From: Candidatus Bathyarchaeia archaeon
GTDB lineage: Archaea > Thermoproteota > Bathyarchaeia > Bathyarchaeales > Bathycorpusculaceae
Assembly: GCA_038882975.1 (NCBI GenBank)
Contig: JAVZNE010000004.1
Coordinates: 1 to 64,000 of the forward strand
DNA length: 64,000 nt
Direction: 5' to 3'
The position numbers and the translations under genes are program-made. How positions within the stretch are numbered: position 1 is the first letter of the stretch; every line of letters starts with the position of its first letter. Below, in pieces: positions 1 through 64,000 of this stretch. The notes beneath the pieces are model-generated. The model was not told where the DNA came from and made no database searches. It saw only the letters and a list, made by a program, of their open reading frames with translations.

Positions 1-76
1 TGGCGTTTTATTCAGAAAAATCTGAAAAGTGGAAATAATTGTTTTAAATAACTGTAGGTTTACATCAACCTTAACT

Positions 77-1840
77 TTAACCTTCAGCGATTTTCTTCAG
101 TTGTTTTTGGTACATTTCAACTATTTCGTTTGTTGTTGTCGCGTCTTCTGCTGCCTTGTCAATTCTGTAGTTGCCAGTAAAACGCGGAAAGCGTATGGCT
201 AGGCCGCTTCCTTGGCGTATTGTGTTTATGGCGCATGTGTGGATGGGGCTTAGGGTTATTTCTGCGCCTAGGACTTCTATGACTATTTTTGGTTCGAACC
301 AGACGTCTGCTTCGATGAGTGAGTTTACTCTTGGGTGCTTGTGTGATATGACGTGTTTTTTCATCATTTGTGGGAGTTTTGCCAAGTCCTCGTCTGTGAA
401 GCCTGTTCCGCATTTTGTTACTGTTTCGAAGGTGTCGTTTTCTGGGTTGTATGCCGCCAATAGTAGGGCGCCGTATGTTCCGGCGCGTTTCCCGCGGCCG
501 TGGAAGGCGCCGACTACTACCAGGTCTACGGTGTCTGTCATTTCGCTTTTGTAGTCCCGCTTATACTTTATCCAGAGCCAGCCCCTTGCGCCAGCTTGAT
601 AGACCGAGTCTTCGTTTATTGATTTGCATACTAGGCCTTCGCATCCGTCTTCTATGGCTTCTAGGAAGAAGTTTTCAAGTTCTTTAACATCGCGTGTAGT
701 TATGGATTTGGCTATTTTCACCCTTTCGCTTTCTTTGATTATGCCCTCCAAGGTTTTTCGCCGAACTGGATATGGTTCGAGTGTTAGGTCTTTTCCGTCA
801 ACGTATAAGGCGTCGAACATGAAAAGTGAGACTGGATATTCTTCCATGGCCTTTTCTATGCCGTATTTTCGTCTGCGGTGCATAAGCTCCTGGAATGGCC
901 TCATTTCGCCGGTGTCTGGGTCTATGGCTACGCATTCAGCCTCTAAAATGGCTTCTTTGGCTAGAACATGCCGTTTTAAAAGTTCTATAGCGTCTGGATA
1001 TTGGTCGGAAATGTCTTCTAGGCGCCTTGAGAAAAGCGTTATCTCATCGCCCTTCTTGTGGGCTTGAATTCTTTCGCCGTCATACTTATACTCGGCTATG
1101 CATTTGCCGCCCAATTTTTCAAGGATTTCTTCAGGCGAAGAGAGCCTTTCCGCCAGCATAGGCCTTATGGGTTCACCTACAACAACCTTAAACTTTTTTA
1201 TGCCTTCTAGACCTTTTTCGGCGAGCATTTTGGCCACTCTTCCAAGGTCTGATGATATGTTGTAGGCGCGTTCCACTAGTTCGCGGGTTTCCTTGCCGCC
1301 GCCGTAAGCTATTGCCAGAGCATCAAGCACCGTCATGTCTGCAATGCCCAAACGAAGGTTTCCAGTAACCGTCCGCATAATGTATTTAGCCTCTTTTGGT
1401 GTGGCATCGGCCAAAAGCCCGGCCAAAAGTGTAATCTTAGTGTCGACAGCCCCAGACCCTAAAGCATGTGCCATCTTGTCGAAGGTTTCGTAAACCCTTT
1501 GAACGGTTAATGGTTTTTGGAAGAAGGTTAGCTGCCTTTTTTGAGCTATGAACTTCTGGGCTGTTTCGCCAATATCCCCACTCTTCTTTATGTCCTCCTC
1601 GATTTCGCTTTCGCGTCGTCCAGACGCGTGGGCAAGGGCTTTTATGGCGAGTCTTTCAGCCACTCCAATTTCGAGCTTAACAAAGTCTGGGTAAATTTTG
1701 CCCTGTGTTAAATAAACAACTTTGTCGATTATTTCTTTAGGCGTCTTTTTTAGGAGGTCTACCAGCAAGTCTGTCATTTCAAGTCTTTTAGTTGTAGCCT
1801 CAATTTTTTCGTAGGCGTCGGCAATTTCAGAGTAGAGCAA
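77..1840 (-). CDS. lig: ATP-dependent DNA ligase (canonical archaeal)
   Basis: Motif I EYKYDGER, EGLVCK, WIKYKRDY, C-terminal RFPRF, PIP-like QLTFF. Confidence 0.97.
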   Translation of the reverse strand: MLYSEIADAYEKIEATTKRLEMTDLLVDLLKKTPKEIIDKVVYLTQGKIYPDFVKLEIGVAERLAIKALAHASGRRESEIEEDIKKSGDIGETAQKFIAQKRQLTFFQKPLTVQRVYETFDKMAHALGSGAVDTKITLLAGLLADATPKEAKYIMRTVTGNLRLGIADMTVLDALAIAYGGGKETRELVERAYNISSDLGRVAKMLAEKGLEGIKKFKVVVGEPIRPMLAERLSSPEEILEKLGGKCIAEYKYDGERIQAHKKGDEITLFSRRLEDISDQYPDAIELLKRHVLAKEAILEAECVAIDPDTGEMRPFQELMHRRRKYGIEKAMEEYPVSLFMFDALYVDGKDLTLEPYPVRRKTLEGIIKESERVKIAKSITTRDVKELENFFLEAIEDGCEGLVCKSINEDSVYQAGARGWLWIKYKRDYKSEMTDTVDLVVVGAFHGRGKRAGTYGALLLAAYNPENDTFETVTKCGTGFTDEDLAKLPQMMKKHVISHKHPRVNSLIEADVWFEPKIVIEVLGAEITLSPIHTCAINTIRQGSGLAIRFPRFTGNYRIDKAAEDATTTNEIVEMYQKQLKKIAEG

Positions 1841-1902
1841 AATTGACTCCCTACGTGATAGGGAAACAGGCCAAATATATTAAGTTTGACTAGGCCTCGC
1901 GT

Positions 1903-2250
1903 TTACGACTTGTAAAGGATTTTGCCCTTCTCCAAAACTTCTAGGATGAATGGGGTTTTCCGCCTTTTCATATCTTCAAACTCTTCGGGCGTATAGCCTA
2001 AAGGCTCTATGGGTATGCCAAAAGTATTCAGCTCCATTAGTGTTCCTATTCGCTCAAGAAAACCTTCCTTAAAATCTGCAACAACAAGTATGTCGACATC
2101 TGAACCTTCATTTATGTCGCCAGTAGCAAACGAGCCGAAAAGAACAACAAGTTGTGGATTTAAGCGTTTGACAACCGCGTTTACATAAGCCTTTATTTTC
2201 TCAAAAACTTCTTCGCTTCTTTCAATATTGATTCTGCGTAATTTAAGCAT
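1903..2250 (-). CDS. Minimal nucleotidyltransferase (MNT), putative antitoxin
   Basis: LFGSFATGD...SDVDILVV (GS-x10-DxD), 115 aa, adjacent to HEPN gene. Confidence 0.9.
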   Translation of the reverse strand: MLKLRRINIERSEEVFEKIKAYVNAVVKRLNPQLVVLFGSFATGDINEGSDVDILVVADFKEGFLERIGTLMELNTFGIPIEPLGYTPEEFEDMKRRKTPFILEVLEKGKILYKS

Positions 2251-2594
2251 CTTCGGGCTATTTCCTCCGTATAATATTTATATGCTGGTCCTTTGGGATA
2301 AAAGTTGGGGTATCTCGAGCCGATATAGTGTCTGTCAAGCTCTCTTCCATAATCGCCATACTTTTGGAAGCTTCCTTCAATTTTTGAGGCTTCTTCCAGA
2401 AGCTCAGTAACAGAATGTGTTATGAGGGCTCTGTAGCCCTTCGAGTATAGTAAACCTTTCAACGCTTTTTCAGCTGACTGCTGGGCGAAAAAGGCACACG
2501 CGTAATAGTTTCCATCTTCCAAGCAGTCTTTGGCTGTTTTGAAATCGGCTTCTGCCTGGTCTAGCCATCTTAAACCTTCTTCCAAATTGCTCAT
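2193..2594 (-). CDS. HEPN domain protein
   Basis: WLDQAEAD, FFAQQSAEKALK, THS, YIGSRYP; start moved to ATG 2594 to avoid overlap with the upstream gene. Confidence 0.9.
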   Translation of the reverse strand: MSNLEEGLRWLDQAEADFKTAKDCLEDGNYYACAFFAQQSAEKALKGLLYSKGYRALITHSVTELLEEASKIEGSFQKYGDYGRELDRHYIGSRYPNFYPKGPAYKYYTEEIARRCLNYAESILKEAKKFLRK

Positions 2595-2620
2595 AAAAAC
2601 CACACCGTGGTTGTTTGTGC

Positions 2621-3379
2621 TTACATGCTGTCCAACTCTTTTAAAAGTTCCGCTAGCCTTTCTATAGCAAGCTGCCAAGCTTTTTCGCCTTTCTCCTTTG
2701 AGGCTTTTGTTGGGTCGCCTATAACGCCAGTGCTGCTCATTTCTCTTGTTCTGAAAGCCCATGAAACTTTTGGTCCAGCCTCCTTCAGTCCAATTTTCGT
2801 GTATTTTGACTTTGGAAGAATCAGCCTCGGCTTTGCGATTCTTTCTTTGACAACTGCGTTTTCGCGGTTAGCCAATGTTGTGGAGGTTTCAAACTCTCCG
2901 GCATGCGCGTCATAGGGAGTTTCTATATGTTGCTCTATGAAGTCTGGTATAAGGCTGACAGTGTCGATGGCCACAAAAGCGGTCGTTTCAGTCTTAATCC
3001 TCTGGGCTGAAGCTTCCAAGGCGGGGGTGTTTCCGCCATGGCCATTTTCGAAAAGTATTTTCGTGAATCCATGCTTTGTTAGGCACATGCCTATTTCATA
3101 GGCTATTTGCTCGAGGGTTTGCGGATTTAGTGTTATTGTTCCGGGAAAGTCCATGTGGTGTAGCGAAACGCCGTAATATATGGGTGGAGCTACAAGGGTG
3201 CATTCCGCTTTTTCAGCAGCCTTTAAAGAAAGCCAAAAGGCATCATAGGCGTCCGTGTCTAATGGCAAGTGGGGACCGTGTTGCTCGCAGCTTCCAACGG
3301 GCACAACCACGGTTTTGTGTACTTTCAGAAACTCTTCCACGTCAACCCATGTCAATTCGCCCAAATAGTAGCTTCGCAT
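2621..3379 (-). CDS. Creatininase / creatinine amidohydrolase family protein
   Basis: GSCEQHGPHLPLDTD, NGHGGN, HAGEFETS, GVIGDP motifs. Confidence 0.92.
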   Translation of the reverse strand: MRSYYLGELTWVDVEEFLKVHKTVVVPVGSCEQHGPHLPLDTDAYDAFWLSLKAAEKAECTLVAPPIYYGVSLHHMDFPGTITLNPQTLEQIAYEIGMCLTKHGFTKILFENGHGGNTPALEASAQRIKTETTAFVAIDTVSLIPDFIEQHIETPYDAHAGEFETSTTLANRENAVVKERIAKPRLILPKSKYTKIGLKEAGPKVSWAFRTREMSSTGVIGDPTKASKEKGEKAWQLAIERLAELLKELDSM

Positions 3380-3401
3380 TTTCAAAAGCTTTACACCTCT
3401 C

Positions 3402-3932
3402 CTAAAACTTTTCATAATGAATTATCTGCTTTAGGGGCCGCCTACTCCTCGGTGAAGGAGACTCAGCCGGGTAGCCGACTGGGATTATGGCTACGGGTCT
3501 TACACCCTCTGGAATTTTTAGGACTTTTCTTGCTTCGTCTTCTCTAAAGGCTCCAACCCAGCACGTGCCTAGGCCCATGGAGTAGGCTGCCAAATGAATG
3601 TTTTGTATCGCAGCGGCGGTGTCCTGTATGCAGTACAGTGTTCTTCCGCGTGTACCATAGCCTCTTGCAGAACGCTCCTCATCAGCACATACAACAATTA
3701 CGACCGGTGCCTCTTCGATAAACGATTGCCCTAATGCAGCTTCAGCCAACCGCCTTTTAGTTTCAGGGTTGCGAACAACTATGAACTCCCATGGCTGAAT
3801 ATTTCCGGCGGAAGGCGCCCACCTAGCAGCATCAACAAGTTTTTCAACGGTTTCTTGTGGGATATCAACGTTTTTAAAGGCCCTGACGCTTCGCCTTCCC
3901 TTTATGGCTTCGAAAACATCCATTATTTGCAC
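3402..3932 (-). CDS. Nitroreductase family flavoprotein
   Basis: RRSVRAF, APSAGNIQPW, GLGTCWVG; start may be ATG 3923. Confidence 0.93.
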   Translation of the reverse strand: MQIMDVFEAIKGRRSVRAFKNVDIPQETVEKLVDAARWAPSAGNIQPWEFIVVRNPETKRRLAEAALGQSFIEEAPVVIVVCADEERSARGYGTRGRTLYCIQDTAAAIQNIHLAAYSMGLGTCWVGAFREDEARKVLKIPEGVRPVAIIPVGYPAESPSPRSRRPLKQIIHYEKF

Positions 3933-3985
3933 TCCGCCTGTAGTAAAGTTTGTGAGTTAGCTTGATAAAACTTTGCAGTTTGGGA

Positions 3986-3997
3986 AACCTTAAATTT
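3986..3997 (+). promoter_or_regulatory. Putative BRE/TATA element for the C/D sRNA
   Basis: AACCTTAAATTT ending about 25 nt upstream of box C. Confidence 0.45.
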
Positions 3998-4018
3998 GGC
4001 GATGAAGCATCCTCTTTT

Positions 4019-4086
4019 GGATGATGAGTTAGAGAGTCAATAGAGCTTGGCATAGGCTATGATATGACTCGACGGGCGAACTGACA
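4019..4086 (+). ncRNA. Box C/D methylation-guide sRNA
   Basis: Box C ATGATGA 4021-4027, degenerate D' TAGA 4041-4044, short stem, degenerate C' about 4059-4067, box D CTGA 4081-4084; both guides complementary to conserved rRNA motifs; intergenic. Confidence 0.8.
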
Positions 4087-4166
4087 CATTCTCTACGGAA
4101 AGCTTATCAGCAAATTTTGAGAATGAGAAAAGAAACATGCTGGTTTGCTGAGTTGGATTTAGGCTG

Positions 4167-5873
4167 ATGGGCTTGCCCAAAAAATTCGTGGAGAGACTTG
4201 ATAGGCTTTCCTCAAAGTTAACGGTTAAATATGGAGTCTATTTAGTCGCGGTAATACTTTTTTTCGCCTTAATTTTGATTCCACCAATTTTGGGTATAGT
4301 AATTAAGTGGGGTTCAATGCAGGAAATTTTTGGCGACAGCCAACTTATGAATCGGGCATTGGACGCTGTGAAAAATTCCTTTGTAATGGCTGTTTTGGTC
4401 TCGATTTTGGATGTGGCTGCTGGTATTCCAATGGCTTGGCTTATAGCCAGAAGCAAGTCTAAATGGATAAATGTTCTGGACACGCTTGCAGACGTCCCTT
4501 TTATCGTGCCGACAGCCGTGCTCGGCTACTCGCTCTTACTTTTCTGGTATAGGCCGGAAGGAGTTTCAACGTTTTTCGGCGGCTCGCTTGTTTCGCCAGG
4601 CTGGCTTCTTGTTGCGTTGCTTCATTTTACTTTTTCTTACCCTGTTGTTGTAAGAGTCATCGTCGGCGCTTTGCTAGACTATAAGATTGAATATGAACAA
4701 GCATCAAGAACTTTGGGTGCGCCGCCCTTTACAACCGCTAGAACCGTCACTTTTGGCATAATAAAGCCTTCCTTGATTGCGGCTTTTATTTTGGCATTTG
4801 CTAGGTCGATTTCGGAAACTGGTGCCACAATGATGGTCGCCGGCGCTTTCGAAAATGGTCCTGTTTTTATTCAAAACATGAAAAATGCGTTTTCAGCTCA
4901 ACCGCCTTTGGTTAGTCGGGCTGTTTATGAAGGCTCAACGGTTTTCGCAAGCCTCATCTTAATAATTGTTTCATGCCTAATTTTTGCTGCGGTACGTGTT
5001 CTCGGAGGTATGTTGAAACTGCCATTTAAAAGGGCTTGGCCGACTGTTGAAAGGAAAATAAGCTATTCTTCAGCGGCTTTAACCAGAAATGGCATTACGC
5101 TTTTCATCTTCTTTATTGTTGTGCTGATTCCCTCGCTTTTTGCGGCCCTTCCAGCCTTCGAAGCCGCGTCAACGGATATCTTGCGTAACGCTTTCCTGGG
5201 GGTTTATCCATGGGGGGAGTATTGGCAAAGCATCGTTCTTTCATATTCTCTCGGAGCCGTCGTAACAGTCTTGAATGTTCTTATAGGCTTGCCCATGGCG
5301 ATAATAGTTGCACGGAAAAGGCTTGGTAAAACCTCGACAGCCTTAAACGTGCTTGTCGACATCCCTATAATCGTGCCTTCAGTGGCTTTGGGCGCTTCTC
5401 TTAAATTCTTCTGGAAAGAAACCTTGGCTTTCATACCGGATATGTGGCTTCTTATTTTTGCCCATTTAGCTATTACTTACCCATATTTTGTGAGGTCTAT
5501 GTCTGCGGCTGTTGAGCGGATAAGCATAGAGCTGGAAGAAGCATCAAGGACTTTAGGGGCTAAACCTTTAGGCGTTTTCAGAACAATAATATTCCCGTTA
5601 ACTAAGTATTCTATGTTTTCTGGCGCCATAATGGTCTTCACGAGGAGCGTGAGCGAAACTGGGGCCACTCTAGCCGTCGCAGATCTGAAAACGTCACCTG
5701 TTCTTCTCGTAGGATGGGTCAACGAATTTAGAGAGCTGGAACGCCAAGGTAAAATTCTAGAAAGCCAAACTAAACTTTTAGAAATCGGCTTGGGTTGCGG
5801 TTTCTTAATATTAATCTCCTTCATAATCCTATTAGCATTAAGGCTTATCGTTAGGGGTAAGGGAAGGTACTAG
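4167..5873 (+). CDS. ABC transporter permease with two BPD_transp_1 domains (FbpB/ThiP/CysUW-like)
   Basis: Two EAA loops (EQASRTLGA, EEASRTLGA), many TM helices. Confidence 0.9.
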   Translation: MGLPKKFVERLDRLSSKLTVKYGVYLVAVILFFALILIPPILGIVIKWGSMQEIFGDSQLMNRALDAVKNSFVMAVLVSILDVAAGIPMAWLIARSKSKWINVLDTLADVPFIVPTAVLGYSLLLFWYRPEGVSTFFGGSLVSPGWLLVALLHFTFSYPVVVRVIVGALLDYKIEYEQASRTLGAPPFTTARTVTFGIIKPSLIAAFILAFARSISETGATMMVAGAFENGPVFIQNMKNAFSAQPPLVSRAVYEGSTVFASLILIIVSCLIFAAVRVLGGMLKLPFKRAWPTVERKISYSSAALTRNGITLFIFFIVVLIPSLFAALPAFEAASTDILRNAFLGVYPWGEYWQSIVLSYSLGAVVTVLNVLIGLPMAIIVARKRLGKTSTALNVLVDIPIIVPSVALGASLKFFWKETLAFIPDMWLLIFAHLAITYPYFVRSMSAAVERISIELEEASRTLGAKPLGVFRTIIFPLTKYSMFSGAIMVFTRSVSETGATLAVADLKTSPVLLVGWVNEFRELERQGKILESQTKLLEIGLGCGFLILISFIILLALRLIVRGKGRY

Positions 5874-5875
5874 GC

Positions 5876-6979
5876 ATGCCAGACGTGCGCTTAGTTAATG
5901 TTACGAAAAGGTTTGGAAAAATTGTGGCTGTTGACAACGTTAGCCTCCACATAAAGGATAAGGAGTATTTCTCAATTCTTGGACCGAGCGGATGTGGAAA
6001 AACAACTTTGCTTAGGCTTATTGCTGGATTGATAGAGCCTGACGAAGGCGAAATATACATTGGCAATAGGCTTGTGAATAATGTTCCACCCGAAGACCGT
6101 GATGTGGGCTTTGTCTTTCAGACTTTTGCGTTGTTCCCGCACATGAATGCTTGGGAAAACGTGACTTATGGTCCAAGGGTTAAGGGCTTTGACATGCAGA
6201 AGGCCGAAAGGATAGGGCATGAAGTTTTGGAGATGGTTAGGCTTCACGAGCGTTTAGATGCTTTTCCAAGCGAGTTAAGCGGCGGTATGATGCAGAGAAT
6301 AGCTGTTGCGAGGGCACTCGCCGCTGGTGCAAAACTGTTGCTCTTAGATGAGCCTTTGGGGCATTTGGACGCTAAGGTCAGAAACGAGCTTAGGTATGAG
6401 ATTAGGCGCATGACTAAGGATTTGGAGTTAACCGCCATCCACGTGACTCACGACCAGTCAGAGGCTATGGCAATATCGGACAGAATAGCTGTTATGAAGA
6501 AGGGAAAGGTCCTACAGGTGGGGACGCCGCAGGAGCTTTACATGAACCCGCAGAGCATTTTTGTAGCGAACTTTATTGGAGGCTCAAACTTTTTGGAAGG
6601 CTTCATAGCTGAAACTAGGGGGCGGATGGCTGTTATTGAGCTTCGTGGTGGCTTAAAAGTCCAGGCAGTCAACAAAGGCATAAGTAAAGGCGAAAGGGTG
6701 GTCTTGGCTATCAGACCTGAAACTTTCACCATAAAGAGGGGGAAAGGCACGGATGAAAACGCCATGTTAGGCGTGGTTGAAAGGTTAGCCTTTGAAGGAA
6801 CAAATGTAAGGTATGAGGTTAGGCTTGAAAATCAGGATTTGGTGGTTGTTGTTACCCCCTCAATGGCTTGTGAATGGTTTAATATAGGGGAGAAAGTTAC
6901 CTTAAGTTTCCAACCAGAAAACGCCCACTTGTTCGCTTATCCGGAGCTGGGCTTGAGGGAGGAGTTGGCTGTTGAGTGA
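5876..6979 (+). CDS. ABC transporter ATP-binding protein with TOBE domain
   Basis: GPSGCGKT, LSGGMMQR, LLLDEP, VTHD. Confidence 0.95.
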   Translation: MPDVRLVNVTKRFGKIVAVDNVSLHIKDKEYFSILGPSGCGKTTLLRLIAGLIEPDEGEIYIGNRLVNNVPPEDRDVGFVFQTFALFPHMNAWENVTYGPRVKGFDMQKAERIGHEVLEMVRLHERLDAFPSELSGGMMQRIAVARALAAGAKLLLLDEPLGHLDAKVRNELRYEIRRMTKDLELTAIHVTHDQSEAMAISDRIAVMKKGKVLQVGTPQELYMNPQSIFVANFIGGSNFLEGFIAETRGRMAVIELRGGLKVQAVNKGISKGERVVLAIRPETFTIKRGKGTDENAMLGVVERLAFEGTNVRYEVRLENQDLVVVVTPSMACEWFNIGEKVTLSFQPENAHLFAYPELGLREELAVE

Positions 6980-7631
6980 ACTAATAAAATGGTTTGAAAA
7001 GCGGAGGGAGACAAAAGCTCTAACAATGATACAGCAGCACCTAGCCATAACAACAAGCATAGTTGAGGATTTAGAAAAAGCCGTTAAGGCAGCGGTGAAC
7101 GGAGACTCAAAAGAGCTTCGAAATTGTGTGGAAAGAATTGCCAGCGGCGAGAGAGATGCGGATAGCCTACGCCGGAAAGTCATGGATGAAGTCTCGAAGG
7201 GAGAGCTTCCTCCAACAGCGAGAGAAGACATAATGCATCTTGTTAAAAGGGTGGACATGGTTGCAGACTGGAGCAGAGAATCAACAAGGGTTTTAATGGC
7301 TACGCCCATGGAGCATGTGCCTGCTTCCATCAAGAAAGGGTTTGTGGAAATGGCAAAGGGTGTAAAAGAATGTGCCATACTGCTTCAAAAGTGCATAAAC
7401 AAAATATTGACGAAGCCGGAAGAAGCTCTTCAGGCGGCAGACGCTGTGGAAAGGGAGGAAGAAAAGGTTGACGACTTACACGAGGAGGCGAGGATACTAT
7501 TGGGAAAGGAGAACTTGCAAAGGGCTGGGGTTGCCGTCCTAGTTGGTCAGCTTTTTGAAGCCTTAGAAATGATTGCAGACGCGTGTGAGGATGCATGCGA
7601 CCAAGTAAGGGTTATAATGGTTAGAAAGTAG
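6972..7631 (+). CDS. DUF47 / PhoU-like protein
   Basis: Repeated ExxxD helices (ERDADSLRR, EEKVDDL, IADACED). Confidence 0.85.
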   Translation: MSELIKWFEKRRETKALTMIQQHLAITTSIVEDLEKAVKAAVNGDSKELRNCVERIASGERDADSLRRKVMDEVSKGELPPTAREDIMHLVKRVDMVADWSRESTRVLMATPMEHVPASIKKGFVEMAKGVKECAILLQKCINKILTKPEEALQAADAVEREEEKVDDLHEEARILLGKENLQRAGVAVLVGQLFEALEMIADACEDACDQVRVIMVRK

Positions 7632-7653
7632 GCTGGATGGAGGTGGAGACGAG

Positions 7654-7932
7654 ATGGTTGAAATAAAAGTTGACATATCAGAACTTAAGGCTGAAGGCGG
7701 GGATGTTGTAAAGGAGCTTGCAGAATTCTTGAAGGAAAAGACAAACGTTGAAGTGAAAACCCTAACAAACGAAATCGTTGTGAGAGGCGAAGAGAAAAAC
7801 CTTTCAAAACAGTATTTGAGGGTGCTTCTGAAAAAGTTTCTACATAAAAGCGAACTTAAGGACTATTATAGGGTTATAAGCTGGGAAGAAGGCGCCTTAA
7901 AGGTTAAGGGGCGAAAGCTGCCCGAAGAGTAG
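7654..7932 (+). CDS. rpl22e: Ribosomal protein eL22 (L22e) homologue
   Basis: SKQYLRVLLKKFLHKSELKDYYRVI resembles the eL22 signature SKRYLKYLTKKYLKKxxLRDWLRVV; RBS GGAGGTGG upstream. Confidence 0.75.
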   Translation: MVEIKVDISELKAEGGDVVKELAEFLKEKTNVEVKTLTNEIVVRGEEKNLSKQYLRVLLKKFLHKSELKDYYRVISWEEGALKVKGRKLPEE

Positions 7933-7933
7933 C

Positions 7934-8338
7934 CTACTTCGCTTTGAAGCGTTCACGCTTTTTCTTTGCAAGATTCTCTTCAATAGCGAAAACGCAGTGC
8001 CTCGCCACATAAACGTCTTTAAACGCGTCTAAAACCTTGCCACTTATCAAAAGCCTTTTGGCATTATCCAACAAACTGCGAACCTCGTCCAAAACGTTGT
8101 GGATATCATCCTTTTTTATGTCTGGGTTTGGCTTCCATTTGGATTTGTCAACATTTTCTTCTTGAAAAGTTATGGAAAACATGAAAATGGCGTATTCTAG
8201 CTCGGCAGCCACGTGCCAAAAATATTCTGAAAAGTAGTCCTCATCCCCGCTGCTCAATGCTGAAATTGATTTTTCCAAGTAGTTGGCTGCGGATTCCAAA
8301 GCCTTCAATATTTTGTCGTTAGACGCCATCAGTTTCAT
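7934..8338 (-). CDS. Hypothetical helical protein
   Basis: ORF fills the gap between genes; start uncertain (8329/8338/8395). Confidence 0.65.
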   Translation of the reverse strand: MKLMASNDKILKALESAANYLEKSISALSSGDEDYFSEYFWHVAAELEYAIFMFSITFQEENVDKSKWKPNPDIKKDDIHNVLDEVRSLLDNAKRLLISGKVLDAFKDVYVARHCVFAIEENLAKKKRERFKAK

Positions 8339-8391
8339 CCCGCTTTCTGCACAATATATTGTGAAGCTTTTTATCTGTTTCGTAAAAGCCT

Positions 8392-9294
8392 TCAACTTTC
8401 CCCTTTAGAGACAAAGACTATCCCAGCCAAAATTAACGCTGTTCCCACCGCAAAAATTGGGATGGGCCACTCGCCAAATAGAACTATGCCTAGGGCTGTT
8501 GCCCCTAAAGGTTCCAGCAAAGCCATGGTTGCAGTTTCAAAAGATTTTAGACTTGATAGAGAAGAAAAAGCCAAAGTGCGGGCTACCGCCGTTGGCAAGA
8601 TACCTAATCCAACCAGTGGAAGGAGGCTTTCCATAGTTGTTGGCAACTCTAAAGTTTTATTTGTGACAGCCAATCCCAGCACGCCTACGATTATAGCTGT
8701 TAAAAAATATATGGGGAGCATTATGGAAATTATGTCCATTCGGCCCCTTATCTTCCTTCCATAAGTGAGGAACAAGGCTTCAAGCACAGCGGCTAATGTG
8801 GCTTTTAAATCCCCTTTTAATCTAGGAGAGAAGTCTTTCAACGAAGCGCCAGCCGTTTGAGTTTCAGCGTAGGCGATAACGCACACGCCAATAAAGGCCA
8901 ATGTTATGCCTAAAATAGCAAAGCTTGAAGGCTTAGCCTTATAGAGGAAAACTGATAAAACCAAAGAAAAAATTGGAGCTGTGTTGACGAGAACCGTCGC
9001 ATTTAAAATCGTCGTATCCTTCACAGCTGATATGAAAAATATGAAGTGTAAGCCTAGAAAGAAGCTGAGGACAAAAAGATTTCTCAAATTCTTTTTTATA
9101 AGGTTAAAGCTGAAAACTCTTTTAATCCCAAAAAGCATCACGGCCAGCACGATGCCAGCGATGGTTAAGCGCCAGAAGGCTATGGAAAAAGCATCAAAAT
9201 TTTGGAGATATCTTATGAAGATGGCTGAAGTTCCAAAAAGGGTGCCAGCGGTTACGCCCTCTATAATGGCTAGTTTTCTTGTTTTAACATGCAT
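8392..9294 (-). CDS. DMT/EamA family transporter
   Basis: About 10 TM helices; NTAPIF and LLEPLGA motifs. Confidence 0.88.
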   Translation of the reverse strand: MHVKTRKLAIIEGVTAGTLFGTSAIFIRYLQNFDAFSIAFWRLTIAGIVLAVMLFGIKRVFSFNLIKKNLRNLFVLSFFLGLHFIFFISAVKDTTILNATVLVNTAPIFSLVLSVFLYKAKPSSFAILGITLAFIGVCVIAYAETQTAGASLKDFSPRLKGDLKATLAAVLEALFLTYGRKIRGRMDIISIMLPIYFLTAIIVGVLGLAVTNKTLELPTTMESLLPLVGLGILPTAVARTLAFSSLSSLKSFETATMALLEPLGATALGIVLFGEWPIPIFAVGTALILAGIVFVSKGES

Positions 9295-9409
9295 GATGTA
9301 TGCTCTTCTTCAAATCACATTTATACATTTTCGCCTCCATAAAAAGGGAAAGAATAAGTGAAGTTTCAGTAAACGAATGTCATTATCCCAAGCTGAAAGA
9401 GGGTTGACA

Positions 9410-10306
9410 ATGAAGCTCATCCGCTACTTTGACGGAGAAAGGGAAAGTTACGGTGTTTTATCCAGCGATGAAAAAACCGTGGTCTACTTGCCAAGCCTCG
9501 CCAAAACCATGCATAGACAACTTCCAAATAAAATGGAAGCCTTCGTGACGGCGGGAGAAAGGGCCATTAAAACTGCAGAAAAGCTCCTTAAAGAAGCCTC
9601 AAAACGCGCCATTGAGAAAAACTCGGTGCCTGTTAGTAGGATAAGGCTTCTGGCACCCATAGCCCACCCGCCAAAAATCATCTGCTTAGGGCTAAACTAT
9701 AGAGACCATGCCGCAGAACAAAATGCTCGAATACCAGACGAGCCAATAATCTTTCTTAAGCCCCACACAACAATAATTGGACCAAAAGAAAATATTATTA
9801 AGCCAAAATTTGTCAAAGAACTTGACTACGAAGCGGAACTAGCCATAGTGATAGGGCGAAAAGGTAAAAACATTCCAGTTTCAGAGGCGCGAAAGCACAT
9901 TTTTGGATACACAATTTTAAACGACGTTTCAGCAAGGGACATCCAGTTCAAAGATAGGCAGTGGACAAGGGGCAAAAGCTTCGACACCTTCGCGCCTATC
10001 GGACCATGCATAACAACGGAAAACCAAATGCGTGACACATCCAATCTCCGCATCAGAACATGGGTTGACGGAGAACTCCGCCAAGACTCAACAACGAGAA
10101 ACATGGTTTTCAACGTTTACGAGATAGTTCACCACCTAAGCAGAGTCATGACCTTGGAGCCATGCGACATAATTGCCACCGGAACACCCGCCGGTGTTGG
10201 CTTCGCCATAAAGCCGGAACCAAAATTTCTGAAACCCGGAAGCACTGTGAGGGTAGAGATTGAGAGGATAGGCGTTTTAGAAAATATGGTTGTTGAAGAA
10301 GGCTAG
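9410..10306 (+). CDS. Fumarylacetoacetate hydrolase family protein
   Basis: CLGLNYRDH, DYEAEL, NDVSARD, GKSFDTF, TGTPAGVG. Confidence 0.94.
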   Translation: MKLIRYFDGERESYGVLSSDEKTVVYLPSLAKTMHRQLPNKMEAFVTAGERAIKTAEKLLKEASKRAIEKNSVPVSRIRLLAPIAHPPKIICLGLNYRDHAAEQNARIPDEPIIFLKPHTTIIGPKENIIKPKFVKELDYEAELAIVIGRKGKNIPVSEARKHIFGYTILNDVSARDIQFKDRQWTRGKSFDTFAPIGPCITTENQMRDTSNLRIRTWVDGELRQDSTTRNMVFNVYEIVHHLSRVMTLEPCDIIATGTPAGVGFAIKPEPKFLKPGSTVRVEIERIGVLENMVVEEG

Positions 10307-10312
10307 CCTCGG

Positions 10313-12400
10313 CTACTTTTCAACTGAGATTTTGCTTTCACCAGCCTCCTTCTCCACACGGATGACATGTTCGGCTTTCTCGGCGAAAGCCTCGCTGTGG
10401 GTTACAGCAATTATTTGCTCCACAGCTTTAAACCTTGAGATGGCTTCTGCCAAGCGGTCTATTGAGCCGTCTTCCCTTCCAAGGCTTTCAGTGGGTTCGT
10501 CAAGCAGTAGGAGGCTTAAGCCATGACCGGTTCTGGACTGCATTATTAGTTGACCAAGCCCGAGGCGGTATGCGAAGGCTATTAGGGTGCGCTCTCCACC
10601 AGAAAGGTTTGAAACTTCTCTTTCCAAACCAGTCTCGCTTATTACATACGGCGTATAAGTCTCGTCTATCGTAATGTTTATGGGCGCTCCTTCTTCGCCT
10701 ACCAGGCTGTCTAGGATTTGCTGAACAAAATTCTTCAAGACTTTTACAAATTCGCTTCGCAGTTTTGGCTGAATGCTCCTATAGGCGTCACGTATGCCAC
10801 TTATAACGCCCAAAAGCTTGTCAAGCTTTTCCAACTCCTCCAATTTTTTCTGGGCTTGGTCTATTCGCTCCTTGATTTCATCCAACCGCTGCATCATGTC
10901 CTTCTTTCGGTTTTCCTTAGTTCGCAGGTCAGCTTCAAGTCTATAATACTGCTGAAAGGCTTGTTCTCTAAGCCTTCTGGCGGTTTCAAACTGAGACATG
11001 TCAAATCTGCCAATTTCCGCCCTTATGCCTTCAAGCTGAACTCTCAACGTGTTTTCCATTTTCTGCTTTTCCTCAAATTCCGTTGAAAGCTCGGCTAAAG
11101 CCTTAGACTCCTCGTTTAAGCGGGCTTTCAAGTCTTCAATTCTCGGCAGCAAAGCCTGAAGGTTAGATATGGCGGAGCTGGCTTTCTCCCTTATCTGCTG
11201 CAGTTCCTCGATGTCTTTTTGAAGCTGGCTTATGGTCATTTGCCTTTCGCTGTTTTCCTTTTGGATGCGCTCCACTAGGCTGTTCTTGTAATCGGCAGTT
11301 AGAGGCTGGAGGCAGAGCGGGCACCGGTTTTCAGTTGAAAGCGATGAAAGCCTTCGCTGGTCTGCTTGGAGATTTCTGAGAATAGCTTCCTGTTCTGCTT
11401 TTAGGCTTGCGATTTGCTCGTCGAAGGCTGAAAGGTGTTGCCTCAAGGTTTCGATAGGCTGATCTGCTGGAACCCCAACCGCTTTAAGCGCTTCCTTGTA
11501 GGTGTTTGCTTGCGACTCCATAGCGTTGATGCGCTGCTTCAAATTCTCAATTATTGCTTTTTTCCCTTCAAATTTTTCAGCCAACGAAGCCAGAGAATCT
11601 TCAAGGCTTGCTAGGCTGGCTTGTATCTGGGCTTCCCTGCGTTTGAGGTTCTCTACGGATGTTCTAAGCTCCTCAAGTTTTTTGAGTTTCTGGTCTGCCT
11701 CCTCCAAAGCCTTTTTGGCTTCGCCAAGTTTTCTCGTGTATTCTTGGATGTCAACCTCTAGCTGGGCGAAGTCTCTGGCTAGGCTGTTGTAATCCTCATT
11801 AAGCTTTTTAATTCCAACTATGTCCGGGTCCTTTTCGTATGCTCTTTTTTCGCCTTCGTATTCTTTCTGGTAACCAGCCATATTGCTCCATGCTGTTTCG
11901 TATTCTGACAAACCGAAGAGTTCGTCTAGGCGTTTTTGCCGCTCTCTCGGCGGGGCGTCCAAAAGCTCTTTTAGGTGTTCTTGGCGAACCCAGACTATTT
12001 CTCGGAAAAGCTCCTTCTCCAATCCCGTAATAGCCTTCAATTGTTCTGCAACGGCGTCGCTTTTCACACTTGCAATTAGGGTTTCGCCCTCAAAGAGTTT
12101 AAGCTCTTCAAAGTCTTGGCTTATGCCCTTCCCACGCCTCTTCAAACCCCTCGATATAGTGTAGCTTTTGCCGTTGTGGGTGAACTGGACAACAACTTTT
12201 CCAGTTTCAGCACCATCCCGTAATAGATAGTCGTAACTCCTTCCAAGGGGGTCTCCGAAAAGGGCGAAGTCTATGGCGTAAAGTATACTGGATTTTCCAC
12301 AACCCAAACCGCCAACAAGACAGTTGAAACCTCTTGCAAATGGAACTGTGGACTTCACGTGGGAGCGGATGTTCTCCAACTGGACAACTTCGATTTTCAT
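10313..12400 (-). CDS. rad50: Rad50 / SbcC-family ATPase
   Basis: Walker A GCGKSS, coiled coil with central CPLC zinc hook, LSGGER, LLDEPT; coupled to mre11. Confidence 0.92.
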   Translation of the reverse strand: MKIEVVQLENIRSHVKSTVPFARGFNCLVGGLGCGKSSILYAIDFALFGDPLGRSYDYLLRDGAETGKVVVQFTHNGKSYTISRGLKRRGKGISQDFEELKLFEGETLIASVKSDAVAEQLKAITGLEKELFREIVWVRQEHLKELLDAPPRERQKRLDELFGLSEYETAWSNMAGYQKEYEGEKRAYEKDPDIVGIKKLNEDYNSLARDFAQLEVDIQEYTRKLGEAKKALEEADQKLKKLEELRTSVENLKRREAQIQASLASLEDSLASLAEKFEGKKAIIENLKQRINAMESQANTYKEALKAVGVPADQPIETLRQHLSAFDEQIASLKAEQEAILRNLQADQRRLSSLSTENRCPLCLQPLTADYKNSLVERIQKENSERQMTISQLQKDIEELQQIREKASSAISNLQALLPRIEDLKARLNEESKALAELSTEFEEKQKMENTLRVQLEGIRAEIGRFDMSQFETARRLREQAFQQYYRLEADLRTKENRKKDMMQRLDEIKERIDQAQKKLEELEKLDKLLGVISGIRDAYRSIQPKLRSEFVKVLKNFVQQILDSLVGEEGAPINITIDETYTPYVISETGLEREVSNLSGGERTLIAFAYRLGLGQLIMQSRTGHGLSLLLLDEPTESLGREDGSIDRLAEAISRFKAVEQIIAVTHSEAFAEKAEHVIRVEKEAGESKISVEK

Positions 12401-13602
12401 TGGAGAAGCTCCTCCAGAATCTGCCTAACCTTTTCGTCTTGCTTTTTGGTTAGCGGCTCAATTAGGTTGACAGCAGCCTTGGCAATTTTCTCAGCTTCTT
12501 GCGGGCCGTAGCGTTCAGAGAAGATTTGGAGGAAGTATTCGAAACTTTTCGTTTTCAAATCCTTGATTTCGCTCTCGAATATGGAGCGAACAACAGCCTC
12601 TGGAACTTCGCTCTCCCGCAGCAAAATAACCGGATGGACAAGCAAAGCCTTTTCAGCCGCGCCCCTAATTTGGGCGACATCAACCTCTGCACGGCTAGCC
12701 TCAACGGGCAAGACACCACGCAAAACTGGAATTAAAACAGCACCTTCTTCGTCGGCGCCCTTCACGAGTTGCACAGCGTGTTCAGTGATTTTCGACGCAG
12801 TAACACCAGTAAAGTCTTGCTCTAAAACAACAAATTTGCGGGGAGACTCCAACTTTATAAACTGTGGAGTAACCTCTCCTTTCTCGTTCACTTCCACATA
12901 GTAGAAGCCCTTCTCGTTCCCAGCCTCGTCATAGTTTATTGTCTCTGTGCTTCCTGGGTAAACGAGTAATCCGGTTTTTAGCGTTCCCATGTAGGATCTG
13001 TGAACATGTCCAGCAGCATAGTAATTGAAGCCTTCGGGTATAAGCTCAACTGGGGCTTCAGCCTCTATGTAGGGCGGATTAACCTCTGGAATATCCAGTG
13101 CCATGTGAAAAACGAAAATATTGAACAGTGAAGGGTCAGGCGTTGGTTTGTTCTGCTCCATAAAAGCTGGAAGCATCTCCTCAGTTTTACGCCTAGTCCG
13201 ATAGTTGGGCACTCCGTAAACGTAGCAGCATTCCGGTTTCCGCCAACAAGCCCCCTCATGTCTTGGCAGATAGTAGATGAGCCCGGCACTGTCCAATGGG
13301 TTGAGAATTGTGCTGGTGACAACGTTTGGCGCAGAGTCGTGGGAGCCGTCAACAACCAGCACTGGAATGCCGGCCTCGCGGAGTCTGCTGAAGTTTTTTA
13401 TGGCATTCTCCAGTGTTACGTTGGATGGTCTGGCATTGTGGAAAAGGTCTCCAGAAATTATGAGGAATGACGGTTTTAGCTCAAGGGTTTTGTCAACAAG
13501 CTCCTTAAACGCTTTGTCAAAGTCTTCACGTCTCACTTCTAAACCATATTGAGAATAGCCCAAATGCAAGTCTGCGGCATGAACGAAACTGAAAGCCTTC
13601 AC
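12397..13602 (-). CDS. mre11: Mre11 / SbcD nuclease
   Basis: DLHLG, GDLFH, GSHD, GHVH, YPGS phosphoesterase motifs. Confidence 0.92.
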   Translation of the reverse strand: MKAFSFVHAADLHLGYSQYGLEVRREDFDKAFKELVDKTLELKPSFLIISGDLFHNARPSNVTLENAIKNFSRLREAGIPVLVVDGSHDSAPNVVTSTILNPLDSAGLIYYLPRHEGACWRKPECCYVYGVPNYRTRRKTEEMLPAFMEQNKPTPDPSLFNIFVFHMALDIPEVNPPYIEAEAPVELIPEGFNYYAAGHVHRSYMGTLKTGLLVYPGSTETINYDEAGNEKGFYYVEVNEKGEVTPQFIKLESPRKFVVLEQDFTGVTASKITEHAVQLVKGADEEGAVLIPVLRGVLPVEASRAEVDVAQIRGAAEKALLVHPVILLRESEVPEAVVRSIFESEIKDLKTKSFEYFLQIFSERYGPQEAEKIAKAAVNLIEPLTKKQDEKVRQILEELLQ

Positions 13603-13719
13603 GCCTTCTCCACCCTTTCAAATTAACTGGACGTTTACTCCTATTAACGTTTAACCCATCGCCCATAGAAACATATAAAGAACAAAACCTCATTTTAAGC
13701 GGTTAAAAGGCGCCTCAAA

Positions 13720-14535
13720 ATGAAGTGCCAAAAATGTGGAACAGAGACCTTTCTGCCGTTTAAATGTCCTTACTGTGGAGGGTATTTCTGCACCGAGCAC
13801 CGTCTACCAGAAAACCATGAATGCCCAAGAATCGAAACGGCACGGGCACCAGTAAAGGAAGAGCAAACAAGAGCTTCCCAAACATGGAAGCCGCTTGAAT
13901 ACACAATCACATATATCCCAATAGAAACTAGAAGGAAAATTCACTTCAGCACCAAAGAAGTCATGCATTTTGCGGTGGCGGCGCTGGTTGTTTTTGGCAT
14001 AGGACTGTCCCTAGGAATTTCGCCCAGAACAATCAAAAATATCGGAGGGGTTCCGATGCTCCTCGCCTTTGGAGCTATAGTAATGGCTTCCTTTCTAATC
14101 CACGAATTAGCCCACAAGTTCACAGCTCAGAAAAACGGCTTATGGGCGGAATTCAGAATAATACTTTTTGGCTTAGTATTAACGGCCATATCCATTGTTT
14201 CGCCACTCTTCAAAATAATATCACCGGGAGCAGTGGTCATTTCGGGGTTAACAAGCAAGAGAAGTGTTGGTAAAATCTCAATAGCCGGACCATTCACAAA
14301 CATCTTATTGTCCATGGTATTTCTTATCGCTGCGTATTTTGCCCCAGCGGGCAGCTTTGAGTATTTGTTTCTACTGAGTTTCGCGATAAATGCTTGGATA
14401 GTCTTCCTCAACCTAATCCCCTTTGGAATGCTTGACGGCTTTAAAGTCTTCTTCTGGAACAAGGTTGTTTGGGCTTTAGCCTTCACCACAAGTTTAGTCT
14501 TAACATTGGCATCATTCATACTTTTACCAGTATAG
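13720..14535 (+). CDS. AN1-type zinc finger fused to M50 (site-2) intramembrane metalloprotease
   Basis: CxxC...CPYCGGYFCTEHRLPENHEC; HELAH, AGP, NLIPFGMLDG. Confidence 0.85.
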   Translation: MKCQKCGTETFLPFKCPYCGGYFCTEHRLPENHECPRIETARAPVKEEQTRASQTWKPLEYTITYIPIETRRKIHFSTKEVMHFAVAALVVFGIGLSLGISPRTIKNIGGVPMLLAFGAIVMASFLIHELAHKFTAQKNGLWAEFRIILFGLVLTAISIVSPLFKIISPGAVVISGLTSKRSVGKISIAGPFTNILLSMVFLIAAYFAPAGSFEYLFLLSFAINAWIVFLNLIPFGMLDGFKVFFWNKVVWALAFTTSLVLTLASFILLPV

Positions 14536-14573
14536 CTCCAAATTCTGTAAACTCGTAGTCCAGCTGAAAACGC

Positions 14574-14882
14574 CTAAAGAAGTTCTATTGTCACGTGCAC
14601 TTCTTCTGGGACGCGGATACGCATAATTCGCCTCATGGCGCGTTCTTCAGCGTCAATGTCCACTAGACGTTTGTGGATGCGTAGTTCCCACTTGTCCCAT
14701 GTAGCTGTTCCCTCACCACATGGAGACTTCAAAACTGGAACCTTAAGCCTCTTGGTAGGCAACGGAATAGGCCCTGTCATTTTCACCCCTGTTTTTTCGG
14801 CTATCGCCTTAAGCTCTTGGCATACTTCCTCGAGCTTCTTGTAGTCTGTGCTTGTTAGGCGTATCCGCGCCTTCCTAACCAT
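14574..14882 (-). CDS. rps10: 30S ribosomal protein uS10
   Basis: [28 protein letters not shown]. Confidence 0.97.
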
Positions 14883-15003
14883 AGGCTAATACTCCAAACC
14901 TTCAACCTTTTATATCCTTTAGTAGGTATCCTTTTAGACAATAAACCATAGAATAAAAACTTATCGAAACAAAAGCCTTTCAACTGGCAAAAGAGGCGGA
15001 AGG

Positions 15004-15654
15004 ATGAAGCTTAAAGTCAAAGGGATAATCATAGACTTGGACGGCACGCTCACAGACTCTAAAGAAGCCTACCGTGAAGCCCTAGCAAGAGCCCTAGAAA
15101 CTTTTGGCATTGAAGAGTTTGACCCTCGTTTGGTTTTGGAAATCCCGAGAAGATTGGAGCAGAACTTGCCAATAGAGAGTTTACTGCCAAAAATAAACGT
15201 TGAAAAGTTCCTAAATATCTATCTTGAAGCCTATTACAAGATTGCCGAGGATAAGGCGAGACTAATGCCAAACGTACAAAAAACGCTTGAAAAACTTTCG
15301 GGAAAAGCTAAAATGGCTTTGCTTACAATGCGCTATGTTCCATGCGAAAATATTGGAAAGTGGCTGGAGAAGGTTGGTTTAGCCAAATATTTCCAATGCG
15401 TCGTGACAGCTCTGAATACACCGTTTCCGAAACCTTCTCCCAAGGCGTTGGTTGAATGTGCTAAACGGTTAGGCGTTAAAGTAGACGAATGTGCCATTGT
15501 AGGTGACTCCGTAACGGACGTTAAGGCTGGAAAGAATGCCGGAGCAAAAACAATCGCTGTTTTATCCGGAATCTTCACAAAGGAAGAGTTGGAGAGGGAA
15601 AAACCAGACCTGATCATTAATAACATCGGGGAACTCCCAAGTTTTCTTTACTAG
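15004..15654 (+). CDS. HAD-family hydrolase (phosphoglycolate phosphatase-like)
   Basis: DLDGTL, KPSP, VGDSVTD. Confidence 0.9.
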   Translation: MKLKVKGIIIDLDGTLTDSKEAYREALARALETFGIEEFDPRLVLEIPRRLEQNLPIESLLPKINVEKFLNIYLEAYYKIAEDKARLMPNVQKTLEKLSGKAKMALLTMRYVPCENIGKWLEKVGLAKYFQCVVTALNTPFPKPSPKALVECAKRLGVKVDECAIVGDSVTDVKAGKNAGAKTIAVLSGIFTKEELEREKPDLIINNIGELPSFLY

Positions 15655-15775
15655 GGAATATTACAAAGCATGCAATATGGTTGAAAATTACTTAAGAATA
15701 TTATAGAAGCAACCATAAATAAAGCTTAATTAAAACCTTAAACTTAGTATTAAAGCGGAGAGGGCTTCGAAGACA

Positions 15776-16390
15776 ATGAATTTCATTGAGACTTTGCTGT
15801 CTGAAAAACTTAAAAGCAAAAATCCAATGCTGGACCTCTTTGGCGCTGATCGAAAGGTTCTGCAAATAGCATGCCAAGACTTCACCAACTACATGAAGGT
15901 TTACTGGAACCTTGTGGGCAAAGAAGCAAACGATTTCGAACTTGCCGACAAACTAGAGGAATTCTATCAAAAGGAGCCTAAAGAGTTTGAAGAGTTCGTA
16001 GACTTGTGGACTGGCATATGGCTGAAAAAGTGGGGTGAAAGGGTAAAACTACTGATAGGCAACGAGGAAGCCCACAGATGGAACAAAGTTACAAAAATCC
16101 TAAACAGCGCTGAGCCCATATGGAGGAGGCTCACCAATCGCAGAGAAATGCAAGAAGTCGTCATATCAACACTCATTAAAAATGGGGAGATATGCGGCAC
16201 GTCAATTTTGGCTGAAAACCTTCTAAAAATGGAACTGGGCGAAAACAAGAGGAAGTATACAAGCGACCAAGAGCAAGTGCTAAACATCGTGAACAGCACA
16301 TTGCGCAGAGCCAGAGAGTTGACAAGAAGCAAGGGACCGCTTATATTCGTCAGAATTGATAAGGGCTATTACAATAATAACGAGTTTTAG
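15776..16390 (+). CDS. Hypothetical protein
   Basis: 204-aa ORF with GGAGAGG RBS and AT-rich promoter region; no recognised motif. Confidence 0.75.
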
Positions 16391-16584
16391 CGGATTCGCT
16401 CTCTGTTAAGGTTTTTAGTCTGCCAAGAATAACGCCTAATAGTTGTTGAAGCCCCATAACCGCATGCAGCACACCGCTTTTTAGAAACGTTATAGGCTCT
16501 CCTTCCACAACGCCTACAACGTATGTGAAGAGTTTTCCCAGCCCGTTTTCCAAAGGATGGTGTCCCCTTTCCCAAAATTTTCAC
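16387..16584 (-). CDS. rpl37e: 50S ribosomal protein eL37
   Basis: [14 protein letters not shown]...CAACGYG; start may be TTG 16575. Confidence 0.96.
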
Positions 16585-16808
16585 CTAGGCGGCGGCGAAA
16601 TTAGTACCACGTTGTCTCCGCGGACAATTATTAAGCCAAGCTTCTTAGTGTTTTCAGCGTCTGTAGTGTCTTCGGTCTCCTCAAGAACAAGGTTTAGGTG
16701 TTGGTCAAAGCCCTTCAGCCTACCTCTAAGGCTTTTTCCACCCTTCAACCTCACAAGCACTATTTTTCCAAGGTTTTGCTCGAGGATTTCTGTTGTCATC
16801 TCGCTCAT
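16581..16808 (-). CDS. Sm-like archaeal protein (SmAP/Lsm)
   Basis: [17 protein letters not shown]; conserved linkage to rpl37e. Confidence 0.96.
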
Positions 16809-16889
16809 TTGCAGACCTCAATAGACATTTACCCTTTTTATACTTAAACTTATACCATTTAAACCTATCTAAACAAGAAGAGAAAAACC

Positions 16890-17396
16890 ATGTCGAAAAG
16901 GGGTAAGAGACATTTTCTAAAGGATAAAGAGGCGAAGAAGCTTTTAGAAAACGCCTCAAAAAGTCTCAAAATAGCGTTAGAAAAATGTTTCGCCAAAATG
17001 CCAAAAATAGAAATTTTTGAAGCGGATTTCGGTGAGGTCTACCTCTTAAACGACGAGCCGGCACTTTTCAAAATCGAAGAAAACGTTTACCCAACCCTAC
17101 TGTTTAAAGAAGTTTTCAGCTTGTTGCCTAAAGTCGTTGTGGATATGGGAGCTGTTCCCCACGTTTGCAATGGTGCAGACGTGATGGCTCCGGGAATTTT
17201 ACGATGTGAAGGAAAATTTGTGAAAGGCGACATGGTTTTGGTTGTGGACGAGAAATATGGGAAGCCTATTGCCGTTGGCGAAATCCTCTACGATTTGGAA
17301 GAGGCTGTTGAGGTTAGGCATGGCGTTGTGGTTAGGAACATTCACTATGTCGGCGACAAAATCTGGAAAACTATAAGGGAGTTGGCAGGAGCATAG
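16890..17396 (+). CDS. PUA-domain RNA-binding protein (DUF1947/MCTS1-like)
   Basis: YPTL, VDMGAVPHVCNGADVMAPGI, HYVGDKIW. Confidence 0.9.
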   Translation: MSKRGKRHFLKDKEAKKLLENASKSLKIALEKCFAKMPKIEIFEADFGEVYLLNDEPALFKIEENVYPTLLFKEVFSLLPKVVVDMGAVPHVCNGADVMAPGILRCEGKFVKGDMVLVVDEKYGKPIAVGEILYDLEEAVEVRHGVVVRNIHYVGDKIWKTIRELAGA

Positions 17397-17541
17397 CAAA
17401 AGTAAGCTTAAATTCATATTTCGGATTCATAAACCTATTAACATTAATCTGTATTTTAGGTTCAGAGCACCGCTCAACAAGGAAACGCTTAAACTCTTAA
17501 AAGGGGTAAATAGTATAAAGAGCGTAATAGAGAGGAGAAGT

Positions 17542-17913
17542 TTGCCGGGTTTAGGTGAACTCTTCCGCAAATACAAGAAAGAGGAAAAGGCGGAAACGCC
17601 GAAAGCGGAAGCCAAGGAGAAGCCCGGCAAAACCTTCCTGAAGGCTATGCCCCTCCGAGACTTGTCTGACTTGGATGTTGTTAAAAAGGAGGTGCGCTCC
17701 GGAAATATCTTGATTCTTAGAATAACTCCCCTTGCAAATAAGAGCGTGGACGATGTTAAGCGGGCTGTTAACGAGTTATGCGAGTTTGTTGAGTCTGTTG
17801 GCGGGGACATTGCCCGCCTAGGCGAGGAACGTGTTGTTATTTGTCCTCCTAACGTGAAGATTTGGAGAGAGAAAACGCCGGTGGCAAGTGAGCCTATACC
17901 TACAGCAGCCTAA
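17542..17913 (+). CDS. sepF: Cell division protein SepF
   Basis: GNILILRI, GGDIARLGEERVVICP. Confidence 0.85.
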   Translation: MPGLGELFRKYKKEEKAETPKAEAKEKPGKTFLKAMPLRDLSDLDVVKKEVRSGNILILRITPLANKSVDDVKRAVNELCEFVESVGGDIARLGEERVVICPPNVKIWREKTPVASEPIPTAA

Positions 17914-19819
17914 TTGTTTCCATAACCGCCGGCGCAAAGCTCTGGATTCCACACTTTTTCTCTATGAAATTGGATATGCTGGCTATTTTGGCTCTTTCAC
18001 CGTGGCAAACTATAACCCTTTCTGGTCTAGGCTTCAAATGTGTCAAGTAATTTATTATTTGCCGCCTGTCAGAGTGTCCCGAAAAGCCCTCTATGGATTC
18101 TACTCGCATCTTGACTTTTACAACGCTCATTTTGCCTTCACTGTCAATCATTGCCACTTCGTTTATGCCTTTTTGGACACGTCTGCCTAAAGTGCCCTCA
18201 ATCTGGTAGCTTACGAAGACTATGGAGTTTCTCTCGTCTTCTGCCAAGCTTTTGAAGTATTCTATTACCGGTCCGCCTTCAAGCATGCCTGACGTAGCCA
18301 TTATAATGCATGGTTCCCCATCAATGACGTTTTGCCTAACGCTTGGATGTTCCACAACAGTAAAGTAGTCCGACTCGAAGGGGTTTACTCCGTCGTGGAG
18401 GATGCTGTTGCGAACCTCTCTACCCAGATATTCCGGATAAGCCGTGTGGATTGCGGTGGCTTCAGAAATCATGCCCTCGATGAAGACTGGAGCCTCCTTC
18501 ATGAGCCCCCGCTTCATGTAGCCGTCCAAAACAAGCATTATTTCTTGGGCTCTGCCCACCGCTGGCACTGGGATAAGAACTTTGCCCCTCTTCTCTAGGG
18601 TTTCGTTCACTATTTTTGTTAGGCGTTCTTCAGCCTCAACCCTTGACGGCATAATGTCCTCTGGACCGCCATAAGTGCTTTCAGTTATGACGGTTTCAAC
18701 CCTTGGGAACTCGGCTGTTGCCGCCTCTAAGAGCATGGTTCGTGCATACTTGTAGTCGCCTGTATAGACAATGTTGTGTAAGCCTTCGCCTATGTGCAAA
18801 TGTACTATCGAAGAGCCTAAAATGTGTCCGGCATTGTGCAGTGTCAGCCGAACGTCTGGAGCTATGTCGGTTACAACACCATAACGCAGTGGAATCGTGT
18901 GGAGGACACACTCTCGAACATCTTTCTGGTCGTAGGGTGGGATTATGCCCTGCTTGCTGGCTACATCTAAATAGTCAAGTTGGAGCAGCGTCATTAAGTT
19001 TGATGTTGGCGCGGAACAGTAAACAGGACCTTCATAACCATACTTGTAAAGGAAGGGCACCAAGCCGCAGTGGTCGAGGTGGGCGTGGCTTATAACAACA
19101 GCATCCAGCGAGTCTATTTCAAAGGCTGGGTGGTCAAACCTTGGAAATGCCTCAAAGGGCTTTGATGAGCCAGGGTTTATGCCACAATCCAAGAGGATGC
19201 TGCTTTCCCTAGTCTGCACAAGGAAAGCTGAACGCCCAACCTCTTGAACGCCACCAAGAGGCGTGATACGAACATCCCCAACTTCGAAGATTTTTGGTCT
19301 GAAGATTCTCTCGCCAAAGGTGCGGAGGTTCCGCTCCCTCTCCTTGCTTTCTGAGTGGAGGTAGTGGCGCATATGCGCAATAATTTTGGAGCGCAGTGGT
19401 GGACTTCTCAAAACGTGGGGACGCCACTTCGTCTTCCTTATAATCTCCTGAAGAACAGTGCCATTTTTCCCTATGACTAGCCCAGGCTTTTTAGCTTCAA
19501 TAATTATTTCGCCAAGGCTTGGATCAAAGTATACATCTGTGACTTCAGCTTCTGGCGGGATTATTTCGCGGGCTATTTTTTCAGCTTCCTTTTCTGGGAG
19601 CCTAACAGATGGGTCTGAGCGGACGACTATTCTTTTTCTTATGACGTTGACTATATCTGCAATTAGGCTACTTTGCTCTACGAGGATTTCTGGTCTTTTG
19701 GCGTAGACTGCCAGCATTGGACCTTCATATTCTACTCTTGTGACTTCCGCCTCTTTTGGAACATGCTCAAGTATGTATTTGCTTATTTCGATTTTCTCCC
19801 TTTCAGTGTTGGGCGCCAA
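17900..19819 (-). CDS. fttA: Beta-CASP ribonuclease aCPSF1 / transcription termination factor FttA
   Basis: N-terminal KH domains, SHAHLDH, AGHILGS, FSGHSD. Confidence 0.96.
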   Translation of the reverse strand: MAPNTEREKIEISKYILEHVPKEAEVTRVEYEGPMLAVYAKRPEILVEQSSLIADIVNVIRKRIVVRSDPSVRLPEKEAEKIAREIIPPEAEVTDVYFDPSLGEIIIEAKKPGLVIGKNGTVLQEIIRKTKWRPHVLRSPPLRSKIIAHMRHYLHSESKERERNLRTFGERIFRPKIFEVGDVRITPLGGVQEVGRSAFLVQTRESSILLDCGINPGSSKPFEAFPRFDHPAFEIDSLDAVVISHAHLDHCGLVPFLYKYGYEGPVYCSAPTSNLMTLLQLDYLDVASKQGIIPPYDQKDVRECVLHTIPLRYGVVTDIAPDVRLTLHNAGHILGSSIVHLHIGEGLHNIVYTGDYKYARTMLLEAATAEFPRVETVITESTYGGPEDIMPSRVEAEERLTKIVNETLEKRGKVLIPVPAVGRAQEIMLVLDGYMKRGLMKEAPVFIEGMISEATAIHTAYPEYLGREVRNSILHDGVNPFESDYFTVVEHPSVRQNVIDGEPCIIMATSGMLEGGPVIEYFKSLAEDERNSIVFVSYQIEGTLGRRVQKGINEVAMIDSEGKMSVVKVKMRVESIEGFSGHSDRRQIINYLTHLKPRPERVIVCHGERAKIASISNFIEKKCGIQSFAPAVMETIRLL

Positions 19820-19837
19820 CTTTTAGACTTCCCTTTT

Positions 19838-20497
19838 CTAGTTTGCAGCTAAAAGTTTCCTTTTCTCCTCCTCGGTTAGCTCCCTATAACCATTTGCATC
19901 CACAACAGCCACGTTGAAACTGTCTCCGCTGGCTGAGTCCCTCTTCATGGCTGAGTCAACAGCCCTAACAATTATTGGTAAAGCCTCAGCCACCGACATG
20001 CCCTCGCGGAACTTGTCTTCCAAGACGCCGTAGGCTATTGGAGAACCAGAACCTGTAGCAACACATTTCTCCTCTGTTAGGCTTCCAAAGGGGTCTATGG
20101 AGAAAACGTGAGGTCCGGTGTCGTCGACGCCGCCTATTAGGACTTGAGTTGCCAGTGGTATGTATCTGGCTGAGAATAGGATGTTTGCCATAAGCCTCGC
20201 CGCCGAGCTTATGGGCATCGGTCTCCCCATGTTTATCTTGTAAAGCTGGGCATTAGCCGTTAAAATGTCCACTGTTCTTTGGGCGTCGGCTACAGTTCCA
20301 GCAATTGTCATTGCCATGTGGTCGTCTATCTTGTAAATTTTCTTCCCATGTTTGTGGGCTACATAGAATCCCATGGTTACTCGGGTGTCTGAAGCTAGGA
20401 TTACTCCATCTTTGCAGACAACCCCTATGGTTGTCGTTCCCTTCAACGTCAACTTATCAATTACGTTGTTGTTTGACATTTTACGTATTTCTCCCAA
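19838..20497 (-). CDS. psmB: Proteasome subunit beta
   Basis: Propeptide then G|TTTIG, GSGS, RDSASG; start may be 20479. Confidence 0.96.
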   Translation of the reverse strand: MGEIRKMSNNNVIDKLTLKGTTTIGVVCKDGVILASDTRVTMGFYVAHKHGKKIYKIDDHMAMTIAGTVADAQRTVDILTANAQLYKINMGRPMPISSAARLMANILFSARYIPLATQVLIGGVDDTGPHVFSIDPFGSLTEEKCVATGSGSPIAYGVLEDKFREGMSVAEALPIIVRAVDSAMKRDSASGDSFNVAVVDANGYRELTEEEKRKLLAAN

Positions 20498-20613
20498 AAC
20501 CTAAACACATCGCCAAATTACTTCGCTAGGAAGTAGCACCATGTAATCACGTCATGAAGCTTATTAATATTACGCTTTGAAAAATGCAATTCACCTATAA
20601 ACGTTTAAAGCCT

Positions 20614-20775
20614 TTAGATTATGTCCTCTTCTTCTGTTAGCTCGTCTTCCTCCGCCCAATAGCACTCCTCGCATAAACCACCAAACTCTTCATATTCATC
20701 TCTTGATATTTCCCTGCCGCACCTCATACAGTAACGTTTACATTTTCCCCTCTCAATAGTCACCCTATCAGACAT
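20614..20775 (-). CDS. Small zinc-finger protein with acidic tail (start possibly disrupted)
   Basis: CMRCG...LCEEC followed by EEDELTEEED; see finding on the ATG-TAA at 20743. Confidence 0.5.
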   Translation of the reverse strand: MSDRVTIERGKCKRYCMRCGREISRDEYEEFGGLCEECYWAEEDELTEEEDII

Positions 20776-20910
20776 AATGATGGATTTAAATTTTGGATTC
20801 TTATCGGTTATGAAACTAAAATTCATAGTTTAAAATACCAAGCTGAAACGTTGCCTTGAAAAGGGTTTTAAGAGCCACGTCGATATCATTTAAAGGGAAA
20901 AGCTTAACAA

Positions 20911-21975
20911 GTGATTGATTTGCCTTTAAAACGCCACTGGATGCAGCTTCCAAGAGAGGTTATCGTCGGAGAAGGCGTAATAGAACAAACTGCAGAAATC
21001 TCCAGAAGACTGGGTTTCACGGAATCCGCATTAATAATTACTGGGCAGAAAACCCACGATGTCGCTGGAAGGGTTGTTGAGGAAATTCTTGAAAAAGAAG
21101 GCGTAGAAGCCAAAACCCACATTGTAGGGTCAGCAACAATAAAAGACGTGGAAGCCGTTGAGGGAAAAATTAGAGCCTTAAAGCCTCAAGTTGTTTTCGG
21201 CGTTGGTGGGGGAACAAAAATTGACGTGGCAAAGCTAAGCTCTGCTCGGCAAAATGTGCCCTTTATTAGTGTTCCAACAACAGCCTCCCATGACGGAATT
21301 GCAAGTCCGCTTTCATCAGTTAAGGGTCTTGAAAAACCCTTTTCAGTTATGGCTCAAGCTCCCATAGCAATAATAGCCGACACAAACATAATTGCACAGA
21401 CGCCCCACCGTTTTATTGCAAGTGGTTGTGGTGACGTTATTGCAAAGTTTACAGCTGTAAGAGACTGGAAATTGGCACATATGGATAGAAATGAGTATTA
21501 TGGGGAATACGCCGCAAGCTTAGCTCTAATGAGTGCAAGACTTGTGATGCGGAATGCTAGCCTCATAAAACCGCAGAACGAGGAGGGACTGCGAGTGCTC
21601 CTCGAAGCCCTAATAAGCTGTGGTGTAGCCATGAGCATTGCTGGGAGCAGTCGACCATGCAGTGGCGCGGAACACTTGTTCAGCCACGCCCTAGACCTAA
21701 TTAAGCCGAATAACGCTCTTCACGGCGAGCAGTGTGGTGTTGGAACAATTGTTATGGCTTATCTGCACGGCGCCAACTGGAAACGCATAAGGGAAAACTT
21801 GAAAACTGTTGGGGCGCCCACAAACGCCTACGAGCTGGGATTATCGAAAGATGATGTTGTTAAAGCCTTGTTTATGGCTTCTTCCATAAGACCTGAACGC
21901 TACACAATCCTCAACAAGCTGGAACTAAGCCTTGAAGAATGTGAAAGAATCGCAAAAATAACCGGGGTTGTTTAG
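20911..21975 (+). CDS. egsA: sn-glycerol-1-phosphate dehydrogenase
   Basis: GGGTKID, PTTASHDG, SRPCSGAEH, HGEQCG. Confidence 0.96.
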   Translation: MIDLPLKRHWMQLPREVIVGEGVIEQTAEISRRLGFTESALIITGQKTHDVAGRVVEEILEKEGVEAKTHIVGSATIKDVEAVEGKIRALKPQVVFGVGGGTKIDVAKLSSARQNVPFISVPTTASHDGIASPLSSVKGLEKPFSVMAQAPIAIIADTNIIAQTPHRFIASGCGDVIAKFTAVRDWKLAHMDRNEYYGEYAASLALMSARLVMRNASLIKPQNEEGLRVLLEALISCGVAMSIAGSSRPCSGAEHLFSHALDLIKPNNALHGEQCGVGTIVMAYLHGANWKRIRENLKTVGAPTNAYELGLSKDDVVKALFMASSIRPERYTILNKLELSLEECERIAKITGVV

Positions 21976-22673
21976 GCTTTTGCCTTCGGCTCCGCCTTAA
22001 AGGTTTCCGTGAATTTTACGGCTGTTATTTCTGGGAAAAACTTCTGTATATCTAGGGCTATGCCACGTTTTGCAACTTGAATCCCTTCCAAGTAAAAGGC
22101 TTCTTCGGGCATTTCAATGCTGACATTTTTCGCTTTAATGGTGAACTTGAACTTTTCAGCATCAACCGTTGGTATTCTACGGTGGATTAGAGCGGCTATC
22201 TTCTCTTCCGGTGTTTCAAGCTTCCTTTTAACCGTAACCTCGTAAACAAGCGTTTTCCCAGCCAATGGAGGATTAAAATCTAAAAGAACACGCCCGGCGC
22301 CGATAGCCCTAACGGTTGCCATTTTGCCATCATATTCGAGGCGCATCCCAAGGGTTGGGGTTATACTCTTAGCCGTCAAGTGTCTAAGGGGAACACGTCT
22401 AACTTTTTCAGGGTCTCTTGCTCCAAAGGCTTTTTCGGGCGGTATTTCCACTGTTTCAGTTTTTCCAACCTCCATGTTTGTTAGGCTTTCGTCCAAAGCC
22501 TTAAGAACCCAGCCTTCGCCTATAACGACAAGTTTTGGCTCGTAGATTTCGCCCTCCTTGTATAGACGCTCTTTTTTGGCCACCTCTTCAATCGTTGTGT
22601 CGAAAACTTCACCTGTCTCTTTCACCTTTGCCACATAGTCTAACAGTATAAAGTCGCCTTTTTGTAAAGCCAT
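21972..22673 (-). CDS. slyD: FKBP-type peptidyl-prolyl isomerase (long SlyD type)
   Basis: FDTT, IPPEKAFG, DFNPPLAGKTL. Confidence 0.92.
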   Translation of the reverse strand: MALQKGDFILLDYVAKVKETGEVFDTTIEEVAKKERLYKEGEIYEPKLVVIGEGWVLKALDESLTNMEVGKTETVEIPPEKAFGARDPEKVRRVPLRHLTAKSITPTLGMRLEYDGKMATVRAIGAGRVLLDFNPPLAGKTLVYEVTVKRKLETPEEKIAALIHRRIPTVDAEKFKFTIKAKNVSIEMPEEAFYLEGIQVAKRGIALDIQKFFPEITAVKFTETFKAEPKAKA

Positions 22674-22779
22674 CTCACATCATCTTTAGGGGGCATTTGC
22701 CAAACTAAACCTAGACATCAATAAAAGCTTTATCCAATCAAAACATGTTTTAAATTTGCTGATTAAAGTTGGGAATGCT

Positions 22780-23238
22780 ATGGAACATCAAGCGAAAGAC
22801 AAGGTTTACGGTGAATGCTTCAACACTATAAGGGAAGAAATTGGGGGAAAATCCTTTGAGGAAAAGATGGCGCTTGTATGCGGTGTTTTGAAGGAAAAAT
22901 TTCCATATTATTTCTGGGTTGGATTCTACATACCAAAAGAGGAGTGGCTTGAGCTTGGTCCATCGAAGGGGCCGCCAGCGTGCGCCAGAATAGCCTACAC
23001 TGGTGTTTGTGGAAAATGCGTTAAAACTGGAAAGGCCATTATTGTGCCAAATGTCCACGAGTTTCCGGGGCACATTACATGCGACCCAAGGTCAAAGTCT
23101 GAAATTGCCGTGCCAGTCTTTGATAAAAATGGCGCGGTAGTGGCGGTGTTGGACGTTGACAGCGACGAGTATGGCAGTTTTGACGAGAAGGATAGGGAAT
23201 GGCTTGAAAAGATAGCGAAACTCTTAACTTCACCCTAG
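22780..23238 (+). CDS. msrC: GAF protein, free methionine-R-sulfoxide reductase-like
   Basis: WVGFY, GVCG, FPGHITCD, SEIAVP, LDVDS. Confidence 0.82.
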   Translation: MEHQAKDKVYGECFNTIREEIGGKSFEEKMALVCGVLKEKFPYYFWVGFYIPKEEWLELGPSKGPPACARIAYTGVCGKCVKTGKAIIVPNVHEFPGHITCDPRSKSEIAVPVFDKNGAVVAVLDVDSDEYGSFDEKDREWLEKIAKLLTSP

Positions 23239-23269
23239 AAATAAAAGGCTACCTTCAGCAGGAACCATA

Positions 23270-24481
23270 ATGAAAAATGGCTTAGTGAACGCGAAAAATG
23301 CCTATGCGGCCATTCTCCTTCTTGGAATAGTAAGCCTCATGGGAGACATTGTCTATGAGGGTTCGCGGGGAATTGTTACACCATACCTAGAGTTTCTTGG
23401 AGCCTCCGCCTTTGCCATAGCTTTCTTCGGCAGATTTGGAGAGTTTTTGGGATATGCCCTAAGGCTTGTAAGCGGAAGACTTGCGGACACCACGAGGGCT
23501 TACTGGCTTTTCATATTTTTAGGATACGGACTCATCATATCAATTCCGCTGTTAGGGATTACGAGAATTTGGGAAATAGCAATAATCTTGGTGCTTCTGG
23601 AAAGGATTGGAAAAGCCATAAGATCGCCGGCAAGAGACGCCGTGCTATCAATTGTGAGTCGAGGAGTTGGCGCTGGAAAAGCCTTCGGCATCCATGAACT
23701 TTTAGACCAGATAGGCGCCATTTTAGGTCCCCTTGTCGTAGCTGGCTTAATGTTTTACACCAGCAACAATTACAATTTGACCTTTAGCCTTCTAGCATTA
23801 CCCTTCATCATGCTTTTGGCATTTCTAGCCTACACATTTAGGAAAGTTGGCTGGAGAAAAGCTGCCGAGCCAGCAGAGGCTAGGCTGGAAAAGGGCGAAG
23901 GTAAACTTGGGAAAGCCTTCTATGTTTACACAGCGGCTGTTTTGCTGAACACTGTTGGACTTATACCCTTCGAGCTAATACTCTTAAAGGCTACCGAAAT
24001 TCTAAAGCCGACGAATCAGTTGTGGATTGTTCCTATAATCTACACGCTAATACAAGGGGTGGACGCGCCAACCGCACTTTTTGCAGGATTCGCCTATGAC
24101 AAGTTCAAGATTAGGGTTTTGATGCTGCCGTTCATTCTGTCGGTTGTTCCAACATTCTTTGCTATGGCTAACGCAGACTTGACAATGCTGATTGTGGCTG
24201 CGGCCTTTTTCGGTCTGGTTTTGGGAATGCAAGAGTCCATTTACCGCGCTGCCGTTTCAGGTTTTGCTCCAATTTCCCAGCGGGGGACAGCATACGGCAT
24301 ATTTAACACAGCTTATGGTGTTGGTATGTTAATTGGTGGAGCGGTATATGGTTTGATGATAGAATTACAAATCCCATACTTTGCTGTAGTAGCCTACGTT
24401 CTCGTAACACAAGCCACCGCTGTTGCCTTGCTCATTAACGCCTATACAAAAACCAAAATGAAATATGGGGAAAGCGTTTAA
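23270..24481 (+). CDS. MFS transporter
   Basis: About 12 TM helices; GRLAD, ERIGKAIRSPARD. Confidence 0.9.
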   Translation: MKNGLVNAKNAYAAILLLGIVSLMGDIVYEGSRGIVTPYLEFLGASAFAIAFFGRFGEFLGYALRLVSGRLADTTRAYWLFIFLGYGLIISIPLLGITRIWEIAIILVLLERIGKAIRSPARDAVLSIVSRGVGAGKAFGIHELLDQIGAILGPLVVAGLMFYTSNNYNLTFSLLALPFIMLLAFLAYTFRKVGWRKAAEPAEARLEKGEGKLGKAFYVYTAAVLLNTVGLIPFELILLKATEILKPTNQLWIVPIIYTLIQGVDAPTALFAGFAYDKFKIRVLMLPFILSVVPTFFAMANADLTMLIVAAAFFGLVLGMQESIYRAAVSGFAPISQRGTAYGIFNTAYGVGMLIGGAVYGLMIELQIPYFAVVAYVLVTQATAVALLINAYTKTKMKYGESV

Positions 24482-24515
24482 AGCCCTACAGAAGATTTTA
24501 ACAGTGGCGATTAAG

Positions 24516-25451
24516 TTGGCGGCTAACGATGAATCTAGAGTTTTAGACGTTCTTGAAAAGGTTAGCAAGTGTGTTGTTAACATCAGCACGATAAGGCTGA
24601 TTCAGGACGTTTTCTACCAGGTCTTCCCAGTCAAGGGTATGGGTTCTGGAACAATAATAGACAGCGAAGGGCACATATTGACGAACAACCATGTTGTTCA
24701 GGGCGCAGAACGCATAGCCGTCACGCTTTGGAATGGCGAGGTTTTAAATGGACACTTGCTTGGAACATGCACAATCCACGACATAGCCGTCGTCAAAGTG
24801 GACAGGAAGGGTTTGCCCTACGCAGAGCTTGGAGACTCCGACAAGTTGAGAATTGGACAACGTGTCTACGCCATTGGTAACCCCTTCGGCTTGGCTGGTG
24901 GACCAACGATAACGTCGGGTGTTATAAGCGCCCTAAACCGAACCATAGAATCTAAAAATGAGCTTTTAGAAAACCTCGTCCAAACGGATGCAGCCATAAA
25001 CCCCGGAAACAGTGGAGGACCACTGGTAGACATTAATGGTAAGGTTGTCGCCATAAGCACTGCGATTATTCCCTATGCCCATGGAATTGGATTCGCCATT
25101 CCCATAAACTCAGCTAAGAAATGTGCAGCAGAAATCATATCAAAGGGTGTGCACACACGCCCGTGGCTTGGGATAATGGGCTTAAGCCTTACGAAAGAGA
25201 TTTCCCGCTATTATGGAATACCAGTGGATGAAGGCGTTTTGGTGACAAGGGTTGTGGAGGGAAGCCCAGCGCATGAGGCTGGCATAGTGGCAGGCGACAT
25301 AATACTGGCTTTGGACGACGTGCCAATAACACGAATAGAGAAGCTTCTAGGCGAAATCCACAAGAAAAGGGCTGGCGAAAAAGTCCACCTAACGGTTTAC
25401 AGAGACGGGTTTGAATATACCATCGAGGTGGTTTTGGCGAAGGCGCCATAA
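24516..25451 (+). CDS. HtrA/DegP-type serine protease with one PDZ domain
   Basis: TNNHVV, DIAV, GNSGGPL triad plus PDZ; start uncertain (24465-24516). Confidence 0.92.
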   Translation: MAANDESRVLDVLEKVSKCVVNISTIRLIQDVFYQVFPVKGMGSGTIIDSEGHILTNNHVVQGAERIAVTLWNGEVLNGHLLGTCTIHDIAVVKVDRKGLPYAELGDSDKLRIGQRVYAIGNPFGLAGGPTITSGVISALNRTIESKNELLENLVQTDAAINPGNSGGPLVDINGKVVAISTAIIPYAHGIGFAIPINSAKKCAAEIISKGVHTRPWLGIMGLSLTKEISRYYGIPVDEGVLVTRVVEGSPAHEAGIVAGDIILALDDVPITRIEKLLGEIHKKRAGEKVHLTVYRDGFEYTIEVVLAKAP

Positions 25452-25562
25452 ACGTTTGTTGCGTACTGTTCGGTTTTCGAGCGGAAATTATAAATTGGAA
25501 AGGTAATAATAAGATGTAAACGCTTTGGAATTTAACTAGTCCTTGTGTATGGGGGAGGGCTG

Positions 25563-26297
25563 ATGAGCACACATGCGGAGGAGTTGAAACTGCGTTTGAT
25601 GACTATAGAGCTTCTTAGAACAGCAAAATACAAGCGGAATATCACGTATCGCGAGTTGTCGGCGAAGACTGGATTGCCAGTAACGGTTCTAAGCAGATAC
25701 GCTAAAGGGCATGTTTTGCCAAACACTGCCAGAGCCAAGCAGTTATGGAAAGTCTTGTCAAAGTTTGTTGGTTTGGAGAACGAGCTTCGTAACCGGATAA
25801 GGTTTAATGAGGATGGCTATTTTGACAATACTGAGATTATTGGCGATTTTAACATTCTCCAGCAGGCGGCTAATCATGCGCTTGCAAATTTCGCTGGAAA
25901 ACGAGTCACAAAAGTGTTTACGGCGGCTGTTGACGGAATTCCTTTGGCGACTATGGTGGCAAACGCCCTAGGCGTAAACCTTGTCATAGCCAAGAGAAGC
26001 AAGGAGGTTGGCGTTAAAGAGTTTCTGGAGGAAACATTTGTGCTTAGGGACTCCGGCGTGACAATGACGCTTTATGTTCCAAAGGACGCCATCAAAAAGC
26101 GGGACAGCGTCCTAATAGTTGATGACATGATCAAGACCGGTGAAACACAGGCAGCCCTCGTCAACTTGGTTCGTAAGGCGAAGGCTGAAATTTCAGGGGT
26201 TTTCTCCCTCATAGCCATAGGCGACGAGTGGCGGAAACGGTTAAAGCTTCCAGAAGAATGCCCAATAGAAGTTGTAACCTACATTAAGCCTCCGTAA
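25563..26297 (+). CDS. HTH plus phosphoribosyltransferase fusion (PurR-like regulator)
   Basis: TYRELSAKTGLPVTVLSRY helix-turn-helix; VLIVDDMIKTGET PRPP-binding loop. Confidence 0.88.
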   Translation: MSTHAEELKLRLMTIELLRTAKYKRNITYRELSAKTGLPVTVLSRYAKGHVLPNTARAKQLWKVLSKFVGLENELRNRIRFNEDGYFDNTEIIGDFNILQQAANHALANFAGKRVTKVFTAAVDGIPLATMVANALGVNLVIAKRSKEVGVKEFLEETFVLRDSGVTMTLYVPKDAIKKRDSVLIVDDMIKTGETQAALVNLVRKAKAEISGVFSLIAIGDEWRKRLKLPEECPIEVVTYIKPP

Positions 26298-27018
26298 AGT
26301 GGCGTTTGCATTCCGCCCTAACCGGGCAAGCGGTGCATTTTTCCTTTCTACAATAGTTCTTTCCTAGGCGAAGCAGCGCAGTTTCAAAGTTTATGAAGGA
26401 CTTGCCAGAAACAGCATTCTCAGCCCAAAAATCTTCAAGCTGCCGCAAAACATCCTTTGGAGATTTCTCATCAATTATTCTAAGGTTTTTGGCTGCCATT
26501 ACAACGAGGCTTGTTGGTTTTGGTTTGGCTTTTTCCCAAACGTCGCGCAGCTCCCTTAGGAATATGCCCACCGTTATGTCGCCGACGCCCTTTCCTAAAC
26601 TTTTAAGCTTCTCTTCCAAATCTGCGTGGTCATGGGCTTCTTCATAAATGGTGGTCAGCTCTCCGTCATACTTTTCTATTAAGTTTCGCATTACTTCGAG
26701 AAGTTTGTCAGCCGTTTTGAAGTCGTAACGTGTGTAGCTGCCTTCGTCGAGAATCTGCACTAAGCCGTCCCAGCCGGTTTCCAAAATCTTTTGAGGAGTT
26801 AAGACGCCGCGCTTTTCGAAGCACTTGTAAGTTTTTATGACGGAAGTTTCGGTTATGGGCGCACCGAAAAGTATGGAAGTCAAAAACCACTTGAAAATTT
26901 CCTCCTCCCCTCGGCTTTTTAGGTCTATGCCTAAGATTTCGGAATAGCGCGTTCCAAACTTTTCAACGAGGGTTTGGAGGCTTTCCCTCTTCAAATATGG
27001 TTCACCATCCCCTCTCAC
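26284..27018 (-). CDS. HhH DNA-glycosylase-like protein with C-terminal 4-Cys motif
   Basis: LGKGVGDIT HhH-like segment; C-x4-C-x2-C-x5-C. Confidence 0.6.
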   Translation of the reverse strand: MRGDGEPYLKRESLQTLVEKFGTRYSEILGIDLKSRGEEEIFKWFLTSILFGAPITETSVIKTYKCFEKRGVLTPQKILETGWDGLVQILDEGSYTRYDFKTADKLLEVMRNLIEKYDGELTTIYEEAHDHADLEEKLKSLGKGVGDITVGIFLRELRDVWEKAKPKPTSLVVMAAKNLRIIDEKSPKDVLRQLEDFWAENAVSGKSFINFETALLRLGKNYCRKEKCTACPVRAECKRHFTEA

Positions 27019-27086
27019 ATGTGTCTAACAAGATTTATACCTATACTGGCATAAACGGTTAGCGGGCAAGGAGAGGCGAATGCCGA

Positions 27087-28106
27087 ATGCGAACCATAAT
27101 GTGGCGCAACGGAACAGTCGTAACAATAGACCAGACGAAGCTCCCTCACAAAACAGAGTTTCTAAAGCTGAAAAATTGTAGTGAAGTGGCTGAAGCCATA
27201 AAAACCATGAAGATTAGGGGCGCTCCACTAATAGGGGTTGCCGCAGCCTACGCCTTGGCGCTGACAGCTTACCATTCAAAGGCACGGCGGAAAGAAGAGC
27301 TTATCCGTGAATTGGAAGAGGCGGCAAACACATTACGGAAGACTAGACCGACAGGGGTTAATCTCTTCTGGGCGGTTGACAGGATTTTAAACAAGGCTAG
27401 GGCTTTCCAAGGAAACGCTGAGGAATTAGCCGTCTTCATAATTGAAGAAGCAAATAGAATAGCTGACGAGGACGCCGCAGCAAACCGTTCGATGGGAAAG
27501 TATGGAGCCGCCCTAATCAATGATGGAGACACCGTACTGACGCACTGCAACGCTGGAGCACTAGCCACAGTTGACTATGGAACAGCCCTAGGCGTTATTA
27601 GGGCAGCCACTGAACAAGGCAAGAAAGTTAGGGTTATCGCCACCGAAACAAGGCCAAAGCTGCAGGGCGCCCGCCTAACAGCCTACGAGCTTAAGCGGGA
27701 CGGCATACCAGTCACCCTAATAAGCGACACCATGGTGGGATATGTCATGTATAAGCGGATGGTGGATAAAGTTATTGTCGGAGCCGACAGAATAGTGCGA
27801 GACGCAGTCATCAATAAGATTGGAACTTACCAGATAGCCGTTCTAGCCAAAGAGCATGGCGTACCGTTTTATGTGGCGGCTCCAAAATCCACCTTCGACC
27901 TAGCCCACAGAGCGGCAGACGTAACAATAGAGGAGCGAAGCCCAGAAGAAGTGACATGTATAGGTTCTGAGCGGATAGCCCCAGAAGATGTTCCAGCCCT
28001 AAATCCGGCCTTTGACATTACGCCAATAAAATATGTGACGGCAATCATCTGCGAGGAAGGCATCCTATATAAGGACGATTTGGCAAAAATAAGCCAGCAC
28101 GGTTAA
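27087..28106 (+). CDS. mtnA: Methylthioribose-1-phosphate isomerase (eIF2B alpha/beta/delta family)
   Basis: IRGAPLIG, RPTGVNL, THCNAGALAT, ETRP, NKIGTY. Confidence 0.92.
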   Translation: MRTIMWRNGTVVTIDQTKLPHKTEFLKLKNCSEVAEAIKTMKIRGAPLIGVAAAYALALTAYHSKARRKEELIRELEEAANTLRKTRPTGVNLFWAVDRILNKARAFQGNAEELAVFIIEEANRIADEDAAANRSMGKYGAALINDGDTVLTHCNAGALATVDYGTALGVIRAATEQGKKVRVIATETRPKLQGARLTAYELKRDGIPVTLISDTMVGYVMYKRMVDKVIVGADRIVRDAVINKIGTYQIAVLAKEHGVPFYVAAPKSTFDLAHRAADVTIEERSPEEVTCIGSERIAPEDVPALNPAFDITPIKYVTAIICEEGILYKDDLAKISQHG

Positions 28107-28110
28107 AGCT

Positions 28111-28671
28111 ATGAACAAAAATAAGGAGCAGCCGCAGTCAACACGCCAAGAAACAAAAATTGAGGGAACATTAATAGAAAAGGGAGTGAAAATAACCAGC
28201 AAACAGAGAATAGAGGAGCTTAAAGCAAAGGGCTATGGCATAGAAGAAAACGGCGGGCTTCTCCTAAACTTTTACGAGGCACTTCACCTCTTGGAGAAGG
28301 GGCTGGTCTCAGTTAAGGATGAGGAAGGCGAGCAAATGGACTTCCAAAAACTTCTGCAAGTCGCAGAGAAAACCGACGAAAATGCTTGGGCTAAGTACTT
28401 GGTTTACAGAGACCTAAGAAGCCGCGGGTATGTTGTCCGCGAAGGCTTCGGCTTAGGCGTAGACTTCAGAGTTTACGAAAGAGGCGAATATGGAAAGGAC
28501 ACAGCTAAATACCTAATCCTAAGCCTTCAGGAGGGCAAACCAATAAAAATGGAGGAACTAACCCAAATAATGAGGCAATGCCAAAGCCTAAAAAAGGAGC
28601 TAATTTTGGCTGTTATGAGCCGAAGAGGCGAAATAGTTTACTATTCCGTCTCACAATTAACCTTACCATAA
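28111..28671 (+). CDS. endA: tRNA-splicing endonuclease subunit (probably structural beta type)
   Basis: YEALHL, VYRDLRSRGYVV, DFRVY; catalytic His not evident. Confidence 0.85.
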   Translation: MNKNKEQPQSTRQETKIEGTLIEKGVKITSKQRIEELKAKGYGIEENGGLLLNFYEALHLLEKGLVSVKDEEGEQMDFQKLLQVAEKTDENAWAKYLVYRDLRSRGYVVREGFGLGVDFRVYERGEYGKDTAKYLILSLQEGKPIKMEELTQIMRQCQSLKKELILAVMSRRGEIVYYSVSQLTLP

Positions 28672-28701
28672 AAGCGTAAGCGCCTAAAACGTGAACATGT
28701 T

Positions 28702-29994
28702 ATGAGCGCCTACAAAACAGTCCGTGGAATGAGGGACTTCCTACCAGAAGAAGCAAGATTAATGCGGTTTATAGAAGAAAAAGCCAGAGAAACCGCCAAA
28801 CTATATGGATACAAGGAAATAATAACGCCTGTTGTCGAGTCCTATGAACTGGTTGCGGCGAAGGCTGGCGAAGAAGTCCGAGCAAGAATGTATGCCTTTG
28901 AAGATTTGGGTGGGAGAAAAGTTGCCCTAAGACCGGAGTTCACGGCTTCTGTTGCAAGGCTTGTGGCAACAACAATGCGAAACGAGCCCAAACCGTTGAG
29001 GCTGTTCTGCGTGGGAAGCCTCTACAGGTATGACGAACCACAAAAGGGACGCTTCAGAGAGTTTTGGCAGTCAAACTTTGAGCTTATGGGCTCTGAAAAA
29101 CCAGAAGCCGACACCGAAGTTCTATTGCTAACAAACGCTTTAATGAGGGCTGTGGGGTTGAAAAATTACTTCTTCAAAATTGGACACGTCGGCGTTTTAA
29201 GAGGCATCTTAAGCCGCGAAGGACTCGAAGAGGAAACCCAAAACCGCGTCATGCAACTTATGGACAAAAAACAATATGAAGATGCCATAAACATCGTGAA
29301 AGAAGCGGGAGCAACAGACAAGTGCCTAAAAACGCTTCAGATGTTGGTTAACTTAAGAGGGAGCAACACCACAAGCATTTTAGAGGAAATGGAAAAACTT
29401 ACTAAAGGTTATGGAACAGCCTTTGATGCCGTGAAAAATCTTGGAGAAATCCTAAAACTAGTAAAGGAAACAACGAAGGAGCCGAACATAACGGTGGATG
29501 CTGGCTTCGCCCGCGGACTGGAATATTATACCGGAATGATTTTCGAAGTTTACGTCCCAGAACTCGACATTGCGCTGGCTGGTGGGGGAAGATACGATAA
29601 ACTCGTTGAACTGTTTGGAGGCGAACCGACACCAGCCGTTGGGGTTGCTCATGGAATAGACAGAATAATGCTTGCTATGCAAGAGCAGAAAATCAGCCCA
29701 CCAATCGAAGAGGGAAAAAGAGTAATGCTCATTCCAGTTAATGAAAACTTGAACGATGAAGCTTTAAGGATTTCAGAAATGCTAAGGAAAAATGGAATAG
29801 CTGTTGAAACAGAGGTCATGGGGCGGAAAGTGACAAAAGCTTTGGAGGACGCCGACAGAAGAGGCATAAGCCATGTAATTATAGTTGGCGAAAGGGAACT
29901 AAGCGAAGGAGCCGTAGTCTTAAGAGACATGCAACGAAAAGAACAAAGCAAGGTTAAAATAGAAGAGCTAGTCAGCAAAATAAAATCGAGCTGA
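28702..29994 (+). CDS. hisS: Histidine--tRNA ligase
   Basis: RGMRD, LRPEFT, RYDEPQKGRFREF, RGLEYYTG, GGGRYD. Confidence 0.97.
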   Translation: MSAYKTVRGMRDFLPEEARLMRFIEEKARETAKLYGYKEIITPVVESYELVAAKAGEEVRARMYAFEDLGGRKVALRPEFTASVARLVATTMRNEPKPLRLFCVGSLYRYDEPQKGRFREFWQSNFELMGSEKPEADTEVLLLTNALMRAVGLKNYFFKIGHVGVLRGILSREGLEEETQNRVMQLMDKKQYEDAINIVKEAGATDKCLKTLQMLVNLRGSNTTSILEEMEKLTKGYGTAFDAVKNLGEILKLVKETTKEPNITVDAGFARGLEYYTGMIFEVYVPELDIALAGGGRYDKLVELFGGEPTPAVGVAHGIDRIMLAMQEQKISPPIEEGKRVMLIPVNENLNDEALRISEMLRKNGIAVETEVMGRKVTKALEDADRRGISHVIIVGERELSEGAVVLRDMQRKEQSKVKIEELVSKIKSS

Positions 29995-29996
29995 GC

Positions 29997-30488
29997 TTAG
30001 GTTTCTGAAACTCTAGTGTTTCGCTCTCTTCTTAGGAAATCTCCAATATCTAAAATGTTTTTGACGACCACGCCGCTTTTCGCCTTTTCTATGTTTCTTG
30101 CTATTCTGCCAAAGCCGAGGCACTCGTCATAGCGATTAAAAACCAGTGTGTAGGCGCCCTTACTCTTTGAGCCATAAGCCCCCAATATTCCCTCCTTGAA
30201 TATATCTCTGCCACAAACGAAAAGCCAAGCCGCCTTATCATCAACAACCACCCTGTTTTGGGCTTTGTCTGTAATCATATAAAGCAGGGGAAAACTTGGA
30301 TAAAACTTGCCACTATCAATTTTTCCTATATACGTACCCGCAAAAAGCCAGTCGCCGTCTTTTCCAGCCAACTCCTTCAAATTCGGGCTGAGCAAGAAAA
30401 ACTTACCCTTCTTCTTGGCCACCAAACTTTTGTCCAAGCCAAGTTTAGCGCCGAAAAGTCCGGCAAAATCCTCTATAAGCTCCGCCAT
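29997..30488 (-). CDS. Nip7-like PUA-domain ribosome biogenesis protein
   Basis: AWLFVCGRDIF, CLGFG, DIGDFLRRE; downstream of Nop2-like gene. Confidence 0.72.
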   Translation of the reverse strand: MAELIEDFAGLFGAKLGLDKSLVAKKKGKFFLLSPNLKELAGKDGDWLFAGTYIGKIDSGKFYPSFPLLYMITDKAQNRVVVDDKAAWLFVCGRDIFKEGILGAYGSKSKGAYTLVFNRYDECLGFGRIARNIEKAKSGVVVKNILDIGDFLRRERNTRVSET

Positions 30489-30497
30489 AAACTCAGC

Positions 30498-31379
30498 TCA
30501 CCCGCGTTTTTTGAGTTTACAGATAAAAAAGCCCTGAGTTTCACCCGGCCATATGCGGCGGCAATTCCTTACGGAGTTGTCCAGCCTTCTGCCGAAAATT
30601 TCTGTTGGCGCCTCCTCCCCATAACATTCTATTTCCACGGTTTCGAGGTTTAGGTTCTTCACAGCCCAGTCTATGTTTAACTCGTTCTCTTCTGGCTCTA
30701 GGGAGCATGTGGCATAAACTATTTCGCCATCATCCTTTAGAACCCTAGCGGCCTCAGTGAGAATCTCCCTCTGAAGCCTAGCGTTTCGCTTAACATCAGC
30801 TAGCGTTCTCCGCCTAAACCATTCCTTGTCGGTGGCGAAGTTGCCAGAACATGGAACATCAAGCAGCACTCTATCAAACTTTAAACCAAGCCTTGAGGCC
30901 TTTCTAGCGTCCAACCTATAAACAATGGTGTTTTTTACGCGGCACCGCTCCAGCTGGTTCGCTAAGGCTTTAAGCCTATGCATGTTAACGTCCAAAGCCA
31001 CAATAACGCCGGTGTTATCCATCAAATCAGCCAGCTGAACAGTCTTTCCGCCCGGAGCAGCACAAGCATCCAAAACAATCTTGCCCTTTAAATCCGTAAA
31101 TAATGTTGCTGGGATTTGGGCTGCCGCCTCCTGAATAGAGTAATAACCCAAAAGATATTCTACTGTAGCACCAACGGAAAACTCTGAACGGACAACCCAG
31201 TACCCGCCACTGACAAATGGAATTTCCTCAAGCCCAACACCTAAACCCTTAAGACTCTCTACAATGTTGATACCCTTAACGTTCATGGCATTAACCCTAA
31301 TGGCTTGTTTTGGCGTAACATCCCTAAACTCCCAACCCAACAATCGATAACGACTAACAAAAAACTCCTTACCAAACAT
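30498..31379 (-). CDS. RsmB/NOP2-family RNA m5C methyltransferase
   Basis: DACAAPGGKT, LLDVPCSG, YATCS, EENE. Confidence 0.93.
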   Translation of the reverse strand: MFGKEFFVSRYRLLGWEFRDVTPKQAIRVNAMNVKGINIVESLKGLGVGLEEIPFVSGGYWVVRSEFSVGATVEYLLGYYSIQEAAAQIPATLFTDLKGKIVLDACAAPGGKTVQLADLMDNTGVIVALDVNMHRLKALANQLERCRVKNTIVYRLDARKASRLGLKFDRVLLDVPCSGNFATDKEWFRRRTLADVKRNARLQREILTEAARVLKDDGEIVYATCSLEPEENELNIDWAVKNLNLETVEIECYGEEAPTEIFGRRLDNSVRNCRRIWPGETQGFFICKLKKRG

Positions 31380-31558
31380 CAAAAACACAAAAGCCAACAA
31401 ACAATAAAAACTTGACTATAAAGCAACAAGAAAACTAGAGGGGGACTATCAATTTTGCAGTCTCCCACTCAACACAAAATTGACATTTGCTATTAACAAC
31501 ACGGAACATAATGCTTTTTAGGAAAACATGGATAAGAGGATAAACGGAAATTATTTGG

Positions 31559-31633
31559 GCGGCCGTAGTCTAGCCTGGACTAGGACATCAGCCTGCCACG
31601 CTGACGACCCGGGTTCAAATCCCGGCGGCCGCA
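31559..31633 (+). tRNA. tRNA-Gly(GCC), intronless, CCA not encoded
   Basis: Acceptor GCGGCCG/CGGCCGC, anticodon arm TCAGC-CTGCCAC-GCTGA, T-loop GTTCAAATC. Confidence 0.97.
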
Positions 31634-31715
31634 CTTCTGGATTTTTAAATTAAAAAGGCACCTCTATCATTGGGGGTTTGTGTGCATGCAATGGTTCATG
31701 CGTATGCTTAGAGCT

Positions 31716-32327
31716 TTAATGAGCTACGGCTGCTATAGCGGTTATGGTGAAAGGCGCTGCCATTGTTAGAATGAAGCCGCTAGAAAAGGCTGTTATAAGC
31801 GTGTCTTGGCCGCAGTAGCGCACTATTATTGGCAGTGTTGTGTCCATTGATGTTGCGCCGCCCATTGCTATTGGCGCGTACCTATCCAGCTTTACAACCA
31901 GTGATGCAGAGGCTATTGTAACAAGTTCTCTGAGAAGGTTTACTGTGAAGCCAAGGGCGCCCCATTCAAGCCCAAATAGCTGTCCGGCTAATGGTCCGGC
32001 CAGCGTGTACCAGCCATAGCCAGCGCAAACCCCCATGGAGGCGAATATGTTAATTCGAAGGATTATTCCGCCAACAAGCCCTCCCATTATGCTGCCCAAA
32101 GCCACCACCAGCGGAAAAATTAATATTTTAAATTTGGCTTGCCTCATTTTTGCCACCGCCTTTTCATCCATTGCGAAAAGCATGCCCATCAAAAACAGCA
32201 AAGCAATTAACGATAAGTTGAAAGTATATTCGGAGAAAAATGTGTTCAGCTTTGAAAAACCGAAAGTGTTGTTTAAGTAACCGACCAAAATTCCGATGGC
32301 AAGTACGGGCAATACATATTTTATCAT
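31716..32327 (-). CDS. LysO (DUF340) family exporter, large subunit
   Basis: GYGWYTLAG, NLLREL, GGATSMDTTLP. Confidence 0.88.
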   Translation of the reverse strand: MIKYVLPVLAIGILVGYLNNTFGFSKLNTFFSEYTFNLSLIALLFLMGMLFAMDEKAVAKMRQAKFKILIFPLVVALGSIMGGLVGGIILRINIFASMGVCAGYGWYTLAGPLAGQLFGLEWGALGFTVNLLRELVTIASASLVVKLDRYAPIAMGGATSMDTTLPIIVRYCGQDTLITAFSSGFILTMAAPFTITAIAAVAH

Positions 32328-32614
32328 ATTTTCACCAGTTTTCGAGCTGCCACTACAAAGAGTATGCTAAAAAGCAGAGCCATAACCAAAAGCACCAAAG
32401 CATTAAAAGCGACATTTGGCATTATCGCTAAAAGTTTGGTGTTTGAGCCTATTGAAAAGCCCAGAGAGAAAATTAATACTAAAATAACGCCGAGGACAAG
32501 CTTTCCAACATTTAAAAATTTCCTACCCTTAAAATAATAGCCTACTACTATACCAGCGACCAACGGAAGGACAAGCACGGCGATGTTTAGAAGGCTGGTC
32601 ATGTTGGTTGCCAC
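32324..32614 (-). CDS. LysO (DUF340) family small membrane subunit
   Basis: 3 TM helices, LIFSLGFSIGSN; overlaps the start of the large subunit. Confidence 0.75.
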   Translation of the reverse strand: MATNMTSLLNIAVLVLPLVAGIVVGYYFKGRKFLNVGKLVLGVILVLIFSLGFSIGSNTKLLAIMPNVAFNALVLLVMALLFSILFVVAARKLVKI

Positions 32615-32690
32615 CAGACAATAAGCGAACTCAATGAATAGAATTTAACTTTTTCCAAAATCTAAATATATGCGCATATGAAGCCCAGCG

Positions 32691-33452
32691 TTATAGCTCG
32701 TTGAAGCGAATTATGTCTTGAATTTTTCTTTTTGCCTCGCACATGTTTCTTGCTATAACATCTGGTTTCTGTTCGCTTTCGATAAGTCTTTCAATTGGGA
32801 AAAATTGGGAGGAAACGAAGACCGTTTTGATGCCCAACTGCTTCGCACCCTTAATGTCCTCTTCCGGGCTGTCCCCAACATAAAGCGCCTCTTCAGCACT
32901 AACACCAAGCCTTTTTAACGCTTCCTCAAAGATTTTGACGTGGGGCTTCCGCCAACCAACGGCATCCGAAACAAGAATCACGTCGAAAAATCTGCTTAAC
33001 CCAACTCTTCTAACCCCAGCGTATATCACTGGTGCATACGTGAAATTTGAGACAAGACCCAGCTTATAATCCCCAGCCAACATCTTCAAGGTTTGTTTTG
33101 CACACTTCCTAAGCCTAAAAGAACTCAGATAATCCTCAAAGAAAATGTTAACAGCCGTTTTTATGCGAGTGTCTTCCGGGCTTGTCTTAAATCCCAAACT
33201 GTTTAGGGCTTCAGAAATCCATATGGCATTTGTAACCTCGACAAGTTTTTGGTAGCGAATGATGCGATACTTTTCATGGGCTTGGCTGTACGCCTCTAAA
33301 AAGTCTTCTCGGCTCACCTTAAAACCAGCGTTAACAATGGACTTGTAAAGCTTCATTTTGGAAGTTTCCAGATCGTAACCTTTAACGTTCACCAATGTGC
33401 CGATGAAGTCAAACATTATGGCTTTAATAGGTAACAACGGCTTCTTCTCCAT
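32691..33452 (-). CDS. HAD-family hydrolase
   Basis: FDFIGTL, VSN, KPH, YVGDSPEEDIKGA. Confidence 0.9.
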   Translation of the reverse strand: MEKKPLLPIKAIMFDFIGTLVNVKGYDLETSKMKLYKSIVNAGFKVSREDFLEAYSQAHEKYRIIRYQKLVEVTNAIWISEALNSLGFKTSPEDTRIKTAVNIFFEDYLSSFRLRKCAKQTLKMLAGDYKLGLVSNFTYAPVIYAGVRRVGLSRFFDVILVSDAVGWRKPHVKIFEEALKRLGVSAEEALYVGDSPEEDIKGAKQLGIKTVFVSSQFFPIERLIESEQKPDVIARNMCEAKRKIQDIIRFNEL

Positions 33453-33541
33453 CGCTTTGAATTTTCAATATTTTTCTGCAATACTTATTTTCGTATAATA
33501 AGGTTTAGGTATATGTTTAATAATGAAGATAATGGAGTGTC

Positions 33542-33937
33542 ATGTCTTTCAGGGACTATCTTCACGAGAAGGCTGAAGAGTCAAGGCATAATGAGACGGT
33601 GGCTTACTTGATGTTTCTCGCTGGGACAATATTTTTTGTAGGGGGAATCCTTGAAAACTTACTCATAAAAAGTGTAGTTGGAAAGGACCCTGAATGGTTT
33701 CTATTCATTCCTTATTATGCTGTCTTCCACAGCGGAACCGTTCTGGGTTTAGCCCTAATAATTTGTGGTCTAACGCTAATTGTGTATGGGATAACCGCTG
33801 GAATAAGTTATTCTCGGGATAGAGGTTGGTACATGAACGAGCTTCGAAAGGCAAACTCCATAGAAGAAGTTCTGTTGTCCAAGAAGCAGGTTGCAAGCGA
33901 GTCGAAGCAAAAACCAGCAAAGAAAAAGGCCAAATAG
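33542..33937 (+). CDS. Hypothetical membrane protein (2 TM, basic tail)
   Basis: GGAGTG RBS, two hydrophobic helices. Confidence 0.7.
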   Translation: MSFRDYLHEKAEESRHNETVAYLMFLAGTIFFVGGILENLLIKSVVGKDPEWFLFIPYYAVFHSGTVLGLALIICGLTLIVYGITAGISYSRDRGWYMNELRKANSIEEVLLSKKQVASESKQKPAKKKAK

Positions 33938-33938
33938 G

Positions 33939-34667
33939 TTAAAGGAAACTTTTCGAGACAATTTCAGCCAGCTTCTTAGCAAAATTTGTCTCCAAAAGTG
34001 CATTGACGTCTCCAAGCGAGTCCTCAACCTTTGAGTCGAAGGGCAATTCTCCAAGGAAAGAAAAGCCAGCATCTCTCACATTTTTAGATATGAAGGTGTC
34101 TTCCTTAATTTTCATGTTTTCAATAACGCCTACAACTGGAACTCTTAACCCAGCAACGAGCCCCAGTAGCTTTTTAACGGTTTCAAAGGCAAGCGGGGAG
34201 GATGTCGTCACTATAAGGAATCTTATGCCTTTAACAAGCCTAATCAAGTCCAATGTAGTGTCACTTATGCCAGGAGGCATATCTATTATTAGGAAGTCTA
34301 AATCCCCCCATACTGTAGCAGCAAAAAGTTCCATGAGAGCGTTTGAAACGTCCACGCCTCTCAATGGTAGTGCTTTTTCCTTTGAATAGGCGACAATTGA
34401 AATATATTTTAGACCGTGAACTTGCGCTGGAATTATACCCTTCTCCTCCTTTGGCTTAGCATTTTCAACGCCTAAAATCAAGTGGGTTGAAGGGCTTGTA
34501 AAATCTGCGTCAAAAAGCCCAACTTTAAAGCCCTTTTTTGCCAATGTTAGGGCGAGGATGGATGCAACAAGGCTTTTCCCAACACCCCCCTTGCCACTTA
34601 AAACGGCAATTATGTGCTTCACTTTTTCAAGCCTTTTGCTGATGATGCTTTCGCGTGGGTCTATCAT
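33939..34667 (-). CDS. Mrp/MinD-family ATPase, probable ATPase-type HypB partner of HypA
   Basis: SGKGGVGKS, DMPPG, ENM without following CxxC; directly after hypA. Confidence 0.82.
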   Translation of the reverse strand: MIDPRESIISKRLEKVKHIIAVLSGKGGVGKSLVASILALTLAKKGFKVGLFDADFTSPSTHLILGVENAKPKEEKGIIPAQVHGLKYISIVAYSKEKALPLRGVDVSNALMELFAATVWGDLDFLIIDMPPGISDTTLDLIRLVKGIRFLIVTTSSPLAFETVKKLLGLVAGLRVPVVGVIENMKIKEDTFISKNVRDAGFSFLGELPFDSKVEDSLGDVNALLETNFAKKLAEIVSKSFL

Positions 34668-34668
34668 G

Positions 34669-35067
34669 TCATTTGACTCCCCTTATGCTTTCGAGCCATA
34701 CGCCCCTTCCCTGTAAAATTTCGAAGTCGGGACTTCCGCATCTTGGACATTTAATATAGGCGTGAACTGTTTCGGGGACGAAGTGGATGGCCTCGGCTGA
34801 TTCCTCAGCAAGCTTGTCCCTGTTGAAAAACCATTTATGTCCGCAGACTCTGCATTGCAATTTGGCTTTAACAGTTTCTATCGAGAATTTGGCGTTTTTG
34901 AGCTTGTCCATCTTAAGATCTGACAGAGCAAACTCTAAAATGTCTACTTCTACCTGCTGAAGTTCGCCGACTTTTATTTTGACCTCTCTGACCTCTTTTA
35001 ACCCCTCTTTTTCAACTATTTCTGAAACAGAAGAGATTATTGCTTCCGCCAAAGCCCATTCATGCAT
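34669..35067 (-). CDS. hypA: Hydrogenase nickel incorporation protein HypA
   Basis: N-terminal MHE, CRVC and CPRC zinc pairs. Confidence 0.95.
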   Translation of the reverse strand: MHEWALAEAIISSVSEIVEKEGLKEVREVKIKVGELQQVEVDILEFALSDLKMDKLKNAKFSIETVKAKLQCRVCGHKWFFNRDKLAEESAEAIHFVPETVHAYIKCPRCGSPDFEILQGRGVWLESIRGVK

Positions 35068-35187
35068 AGGAAAGCCTCCCACAAAGCCCCATTTAAAAAT
35101 ATTGCAGCAAAATGCCTCTAAACATCTTCAGATGGAACGAAAAATTTTTAAACAATCAGTTTTCCCCATCAAAATTTGGTGATGGCC

Positions 35188-35232
35188 ATGCCAAAGAAGA
35201 AGAAGGAAGAGAAAAAAGAGGAAAAGAAGTAA
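35188..35232 (+). CDS. Possible 14-aa Lys/Glu micropeptide MPKKKKEEKKEEKK
   Basis: GGTGA RBS 5 nt before ATG, TTTTTAAA upstream, T-rich tract downstream. Confidence 0.3.
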   Translation: MPKKKKEEKKEEKK

Positions 35233-35374
35233 AAACCTCCCTTTGACTCCTAAAATGCTTGGCCTTCACCAGTCCACGTTAAACCTCAACGTTTTTTCCG
35301 GCTTCTTTTTCTTTTAATTTAGAAGATGGGAAGTGTTAAATTACAGTGTTTGTTTTGAACTTTCAAGCGTCAAA

Positions 35375-36235
35375 ATGTGTAAAATTAGCCGAGTCGCCAT
35401 AGTTAAAGGTTCAGACCCTATAGAAACAACGGTTAAGGCACTTGAAATGATAAAGGCGGATTCGGAGGGTGTCCTCTCCACCGAAAAGCCCATTTTGATA
35501 AAGCCTAACTACATAACGGCCCAGCACCCGTCAACTGGAGTTACAACAGATGGTAGAGTGGTGGAAGGAGTTGTTAAATTCCTTAAAGAGTATGGCAAAG
35601 ACAATATTATTATTGGTGAGGGAAGCGGCTGGGCAGACACCTTTGAAGCCTTCAAGGTTGCTGGAATAGACAAAATAAGCGAGAAATGGAAGGTAAAACT
35701 CGTTGACCTTAACAAGGACATTTTCGTTGAGGTTTATCCGCCCAGTCCGTTGGCCTTAAGAAAGGTTAAGGTGGCGAAAACAGCCTTGGAAAGCGTGATA
35801 ATAAGCGTTCCAAAACTAAAACTTCACAGGCTCGCCACAGTCACGCTTGGAATAAAGAACATGATGGGAGCCCTAGCCTCAAAGGGAAGCATGCACAACT
35901 GGAAACTCCATGCGAACATTGCAGACTTGGCTTCAGTACTTAAACCAAGCCTAACGGTTATTGATGGAATAATAGCGGGAGAAGGGCATGAAACAAGTGG
36001 AAACCCTGTAAAAATGGATTTGGTTATAGTGGGCACAGACCCCGTGGCTGTTGACGCCGTCGGCTCTGCGCTTATGGGAGTCTCACCAACAGAGGTTGAG
36101 CATTTGGTTTTGGCGGAGAAAAAGGGCCTTGGAACATGCCGACTGGAAAATATAGAAGTCGTCGGAGAGTTCATTGAAAGGGTGAAAAGGAAGTTCCGCA
36201 GATCCATTACTTCAAAGATTCTTGAATATTTGTGA
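35375..36235 (+). CDS. DUF362 domain protein
   Basis: ILIKPN, GVTTD, PKLKLH, TLGIKNMMG, DPVAVD. Confidence 0.88.
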   Translation: MCKISRVAIVKGSDPIETTVKALEMIKADSEGVLSTEKPILIKPNYITAQHPSTGVTTDGRVVEGVVKFLKEYGKDNIIIGEGSGWADTFEAFKVAGIDKISEKWKVKLVDLNKDIFVEVYPPSPLALRKVKVAKTALESVIISVPKLKLHRLATVTLGIKNMMGALASKGSMHNWKLHANIADLASVLKPSLTVIDGIIAGEGHETSGNPVKMDLVIVGTDPVAVDAVGSALMGVSPTEVEHLVLAEKKGLGTCRLENIEVVGEFIERVKRKFRRSITSKILEYL

Positions 36236-36286
36236 AAATTTTAGGAAAAGCTTTTAAGACCTCATCTTCAACGTAAAGGGAAGCCT

Positions 36287-37696
36287 ATGGCTCAAGACTC
36301 TGAAAGCCCACCAGAGCCTAGTGGAATAAGCAAGTACAGAGAAAAAATTGTTGATGGCCCCATTATTCGAACAATTTTTTGGTTGGGAACACCTCCCCTT
36401 GTAAACCAGCTTGTGGTTGTAGCTTATAATGTGGCAGACACTTACTGGCTTAGCGTCTACGGTGAACAAGCCGTGGCTGTGCCGAGGCAGATGTGGCCCA
36501 TTCTAATGCTTTTTCAAGCTCTTGCAAACGCCATCACAACGGCAAGCTTAAGCGTAATCTCGCAGTACGTGGGGAGTAAAGCCTATCGGGAGGCAAGTAC
36601 ATCAGCCTCCCGCTTCTTTACGCTGTCCCTCGTATCTGGCGGCGCCTTGAGCATGCTCCTTTTGGCGCTTAGAAACTCGATTTTCACGATTGTTGTGTCC
36701 ACCCCCGCAGAAATTTTTGAGGATGTTATGAAGTACTCTGGCGTAATAGCCTTTGACGTGCTCTTCAACTACATAGCCCTAACATACACAACAATTCTCC
36801 AAAGTGTAGGAGACACGAGAAGGCCAGCAATCGTTAACGTTATATCTGTCACCATAAACATAGCCCTAGATCCATTCCTTGTTCTGGGCATAGGACCCTT
36901 TCCAAGACTCGGAGTGGTCGGTGCCGCTCTAACAGATGTTATGGGGAAAATAATATCGATAACAGCCTTGACTTACATCCTAAGAAAGTATTACCCAGAG
37001 CTCCGCATAAGGCCTACAAAGGAAATAAACATCCCATGGGCCCGTTTGGTTTTACGTATAGGCTTGCCAATTTTAACGCTGGGATTGACTAACGGCTTCG
37101 CTTTCCTCATGCAACTAAAACTCGTCAATATGCTCGGAATCATAACTGCAACCGCCTTTTCCATAGGCTTTGTAATGATAGACATCGTGGATACTGCGCT
37201 TTGGGGTTTAAGCGGAGCCCCAGCTATAATGATAGGGCAAAGCCTAGGTGCAGAAAACCCAAAAAGAGCCAGAGAAGTAGCCTTCAAGTCAACCATCCTC
37301 ATTTTCGCCCTAATGATGATAAGTGCCGCCATAATATACCCAATTAGAAGAAACTTTGTAGACATCTTCGCAAACGACCCCAACATAATAAATGAGACAG
37401 ACCTTTTCCTCAAAATAATGCTGCCCACGCTCCCATTCTTCGGACTTTTCGCCGTAGCCCTATCCGTCGGGAGAGGCTCTGGACACACAACATTTCCAAC
37501 AAGCTTAGGAATGATGAGACTTTGGGGGATGAGAATAGCTGCAGGCTATTTCATGGCCTTCATTCTCGGCATGGGCTCTATAGGCGTGTGGCTAGCCATA
37601 GCAATAAGCAACATCATAGGCGGAATAATAGCCATACTATGGATAAAATATGGGAACTGGGCAAAGGCGGTCATAAAGCAAGAAAATGGTGGATAA
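36287..37696 (+). CDS. MATE family efflux transporter
   Basis: YNVADT, GDTRRP, NIALDP, GVVGAA; about 12 TM. Confidence 0.92.
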   Translation: MAQDSESPPEPSGISKYREKIVDGPIIRTIFWLGTPPLVNQLVVVAYNVADTYWLSVYGEQAVAVPRQMWPILMLFQALANAITTASLSVISQYVGSKAYREASTSASRFFTLSLVSGGALSMLLLALRNSIFTIVVSTPAEIFEDVMKYSGVIAFDVLFNYIALTYTTILQSVGDTRRPAIVNVISVTINIALDPFLVLGIGPFPRLGVVGAALTDVMGKIISITALTYILRKYYPELRIRPTKEINIPWARLVLRIGLPILTLGLTNGFAFLMQLKLVNMLGIITATAFSIGFVMIDIVDTALWGLSGAPAIMIGQSLGAENPKRAREVAFKSTILIFALMMISAAIIYPIRRNFVDIFANDPNIINETDLFLKIMLPTLPFFGLFAVALSVGRGSGHTTFPTSLGMMRLWGMRIAAGYFMAFILGMGSIGVWLAIAISNIIGGIIAILWIKYGNWAKAVIKQENGG

Positions 37697-37703
37697 TTGG
37701 AGT

Positions 37704-38378
37704 TTAAACTTTGAAAGTTAACATACCATCTTTTAAGGTGTAGATTTCGTCAGCTGCGTCAACAATTTTTTCATCATGAGTTGCAACAATAACCGCTGTT
37801 TTCCTTTCCTTGTTCACGTCCAACAGTAGGTTTATTATCTCTTTTGCGGTTTTAGAGTCCAGTTCGCCTGTAGGCTCATCTGCAATTATAATTTCTGGAT
37901 TGTTTGCCAAAGCTCTAGCTATGGCCACGCGTTGCATTTCACCCATGCTTAGCTCTTTTGGTCTGTGGTGAATTCTTTTGCCTAAACCCACAGCTTCAAG
38001 GAGTTTTAGGGCGTTTTCCCGCTGCTCCCTTTGACTTTTCCCAGCTAAAGCCATTGGAAGCTCAACATTTTCTAGAGCTGTCAAGGTTGGCAGCAAATTA
38101 AAAGTCTGAAAGACAAAACCCATCCTCAAAAGCCTCACCTTCCTACGTTTCACATTTGTCCAATATGAGATGTCTTCACCGTCTATGAAGATTTTGCCGC
38201 CTGTGGGCTTATCATTTAATCCTATAAGGTTTAGGAGGGTGGATTTCCCAGAACCCGAAGGTCCGGTTATTGCTATAAACTTCGCCTCGCCGATTTCAAG
38301 GTTAACGTTGTTGACGGCGATTACCTTTGAACCGCCAGCATAAAAAATTCGTGTTAGGTTAACGGTTTTGATTTCCAT
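37704..38378 (-). CDS. ABC ATP-binding protein (LolD/MacB type)
   Basis: GPSGSGKST, LSMGEMQRVAIARAL, ADEPTGELD. Confidence 0.93.
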   Translation of the reverse strand: MEIKTVNLTRIFYAGGSKVIAVNNVNLEIGEAKFIAITGPSGSGKSTLLNLIGLNDKPTGGKIFIDGEDISYWTNVKRRKVRLLRMGFVFQTFNLLPTLTALENVELPMALAGKSQREQRENALKLLEAVGLGKRIHHRPKELSMGEMQRVAIARALANNPEIIIADEPTGELDSKTAKEIINLLLDVNKERKTAVIVATHDEKIVDAADEIYTLKDGMLTFKV

Positions 38379-39568
38379 TAGTACTCAGCCCTTAAGACTT
38401 CGGCTATTCGCATTTTTGCAGCGTTTACTGCCGGGAGAACTCCGCCGAGGCAGCAGACTGCAACAACCGTCACAAAGATTTGAATCATGTAGGCGGGCGT
38501 GACTATGTCAAAAAGTCCTGGAAGGAAAAGGTGTATCGGGATGTTTGTGTATAGACTTGCTAATACAACAGCTGCTATGGAACCAAGCGTTATCCCAAAG
38601 ATTCCGCCCAAAACGCCTATTATGGCTGCTTCAAAAATTACTATGCGGAAAATGTAGCTTATCGGTGCGCCTAAAGCATCTAGAGTTGCAAAGTCTCGTC
38701 GTCTTTCTGAAACGCTCATGAGGTTTACTGTCATGACGAGTATGAGGCTCATAATAAAGACAATGGATTGTATGCCGATGTTCCAGCTTTCAATTTGGGC
38801 GAAGATTGGTTGAACTACATCGTTCCTCTCATCCTCTGTTAAGGCTTTAACAGAATCCTTATAATCTACATGATTTTCAATGGCTGCCGCGAGGTCTTTC
38901 GGCTCACAGTTCTTAACAGGTTTTATTAAAATTATGTTAGCTTTGCCTTGGTAATCGTAGATTTTTTGAGCAAGTTTCAGGGACATGACCAAAAAGCGAT
39001 CTAAAACGGCTGATTTCGTGTCTAAAACTCCAACAACTGTTACGTTGTGTCCGCCAATCTGTAGCATGTTCCCAACAGCAAAATTATATTGTTTTGCTAG
39101 GGAACCGCCTATAACCACCTCATTGCATGTGTCATTTGCTGGGAGGCGCCCACCGCTTTTCAGCATTATGGGTCCAAGAACACTTTGCCACTTGTCAATT
39201 GGTATGCCAAGACTAAAGTTTTCAGGCACCGGGAGAAGGGTGTTTCCAAAATAAATTGAAGGCGTAACTAATAGGGCTGGAACCGCATCTTCAACTTCTG
39301 AAAAACTTTCCTTTAATTCTACAGCTAACCTTTCAGGAAGCATGCCTCGGGTTATCGGTATTGCTTGAATCACTATCGCTCCTTTGGTTACAACCATAAT
39401 TTGTCCGCTGAAAAGCACATTCATACTCTTGATTACGGTTATGTAACGCGTTGTGGTGGCGCCAACCGCAATAACAAATGCTGTTGCCAAGGCTACACCT
39501 AAAATACAAAGGATCGTTCTAAGCTTTCTTCGAAACAAGTTACGGAAACAAAACGTTAGCAATCTCAT
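38378..39568 (-). CDS. FtsX/MacB-type ABC permease
   Basis: NLFRRKLRT, extracytoplasmic domain, SVSERRRDF...LGA; start at ATG 39568. Confidence 0.9.
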   Translation of the reverse strand: MRLLTFCFRNLFRRKLRTILCILGVALATAFVIAVGATTTRYITVIKSMNVLFSGQIMVVTKGAIVIQAIPITRGMLPERLAVELKESFSEVEDAVPALLVTPSIYFGNTLLPVPENFSLGIPIDKWQSVLGPIMLKSGGRLPANDTCNEVVIGGSLAKQYNFAVGNMLQIGGHNVTVVGVLDTKSAVLDRFLVMSLKLAQKIYDYQGKANIILIKPVKNCEPKDLAAAIENHVDYKDSVKALTEDERNDVVQPIFAQIESWNIGIQSIVFIMSLILVMTVNLMSVSERRRDFATLDALGAPISYIFRIVIFEAAIIGVLGGIFGITLGSIAAVVLASLYTNIPIHLFLPGLFDIVTPAYMIQIFVTVVAVCCLGGVLPAVNAAKMRIAEVLRAEY

Positions 39569-39648
39569 TTCAAAACTACTATAGCTGTTAAAATATTTAT
39601 AAAACATTATACACAACATAACATCGTTTACGTTAAGGAGATATCGAA

Positions 39649-42600
39649 ATGAAAGGAAAAATATGTATTTTAACTGCTGCGATTCTTCTGCTTTTGTCGG
39701 TAACAGTCTCGCCATTGTGGATTAATAGGACGGCAAAAGCAAGCGACGGTGCCGTATTAACTGGAAATGTATATGATTATGGCTTGGACACGGATGGAGA
39801 TGGACTATACAATTATTTGGTTGCAAAACTGGAAGTAAACGTGGCTACCGCTGGAACTTATACTCTCCAAGTAAGCGGACTTGGTGATGAATATCAATAT
39901 GTATGGATTGGTGTTTCCAACACAACTTATCTCAACACGGGATCACAAAACATAAGCGTGAGATTCCTCGGTGCAGTTATACAACAATCGAAGATTAACG
40001 TGACAAAACTTGTTAATATACAACTTTACGACAAAAATTATCACTGGTGGGATTATCGCCAAGAACTAAGTCTATCAAAAACTTACAAATATTCGGAGTT
40101 TGATGAACCAGGAGCAAAATTCACAAACGTAATCTACGATAATGGTGTGGACACTGATGGTGATGGACTTTTCAATTACCTCAACATAAGTATTAAGCTT
40201 AATGTTACAGAATTTGGGATATACGAAGTTTCTATCAAAGGGTTGTATAACGCCACTTACAATTACGTCAATGTATACGGTAATACACAAGCACTTTTAT
40301 CTCCAGGAACACGTTATTTAAATGTATTCCTCGAAGGATGGATAATTCACGGATCTCGCGTAACAAACATTGTAATGATAGATCAGTTAAGTCTCCGTGT
40401 TGTAGATGAATTAACATCTATACCATATGAAATTGACTCGATGTGGTATTTCCCGCTAAGCAAAACATACAATTATACGGATTTTGAGTATCTTGCAAGG
40501 CTAACTGGAAGAGTAATCGATAATGGTGTGGACACTGATGGTGATGGATTCTTCAATTACCTCAACATAAGCTTTGAAATTGATGTCGCAGAAAGCGGAT
40601 TATATCAAGTTAATGTTGGGTATTTGACTAATGCATCCTCCTACTACGTAGACGTATACAGCACCGCAAGAGCAGTTTTAGCAACAGGAACATGTTACGT
40701 AAGCGTTTCAATTTATGGACCAAGAATTTATGCCTCTCATGTGACCAACATCACAATGATTGATTGGATACAACTCCTTTGGATAGACGAATCAACTTAC
40801 AGCTATACAATTGACTACAGAAAATTTATTCCATTAAGTCGAGCATATAATTATACGGATTTTGATTATTCTGCAAGGTTCACGGGAAAAATATTAGACG
40901 AAGGTGTTGACACTGACGGCAATGAATTATTTAACTATCTAAGAGTTGGAATTGAAGTTGAAGTTGAGAAGGAAAGCGATTATGTTATCTATGCTCATGG
41001 GCTGTCCGAAAATGGAAGAAACTTATACGTTTACCAAAGCACTTGGACCCACTTTGACGTTGGCACTCACACTGTTTACTTTGAATATTATGGCCCTATG
41101 TTCGCCCACTACCATTTTAGCCCTAAAAGTCTCAGCGGAATATATCTTTATGAAGCTAGCATTTGGGCACTTTTAGATCGAATTGATTTAGCTCCGCTTT
41201 CAAGAAAGTACAATTACACACTTTTCGACGCCCCTTCAGAAGACATGCAAGTTAATTTTACAGTCTATCCCAATGGCACAATAGCTCTTGACGGCTTGTT
41301 CAGTTATACGCATATGTATCCACAAAACACTGGCCCATTGATAAATGCTTCAATAAACCTTTCAACAGCTGGAAGAACTACAATAGGCTTCCTATCCGGA
41401 GCTTTACTCCTGCCAACGGATGACATGTTCCAGTGGCCCTTCAACTCCACAACTGCGCTCTTTAAATCAAAGATTCAGAACGGCCTATCAAACACAACAC
41501 TAGCTCTTACAATGTTAATGCCACCCGCTGCCGGTGGAACCTACCCCTTCAATTCAAGCAATTTCAGGTTGACATGCGGCTACAGCAATGGTATGCTCAA
41601 CTTTAACGTTTGGGGAGATACAAGACTGCCAGCCTCATTAGGGTCGATGTTTCCATTCAACGCCACAGACATAACGGTAAAGGCAGACTTTGAAGATGGA
41701 GAATTCGCTGGAAACATAACGTTTTACCTTATACCTTTTATTCCGGGCTTTTTGGATATCGTAGTGGACTTCGATGGAAATAGAACCGAATTGCGACTAA
41801 CAGACCACATAAACATCACTTATGGCAACTATCCGCCACTAATAGGAAAGATAAACTCCACAATCCTTGAAGGCCTTCTCGTCCATTTAAACAGCACGCT
41901 TCCAGGACCAAATGGCTTGATTGCCAACATGACAGATGGCCTACTCATATGCACACAATTAAACACAACCAAAACAGAGTGGCCGGACGGCAACGGTGCA
42001 GAAATTAGGTATAATGTCACTTTGCATGGAAACTTCACGATGCTTTTTGCAAAACTTCTAAACCAGATGATATTTGGAGGCAACCCCCAGTCGGAACAGT
42101 TTGCATACGCCATATTAGACTCGGTCTTTTCATCCGTTGAAACCGCCTCTTTAACGTTAGACTACTATCACACGCTAAAAAGAGCTACGATAGACATGGC
42201 TGTTTTATGCAACGTTGCAGAACTGTGGGGAAACATGCTGGAGAAGGTGCCTCCAACAGTTCCACCAGAATACAGGACGCAGATTACAGCATACCTTAAA
42301 ATCCTAAATGCCACAGCCTACGCCATCAAAGACTTCCGTTTGGATACACAGTACTTCAGCGACACACAAAAGTTGACACTAAACGCTTTGTTGTTAATAA
42401 ACAGCACCCAACTGGAGGGCGACATGACCACGCTGCTGCCAGAAACAGTGCCTAATGAGCAGTTACGCCAAATATTTGAGGAATACTTGAGTGTTAAATA
42501 CTGCAATTTGACAATGTACGATGCCATAATAAACTACACAAATGGAAAAACAGACTTTGCCGCCATGTGGACCCTTGAGGGCGACTTCAAAGCCGAGCTA

Positions 42601-43500
42601 AACCACATAAAACGTTTCTACATAGATTACTGGAACGCCACCAACCCGTGGTATATGCCATGGCAACTACGCCTGCTAAACGAGACAATAATTGACGCGA
42701 GCAACTTTTCAGCTGAGATTAGATTGGGCGAGGACTGGATGCTTCTAAGATTCAATGGCTTAATTCTCCAACCGCCAACAGACGTGGTTGACAATGTAAG
42801 GTTCAAACTGTACAGGTTCTTCAACATGACAAGCTACGACCCATACGAGCCGCCGAGAGAATTCCAAAAACTGAAAATAACAATAACAGGTGCCTTCAAT
42901 GGAACCCGCACAATCTTGTTATATGCGCCGGACACCATGCCGCAACCAGATTCGACCTCAACAGACTTCAAGACAATGGTGTGGGAAAACGTTTCAATAA
43001 GCAGCCTAAAAGATTTGGAGTTCCGCATAGCTTACCAGCAAGTAGTAAACTACATTGGAACCCATAATGTCATAATCTTCACAAACTCCACAATGAGCAA
43101 CTTCAACTTCAACCCAAACCTCCCAGGCATAAGCTTCAACGTCACCGGCGCCACGGGAACAGGCTTCTGCCAAGTGGCAATTCCAAGGACGCTTCTCTAC
43201 GCAAGCCCCGCAGAATGGACTGTAAAAATTGATGGCCAACCATTAAACCCAAGCGAGTACACGGTAACAGAAAATGACGACTACGTCTTCATAACTCTAA
43301 ACTATACCCACTCGAGCCACCGAATCGAAATAGTTGGAACATGGGTGGTGTCAGAATTTAGCCCAAACATTCTCCCAATTGTATTCGCCATAATAGGGCT
43401 AATTGCCGCAATATTCGCATTCCAGCAAAGAAAAAACATAGGTAAAATAAAAATGAAATGTCAAAACATAACAAGAATTTTGTTTAAAAATTCCCTATAG
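39649..43500 (+). CDS. Large secreted cell-surface (glyco)protein with four DTDGDG-type repeats and C-terminal membrane anchor
   Basis: Signal peptide, 4 repeats of about 120-135 aa, many N-x-S/T sequons, VSEF + TM + basic tail. Confidence 0.85.
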   Translation: MKGKICILTAAILLLLSVTVSPLWINRTAKASDGAVLTGNVYDYGLDTDGDGLYNYLVAKLEVNVATAGTYTLQVSGLGDEYQYVWIGVSNTTYLNTGSQNISVRFLGAVIQQSKINVTKLVNIQLYDKNYHWWDYRQELSLSKTYKYSEFDEPGAKFTNVIYDNGVDTDGDGLFNYLNISIKLNVTEFGIYEVSIKGLYNATYNYVNVYGNTQALLSPGTRYLNVFLEGWIIHGSRVTNIVMIDQLSLRVVDELTSIPYEIDSMWYFPLSKTYNYTDFEYLARLTGRVIDNGVDTDGDGFFNYLNISFEIDVAESGLYQVNVGYLTNASSYYVDVYSTARAVLATGTCYVSVSIYGPRIYASHVTNITMIDWIQLLWIDESTYSYTIDYRKFIPLSRAYNYTDFDYSARFTGKILDEGVDTDGNELFNYLRVGIEVEVEKESDYVIYAHGLSENGRNLYVYQSTWTHFDVGTHTVYFEYYGPMFAHYHFSPKSLSGIYLYEASIWALLDRIDLAPLSRKYNYTLFDAPSEDMQVNFTVYPNGTIALDGLFSYTHMYPQNTGPLINASINLSTAGRTTIGFLSGALLLPTDDMFQWPFNSTTALFKSKIQNGLSNTTLALTMLMPPAAGGTYPFNSSNFRLTCGYSNGMLNFNVWGDTRLPASLGSMFPFNATDITVKADFEDGEFAGNITFYLIPFIPGFLDIVVDFDGNRTELRLTDHINITYGNYPPLIGKINSTILEGLLVHLNSTLPGPNGLIANMTDGLLICTQLNTTKTEWPDGNGAEIRYNVTLHGNFTMLFAKLLNQMIFGGNPQSEQFAYAILDSVFSSVETASLTLDYYHTLKRATIDMAVLCNVAELWGNMLEKVPPTVPPEYRTQITAYLKILNATAYAIKDFRLDTQYFSDTQKLTLNALLLINSTQLEGDMTTLLPETVPNEQLRQIFEEYLSVKYCNLTMYDAIINYTNGKTDFAAMWTLEGDFKAELNHIKRFYIDYWNATNPWYMPWQLRLLNETIIDASNFSAEIRLGEDWMLLRFNGLILQPPTDVVDNVRFKLYRFFNMTSYDPYEPPREFQKLKITITGAFNGTRTILLYAPDTMPQPDSTSTDFKTMVWENVSISSLKDLEFRIAYQQVVNYIGTHNVIIFTNSTMSNFNFNPNLPGISFNVTGATGTGFCQVAIPRTLLYASPAEWTVKIDGQPLNPSEYTVTENDDYVFITLNYTHSSHRIEIVGTWVVSEFSPNILPIVFAIIGLIAAIFAFQQRKNIGKIKMKCQNITRILFKNSL
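40138..40571 (+). repeat. Near-identical 53-bp direct repeat (40138-40190 and 40519-40571)
   Basis: GATAATGGTGTGGACACTGATGGTGATGGA...TTCAATTACCTCAACATAAG, 2 mismatches, 381 bp apart. Confidence 0.9.
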
Positions 43501-43561
43501 CTCCCAACCTCCTTTCTTTAAGTTATAACCAATTTATTGAAAGTCGAGATTCGCCCAATAG

Positions 43562-43634
43562 AGCCGGGGGTGGGAGTTGAACCCACATATAGCTGCTCTG
43601 CAGGCAGCCGCCTGAACCGTTCGGCCACCCCGGC
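43562..43634 (-). tRNA. tRNA-Cys(GCA), intronless, CCA not encoded
   Basis: Acceptor GCCGGGG/CCCCGGC, anticodon arm GCTGC-CTGCAGA-GCAGC, U discriminator. Confidence 0.96.
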
Positions 43635-43677
43635 ACGCTTTCAAATAGAGTTTTGTCTGGTGGGTGTAATAAAGGTT

Positions 43678-44724
43678 TTATTGGTTTAATCCTATTTTTT
43701 GGGCTATTTCTCTGTAGATTTTTTGGGCTGCTTCTTCGTTGTCTATGTTTTTTATTAGCATGCGTCCACTGTTAAACAGTGTTATTTCGTAGTTTTTGTA
43801 TGTAAAGGCTATTGCCATTGAGGATTTTACGCGTACTTTGAAGTTTTGCTTTATTTTTGTATGGATGGCTTCAAGGTTTAGTTTTGCTGGTTTTTCTGGG
43901 TTTATGTTGACTGTGTTTCTTCCGCAAAGCCAGACAAGCTTTTCCCTTGGTTTTTGGGTTGCTATTTCGCCCCGGCATGCTGGACAGTTTTCCCTCTTGT
44001 ATATGTCTATTGTGGTGAAGTACATGTCGCTGAAGTCGCATATCATAAGCTTGCCCTTTAACAGTGTGCCTACTCCGGCTAGAAGCTTTATTGTTTCCAC
44101 GGCTTCCATTGTTCCAATAATTCCGGGAGTCGCGCCTAAAACTCCCCTAACATCGCATGTTAGCAAGCTGCTATCTTCAAGGTTTGGCAAAACACATTCC
44201 AAACATGGAGTTTCAGGCGGAGCGAAAACGGATAGGTTGCCTTCTACTCCTATAGCGGCCCCAAAAATGTAGGGGATTTTAAGCTTTATGCAAGTACGAT
44301 TAACAAGGTAGCGTGTGCGCATGTTATCCAAACCGTCAACAACGCAGTCAACATCCTCTAGTAGTTTTTCGGCGTTGTCCACGTTTAAGTTCTCTGGAAC
44401 CGCCTCAACCTTAACGAAGGGATTCATCCCCATAAGCCTCTTTGCTGAAACCTCGGCTTTTGGATAGCGCAAATCTTGTGGCGTGTATAAGACTTGTCTG
44501 TGAAGATTGTGCAGTTCCACAGTGTCTTGGTCTATTAGGCGTAGGTAGCCAACACCCGCAAGCGTCAAATAAAGTGATGCCACTGTGCCAAGTCCGCCGA
44601 GTCCGACAACCGCAACCCTCGCCTTTGCAAGCTTCTCTTGTCCTTGGCGTCCAAGCTCTTTCATAACGAGTTGGCGTCTGTAAAATTCTTCATATGATAT
44701 GCGTGGTCTTCGTGCTTTTGACAT
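43678..44724 (-). CDS. ThiF/MoeB/UbaA E1-like adenylyltransferase
   Basis: GLGGLG, NLHRQ, PCLEC, TCDVRGVLG, CPAC. Confidence 0.92.
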   Translation of the reverse strand: MSKARRPRISYEEFYRRQLVMKELGRQGQEKLAKARVAVVGLGGLGTVASLYLTLAGVGYLRLIDQDTVELHNLHRQVLYTPQDLRYPKAEVSAKRLMGMNPFVKVEAVPENLNVDNAEKLLEDVDCVVDGLDNMRTRYLVNRTCIKLKIPYIFGAAIGVEGNLSVFAPPETPCLECVLPNLEDSSLLTCDVRGVLGATPGIIGTMEAVETIKLLAGVGTLLKGKLMICDFSDMYFTTIDIYKRENCPACRGEIATQKPREKLVWLCGRNTVNINPEKPAKLNLEAIHTKIKQNFKVRVKSSMAIAFTYKNYEITLFNSGRMLIKNIDNEEAAQKIYREIAQKIGLNQ

Positions 44725-44755
44725 TTCAAATCTTCCTTATATGGGGTTAAGCATA

Positions 44756-46459
44756 TTAAATGCTGTCCCGCCGCCTTATATTACCCTTTTTCAAAAACTG
44801 TTTTTGGTAAATTTCCCTAACCCTCTGTATGGTGTCGGCCTCATCGGGAGTTTTGTCGTTCCTTATGCGGGTTATCCGCGCAAACCGCAGTGCCATGCCG
44901 CACTTGTATTTTGGACTTTTCTGAACTTCATTGTAGGCTACCTCAACAACAATCTTTGGGGTGACATAGACTCTGCGGTACTCCTCTTTTATTGCTAGCT
45001 CTTTTAGGCGTCTCGTCATCTCGATGATTTCGGAATCCGTTAACCCCTTGAAAGTTTTACCAATAACCAAAAATTCGCCAGTTTCAGCGTCACGAGCCGC
45101 CAGATAATAGTCTGAAAGCCATTCACGTCTCCGCCCATAACCGTACTCTGCGGCAACGATAACCAAGTCTAATGGTTCAAGGATTGGCTTTATCTTCAAC
45201 CAGTGTTTTCCACGGATTCCAGGTGCATATTCGCTGTTCAGTCTTTTAGCTATAAGCCCCTCATGTCCGCAGTCAACGGCCTCCCTAAGGAAACGTTCGG
45301 CTTCTTCAACAATATCGGTAATTATTTGTTTTGTTAGCGGTATACCGCCAGCATTTTCCGCCAAAATTTGTCTCCGCTGAAGATAGGGCAATGTGATTAA
45401 GCTTTCACCATTTAGATATAGGATGTCAAAGAGGTAAAGCCTAACTGGGATTGTTTCAGCCACATCTTCTATTTCATGAACCCTCTTAAACCTCCGCATA
45501 AGATGCTGAAAAGGAATCGGGTGCCCTTTATTATCTATGGCTATTACCTCGCCCTCCATAATGGCTTCACGGGCTTTAACCTCCTTTTTTACAATGTCGG
45601 CTATTTCTGGCAAACTTTGGGTGACGTCTGTTAATCTACGGCTGAAAATTTGCACGTCATCGCCGCACTTATGAATTTGAACCCTAGCACCGTCAAGTTT
45701 ATGCTCAAAGGCTGTTCGTCCACCATGCTCTTTTAAAGCTTCAGCCACGTCATTAGCCATTTGAGCCAGCATAAGCTTAACAGGCCTAAAAACTTGAAAG
45801 CTAATTTTTGAAAGCGCTTCTCTCCCTTTAGTTTTAATTAACGCCGCCACAGTGCTGATATCCCCAAGCACCATTCCCGCCTTTTTAACGGCTTCAAGTG
45901 GTATCTGAAAAGCCTTTGAAACTGCTTGCTCCATCAATCCTTCATAGAAGCCCGTTCGCATTTCACCAATTAATATTTTAACCAGATATTTCGCTTCAAG
46001 CGGAGAAGCCAAACTAAGCAAAGCCTCGATTAAGCGTTCCTTTTTCTCCCTGGAACCATATCCAACGGTTTCCGCTATAGCCTCAAAACTGCGCCTAACT
46101 TCCAGTATCGTTAAAGGCCTTTCAAAAAGCACTGCTTGCCGCCTAACCTTGCAGCTTTCAAAAACAATTTTCGCAGCTGAACCCACGTCTCCGGTTTGGT
46201 TAAAGGCTTCTAGAAAAATTTTCCACTCAACTCCAGTAATACGCCTAATAATGTCGCTTAGAGTAGCCCAACTTACGTCAAGAGTTTGCTGACTCCACTT
46301 TGGAAATGGTCTCCCCAAAATCATCGAGATCGCTGGCTCAACCTCACTTGGCTCAAGGCCTTTTAAGAAATCTGCTACAAGGTTTACAGCTGGAACACGC
46401 CTACTCATACCCTCCAGTTTCTCACATAACTCTGCCAAAGCCTTAAACAATGTAGGCAT
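44756..46459 (-). CDS. Second ATP-dependent DNA ligase
   Basis: EHKLDGAR, EGLIAK, WLKIK, ALRFARI. Confidence 0.95.
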   Translation of the reverse strand: MPTLFKALAELCEKLEGMSRRVPAVNLVADFLKGLEPSEVEPAISMILGRPFPKWSQQTLDVSWATLSDIIRRITGVEWKIFLEAFNQTGDVGSAAKIVFESCKVRRQAVLFERPLTILEVRRSFEAIAETVGYGSREKKERLIEALLSLASPLEAKYLVKILIGEMRTGFYEGLMEQAVSKAFQIPLEAVKKAGMVLGDISTVAALIKTKGREALSKISFQVFRPVKLMLAQMANDVAEALKEHGGRTAFEHKLDGARVQIHKCGDDVQIFSRRLTDVTQSLPEIADIVKKEVKAREAIMEGEVIAIDNKGHPIPFQHLMRRFKRVHEIEDVAETIPVRLYLFDILYLNGESLITLPYLQRRQILAENAGGIPLTKQIITDIVEEAERFLREAVDCGHEGLIAKRLNSEYAPGIRGKHWLKIKPILEPLDLVIVAAEYGYGRRREWLSDYYLAARDAETGEFLVIGKTFKGLTDSEIIEMTRRLKELAIKEEYRRVYVTPKIVVEVAYNEVQKSPKYKCGMALRFARITRIRNDKTPDEADTIQRVREIYQKQFLKKGNIRRRDSI

Positions 46460-46556
46460 AACAACACACTTTAATTCCGCCATGCTAAAATGACGCAGCA
46501 GAAATTAAAATTGTTTATTTCAACACAATTGGAATAAAAAGGGGGATGCAACGCTT

Positions 46557-46931
46557 TTAGAAAGACTCTTCAAGCTTTGCTTTAACCTCTTTAATCTTTT
46601 TCTCGGTCTCCGAAACCTTCTCATTTTCTTCCAGAGCCCTATAGCAGTCTCTTGCATACTCTAAGGCGCTGACACCAAATCTGTCAAAGCCCTTTTGGAA
46701 GGAGAGCTCAGCAGACTTTAGAAAATACTCCACAGCGCCAGCATAATCCTTCAACATGAAAGCACACTCGCCAGCCTTAAAAAGCGCATATGTAGCGTCG
46801 AAAAAGTTGTTCTTCCCCTTGTAAAGCTCAGAAGCCTTCAGAAACTTCTCTTTTGCCTCCTCATACTTACCAATCTCGTAAAGTGTATTCCCATCTTTGT
46901 GCAATTTAACAGGGTCTTCCTCTTCCGCCAT
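46557..46931 (-). CDS. Small TPR-like helical repeat protein
   Basis: GNTLYEIGKYEEAKEKF, AGECAFMLKDYAGAVEYF. Confidence 0.75.
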   Translation of the reverse strand: MAEEEDPVKLHKDGNTLYEIGKYEEAKEKFLKASELYKGKNNFFDATYALFKAGECAFMLKDYAGAVEYFLKSAELSFQKGFDRFGVSALEYARDCYRALEENEKVSETEKKIKEVKAKLEESF

Positions 46932-47076
46932 GACTACCAACCCATAACTTGCTATACCAGACTACAAACATAAATTTAGGTTTTCCTTAATGGAGTCCTT
47001 TGAAACATTTTAACTGTTAGGGTTAAATAGGCGTAATGTTAAAACGCTCACACTATAAGGGCAAGGCGAGGTTAGC

Positions 47077-47754
47077 ATGTCTGTTGACGCATTAATCGTG
47101 ACAAGGAGCCTAAAAGAAGTTTTACCTCAAACCATTAAAAGCCTTCAATATTATCCTTTTGAGAATATTATCATTGTCACAGGAGAAAAAGCAGACCTTA
47201 AGCGCCAAAAAGACTGGTTTGACCTCATCGTTTATGGAGGTAAAGAACCCCTCGGACAGCAGAGGAACATAGGTTTAGACCTTGTTAAGTCAGAATTCGC
47301 CTGCATGGTCGACTCGGACATAGTTTTAACAAAGGGATACATAGAAACCCTGCTAAAACTTTTTGGAGATCCGAAAGTTGCAGTTGCCCGTGGAAGACTT
47401 TTTCCACTTCGCCCAGAAAATCTATACTCAAACATGAAGTCACGCATAACCGAAGCATTCAACATAATGCATAGACAAGTAGGATGTGACGCCGCACTTT
47501 ACAGATCCAGCATAGTAAAGAAGGTTAGGTTTAATCCCAAACTATACACTAGGGAAGACCATGACCTGAACAATAGGCTGAGGAAACTAGGATATAAGGT
47601 AATTTTTACAAAGGATGCCTACTGCTTCCACGACTTCAGAATGTCGATTAAATTAGAAATTGAGCATCACGCCAAGCGGGGAAACATATACGCATTACTA
47701 TGCTCATGGGCCAGAAACATTTCAAGACCTATATTCTTCTTTATGCCTTGGTAG
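47077..47754 (+). CDS. Glycosyltransferase family 2
   Basis: RNIG, VDSD, EDHDL. Confidence 0.85.
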   Translation: MSVDALIVTRSLKEVLPQTIKSLQYYPFENIIIVTGEKADLKRQKDWFDLIVYGGKEPLGQQRNIGLDLVKSEFACMVDSDIVLTKGYIETLLKLFGDPKVAVARGRLFPLRPENLYSNMKSRITEAFNIMHRQVGCDAALYRSSIVKKVRFNPKLYTREDHDLNNRLRKLGYKVIFTKDAYCFHDFRMSIKLEIEHHAKRGNIYALLCSWARNISRPIFFFMPW

Positions 47755-47765
47755 ATAACTAAAGT

Positions 47766-48515
47766 TCACTTAGTTTTTCTTTTTAGTTTTTGAGACAAGC
47801 TTCTGTATAAGACATAAACCGTGTAAAAGGCGTAGGCTGCGAAAAATTTTGGAAGCTTTCGGAAACTGCAAAAACGTAGATTTTCAATAAGTATGCGTAT
47901 ACTTCCCTTTACCGTCCAAACCTCTGGAGGTCTAAAGTGTATGCAGTAAGGGTTGTATGTCGCCACGAGTCTATAGCCTTTCTTCTCTATCCATTCTTTA
48001 ATGAAGGCGTCTTCAAAAACGTGTAGATTTCTTGGGATTTCCACGTCTTCAAGAACGTTGCGGCGCACAAGTAGGTCGTGGGTTCCTCCTCTCATATTGA
48101 AAATTTTCCATGTTGTCTTCAAGAAAAGCTTTAACACTATGGGGTTTTTGATGCCTTCCCAGATTTCTATACCCCAAATCCCTCCAACATCGTCCGCCAC
48201 CAAGTTTTTGGCTTTTTCAAACCATTTATCACAAAGGACAACATCACTATCCACAAAGACAAACCATTCAGTTCTAACCTCCCTTATACCCTTCATCCTT
48301 GCGCTGCCACGCGTGCTATTATCCAACAATAGAACTACATTGCCATATTTCTCCCTGAATTTTTCAACAATTTTTAATGTAGAATCAGTTGAGTAACCAT
48401 CCACAATTATTAGACGGTTTACTGGGATATTTTTGTAGATGGAGTTTAAGCATTTTTCTAAAACTCGTTCGCTATTTTTTGTAAGCACTACAACGTCCAC
48501 GTTTCCGAAGGGCAC
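47766..48515 (-). CDS. Glycosyltransferase family 2
   Basis: LTKNS, VDGYSTD, VDSD, FED. Confidence 0.88.
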   Translation of the reverse strand: MPFGNVDVVVLTKNSERVLEKCLNSIYKNIPVNRLIIVDGYSTDSTLKIVEKFREKYGNVVLLLDNSTRGSARMKGIREVRTEWFVFVDSDVVLCDKWFEKAKNLVADDVGGIWGIEIWEGIKNPIVLKLFLKTTWKIFNMRGGTHDLLVRRNVLEDVEIPRNLHVFEDAFIKEWIEKKGYRLVATYNPYCIHFRPPEVWTVKGSIRILIENLRFCSFRKLPKFFAAYAFYTVYVLYRSLSQKLKRKTK

Positions 48516-48654
48516 CCTGTCACCGTCGCTTTCACAATCGTGTTATTCGTAATGGTCGTTCGAAGGATTATAAAGATTTGTACATTTTACGTCACATATT
48601 TTTATTTGAACAGCTAGTAAACTAAATTAAGGCGTGTCTGAACGGTGCTATTGA

Positions 48655-49689
48655 ATGTCTATTAGAAAAGCTTTGAGCATTGTTTCGCGGGTCTTGGCTC
48701 CAGATAAGCCCTATCATGTTCAATGGATGATTACGAGGAAATGCAATTATCGCTGTAGGGGATGCAACGTTTGGCGAGAGCAAGACAGCAAAGAATTGAC
48801 AACCGAAGAGATCAAACGCGGGCTGGATATTCTTCGAAAACTTGGCGTTGTGGAAGTTTTGATATCAGGCGGCAACCCGCTTTTAAGGGCAGACATCGAC
48901 GAAATAATTGAGTATGCATCACGCTATTTCTTTGTAACAGTCTATGATAACGGCAGCTTTGCAGCCAAAAAAATCGACGCTTTACGCCGTGCAAACTTTG
49001 TTGCAATTTCAATAGACAGCCTAAACCCAGAAAGAAATGATTACATAAGGGGCGTCAAAGGAGCATGGGAAAAAGCCATGGAGACTGTTGAAAAACTTCA
49101 CATGGAAGGAATTAACGTAAGCGTAACGCCAACGATTTCGCAAGCCAACCTTTACGAGATTGTCGATTTCACCAAATATTTCTTGGACAGAGGAATACCT
49201 GTCTGGTATTCTTTATACTCTTATGACTCGCCAAACCATTCAAACTCGCTTTTTAAAATAGGTAAAGCGGAAGACGCCTTCTTAATAAGGGATAAAGAAG
49301 CCATGGTTAAGGTTTGCGACGCACTTCTCGAAATGAAACAAAAGAACGACAATGTTTTAATTACAACAAAGGTTTTGGAAGCTGTTAAACACCTTTATTT
49401 AAACAACAAGAGAATTTGGAAGTGCCGCGCACTGCAGAATTTCTTTGTTATAAATCACCGAGGCGAAGTCGCCGGCTGCCACCTTCACGAACCAGTTGCC
49501 TCAATTTTTGAGCTGCCAAACCTTTGGGAAAGTGAAAGATTTGAAGCCTTTAGGAAGAAGTACAGAGATTGCGAAAGATGTGCATATCTTTGTTACATTT
49601 TTTACTCGATTCACGGAAGTGTTGCTGGCAACATTGAAATAGTTAAGGATAAGTGGCGCAGTGTAAGATTCTTCTTAAAGAGACGCTAA
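48655..49689 (+). CDS. Radical SAM protein with C-terminal SPASM/twitch-like cysteines
   Basis: CNYRCRGC, SGGNP, ISIDS; WKC...GC...CERCAYLC. Confidence 0.9.
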   Translation: MSIRKALSIVSRVLAPDKPYHVQWMITRKCNYRCRGCNVWREQDSKELTTEEIKRGLDILRKLGVVEVLISGGNPLLRADIDEIIEYASRYFFVTVYDNGSFAAKKIDALRRANFVAISIDSLNPERNDYIRGVKGAWEKAMETVEKLHMEGINVSVTPTISQANLYEIVDFTKYFLDRGIPVWYSLYSYDSPNHSNSLFKIGKAEDAFLIRDKEAMVKVCDALLEMKQKNDNVLITTKVLEAVKHLYLNNKRIWKCRALQNFFVINHRGEVAGCHLHEPVASIFELPNLWESERFEAFRKKYRDCERCAYLCYIFYSIHGSVAGNIEIVKDKWRSVRFFLKRR

Positions 49690-50666
49690 CGAGCGGCATT
49701 TAATATTTCTGAAACAGCCCTTTCAACTGCCTGGCGACTGTTCAGTTTTGGCTTCCATCCCAAGCTTTTGAGCCTATCGATTTTTAAGAGCATGACTTTT
49801 ACGTCGCCCTTCCAGCCTCTTCCTCCATCGACCCCTCCGGTAAAAACGTATTGCACATCTCTCAGTCCCATCTTTGTGCAAACAATATCTGCGATTTCCT
49901 TCACAATTATTTGGTCTTCAGAGCCAACATTGAATATGTTTACCCTTTCATTTCCTGCGTTTAAGCCTGTTAGGATGGCATCTATACAGTCCTCAACATA
50001 CAGGTAGGATTTGGTTTGAGTGCCATCACCAAGTATCTCTAGCCTATTCGGATTTTCCCTGAGCTTTTTAATGAAATCGTATATGACTCCATGCTGCGAC
50101 CTCAAACCTACAATGTTTGCCAGTCTATAGATTATGGCTTTGAAGCCGCATGTGTTGGCGTAGGCTGATATGAGGGCTTCAGCAGCCAGCTTTGAGGCAC
50201 CGTAAGTTGAGATAGGTTTTAGTGGAGCGTAATCCTCTGGGGTGGGTATTAATTCTGCATCTCCGTAAACGGTTGAGGAAGAAGTGAAAACCAAGATCTT
50301 GACCCGCCCAACTTTGCGAATCGCCTCAAGCAGGTTAAATGTTGCAAGCACATTTTGCTCATAATGAATCTTGGGGTCTTCGGAGCCAACACGAACTTCT
50401 GGGTTGGCAGCAAAATGAAAAATAATGTCACATCCCTCTATGGATCTAACAATCTCTTTGGGAGATAGCAGGTCGCCATGTATAAATTTAAAATTAGGTG
50501 CGTTTAGCCATTCCTTTACATTTTCAATTGTACCGGAGCTTAAGTTGTCAAATACAACAACTTTCAGGCCCATCTCGCACAGCTTATCAACTAAGTGGCT
50601 CCCTATGAAGCCAGCGCCTCCTGTTATAAAAACTCTTTCTAAGTTTAGGCTTGGAAACATTTTCAT
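49686..50666 (-). CDS. NAD-dependent epimerase/dehydratase (UDP-glucose 4-epimerase-like)
   Basis: TGGAGFIGSH, SSSTVYG, YGASK. Confidence 0.92.
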   Translation of the reverse strand: MKMFPSLNLERVFITGGAGFIGSHLVDKLCEMGLKVVVFDNLSSGTIENVKEWLNAPNFKFIHGDLLSPKEIVRSIEGCDIIFHFAANPEVRVGSEDPKIHYEQNVLATFNLLEAIRKVGRVKILVFTSSSTVYGDAELIPTPEDYAPLKPISTYGASKLAAEALISAYANTCGFKAIIYRLANIVGLRSQHGVIYDFIKKLRENPNRLEILGDGTQTKSYLYVEDCIDAILTGLNAGNERVNIFNVGSEDQIIVKEIADIVCTKMGLRDVQYVFTGGVDGGRGWKGDVKVMLLKIDRLKSLGWKPKLNSRQAVERAVSEILNAAR

Positions 50667-50712
50667 CCTTCAGCGGATTTCATATTTCAAAAAGGCTCTC
50701 GGCGTATTTATT

Positions 50713-51738
50713 TTATTGCTTCCCCCTTTTTCTTGCCAATGCCAACCATAAATGATCGCATTCTGGGCGCGGAAGACTTGTTAGGCGATTATCTCTGTGA
50801 ACCATTAGACGCTTTCTCGGGTTGCTTAAAAACTCGCCAATAACAGAAGCCTCAATCTTCTCCATTTTCAATTTCTCAATGACAAGTTCTGTGCATTCCG
50901 GCTTTGCCGCAATAAGCATAGCTCCAGAACTTATCAGCTGTAACGGATCTATTACCAGAAGTCTGCAGATTTCCGCCGTTTCTTCCGCCACCGGAACTTC
51001 TTCTTCAAAAACTTTAACGCCGAGGTTTGAGGCATCTGCCATTTCATGGATGCCTCCGAGGACACCGCCTTCCGTTGGGTCGTGCATTGCTTCTACTCCA
51101 CCTGTTTTAAAGGCTGTAATACCATCTTTAACAACGCTTATTCTCTCAAAAAACTTCTGTGCAGACTTTAACAGCTTATCATCGGCACCCATATTTAGAA
51201 GCAGATTATAACGTTCAGTTGCAAGTATGGCTGTTCCTTCTATGCCAGCACTCTTTGTTAAAATGAGTTTGTCTCCCGGCTTGGCTCCACCAGCTGTGAC
51301 GTAACACCCCTTATCTGTTATTCCTAGGGCGCATCCTATAACAACTGGATTGGCAAGTCCAGGCGTTACCTCGCAGTGCCCACCAGTAATTGCCATTTTC
51401 AAATCTTTTGCAGCGGCATCCATCTGAGAACAGATAACCTCTATGATTTTTCGATCAGCATTTTCTGGAAGGAGTATGCATGAAAGGAAAAACGCTGGTT
51501 CCACACCGAAAGTGGCAACATCATTCGCATTGATGTTCACCGCAAGCCAGCCAATACGCTCAACAGCTCCAGTAATGGGATCCATCGAAGCTACTAGGGA
51601 TCTCTTGCCCAAATCTATGACTGCGCCGTCAAAACCAACTGAAGGCCCGAGGACAACTTCCGTCCGTTTAAATCCCAAATTTTTAAAGACAACCTCTGTA
51701 AGTATTTCGACAGGGATCTTTCCCATGGGCAACTTCAT
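50713..51738 (-). CDS. AIR-synthase-family (PurM/HypE/ThiL superfamily) protein
   Basis: DPITG, NANDVA, GGHCE, MHDPTEGG; no HypE C-terminal PRxC. Confidence 0.85.
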   Translation of the reverse strand: MKLPMGKIPVEILTEVVFKNLGFKRTEVVLGPSVGFDGAVIDLGKRSLVASMDPITGAVERIGWLAVNINANDVATFGVEPAFFLSCILLPENADRKIIEVICSQMDAAAKDLKMAITGGHCEVTPGLANPVVIGCALGITDKGCYVTAGGAKPGDKLILTKSAGIEGTAILATERYNLLLNMGADDKLLKSAQKFFERISVVKDGITAFKTGGVEAMHDPTEGGVLGGIHEMADASNLGVKVFEEEVPVAEETAEICRLLVIDPLQLISSGAMLIAAKPECTELVIEKLKMEKIEASVIGEFLSNPRKRLMVHRDNRLTSLPRPECDHLWLALARKRGKQ

Positions 51739-51761
51739 TTTTAGCCCTTTTCAAAGTTCCT

Positions 51762-52481
51762 TTAGATTTTAAATATCCTTTGTGCATTTTGCTCTAAGAC
51801 CATATCAAGCTGCTTTTTTGTTAAACCAGCAACTTCAACTTTTTTAATTTCAAAGGCAGGGTGGCCGAAAGGCATATCAGACCCGTAAATAACTCTGTTC
51901 TCACCGATTTTTAAAACAGCCTCCTTTATTTTGCTATGCATAGGCATCGCAGATGTTTCTAGTATTATGTTTTCATGTTTTTGTGCAACTTCTATGGCTC
52001 CGTTAATGTAAACTATATGCCCGTGGCCCATGTGGCCCAAAATAATTGAGACATCTGGGTACACGTCAGCTAAGTTTCCGAAGTGCCACGGCAAAGACCA
52101 TGGTGGATGACCGCAATGAAAAAGAACTGGCACCTTATATTTACGAGCTTGATCCATTATAGGGTAAATGATGTCTTGATCCGGCAAGTACGCGTTAAGT
52201 AAGGGGTGCATCTTTATTCCTCTGAAACCCCATTTGTTAATTGCTTTGTCTACTAGTTTCACAGCATCTTCGCCGTCGTGGGGGTTGACCCAGACAAGGC
52301 CCACAAGTTTCTCTGGATATAACTTAATTGCGTTTTGGGTCAATTGATTTGGTAAGGAAAAGACTATACACTTTTTTATGTTGCATTCATCCATAATACG
52401 CAGCATTCCTTCAACGTCTAATTCAACGTTGAAAACGGGAAATTTGCCAAGATGAGTGTGGGAGTCTATAACCATCATCAA
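51762..52481 (-). CDS. Amidohydrolase_2 family metallohydrolase
   Basis: DSHTH, GIKMH, FHCG, GHMG, YGSD. Confidence 0.88.
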   Translation of the reverse strand: MMMVIDSHTHLGKFPVFNVELDVEGMLRIMDECNIKKCIVFSLPNQLTQNAIKLYPEKLVGLVWVNPHDGEDAVKLVDKAINKWGFRGIKMHPLLNAYLPDQDIIYPIMDQARKYKVPVLFHCGHPPWSLPWHFGNLADVYPDVSIILGHMGHGHIVYINGAIEVAQKHENIILETSAMPMHSKIKEAVLKIGENRVIYGSDMPFGHPAFEIKKVEVAGLTKKQLDMVLEQNAQRIFKI

Positions 52482-52516
52482 TCCTCCACATTTAACTCGG
52501 TTTTAGGCCACTAATT

Positions 52517-53056
52517 TTATAGCAAGTATTCTATTTTTAGTGATCGCCTTAATATTAACAAAATCGGCACCGTCACGATAATGTCTATAGCGCTTAGAGG
52601 GAAAAATGTGATTAAGTCTAAATACGCTACAGGACCAAACAAAAAGAAATCATAAAGAAAATAACCTACGTTTTTCTCGATTGCGGCGAAAACCATTGCT
52701 AGAAGTTCGGAACGTCTCGGTTGTGTTGGAAATAAGCGCCTTAAACTGCCCAGCAGAAAACCCATGAAACCGCGAATAACTATTGTTGCCGGAGCCCACT
52801 GTATAAAACTACTACCCCACAGGGGATTCCAAACATCAAAGAGCATGGCACCAACACCACATGCGAATAATCCTACAAGAGGCCCACAGAGAATGGCCGC
52901 TATAAAAGATGCGATGTCTCCCAGATGCCAAACCCCTAAAGGTTTTGGCATAGGAACAGATATGGCTGTCATGGCGTAAACAAGTGCTGTCATGACACCC
53001 ATAGTTGCTATACCTTTTGAAGGTGACACGTTTACACGGAATACTCTCGCGTTCAC
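52517..53056 (-). CDS. ECF transporter S component
   Basis: TALVYAMT, WHLGD, GVGAMLFD, WAPATIVIRG; 5-6 TM. Confidence 0.82.
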   Translation of the reverse strand: MNARVFRVNVSPSKGIATMGVMTALVYAMTAISVPMPKPLGVWHLGDIASFIAAILCGPLVGLFACGVGAMLFDVWNPLWGSSFIQWAPATIVIRGFMGFLLGSLRRLFPTQPRRSELLAMVFAAIEKNVGYFLYDFFLFGPVAYLDLITFFPLSAIDIIVTVPILLILRRSLKIEYLL

Positions 53057-53084
53057 GTTTTATCCCACATGCGTTGGGAAATTT

Positions 53085-53112
53085 AGTTAAGATATAACTT
53101 TACTATATAAAG
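53085..53112. promoter_or_regulatory. Two overlapping palindromes at the TATA box upstream of the ECF S gene
   Basis: AGTTA-N5-TAACT (53085-53099) and CTTTA-N5-TAAAG (53098-53112); TTTATATA on the minus strand. Confidence 0.4.
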
Positions 53113-53149
53113 ATTTAGCTTAACCAAAAAATGAAAGTTATGAAGATTA

Positions 53150-54553
53150 TTACAACAGAAGTTTTAAGTCATCCAGTGCAGTCAAAACTTTTCTCCCACG
53201 CCTCGTTATTTTGTAGTGTTTCCTACCGTTTTTTATGCAGCTTACCACCAATCCTCTTCGGGACAGTTCATTTAGGTGTTGGTATATGGCGGCTCTTGTC
53301 ATTGTTTTTCCGAGTTTTTTCCATAAATCGTAGCCATAGGTGTCCCTTTCACTTAAGATCCTAAGTATTTTCGCTTTTGTACTTACTTCCAATCCAATAA
53401 CTGCTGTTTTCTTTTTCTTTGTTAAAGCTTGAAGGATGTCTGTTGCTTTTAGACCGCTTCCAGTTATTAAGCATACAACCTTGTCTTTTTTGTCGATAAC
53501 CCGCTCGTTCATAAGTTTCTTGAACGCCGCATACGTTGCTGCGCTTGCTGGTTCGGCGAAGATGCCTTCATGTTTTGCGATTTCTTGTTCTGCTGAGAAG
53601 ATTTCTTCATCTGAAACCGCTATGGCGGTTCCTTTAGATTCTTTGATGGCTTTAAGGGCCAGTTTGCCATACCATGGTTTTTTAACGAGGATGGCGAGCG
53701 CGTGAGTCGAAGGTTTTGTTTTGAGGGCTGGCTCTTGAATGTTTTGCAGGTATGCGTTTACAATTGGTGAGCATCCTTCTGCTTGAACGCCGACCATCCT
53801 TGGAATGGATTTTATTTCGCCTCTTATTTCAAGCTCTTTATAGCCTTTCCAGACGGCATATAGTGTTCCGCCGCTTCCCATGGAGGCTATAAACCAGTCT
53901 GGAACGCCTATTTGCTCGTAAACTTCGTAAGCTATGGTTTTTAGGGCTTCCATAGATAGCGGGTTAAATTCGGCGGATCCTTGATACCAGCCCATTTCTT
54001 TGGCTAGTTTGTCTGCCCTTTTCAGCGAGTCGTCTACTATTTCCCCATATTCCTCGATTACAGCGTCGTAGATGAGCATTTGGGCAAGTTTTCCCATATC
54101 CACGTTTTTCGGCACTACAACATGGCATGTTAATCCAGACTTTGCACAGTATGCAGCCAAAGAAGCCCCAAGATTTCCATTTGTGGCACAGACAACTGAC
54201 CCATACCCTAAATCTACGGCGTTGGAAATAATTAAGGCTGCACACCTATCCCTAAAGGAATTTGTTGGGTTTCGCGTCTCATCCTTAAAATGTAGATTGC
54301 TTAGCCCAACGTTTTTGGCAAGCCTTCTCGCCTTAATGAGTGGGGTTCCCCCCTCTCCCATGGAAATAACATTTCTAACTTTTGGCAGAAGTTTCTTGTA
54401 ACGCCAAAAAGTGAAGGCGCCGACAAATCTCGCTTTTTTGAGCGTTTCATCATCGCACTTGCACTCTAGTGGACTGCCACATTCCTTACAAATATGCTGT
54501 GGAGGATAAACCTCAAATTTTGCACCGCAAACCGTACACACCAGATAAAACAT
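53150..54553 (-). CDS. Threonine-synthase-like fold (PLP Lys replaced by Arg) fused to PadR-type wHTH
   Basis: N-terminal Zn ribbon, GEGGTPL, NPTNSFRDR, EPASAA, TGSGLK, then ILRILSERDTYGYDL...IYQHLNELSRRGLV...YKITRRG. Confidence 0.88.
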   Translation of the reverse strand: MFYLVCTVCGAKFEVYPPQHICKECGSPLECKCDDETLKKARFVGAFTFWRYKKLLPKVRNVISMGEGGTPLIKARRLAKNVGLSNLHFKDETRNPTNSFRDRCAALIISNAVDLGYGSVVCATNGNLGASLAAYCAKSGLTCHVVVPKNVDMGKLAQMLIYDAVIEEYGEIVDDSLKRADKLAKEMGWYQGSAEFNPLSMEALKTIAYEVYEQIGVPDWFIASMGSGGTLYAVWKGYKELEIRGEIKSIPRMVGVQAEGCSPIVNAYLQNIQEPALKTKPSTHALAILVKKPWYGKLALKAIKESKGTAIAVSDEEIFSAEQEIAKHEGIFAEPASAATYAAFKKLMNERVIDKKDKVVCLITGSGLKATDILQALTKKKKTAVIGLEVSTKAKILRILSERDTYGYDLWKKLGKTMTRAAIYQHLNELSRRGLVVSCIKNGRKHYKITRRGRKVLTALDDLKLLL

Positions 54554-54626
54554 TATGCAACCTCGTCTCATTTTTCTAACAGTTAGATTTAGCGATCATG
54601 TCTATGAGGCTTTCTAAATTTTAGAT

Positions 54627-54875
54627 TTAGGGCTCTAAACCTGGAAGGATGGCAATTATTTCTGCAACTCGCCTCACAATTGCCCAGTCAAATTTAACAT
54701 CGCTTTCTATATTAACTAATAGACCAATTACGTGCTCTTCATTTTCCAATTTTCTTGGACCCGCATCCTTTGGCTTTTTCAGCTCCATAATTGCTGGCAA
54801 AAGCATAATGATGATGAAGGTTATAACTCCAAAAAACAAAATTACAGCCGACGTTAAAGCCGAATTCTGTACCAT
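54627..54875 (-). CDS. Small membrane protein
   Basis: One TM helix, ELKKPKDAGPR; RBS AGGTAGAG. Confidence 0.65.
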   Translation of the reverse strand: MVQNSALTSAVILFFGVITFIIIMLLPAIMELKKPKDAGPRKLENEEHVIGLLVNIESDVKFDWAIVRRVAEIIAILPGLEP

Positions 54876-54886
54876 TCTCTACCTTT

Positions 54887-56194
54887 CTAAAGTTTTGATA
54901 CGTTCATAATATAACAGTTTCCATTGCCCGAATGCTCAGTTTTCACCCAGTAGTTGTTGTTTTTCCTTGTAATCTTTGAAATGAGAATGTCGATGAGGGC
55001 TTTTGTGCATATGGGAATGTTGTATAAAAGAATGAAGAAGAGTAGAGGAATAAGCCACTGTGCCCTCTTTCTGCCGTCGAGATAAGCCCCAACGCCAATT
55101 TCATAAAATGGGGCAAAGTTTCCAACTGAACTGTAAAGGGCGATGGAGGATGTTGTCCAGAAGGAGGCGGTCCATTGTGAAAATTTCAGAAAGGTTAACG
55201 CCACTCCAATTAATAAAGAAAAAAGGACGACTACGGGGAGAAAATAGACGCTGAGTAGGAGTAATCCGTCAATTTTCTCCTTAGGCCCAATTTTTTTGCT
55301 TTTTAGAACTTTTAGCCAATGTTTGAAGGCGCATTGCATATGCCCTTTAGCCCATCTGTATCGCTGCTTCCAGTAGGCTCGCCAATTTTCAACAGCCTCC
55401 TCATAGCACTCCGCGTCACCAGCATACTTAACCTTGTAACCAGCGAGATAAACGCGGAAAGTTAAATCTGTGTCCTCTGCCAGAATGTTTTCATCCCATC
55501 CGCCGAGGGATTCTAAAAGTGTGCGCCTAAATCCTCCAACAGTTCCTCCGAACTGTGTTATTAAGCCGAGGCTGTCGCGGGCTTCTTGGTCAACACGGTA
55601 TCCGCCTATCCTCTCAAGGGCAACAAGCCTTGTGACAATGTTCTGCGGCTCGTTCAACACAACAACTCTGCCCTGAACGGCTCCAACTTTCGGGTCATCA
55701 AACTCTTTCACAAGTTTCTCTACAATGTCTCTTTGCGGGTAATAGTCAGCATCAAAGCATAGGACTATTTCGCCGTCAGCTGACTTCATTCCAGCGTTTA
55801 GAGCGGCAGCCTTCCCACGTCCACCCTCCTCTTTACTTCTCTCCACAACAATTATGTAAGGGTGCAGCTTCGAATACTTTTCCGCTATGATTCCTGTCTT
55901 ATCTGTTGAAGCATCATTTATCACTATTACTTGCAACTTATCCTTTGGGTATGTCAGCTCTGTCATTCTTTGAAGAATCCTTCCAATGACGCGTTCTTCG
56001 TTGCGGGCAGGTATTAGAATTGAAACTTTTGGCTTGTAAGTCGTTTCCGCACTTATGGCTCTAGAACTTCCATTTTTCTTTGGTCTCTTAGCAACAGTTA
56101 TAGTGAAAATGTAGTGGCGAACAAGGTATGCCGCCATTAAAGCCGTCGATAAAATGAGCAAAGCTTCCAAAATTTCTATTACCAAGCTTTCCAC
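54887..56194 (-). CDS. Processive family 2 glycosyltransferase (IcaA/PgaC/BcsA-like)
   Basis: PARNE, DASTD, GKAAALN, FDAD, AED, QRYRW; N- and C-terminal TM helices. Confidence 0.9.
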   Translation of the reverse strand: MESLVIEILEALLILSTALMAAYLVRHYIFTITVAKRPKKNGSSRAISAETTYKPKVSILIPARNEERVIGRILQRMTELTYPKDKLQVIVINDASTDKTGIIAEKYSKLHPYIIVVERSKEEGGRGKAAALNAGMKSADGEIVLCFDADYYPQRDIVEKLVKEFDDPKVGAVQGRVVVLNEPQNIVTRLVALERIGGYRVDQEARDSLGLITQFGGTVGGFRRTLLESLGGWDENILAEDTDLTFRVYLAGYKVKYAGDAECYEEAVENWRAYWKQRYRWAKGHMQCAFKHWLKVLKSKKIGPKEKIDGLLLLSVYFLPVVVLFSLLIGVALTFLKFSQWTASFWTTSSIALYSSVGNFAPFYEIGVGAYLDGRKRAQWLIPLLFFILLYNIPICTKALIDILISKITRKNNNYWVKTEHSGNGNCYIMNVSKL

Positions 56195-56673
56195 CGCTTT
56201 CTTTCTTCCTTCTCAGCCAAAAAGGTTAAACTTGTGGACCAAAATGCTATAACCCACAAAGCGTTTAACAGCGGACTTAAAATAACATATAAAGCATTAA
56301 ATATCCCATCCGATTGCCCAACAATCGAGTGAGCGAACAAGTAGAAGAGGATACTCCAAATTAAACTCAGGATGTTGCCTAACAAATATATTGCCACTTT
56401 TCTCGCCCAAGACCCCTTTAAGGGCACAAGAATGAGCAGAAATAGGAGATTGTATGTGAACAATGTTTGGGCGGTTTCCCAAGTTATTGGGATAAGCCCA
56501 TAAAGAATCACGAGAACGAAAGCCATAGTGATCATAGAGCTGAAAATTAATATTTTCAAGCTCTCCAATCCCCGCGCGTACGATTTGGATTCGAATATGG
56601 ATTCTAGCTCTAGAGGAATGTTATAGAAGTTTCCTTTATACTTTAAAAAATTTACCAAAGTTCTGCTCGCCAA
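56179..56673 (-). CDS. Hypothetical 4-TM membrane protein
   Basis: Hydrophobic ORF overlapping the GT2 start; true start probably downstream of 56673. Confidence 0.6.
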   Translation of the reverse strand: MASRTLVNFLKYKGNFYNIPLELESIFESKSYARGLESLKILIFSSMITMAFVLVILYGLIPITWETAQTLFTYNLLFLLILVPLKGSWARKVAIYLLGNILSLIWSILFYLFAHSIVGQSDGIFNALYVILSPLLNALWVIAFWSTSLTFLAEKEERKRWKAW

Positions 56674-57241
56674 AAACCAGCTTGTCCAAAACCATGCTTA
56701 AGACTTGAAAAACTTCTTCGGCGGACAAATTGTCAGTGTCCAATATTAAATGGAACGGAGTGAAATCCTCACCTAATTTGAAACCGTAAAGCTTCCTATA
56801 GATTAATTTTGTCTTCTCTTCTTTCTTTTTTAAGGCTTTTAATGCCTCTTTCACGGTTATTTTGTCTCTTTTGGCTACCCTTTCAGCCCTTTTTCTAGGC
56901 GAAGCCTCAAGCCATATCTTAAACCCTTTTTCGAGAAGCCATGGCATCGTCCAACTGTCTAGGACTACGTTTCCCTGTTTTGCAATTTCCAAAAGCTTCT
57001 GGTCTACAGCCTTGTCAAACTCTGGGTTCTTCTCCCTTTTCTCTAAGAATGATAAGCCTTCCTTGCTTTCCCACCAACCGTGCTCCGCTGGCTTATGGCC
57101 CTTTTCCAAAGCCAAAGCCTTTAAGGCATCCCCGCCGGAATAGTACTTAAGTCCATACTTTTCAGCCAGTTTTTTAGCCAGAGTGCTTTTTCCACTTCCA
57201 GCCATTCCACAAACACAAATAATTAATGGTTCCTTTGCCAT
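56636..57241 (-). CDS. cmk: Cytidylate kinase (archaeal type)
   Basis: GMAGSGKST, DKAVD, RAERVAKRD, YRKLYG; follows rpl34e. Confidence 0.92.
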   Translation of the reverse strand: MAKEPLIICVCGMAGSGKSTLAKKLAEKYGLKYYSGGDALKALALEKGHKPAEHGWWESKEGLSFLEKREKNPEFDKAVDQKLLEIAKQGNVVLDSWTMPWLLEKGFKIWLEASPRKRAERVAKRDKITVKEALKALKKKEEKTKLIYRKLYGFKLGEDFTPFHLILDTDNLSAEEVFQVLSMVLDKLVFGEQNFGKFFKV

Positions 57242-57251
57242 ACTAAAAGCC

Positions 57252-57530
57252 TCATGCGGCACTAGGTGTTCGTGCCGCTTGTTTTAGGGCTGCTTTTAGG
57301 CAGTTGTGGCAAAGATGCCCGCCATAGATCCTTGAAATGCTTCTCTTTGTCTTGTTAAGTTTCCTTGCCTCGTAGGGCAGCAGACGAGGAACCCCAGCGA
57401 GAGGTTTGCCGCATCGGGCACAACCGCCACCCTTGGGAACTTCACGTTTAAAATGTACGCCAGTACGTCCTCCGGGCAACGCCTTAAAAACGCGCTTACA
57501 ACTGCGAGTACGCCGAGCTGGTCTAGGCAT
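57252..57530 (-). CDS. rpl34e: 50S ribosomal protein eL34
   Basis: LPGGR, CARCG, RIYGGHLCHNC. Confidence 0.93.
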   Translation of the reverse strand: MPRPARRTRSCKRVFKALPGGRTGVHFKREVPKGGGCARCGKPLAGVPRLLPYEARKLNKTKRSISRIYGGHLCHNCLKAALKQAARTPSAA

Positions 57531-57535
57531 ACTGA

Positions 57536-58003
57536 TCACTCCACACTTGTAAGTCCTAATAGATGGGAGAATAGCGTGCTGAAAAGGAAGGAGCATAGAA
57601 GGTACCACCAGAACAGAGGTGGAAGCCAAAGTAATTGGGGACCTATTCCTGGAAAATACGCCATTGGCGGTTTATTGATATATGTATTGTTTAAGAAGAA
57701 CCAAACTATCATTAAGGGGATGAAGAAGAGGAATGACACTTTCATTGATTGCCAAGACATTTTCGCCTGCAGCTGTAGTACATACTGCTGTTTTTTCATA
57801 AGCTTCTCCATCTGCTTTTTATTCCCGCTTTTCCGGGCTTCCCGTAATTGTTCATTCCACTCGGCGATTTCCTTTCTCCAAGCCTTTGTTTTTTCGGGAT
57901 CTGTTGTTAGACGATTTGCAAGGGAAATTAGAAATGATATTGTGGCTGCGAGGAGGAAAATGAAAAACGTTGAGCCCGGAGGTTCTGTTGGTAAGAAGGA
58001 CAT
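57536..58003 (-). CDS. DUF106 EMC3/TMCO1-family membrane insertase
   Basis: TM, coiled coil, TM, WYLLCS; conserved position after secY. Confidence 0.88.
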   Translation of the reverse strand: MSFLPTEPPGSTFFIFLLAATISFLISLANRLTTDPEKTKAWRKEIAEWNEQLREARKSGNKKQMEKLMKKQQYVLQLQAKMSWQSMKVSFLFFIPLMIVWFFLNNTYINKPPMAYFPGIGPQLLWLPPLFWWYLLCSFLFSTLFSHLLGLTSVE

Positions 58004-58015
58004 AGCCTTCCTCCA

Positions 58016-59434
58016 TTATTCTCCAAATATTCTTCTGAAGGCCGGATACATTTCAGCAGCCCTCTCCCGCACCAAAATTTCATAGTACTGGTAAATTATG
58101 CCTACGGAAAGCAGAATCCCTATTCCAGAGCCGAAAACTCCGAAAAAGTCTGATAAGCCAGCAATCAGCCCAACTATGATTCCGCCTAAAACGGTAACTG
58201 CTGGAATATAGCGTTTGAGAATCTGCTCAACAGCCTTGCTTGAACGTCTATAACCCGGAATCTGCATACCAGCATCCACAAGCTGCTTCGCCACCGTTGA
58301 TGGACCTAAACCACCAACCTCAAGCCAGGTAAGCGAAAAGATTACGCAGAAGACTATAAGAATTATTAAGTATCCAACAGCTCTTAAAGGCTCATGCATC
58401 ACGTTTGTAAGGTTGCCCGGCGAAGTCACAAAATATACAAGGCCTCCCGCTGGAACGTATTGCCTAGTGTTGGGATCCTGTCTATACGAACCTAAAAGTT
58501 GAACTAAGAAGTTGTCTTTACCCCATGGTTGGCTCCATAGGAGATATGAGAAGAAGTATATGTTTGCGAAAAGTGCTGATGCAAAAATCACTGGTAGATT
58601 CGAAACGTATAATAGCTTTATTGGGTACCGGCTTCTGAAGCCACGATAGCCAGCATAGGAAAGCGGCAACTCCACCCTAACACCCTCCATGTAGATTATC
58701 ACTAGGAAAGCAGCTATTGTCGCTATAAACCCTGTTAAGGATGGGAGGTTGCCTCTTAACCATAATCCTGCAATTGGTCTTCCATTAATTATTGCACCCG
58801 CTAACGCTGGGAAAATTCCGTGATTGTAATATTCATCCACAGCCCCGCTGATATCGAAGCATTGGAGGAATATCTGTTGTGCAACGCCTGCCATTATGAA
58901 GAGGCTTATTCCGCTGCCGAATCCCCAACCCTTTTGGATAAGCTCGTCTAAAAGTAAAACTATGAAACCAGCAGCTAGGAGTTGAAGAAAAACGATTATG
59001 GCTGTTGTACCCGGTAAGGAACCATACATCCCGCTTATTATGTAGGCTGATGCTTGTACACCTGTAAGGATTATCGCTAATACCTTGCTCGCCGTTGTAA
59101 ATAGAGCTCTGTCTTCGGGCTTTGACATATCACATTCTATCATGGCTGAACCAACCAGAAGCTGCAGAATTAAACCGGCGGTCACAATTGGACCTATGCC
59201 CAGCTCCATTAAGGTACCGCGGCTTGAAGCAAAAATTATTCTTAAGGGAGCAAATTCCTCTGATCTTTGAATGCCATAAAGGCTGCATGCGTTGCTGGCC
59301 ATTACTAGGTATATTATGAGGGCTATGGCTGTCCAGAAGAGTTTTTCATTAAAGCTTACTCTGCGCTCCGGAGCCTTCACCTCTGGGATAAAACGTGCAA
59401 GGGGTTTGAACATGTTTAAGAATCTTCCAGCCAT
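58016..59434 (-). CDS. secY: Protein translocase subunit SecY
   Basis: ELGIGPIVTAG, GSGISLFI, YVSNLPVIF. Confidence 0.97.
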   Translation of the reverse strand: MAGRFLNMFKPLARFIPEVKAPERRVSFNEKLFWTAIALIIYLVMASNACSLYGIQRSEEFAPLRIIFASSRGTLMELGIGPIVTAGLILQLLVGSAMIECDMSKPEDRALFTTASKVLAIILTGVQASAYIISGMYGSLPGTTAIIVFLQLLAAGFIVLLLDELIQKGWGFGSGISLFIMAGVAQQIFLQCFDISGAVDEYYNHGIFPALAGAIINGRPIAGLWLRGNLPSLTGFIATIAAFLVIIYMEGVRVELPLSYAGYRGFRSRYPIKLLYVSNLPVIFASALFANIYFFSYLLWSQPWGKDNFLVQLLGSYRQDPNTRQYVPAGGLVYFVTSPGNLTNVMHEPLRAVGYLIILIVFCVIFSLTWLEVGGLGPSTVAKQLVDAGMQIPGYRRSSKAVEQILKRYIPAVTVLGGIIVGLIAGLSDFFGVFGSGIGILLSVGIIYQYYEILVRERAAEMYPAFRRIFGE

Positions 59435-59443
59435 GGACTACAG

Positions 59444-59881
59444 CTACTCCTCGCTTTCTTTTGCTCCCGTCAGAACTTGTCCTCCAGCCTCCTCTATTTT
59501 TTCAACTGCCGATTTCGAACAGGAGGCAACCTTAACAATTAGAGGTTTCGTTACTTTTCCAGCGCCGAGAAGCTTTGTATAGCCTAAACCTTCCAAGTCT
59601 ATGAGAATTTTGCCTTTCTCTGTTTTTCCGCATTTTTCGGCTATTTCTTCAAGTTCTCCAACATTTATAATTTTGACTCCCTGCCTCAAACTTTTAGATG
59701 AAGTGAAGCCCTTTTTCCCGAAGTATTCTGGCTCGTATTTTATGACGTATGTCCAGCCGTGCTTGTGGCGTCCGGCTCTACGGTATCCCTTGGAGCCTGA
59801 TTTTCTATGCTGTCCTACCCTTCCGTAGCCGCAGGTTCTTGAACCGCGTTTTTTGCGAATTTTCCTAAGCTTATGAGGCAT
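59444..59881 (-). CDS. rpl15: 50S ribosomal protein uL15
   Basis: RGSRTCGYG, FGKKGF, KLLGAG, KIEEAGG. Confidence 0.96.
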   Translation of the reverse strand: MPHKLRKIRKKRGSRTCGYGRVGQHRKSGSKGYRRAGRHKHGWTYVIKYEPEYFGKKGFTSSKSLRQGVKIINVGELEEIAEKCGKTEKGKILIDLEGLGYTKLLGAGKVTKPLIVKVASCSKSAVEKIEEAGGQVLTGAKESEE

Positions 59882-59883
59882 CT

Positions 59884-60324
59884 TTAACCAGCAACCTTGT
59901 TCAGTGGTCTCTCTTCTATGGCTTTCTTTAACTGTATTTCAAGGACTCCATTCTTATATGTTATGCGGGCTGCTTCTGGAATCACAGCGTCTGGAAGATT
60001 TAAACTTTTATAGTATCTGCGTCCTTGAGCCTTTGCCATCAAAGTTAGCTGCCGTTTTTCAGCTTGAACTTTTATGTTTTCCCTTTTAAAGCCTTTAAGC
60101 TCAGCAACAATAACTATCTTGTCCTTTTCTCTAAAAACATCTACTAGCGGCTCAGGCTCCCTCAATTTTTTAACTTTAAACGTCTTTAAACCTTTATACT
60201 TATGAGGGAGCTGCCTCCGCTGATCTCTCAAATTTTCAAACCTGAAAACTTTCTCTTCATTTTTGACAAGTCTTTTCGCGGCTCTAAACCACTTGGGACG
60301 CTTCTCGCTTCTCCGCCATCTCAC
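59884..60324 (-). CDS. Hsp20/alpha-crystallin domain protein
   Basis: PLVDVF, AELKG, LNLP, YKNGVLEI; RBS GGAGGAG. Confidence 0.85.
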   Translation of the reverse strand: MRWRRSEKRPKWFRAAKRLVKNEEKVFRFENLRDQRRQLPHKYKGLKTFKVKKLREPEPLVDVFREKDKIVIVAELKGFKRENIKVQAEKRQLTLMAKAQGRRYYKSLNLPDAVIPEAARITYKNGVLEIQLKKAIEERPLNKVAG

Positions 60325-60401
60325 TCTGGTTTCTCCTCCCCTTTAACACAAACGCATTTCCAAACAAGTTATAAAAGGTATCGCCACAACAGAAAGGCCC
60401 T

Positions 60402-60890
60402 TTAAATCATTCTCTCCAAAAGTTCATTTATTTTCTCACCGCGGTATCCAAGCTCGCCGCCCATATCGTAGCCCTTCTTTATCTTACCCTTAAAACCCTT
60501 CGTCGGCGGATGCAACCTAAAATACGGCTGGATATTCGGAAGCTCCCAATACTCAACCTTACAGTTGTATATTGCTTCTGCAAGCTCCTCTAAAGAGGCG
60601 TAACCGAGCTTCTTAGCGTAATCATCCGTCAATTTCTTATTACCAACAAGTCTGCCCCTCTTTTTTAACAGCGCTGTTAAGGTCTCCTTCGAAATTTCAC
60701 CCCACGTTACGAAGTTTTGAGCCGTTTTTAACATCCCAAGAAAAGAGGGTCTACTATTGATTAAAATTGCATGGTTGTTCCTTTTCAAGTTTAGCATTTT
60801 TAGGGTTTCCCTAACTTGTAATGGCGCGCTTATTGTTCCGCGGACTCGTATAGCTGCGATACATTTTCGGCTTTCAGTTTCCTCCGGCAA
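60402..60890 (-). CDS. rpl30: 50S ribosomal protein uL30
   Basis: IRVRG, VTWGE, FRLHPP, GELGYRG. Confidence 0.96.
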   Translation of the reverse strand: MPEETESRKCIAAIRVRGTISAPLQVRETLKMLNLKRNNHAILINSRPSFLGMLKTAQNFVTWGEISKETLTALLKKRGRLVGNKKLTDDYAKKLGYASLEELAEAIYNCKVEYWELPNIQPYFRLHPPTKGFKGKIKKGYDMGGELGYRGEKINELLERMI

Positions 60891-60891
60891 A

Positions 60892-61527
60892 TTATTTCAC
60901 CCAGTCCATTGGTGTTATTAGGCTGTAGGTTTTCTTTAAGGCGTCAAAAATTGCGTATGCAAAGGATGGGACGGTTCTTGTTGAGCCGTAACTTCTCGTC
61001 CAACAATCTTTTATTCCAGCGAGTCCGAGAATAACCTTTGCAACTTCGCTGGCAACCAAGCCCAAGCCTCTCGGTCCTGGAACGATAATAACTCTTACGC
61101 TTCCACATTTTCCCTCAACTTGGAATGGCACTGAGTGGGGCTTTCCACATCCACATTCCCAGCTGCCACATCCCCGCCTTATTGGGACAAGGTTTAATCT
61201 GGCATCCGTAGCTGCTTTCTCTATTGCCGTCCGCACTTGACTCGCTTTTCCAGCCCCAAGTCCAATGTAGCCGTCCCTATTGCCGACGGCAACTATCGCT
61301 TTAAACCTAGACTTTTCACCAGCGTCCGTCTGCTTTTGCACGAGGTTTATGTTTATAACCTCTTCTTGAAGGTCTGGAAGCAAGGCATCAACAATCTGGG
61401 GCTCCCTTATGGGCAAGCCCTCCATAAAAACCTCTTCAATAGAAGTTATTTTCCCCTCCTGAATCAGTTTTCCAAGACGGGTTTTGGGAACCCACTCTTC
61501 TAAACTTCTAGCTCTATCCACCGCCAC
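60892..61527 (-). CDS. rps5: 30S ribosomal protein uS5
   Basis: [25 protein letters not shown]; GTG start near 61527. Confidence 0.96.
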
Positions 61528-62131
61528 GACTTTTACCCCCACTCTTAAAAGCGGCAACTACAGCCTTTTTAACCTCTGCAAAATGTTCGGGAAGACCTTC
61601 CGGAGAAACCTTATTCTTAAGATATTCTGAAAACGCAACCGTATACTTTTCAGTGTTTGTCGAAAGCATTTTCGCATATTTAGCTATATGCATGCCTTGG
61701 ATTCTTTCCTCGTCTGGCAGCTTCTCCTCCCCATATGGAACATTTAAGCCAGCATCCAAAACGCCTTTAAGGACGGCAAAGACTCTCCCACCCTTTGTTG
61801 GAGAATGCAATCCAATATCAAGAACCGCCTCTTCTATGCCTTTTGCCTTGGCTTTCAAACCACATAAAAGCCCTGTTAAATAAGCTGCTGGAAGATTACC
61901 CCTTGGAGCTTTCCAACCATAATTTTTTAGAAGTTCCCTACTGTGGGCTGAAACCAAAACTTCGTCGCCGTGGGGTTTGGCGGCAACTATTTGGACAATA
62001 ATGTTTTTGAGCGTGCCGCGAACCACAAGCCTAGGCTTTCTGGAAAGGATTAAGGCTTTTCTTTTATGATAATCTGTTTTGCCTTCTCTTCTTCGCCGGT
62101 ATGGCACACTGTAACGGGAGCTCTTTGCCAT
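61514..62131 (-). CDS. rpl18: 50S ribosomal protein uL18
   Basis: [20 protein letters not shown]. Confidence 0.96.
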
Positions 62132-62586
62132 CAACGTTTCCTCCATAGGTCATGAGCTTTCAGAAACCTCTCCATATCGGCGACAGATGTGAACCGCCCG
62201 CTTTTGACCATCGTGTAAAGTTTTCTGTAAGTGCTTTCGGTGATTGTTTTATTAGCCTTTAGCTCGCGAAGCCTCTTCCTTTGAGCGCGAACCTTGTCCA
62301 TCCAAGCCTCCTTTTTAGAAATTTTAGCTCTCGCTGCGCCACTCCTGCTCCCGGCTCCCCGCCTCAAGCCCTTCTTCTTTTTCTGGTGGATAATTCTCGC
62401 TCTCGCCCTGCTGACGCCTTTCTCCTTTAAAGGTTTAATCACACCCTCGTGGATAAGTTTCCTAATCTCTTCGCGGGTTATGGCGGCTTCAACATCCTCA
62501 ATTCTATTAGGGTCTATCCACACCCTATCCTGCCCAACCTTTAAGATTTGGGCTGCTAGGCGCCTCTGGCTTTTCAGACTTGTCAA
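62131..62586 (-). CDS. rpl19e: 50S ribosomal protein eL19
   Basis: [23 protein letters not shown]. Confidence 0.96.
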
Positions 62587-63140
62587 TGTTCTTTCTCTCC
62601 TCCTTCGCTTTTCTTTGCCCTTTTCCGTTTGGGTTTCGGTTTCAGTTCAACTGGCTTTTCTTTTTCTTCCTCCTCAGCCTCTTTTCCAGTCTCTTTCTCT
62701 CTTTCAGCTTCGGCTCTCTCCACTTCCTTCTTCTTTTCCTCTTCCTTAACTCCCACGTTCAAAACTGTTATTTTCTTCTTCCTTGCCTCCGCAAGAATTT
62801 GTAATCTGGTTCTTCTACCAACGGTGTGGGCAATCCGCACGGCTTGAGTTTTAGGGTTCACCTTCTTAAGTTCATCAACATTATGCACTAAAACCTCTTC
62901 ATAACCTGATGGATGGAGCCCCCTAGCAGCTTTCGGTCCTCTGTATCCAACATTTACAGTGGCGGGCCACCCCTTAATTTTTCTCCGCATTTTGTTGTCT
63001 ATGCCTTTTGGTCTGCGCCAGTTCTCCTTTAACCTATCGTAACGCCAGCTTTCCTGTCGCACAAAGTCAGGCTTTTTCTTTTTCAGTTTAGTCCTTATCT
63101 TCAGGGCTTTTTCTACAGTGGCGACGTTCTGCTCTTTCAT
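62583..63140 (-). CDS. rpl32e: 50S ribosomal protein eL32 with charged C-terminal extension
   Basis: [19 protein letters not shown]. Confidence 0.95.
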
Positions 63141-63685
63141 GCTTCCATCCCCTCACTTTTCTCGTATAGGTATATGCCGTCCAAGAAGACGCGGGGGTCT
63201 TTCCTCCGCACTTTTGTGGCTTGTTCAATGTTTGCGGCTGTTTGGCTTACTTCTTCAAGATTTATTCCTTGAACAATTACGTCGTCGCCGGAGACTTTCA
63301 CCTTTGCGTTGCCGACGATTTTCGCTTTCCTCGGATTTCTTTCGCCAGTAAAGTTTTCGATAAGCACCATTCTGTCTTGGACCTTAACAGAAATTGGAAA
63401 GTGGGAAAAAACTATCTTCAACTTGTATGTGAAGCCTTTCTTAACCCCGGTAATCATGTTATTTATGTGAGCACAAATTGTGCCAACCAAGGCGCTCTCC
63501 TTTTTGCGGGGCCAATTAGCCCAAATACGGAGACTTTTGCCTTGTAGCTCCATTGAAACTGGAGCGTACGAAAAGTCTCTGGTTAAGGTTCCTTTGGCGC
63601 CTTCAACTGTCACCTTTTTGCCTTCGAGGGTTAATTCCACGTCGTCTGGAATTTGAACGACCTTTGAGACTTCAACAGCCCGCAT
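63137..63685 (-). CDS. rpl6: 50S ribosomal protein uL6
   Basis: [29 protein letters not shown]. Confidence 0.96.
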
Positions 63686-63699
63686 TTGCTAAATCCCTC

Positions 63700-64000
63700 T
63701 TAATAGACGTAGGCTAAGAGTCTGCCTCCAATGCCCTTTTCTTTAGCCTCCCTGTGGGATAGCACCCCTCTTGAAGTTGAAATTATTAAAAGTCCCACCT
63801 CTCTTGAGGGCAGAAACTTCTTCTCCCAATTCTCAATCTCGTCAACTTTAACGGCGAAGCGCGGTCTTATGGCGCCGCACTTATTTATCCGGCCCAAAAG
63901 TTGGACCTTGAACTTTCCGGAGCGCCCATCATCTATGAATTCAAATTCACCGATGTAGCCGTTTAACTGCATAACCCTCAAAACCTTGCCCAAAAGTTTA
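63700..64000 (-). CDS. rps8: 30S ribosomal protein uS8 (5' end outside window)
   Basis: [23 protein letters not shown]. Confidence 0.96.

Follow-up and report, generated by a model that had tools for sequence, protein, structure and literature searches.

The closest described system to the locus analysed here is PdxR, a regulator of the MocR subfamily of GntR, in which a PLP-enzyme fold is reused as a one-component sensor. According to sections of PMC5320631, pdxST, pdxK and the transporter gene pdxU belong to PdxR regulons, and Archaea are reported to lack MocR regulators. RbkR (riboflavin kinase joined to a helix-turn-helix domain) is an archaeal one-component regulator of vitamin genes that likewise uses an enzyme domain as the sensor; it differs from the regulator described below in fold and vitamin and is still an enzyme. 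ThiR (Rodionov and co-workers, 2017) reportedly combines a ThiN-like domain with a helix-turn-helix and regulates archaeal vitamin genes, with a different fold and vitamin. Only three prokaryotic B6 transporters are given as characterised in sections of Denise et al. 2023 (PMC9997740), where the regulator analysis was not extended. The literature covered describes no ThrC-winged-helix fusion, no archaeal B6 regulator and no B6 auxotrophy in Bathyarchaeia. B6 transporters and B6 regulation are acknowledged gaps, for which the family described here offers a testable candidate sensor and importer.

We analysed a 64,000-nucleotide stretch of a Candidatus Bathyarchaeia archaeon (the window), in which a minus-strand gene (53150..54553), named 'threonine synthase' in public records, encodes a zinc ribbon, a threonine synthase (ThrC)-fold (PALP) domain without the PLP-binding lysine, a linker and a PadR winged helix. 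We consider it quite probable that the product is not a threonine synthase, and that it acts as a B6-responsive one-component repressor with a Lys-less ThrC-fold sensor, controlling a transporter operon. The gene annotated as threonine synthase in many archaea would most likely encode a dead-enzyme sensor and a DNA-binding domain switching B6 uptake genes and, in relatives, genes of B6 synthesis as well. The predicted targets are the same as in the PdxR regulon, which is a functional likeness and not family membership: PdxR joins a GntR winged helix at the N-terminus to an aminotransferase-like domain of fold type I in which the lysine is retained, whereas the regulator has a fold-type II (ThrC-like) sensor, a C-terminal PadR winged helix and a lysine that is usually lost.

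The regulator has 467 residues when read from the Met codon at 54553, the start of the database copy, which corresponds to Met7 of an alternative 473-residue ORF (53150-54571, minus strand) beginning at an upstream in-frame ATG at 54571. A four-Cys zinc ribbon at the N-terminus (54479..54538, minus strand; C6, C9, C22 and C25 in the 467-residue numbering) is common to archaeal-type ThrC. It is followed by the fold-type II PLP-enzyme domain (53459..54367, minus strand; residues 69-371 of the 473-residue ORF, Pfam PALP, 259 bits), a flexible linker (53387..53434, minus strand; residues 374-389 of the 467-residue form, model pLDDT below 50) and a PadR-type winged helix-turn-helix with a C-terminal helix (53180..53368, minus strand). 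The fusion of a PadR-like domain to the ThrC fold, noted in the preliminary description, agrees with the PF03551 match at residues 402-464 (46 bits, cut-off 27) and with the AlphaFold2 model (mean pLDDT 92.6, pTM 0.80), in which the disordered linker leads into three helices, a beta hairpin and the C-terminal helix. PALP and PadR were the only Pfam domains detected in the regulator, with no GntR or fold-type I domain. Dimerisation is expected from both parent families.

The likeness to ThrC (TIGR00260, NF004170/PRK05638) extends to the fold and the N-terminal zinc ribbon. The best Foldseek matches of the model were threonine synthases (target-normalised TM 0.83-0.87), and the identity to the solved ThrC 2zsj was 39% in the fold alignment. 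The regulator scored 209 bits against TIGR00260, above the 167-bit cut-off, and 409 bits against NF004170/PRK05638, below the cut-off of 421, with profile positions 3-441 of 442 covered. The latter match reaches across the winged helix too, so NF004170 appears to describe the fused family under an enzyme name. Unlike ThrC, the regulator is devoid of the Schiff-base lysine, carries an extra DNA-binding domain, has B6 genes as neighbours and lies in a genome without thrB. The naming of fused proteins as threonine synthase would be an annotation error, which the present reading corrects; since they pass the thrC cut-off and bear this name, metabolic reconstructions of Bathyarchaeia and Asgard lineages may wrongly credit threonine synthesis. 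In the window's genome the sole 'thrC' is the Lys-less regulator.

We detected NPTNSFRDR in the regulator opposite NPTGSFKDR of 2zsj, which places Arg (AGG codon, 54251..54253, minus strand) at the position of the PLP Schiff-base lysine, as had been read from the motif before. Since AAG to AGG is a single-base change, a sequencing error had been considered in the preliminary description; one contig of sequencing run X1 spans 54143-54454 with zero differences from the window, and no variant at 54251-54253 is found among the run's differences listed. The 120 nearest homologues carry Arg (116), Ser (2) or Met (1) at this position, one being without a match to the motif pattern, and Lys occurs in 0 of the 119 that could be scored. 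The lysine loss is a family trait and not a sequencing error.

The lysine loss tracks the winged-helix fusion. We surveyed 150 representatives at 50% identity, counting a protein as extended when 50 or more of its residues aligned with the winged helix. Lys was absent in 73 of the 81 extended representatives and kept in six, compared with absence in 2/69 and presence in 67/69 of those without the extension. Four of the six extended proteins keeping Lys are 610-633 residues long and may carry an extension other than a winged helix. The most parsimonious history on the tree would include two apparent reversions to Lys inside the fused clade. The regulator family would be a clear example from nature of how losing a single residue can make a sensor out of an enzyme.

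The fused family was found in Bathyarchaeia, Asgard lineages, Nitrososphaerota and others, and of 301 genomes sampled from the window's phylum, 93 gave a full-length match to its C-terminal profile. The '1 TAA' flags within these matches are the genes' own stop codons, and split genes were ruled out. A PF07155 membrane gene adjoins the regulator gene in 44/56 fused loci. Bathyarchaeia, Asgard lineages, Desulfurococcales and Nitrososphaerota all have the pair, and the two genes are arranged in three different orientations across clades. In a second clade, the regulator gene is divergent beside pdxS-pdxT in four genomes, with that clade's palindrome in between. The window's genome (1.42 Mb, 94.7% complete) was found to hold neither pdxS nor pdxJ, and at least five aminotransferases are present despite this.

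When up to 4 mismatches are allowed, 30 of 33 loci have a 22-bp palindrome, TAGTATAGTT-AT-AACTATACTA, upstream of the transporter gene; it lies 1-31 bp ahead of the transporter start in all loci with a site but one (82 bp). The window's predicted operator, TAGTAAAGTTATATCTTAACTA (53084..53105, minus strand), differs from the clade palindrome TAGTATAGTTATAACTATACTA at 4 positions, and the transporter GTG follows 27 bp downstream. According to a PWM built from 30 sites, the window's own site among them, it scores 27.1 bits, the top of the 1.42-Mb genome, compared with 16.7 bits for the next site and 12.5-19.3 bits in shuffled genomes. The second-best site (C1:15635) is inside a small ORF and within the shuffled-genome range, and was dropped. 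A TATA-box-like element, TTTATATA (53104..53111, minus strand), proposed from its sequence, overlaps the left arm of the operator; the 14-nt contexts at corresponding operators in relatives are also A/T-rich. A repeated 8-mer near the regulator gene, CTAAATCT, was also considered and dropped (4 in the window, 3.05 expected).

The same predicted operator stands directly upstream of pdxS-pdxT in 5/5 R-clade genomes tested that carry pdxS, these genomes being relatives and four of them from one family. The site is 3-8 bp from the called start in four genomes, and in G202 it falls within the 5' end of the ORF as called. The PWM scores are 26.1, 22.3, 29.4, 22.3 and 17.5 bits, the weakest being a maximum that shuffled genomes can also reach. 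These five genomes have just 2-4 sites each with 3 mismatches or fewer, and the extra 3-mismatch sites in four relatives had no consistent gene context. Two clades have different palindromes, and each palindrome occurs both at the transporter gene and at pdxS.

The next gene in the window encodes an ECF S component (52517..53056, minus strand; PF07155, 72 bits, cut-off 26.7), a short, divergent variant of its family and a predicted HmpT/PdxU2-like uptake protein for B6 vitamers. The sole PDB sequence match was 4hzu_S (HmpT; E 1.5e-5, 28 bits), and 4hzu_S was likewise the sole match of a Thorarchaeota transporter (E 4.8e-12). According to PMC4860826, the substrate of HmpT is pyridoxamine, and sections of PMC9997740 place PdxU and PdxU2/HmpT in PF07155. 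HmpT/PdxU2 of Lactobacillus brevis (4hzu chain S) thus shares the Pfam family with the window's protein; the similarity is low and the substrate of the latter is predicted only. Asp47 and Arg95 of the transporter align with Glu41 and His84 of HmpT, keeping the type of charge with different residues, suggesting a pocket similar to that of HmpT and not identical with it. The window's genome also encodes a free-standing EcfA-EcfA'-EcfT module (C1:345861-348357), in which a gene matching the CbiQ/EcfT family at 118.8 bits adjoins two ABC ATPase genes. The predicted operator, the pdxS-pdxT operators of relatives and the HmpT/PdxU2 likeness support the earlier proposal of a one-component, B6-linked regulator of the adjacent ECF S component.

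Across the family, the lysine loss, the regulator-transporter pair, the operator and its placement are conserved. What the ligand is, that it works as a corepressor and that control is by repression are our inferences, as follows. The ThrC-fold domain keeps the PLP pocket and has lost the Schiff-base lysine, so it could hold a B6 vitamer without turning it over; the ligand would most likely be PLP, bound non-covalently. The PadR winged helix is predicted to bind the 22-bp palindrome, which overlaps the TATA-like box and the stretch just ahead of the next gene's start. The ligand-bound regulator would then repress the operon of the ECF S component, the amidohydrolase and the AIR-synthase-like gene, and in relatives still making PLP the same operator would act ahead of pdxS-pdxT as well. 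Beyond this, a wider reading has in our view about even chances of being correct: the proteins would form an undescribed, archaea-wide family of transcription factors, derived from a fold-type II PLP enzyme (ThrC) that lost catalysis and came to sense free PLP. The family would have arisen separately from bacterial PdxR/MocR and converged with it on one regulon (pdxST and a PdxU-type transporter). It would comprise the first archaeal B6 regulator and the first candidate archaeal B6 transporter, with the AIR-synthase-like protein as a new ATP-dependent enzyme of B6 salvage.

The pocket itself could be read differently, with PLP as a fixed cofactor and, as the signal, an amino acid that, for want of the lysine, stays trapped as an external aldimine (the candidates being threonine, homoserine, O-phosphohomoserine or pyridoxamine phosphate). 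In 59 plain ThrCs about 55 columns reach 85% conservation or more, and in 75 fused proteins the commonest residue is the same in all of them except the Lys column, a retention that speaks for the B6 sensor as well; among the residues kept are the PLP-phosphate loop glycines, Asn127 and Thr364. A true thrC is also found two genes from the regulator, divergent, in 5 Bathyarchaeia loci, and a sixth, shorter ThrC-like ORF is located downstream in locus L094. With the retained pocket, these loci leave an amino-acid or PLP-adduct effector some room. Against it, no gene of the window's genome reaches the thrB cut-off (best TIGR00191 match 43.5 bits, cut-off 168) and no second thrC was found there, so that production of O-phosphohomoserine is not expected. 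In L034 the intergenic region between thrC and the regulator gene showed no operator, and the operator-bearing genes are B6 genes. We regard the trapped aldimine as unlikely, and a phosphorylated amino acid, named in the preliminary description as a possible ligand beside a B6 vitamer, is the less likely of the two. That the regulator is still an enzyme, a threonine synthase or related lyase working without the lysine and using its DNA-binding tail for autoregulation, is very improbable. The TIGR00260 score, its place as the only ThrC-like gene of the window's genome and the conservation of the remaining pocket are what such an enzyme should have, whereas the Lys position is occupied by R, L, I, V, M, T, F, S or others across the family, which is incompatible with one catalytic role. 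A search for a compensating Lys column specific to fused proteins gave none, thrB is missing, and relatives carry a separate, high-scoring ThrC beside the Lys-less form. The separate Lys-type thrC expected in the preliminary description is thus present in relatives and was not found in the window's genome.

Control of the uptake of another vitamin, for example riboflavin, is a slightly less remote prospect than a surviving enzyme and still a poor one. PF07155 is named after RibU, and RibH is missing in the window's genome and in 86/93 regulator carriers (present in 7/93, compared with 101/208 non-carriers). By a count that ignores shared ancestry, pdxS is present in 16/93 carriers and 129/208 non-carriers; RibH is missing at least as often as pdxS, suggesting that carriers are general vitamin auxotrophs and that the link to pdxS is unspecific. 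The transporter, however, matched HmpT alone in the PDB sequence search and no RibU structure even at E up to 10, the sensor has the fold of a PLP enzyme, and operators precede pdxS-pdxT. Many loci come from one class and the counts are not independent, as would be expected if adjacency and palindrome were inherited accidents among related genomes, with no regulatory meaning. The recurrence of the pair across four lineages in three orientations, and the two different palindromes, each found at the transporter and at pdxS, make such an accident about as improbable as a surviving enzyme. The B6-responsive repressor is the reading that we prefer.

The remaining genes of the operon are co-oriented with the regulator and the ECF S component, as noted before, and Pfam identified them as Amidohydro_2 (51762..52481, minus strand) and AIRS/AIRS_C (50713..51738, minus strand). 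The amidohydrolase gene is a lineage-specific insertion, absent from 20/20 related loci checked; the best match in 40 related genomes was 35% identical and located elsewhere. The AIR-synthase-like gene (AIR-synthase/PurM superfamily), the third operon member in Bathyarchaeia, follows the transporter gene in 21/56 loci, all of them Bathyarchaeia. The neighbourhood conservation that the preliminary description proposed to check thus holds for the transporter, within Bathyarchaeia for the AIR-synthase-like gene, and not for the amidohydrolase. Assignment of the AIR-synthase-like gene to HypE (114 bits, cut-off 252) or ThiL (84 bits, cut-off 184) was ruled out, and the 'uptake-hydrolyse-phosphorylate' pathway proposed earlier is, in that form, not supported. 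The protein atlas labels the gene 'AIR synthase family' and nothing finer. At the position of the Cys close to the C-terminus, 22 orthologues show C, S, L, F or Y, the HypE Cys not being conserved, and a real ThiL (265 bits) is encoded elsewhere in the window's genome.

We confirmed the preliminary description of a threonine synthase (ThrC)-like protein that lacks the Schiff-base lysine and is fused to a PadR-like winged helix, since domain matches, alignment to solved structures, the AlphaFold2 model and its fold matches agree. The regulator ORF (53150-54571, minus strand, 473 aa; the database copy begins at Met7, giving 467 aa) contains PALP (residues 69-371, 259 bits) and PadR (402-464, 46 bits) Pfam domains, and its motif reads NPTNSFRDR against NPTGSFKDR of the solved ThrC structures. 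The model is confident (pLDDT 92.6, pTM 0.80), with a disordered linker at residues 374-389 followed by the winged helix, and its closest folds are threonine synthases. The NCBIfam model NF004170 ("threonine synthase") spans the entire fused protein, including the winged helix, at 409 bits versus a cut-off of 421. The described downstream genes were likewise found by Pfam, encoding a PF07155 membrane protein (52517-53056, 179 aa), an Amidohydro_2 protein (51762-52481, 239 aa) and an AIRS/AIRS_C protein (50713-51738, 341 aa), all four genes being co-oriented on the minus strand. The genome comes from Bathyarchaeia and the nearest homologues bear the same name.

Directly upstream of the regulator gene lies an 82-aa ORF with one hydrophobic helix (54627-54875, minus strand) and no Pfam match, which recurs at the same place in several related loci (45-79% identity). 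The regulator gene is preceded at a distance of about 55-60 bp by a conserved stretch, AATTTAGAAAGCCTCATA (54554-54626 in the window, and in the genus-mate loci L035, L045, L046 and L053), which is probably the promoter of that gene. In this region neither the window nor those four loci showed an operator-like palindrome. A radical SAM protein with a SPASM domain (48655-49689, plus strand) is encoded among glycosyltransferase and epimerase genes adjoining the operon and is kept nearby in 9 loci, with varying position and strand.

The Arg codon is one base from a Lys codon, and a contig of sequencing run X1 matched window positions 54143-54454 without difference. Arg is also conserved, occurring in 116 of the 120 nearest homologues (S 2, M 1, K 0; one not matching the pattern). 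Of 150 representatives at 50% identity, 81 aligned over the winged helix by 50 residues or more; at the Lys position they have L 20, R 16, I 14, V 6, K 6, T 5, M 4 and F 3, S, Y, A, N and H once each and two gaps. Of the six with K, four are proteins of 610-633 aa whose extension is not demonstrably a winged helix. Lys is kept in 67 of the 69 representatives without the extension. We compared about 55 columns at least 85% conserved in 59 plain ThrCs with 75 fused proteins, whose commonest residue was the plain ThrC residue at every column save the Schiff-base Lys, suggesting that the pocket is under selection and catalysis is not. The enzyme domain has a single fused-specific conserved column, which is not a Lys.

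Fused forms were detected in records named Bathyarchaeia, Jordarchaeia, Promethearchaeia, Hermodarchaeota, Thorarchaeota, Nitrososphaerota, Methanomethylicota, Thermococci and Desulfurococcales, and a profile of the C-terminal 140 residues had near full-length matches in 93 of the 301 genomes sampled from the phylum; bacterial matches among 80 loci comprised the enzyme part alone. In a FastTree tree of 157 sequences, for which no root was inferred, all 58 Lys-bearing plain ThrCs formed one clade (support 94) and the fused proteins two, one mostly R and the other with L, I, V, M and T. Two Lys subclades are nested in the mostly-R clade (Bathyarchaeia, n=3; Asgard, n=3), and the fewest changes on the unrooted tree are two for fused versus plain and three for Lys versus non-Lys. 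Lys-bearing fused proteins at loci L076, L077 and L081-L085, from one Bathyarchaeia subclade and a Promethearchaeia/Hermodarchaeota group, are compatible with a one-base reversion or with repeated loss.

The expected separate Lys-type thrC was not found, as the window's genome (94.7% complete) holds no second TIGR00260 match and no thrB above cut-off, but in 9 of 40 sampled relatives a fused form of about 200-230 bits coexists with a ThrC of 360-390 bits. The fused protein is thus predicted not to be the housekeeping ThrC. Seventeen of the 40 relatives, but not the window's genome, have a third ThrC-like class that scores 130-150 bits against TIGR00260 in open frames of 370-415 aa, for instance at G011:C2:186706-187653 and G021:C1:1191676-1192620.

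The proposed conservation of the neighbourhood held for the PF07155 partner, which adjoins the fused gene in 44 of 56 compared loci (Lys position R 36, K 6, I/L/M 12, N-terminus cut in 2), and failed for the amidohydrolase, present in none of 20 related loci. Thirty loci have the membrane gene downstream on the same strand; in the Asgard Lys clade the two genes converge, and in the Thorarchaeota clade the membrane gene lies upstream in divergent orientation. Examples of the partner drawn from the three clades score 97-113 bits. In 21 of the 56 loci, all from Bathyarchaeia, the transporter gene is followed by the AIR-synthase-like gene. The strand is the same in 19 of these, and the gaps, apart from that in the window, range from -34 to 105 bp.

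Of 33 loci, 30 have a 22-bp palindrome with the consensus TAGTATAGTTATAACTATACTA (up to 4 mismatches) upstream of the membrane gene. Its distance to the called start is 1-31 bp, apart from a single locus with 82 bp, and an A/T-rich TATA-like stretch lies 5' of it. The predicted operator of the window, TAGTAAAGTTATATCTTAACTA (53084-53105), overlaps TTTATATA. In a 1.42-Mb genome-wide scan with a weight matrix built from the 30 sites, this site, itself in the training set, ranked first at 27.1 bits; the next-best genomic site scored 16.7 bits and three shuffled genomes reached 12.5-19.3. The Asgard Lys clade has tandem TATAAGTTnAAACTTATA sites, and the second clade a CCTATATATAGG site, usually accompanied by ATATATAA.

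The decisive sample was the five R-clade genomes with pdxS. Each has only 2-4 sites at up to 3 mismatches, and in four genomes one of them precedes the pdxS domain match by about 100 bp. The DNA itself showed an operator directly upstream of pdxS-pdxT in all five (26.1, 22.3, 29.4, 22.3 and 17.5 bits). Four of these operators are within 3-8 bp of the called start; the one in G202 falls inside the called ORF, at its 5' end. In four second-clade genomes the regulator gene is divergent from and adjoins pdxS-pdxT, with CCTATATATAGG (or CCATATATGG) in the short spacer; a fifth has the motif directly upstream of pdxS. Two clades with two different predicted operators thus appear to converge on the same targets, PLP synthase and a PdxU-like transporter. 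Three pdxS-bearing relatives (L166 249-878, L167 1583-2182, L169 2917-3276) encode, near pdxS-pdxT, a conserved membrane protein of about 200 aa whose sequence starts MSGY/MSEY...KSVVAAYV; in G018 it is separated from the operator by a 150-aa lumazine-synthase-like ORF.

The operators, the likeness to HmpT and the PLP fold argue for vitamin B6. Chain S of 4hzu was the only solved-structure sequence match of the S components (PF07155) from the window (E 1.5e-5) and Thorarchaeota (E 4.8e-12); it is HmpT, whose preferred substrate is given as pyridoxamine in PMC4860826, and HmpT Glu41 and His84 align with Asp47 and Arg95 of the window protein. PF07155 is described as including PdxU and PdxU2/HmpT, and archaeal PLP synthesis as following the PdxS/PdxT route only, in PMC9997740. 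The window's genome, with at least five aminotransferases above 200 bits and one EcfA-EcfA'-EcfT module, gave no match for pdxS or pdxJ at 94.7% completeness. pdxS is present in 16 of 93 carriers versus 129 of 208 non-carriers, and in 1 of 24 carriers from other phyla; riboflavin synthesis is present in 7 of 93 versus 101 of 208, both comparisons being uncorrected for ancestry. Carriers lack riboflavin synthesis even more often than pdxS, so the phyletic pattern reflects general vitamin auxotrophy and not a B6-specific link. The window's genome also lacks a ribH match, which together with the missing pdxS, pdxJ, thrB and Lys-type thrC suggests auxotrophy for threonine and for a broad set of vitamins. 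Four PF07155-like S components are encoded in it. Of those outside the operon, one matches CbrT (6fnp, E 0.002) and another has no match; at C9:14043-16223 a second S component precedes genes for a GHMP-kinase-like protein and a small nucleotidyltransferase-like protein with a GGTFDxLHxGH motif, a cluster that could serve coenzyme A or flavin salvage.

Ligand-promoted repression is the likeliest mode of control, because the operator would extend from the TATA-like box as far as the start of the gene, and the transporter and PLP synthase targets would each be expected to shut off when B6 is plentiful. ThiR is an archaeal enzyme-derived vitamin regulator. RbkR is a further archaeal precedent (PMC8305020). 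In function, bacterial PdxR comes closest: its regulons contain pdxST, pdxK and pdxU, and its family is absent from Archaea according to PMC5320631. Neither domain of the fused regulator belongs to that family, so the likeness is convergence and not membership. Literature searches on ThrC-winged-helix fusions, archaeal B6 regulators and B6 auxotrophy in Bathyarchaeia yielded no description of the fused family.

The S-component-plus-amidohydrolase segment is a replaced cassette, because the window S component is about 30-40% identical to all other partners and the flanking genes are 80-86% identical to those of genus mates. The best amidohydrolase match in 40 related genomes has 35% identity and is located elsewhere. 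The cassette (51743-53271) is real, since contigs of two other runs, X3 and X4, are colinear across it (about 91% identical). The segment is polymorphic in hot-spring metagenomes: in another X4 contig it is replaced by 967 other letters, presumably corresponding to the 250-aa form of the S component in genus mates.
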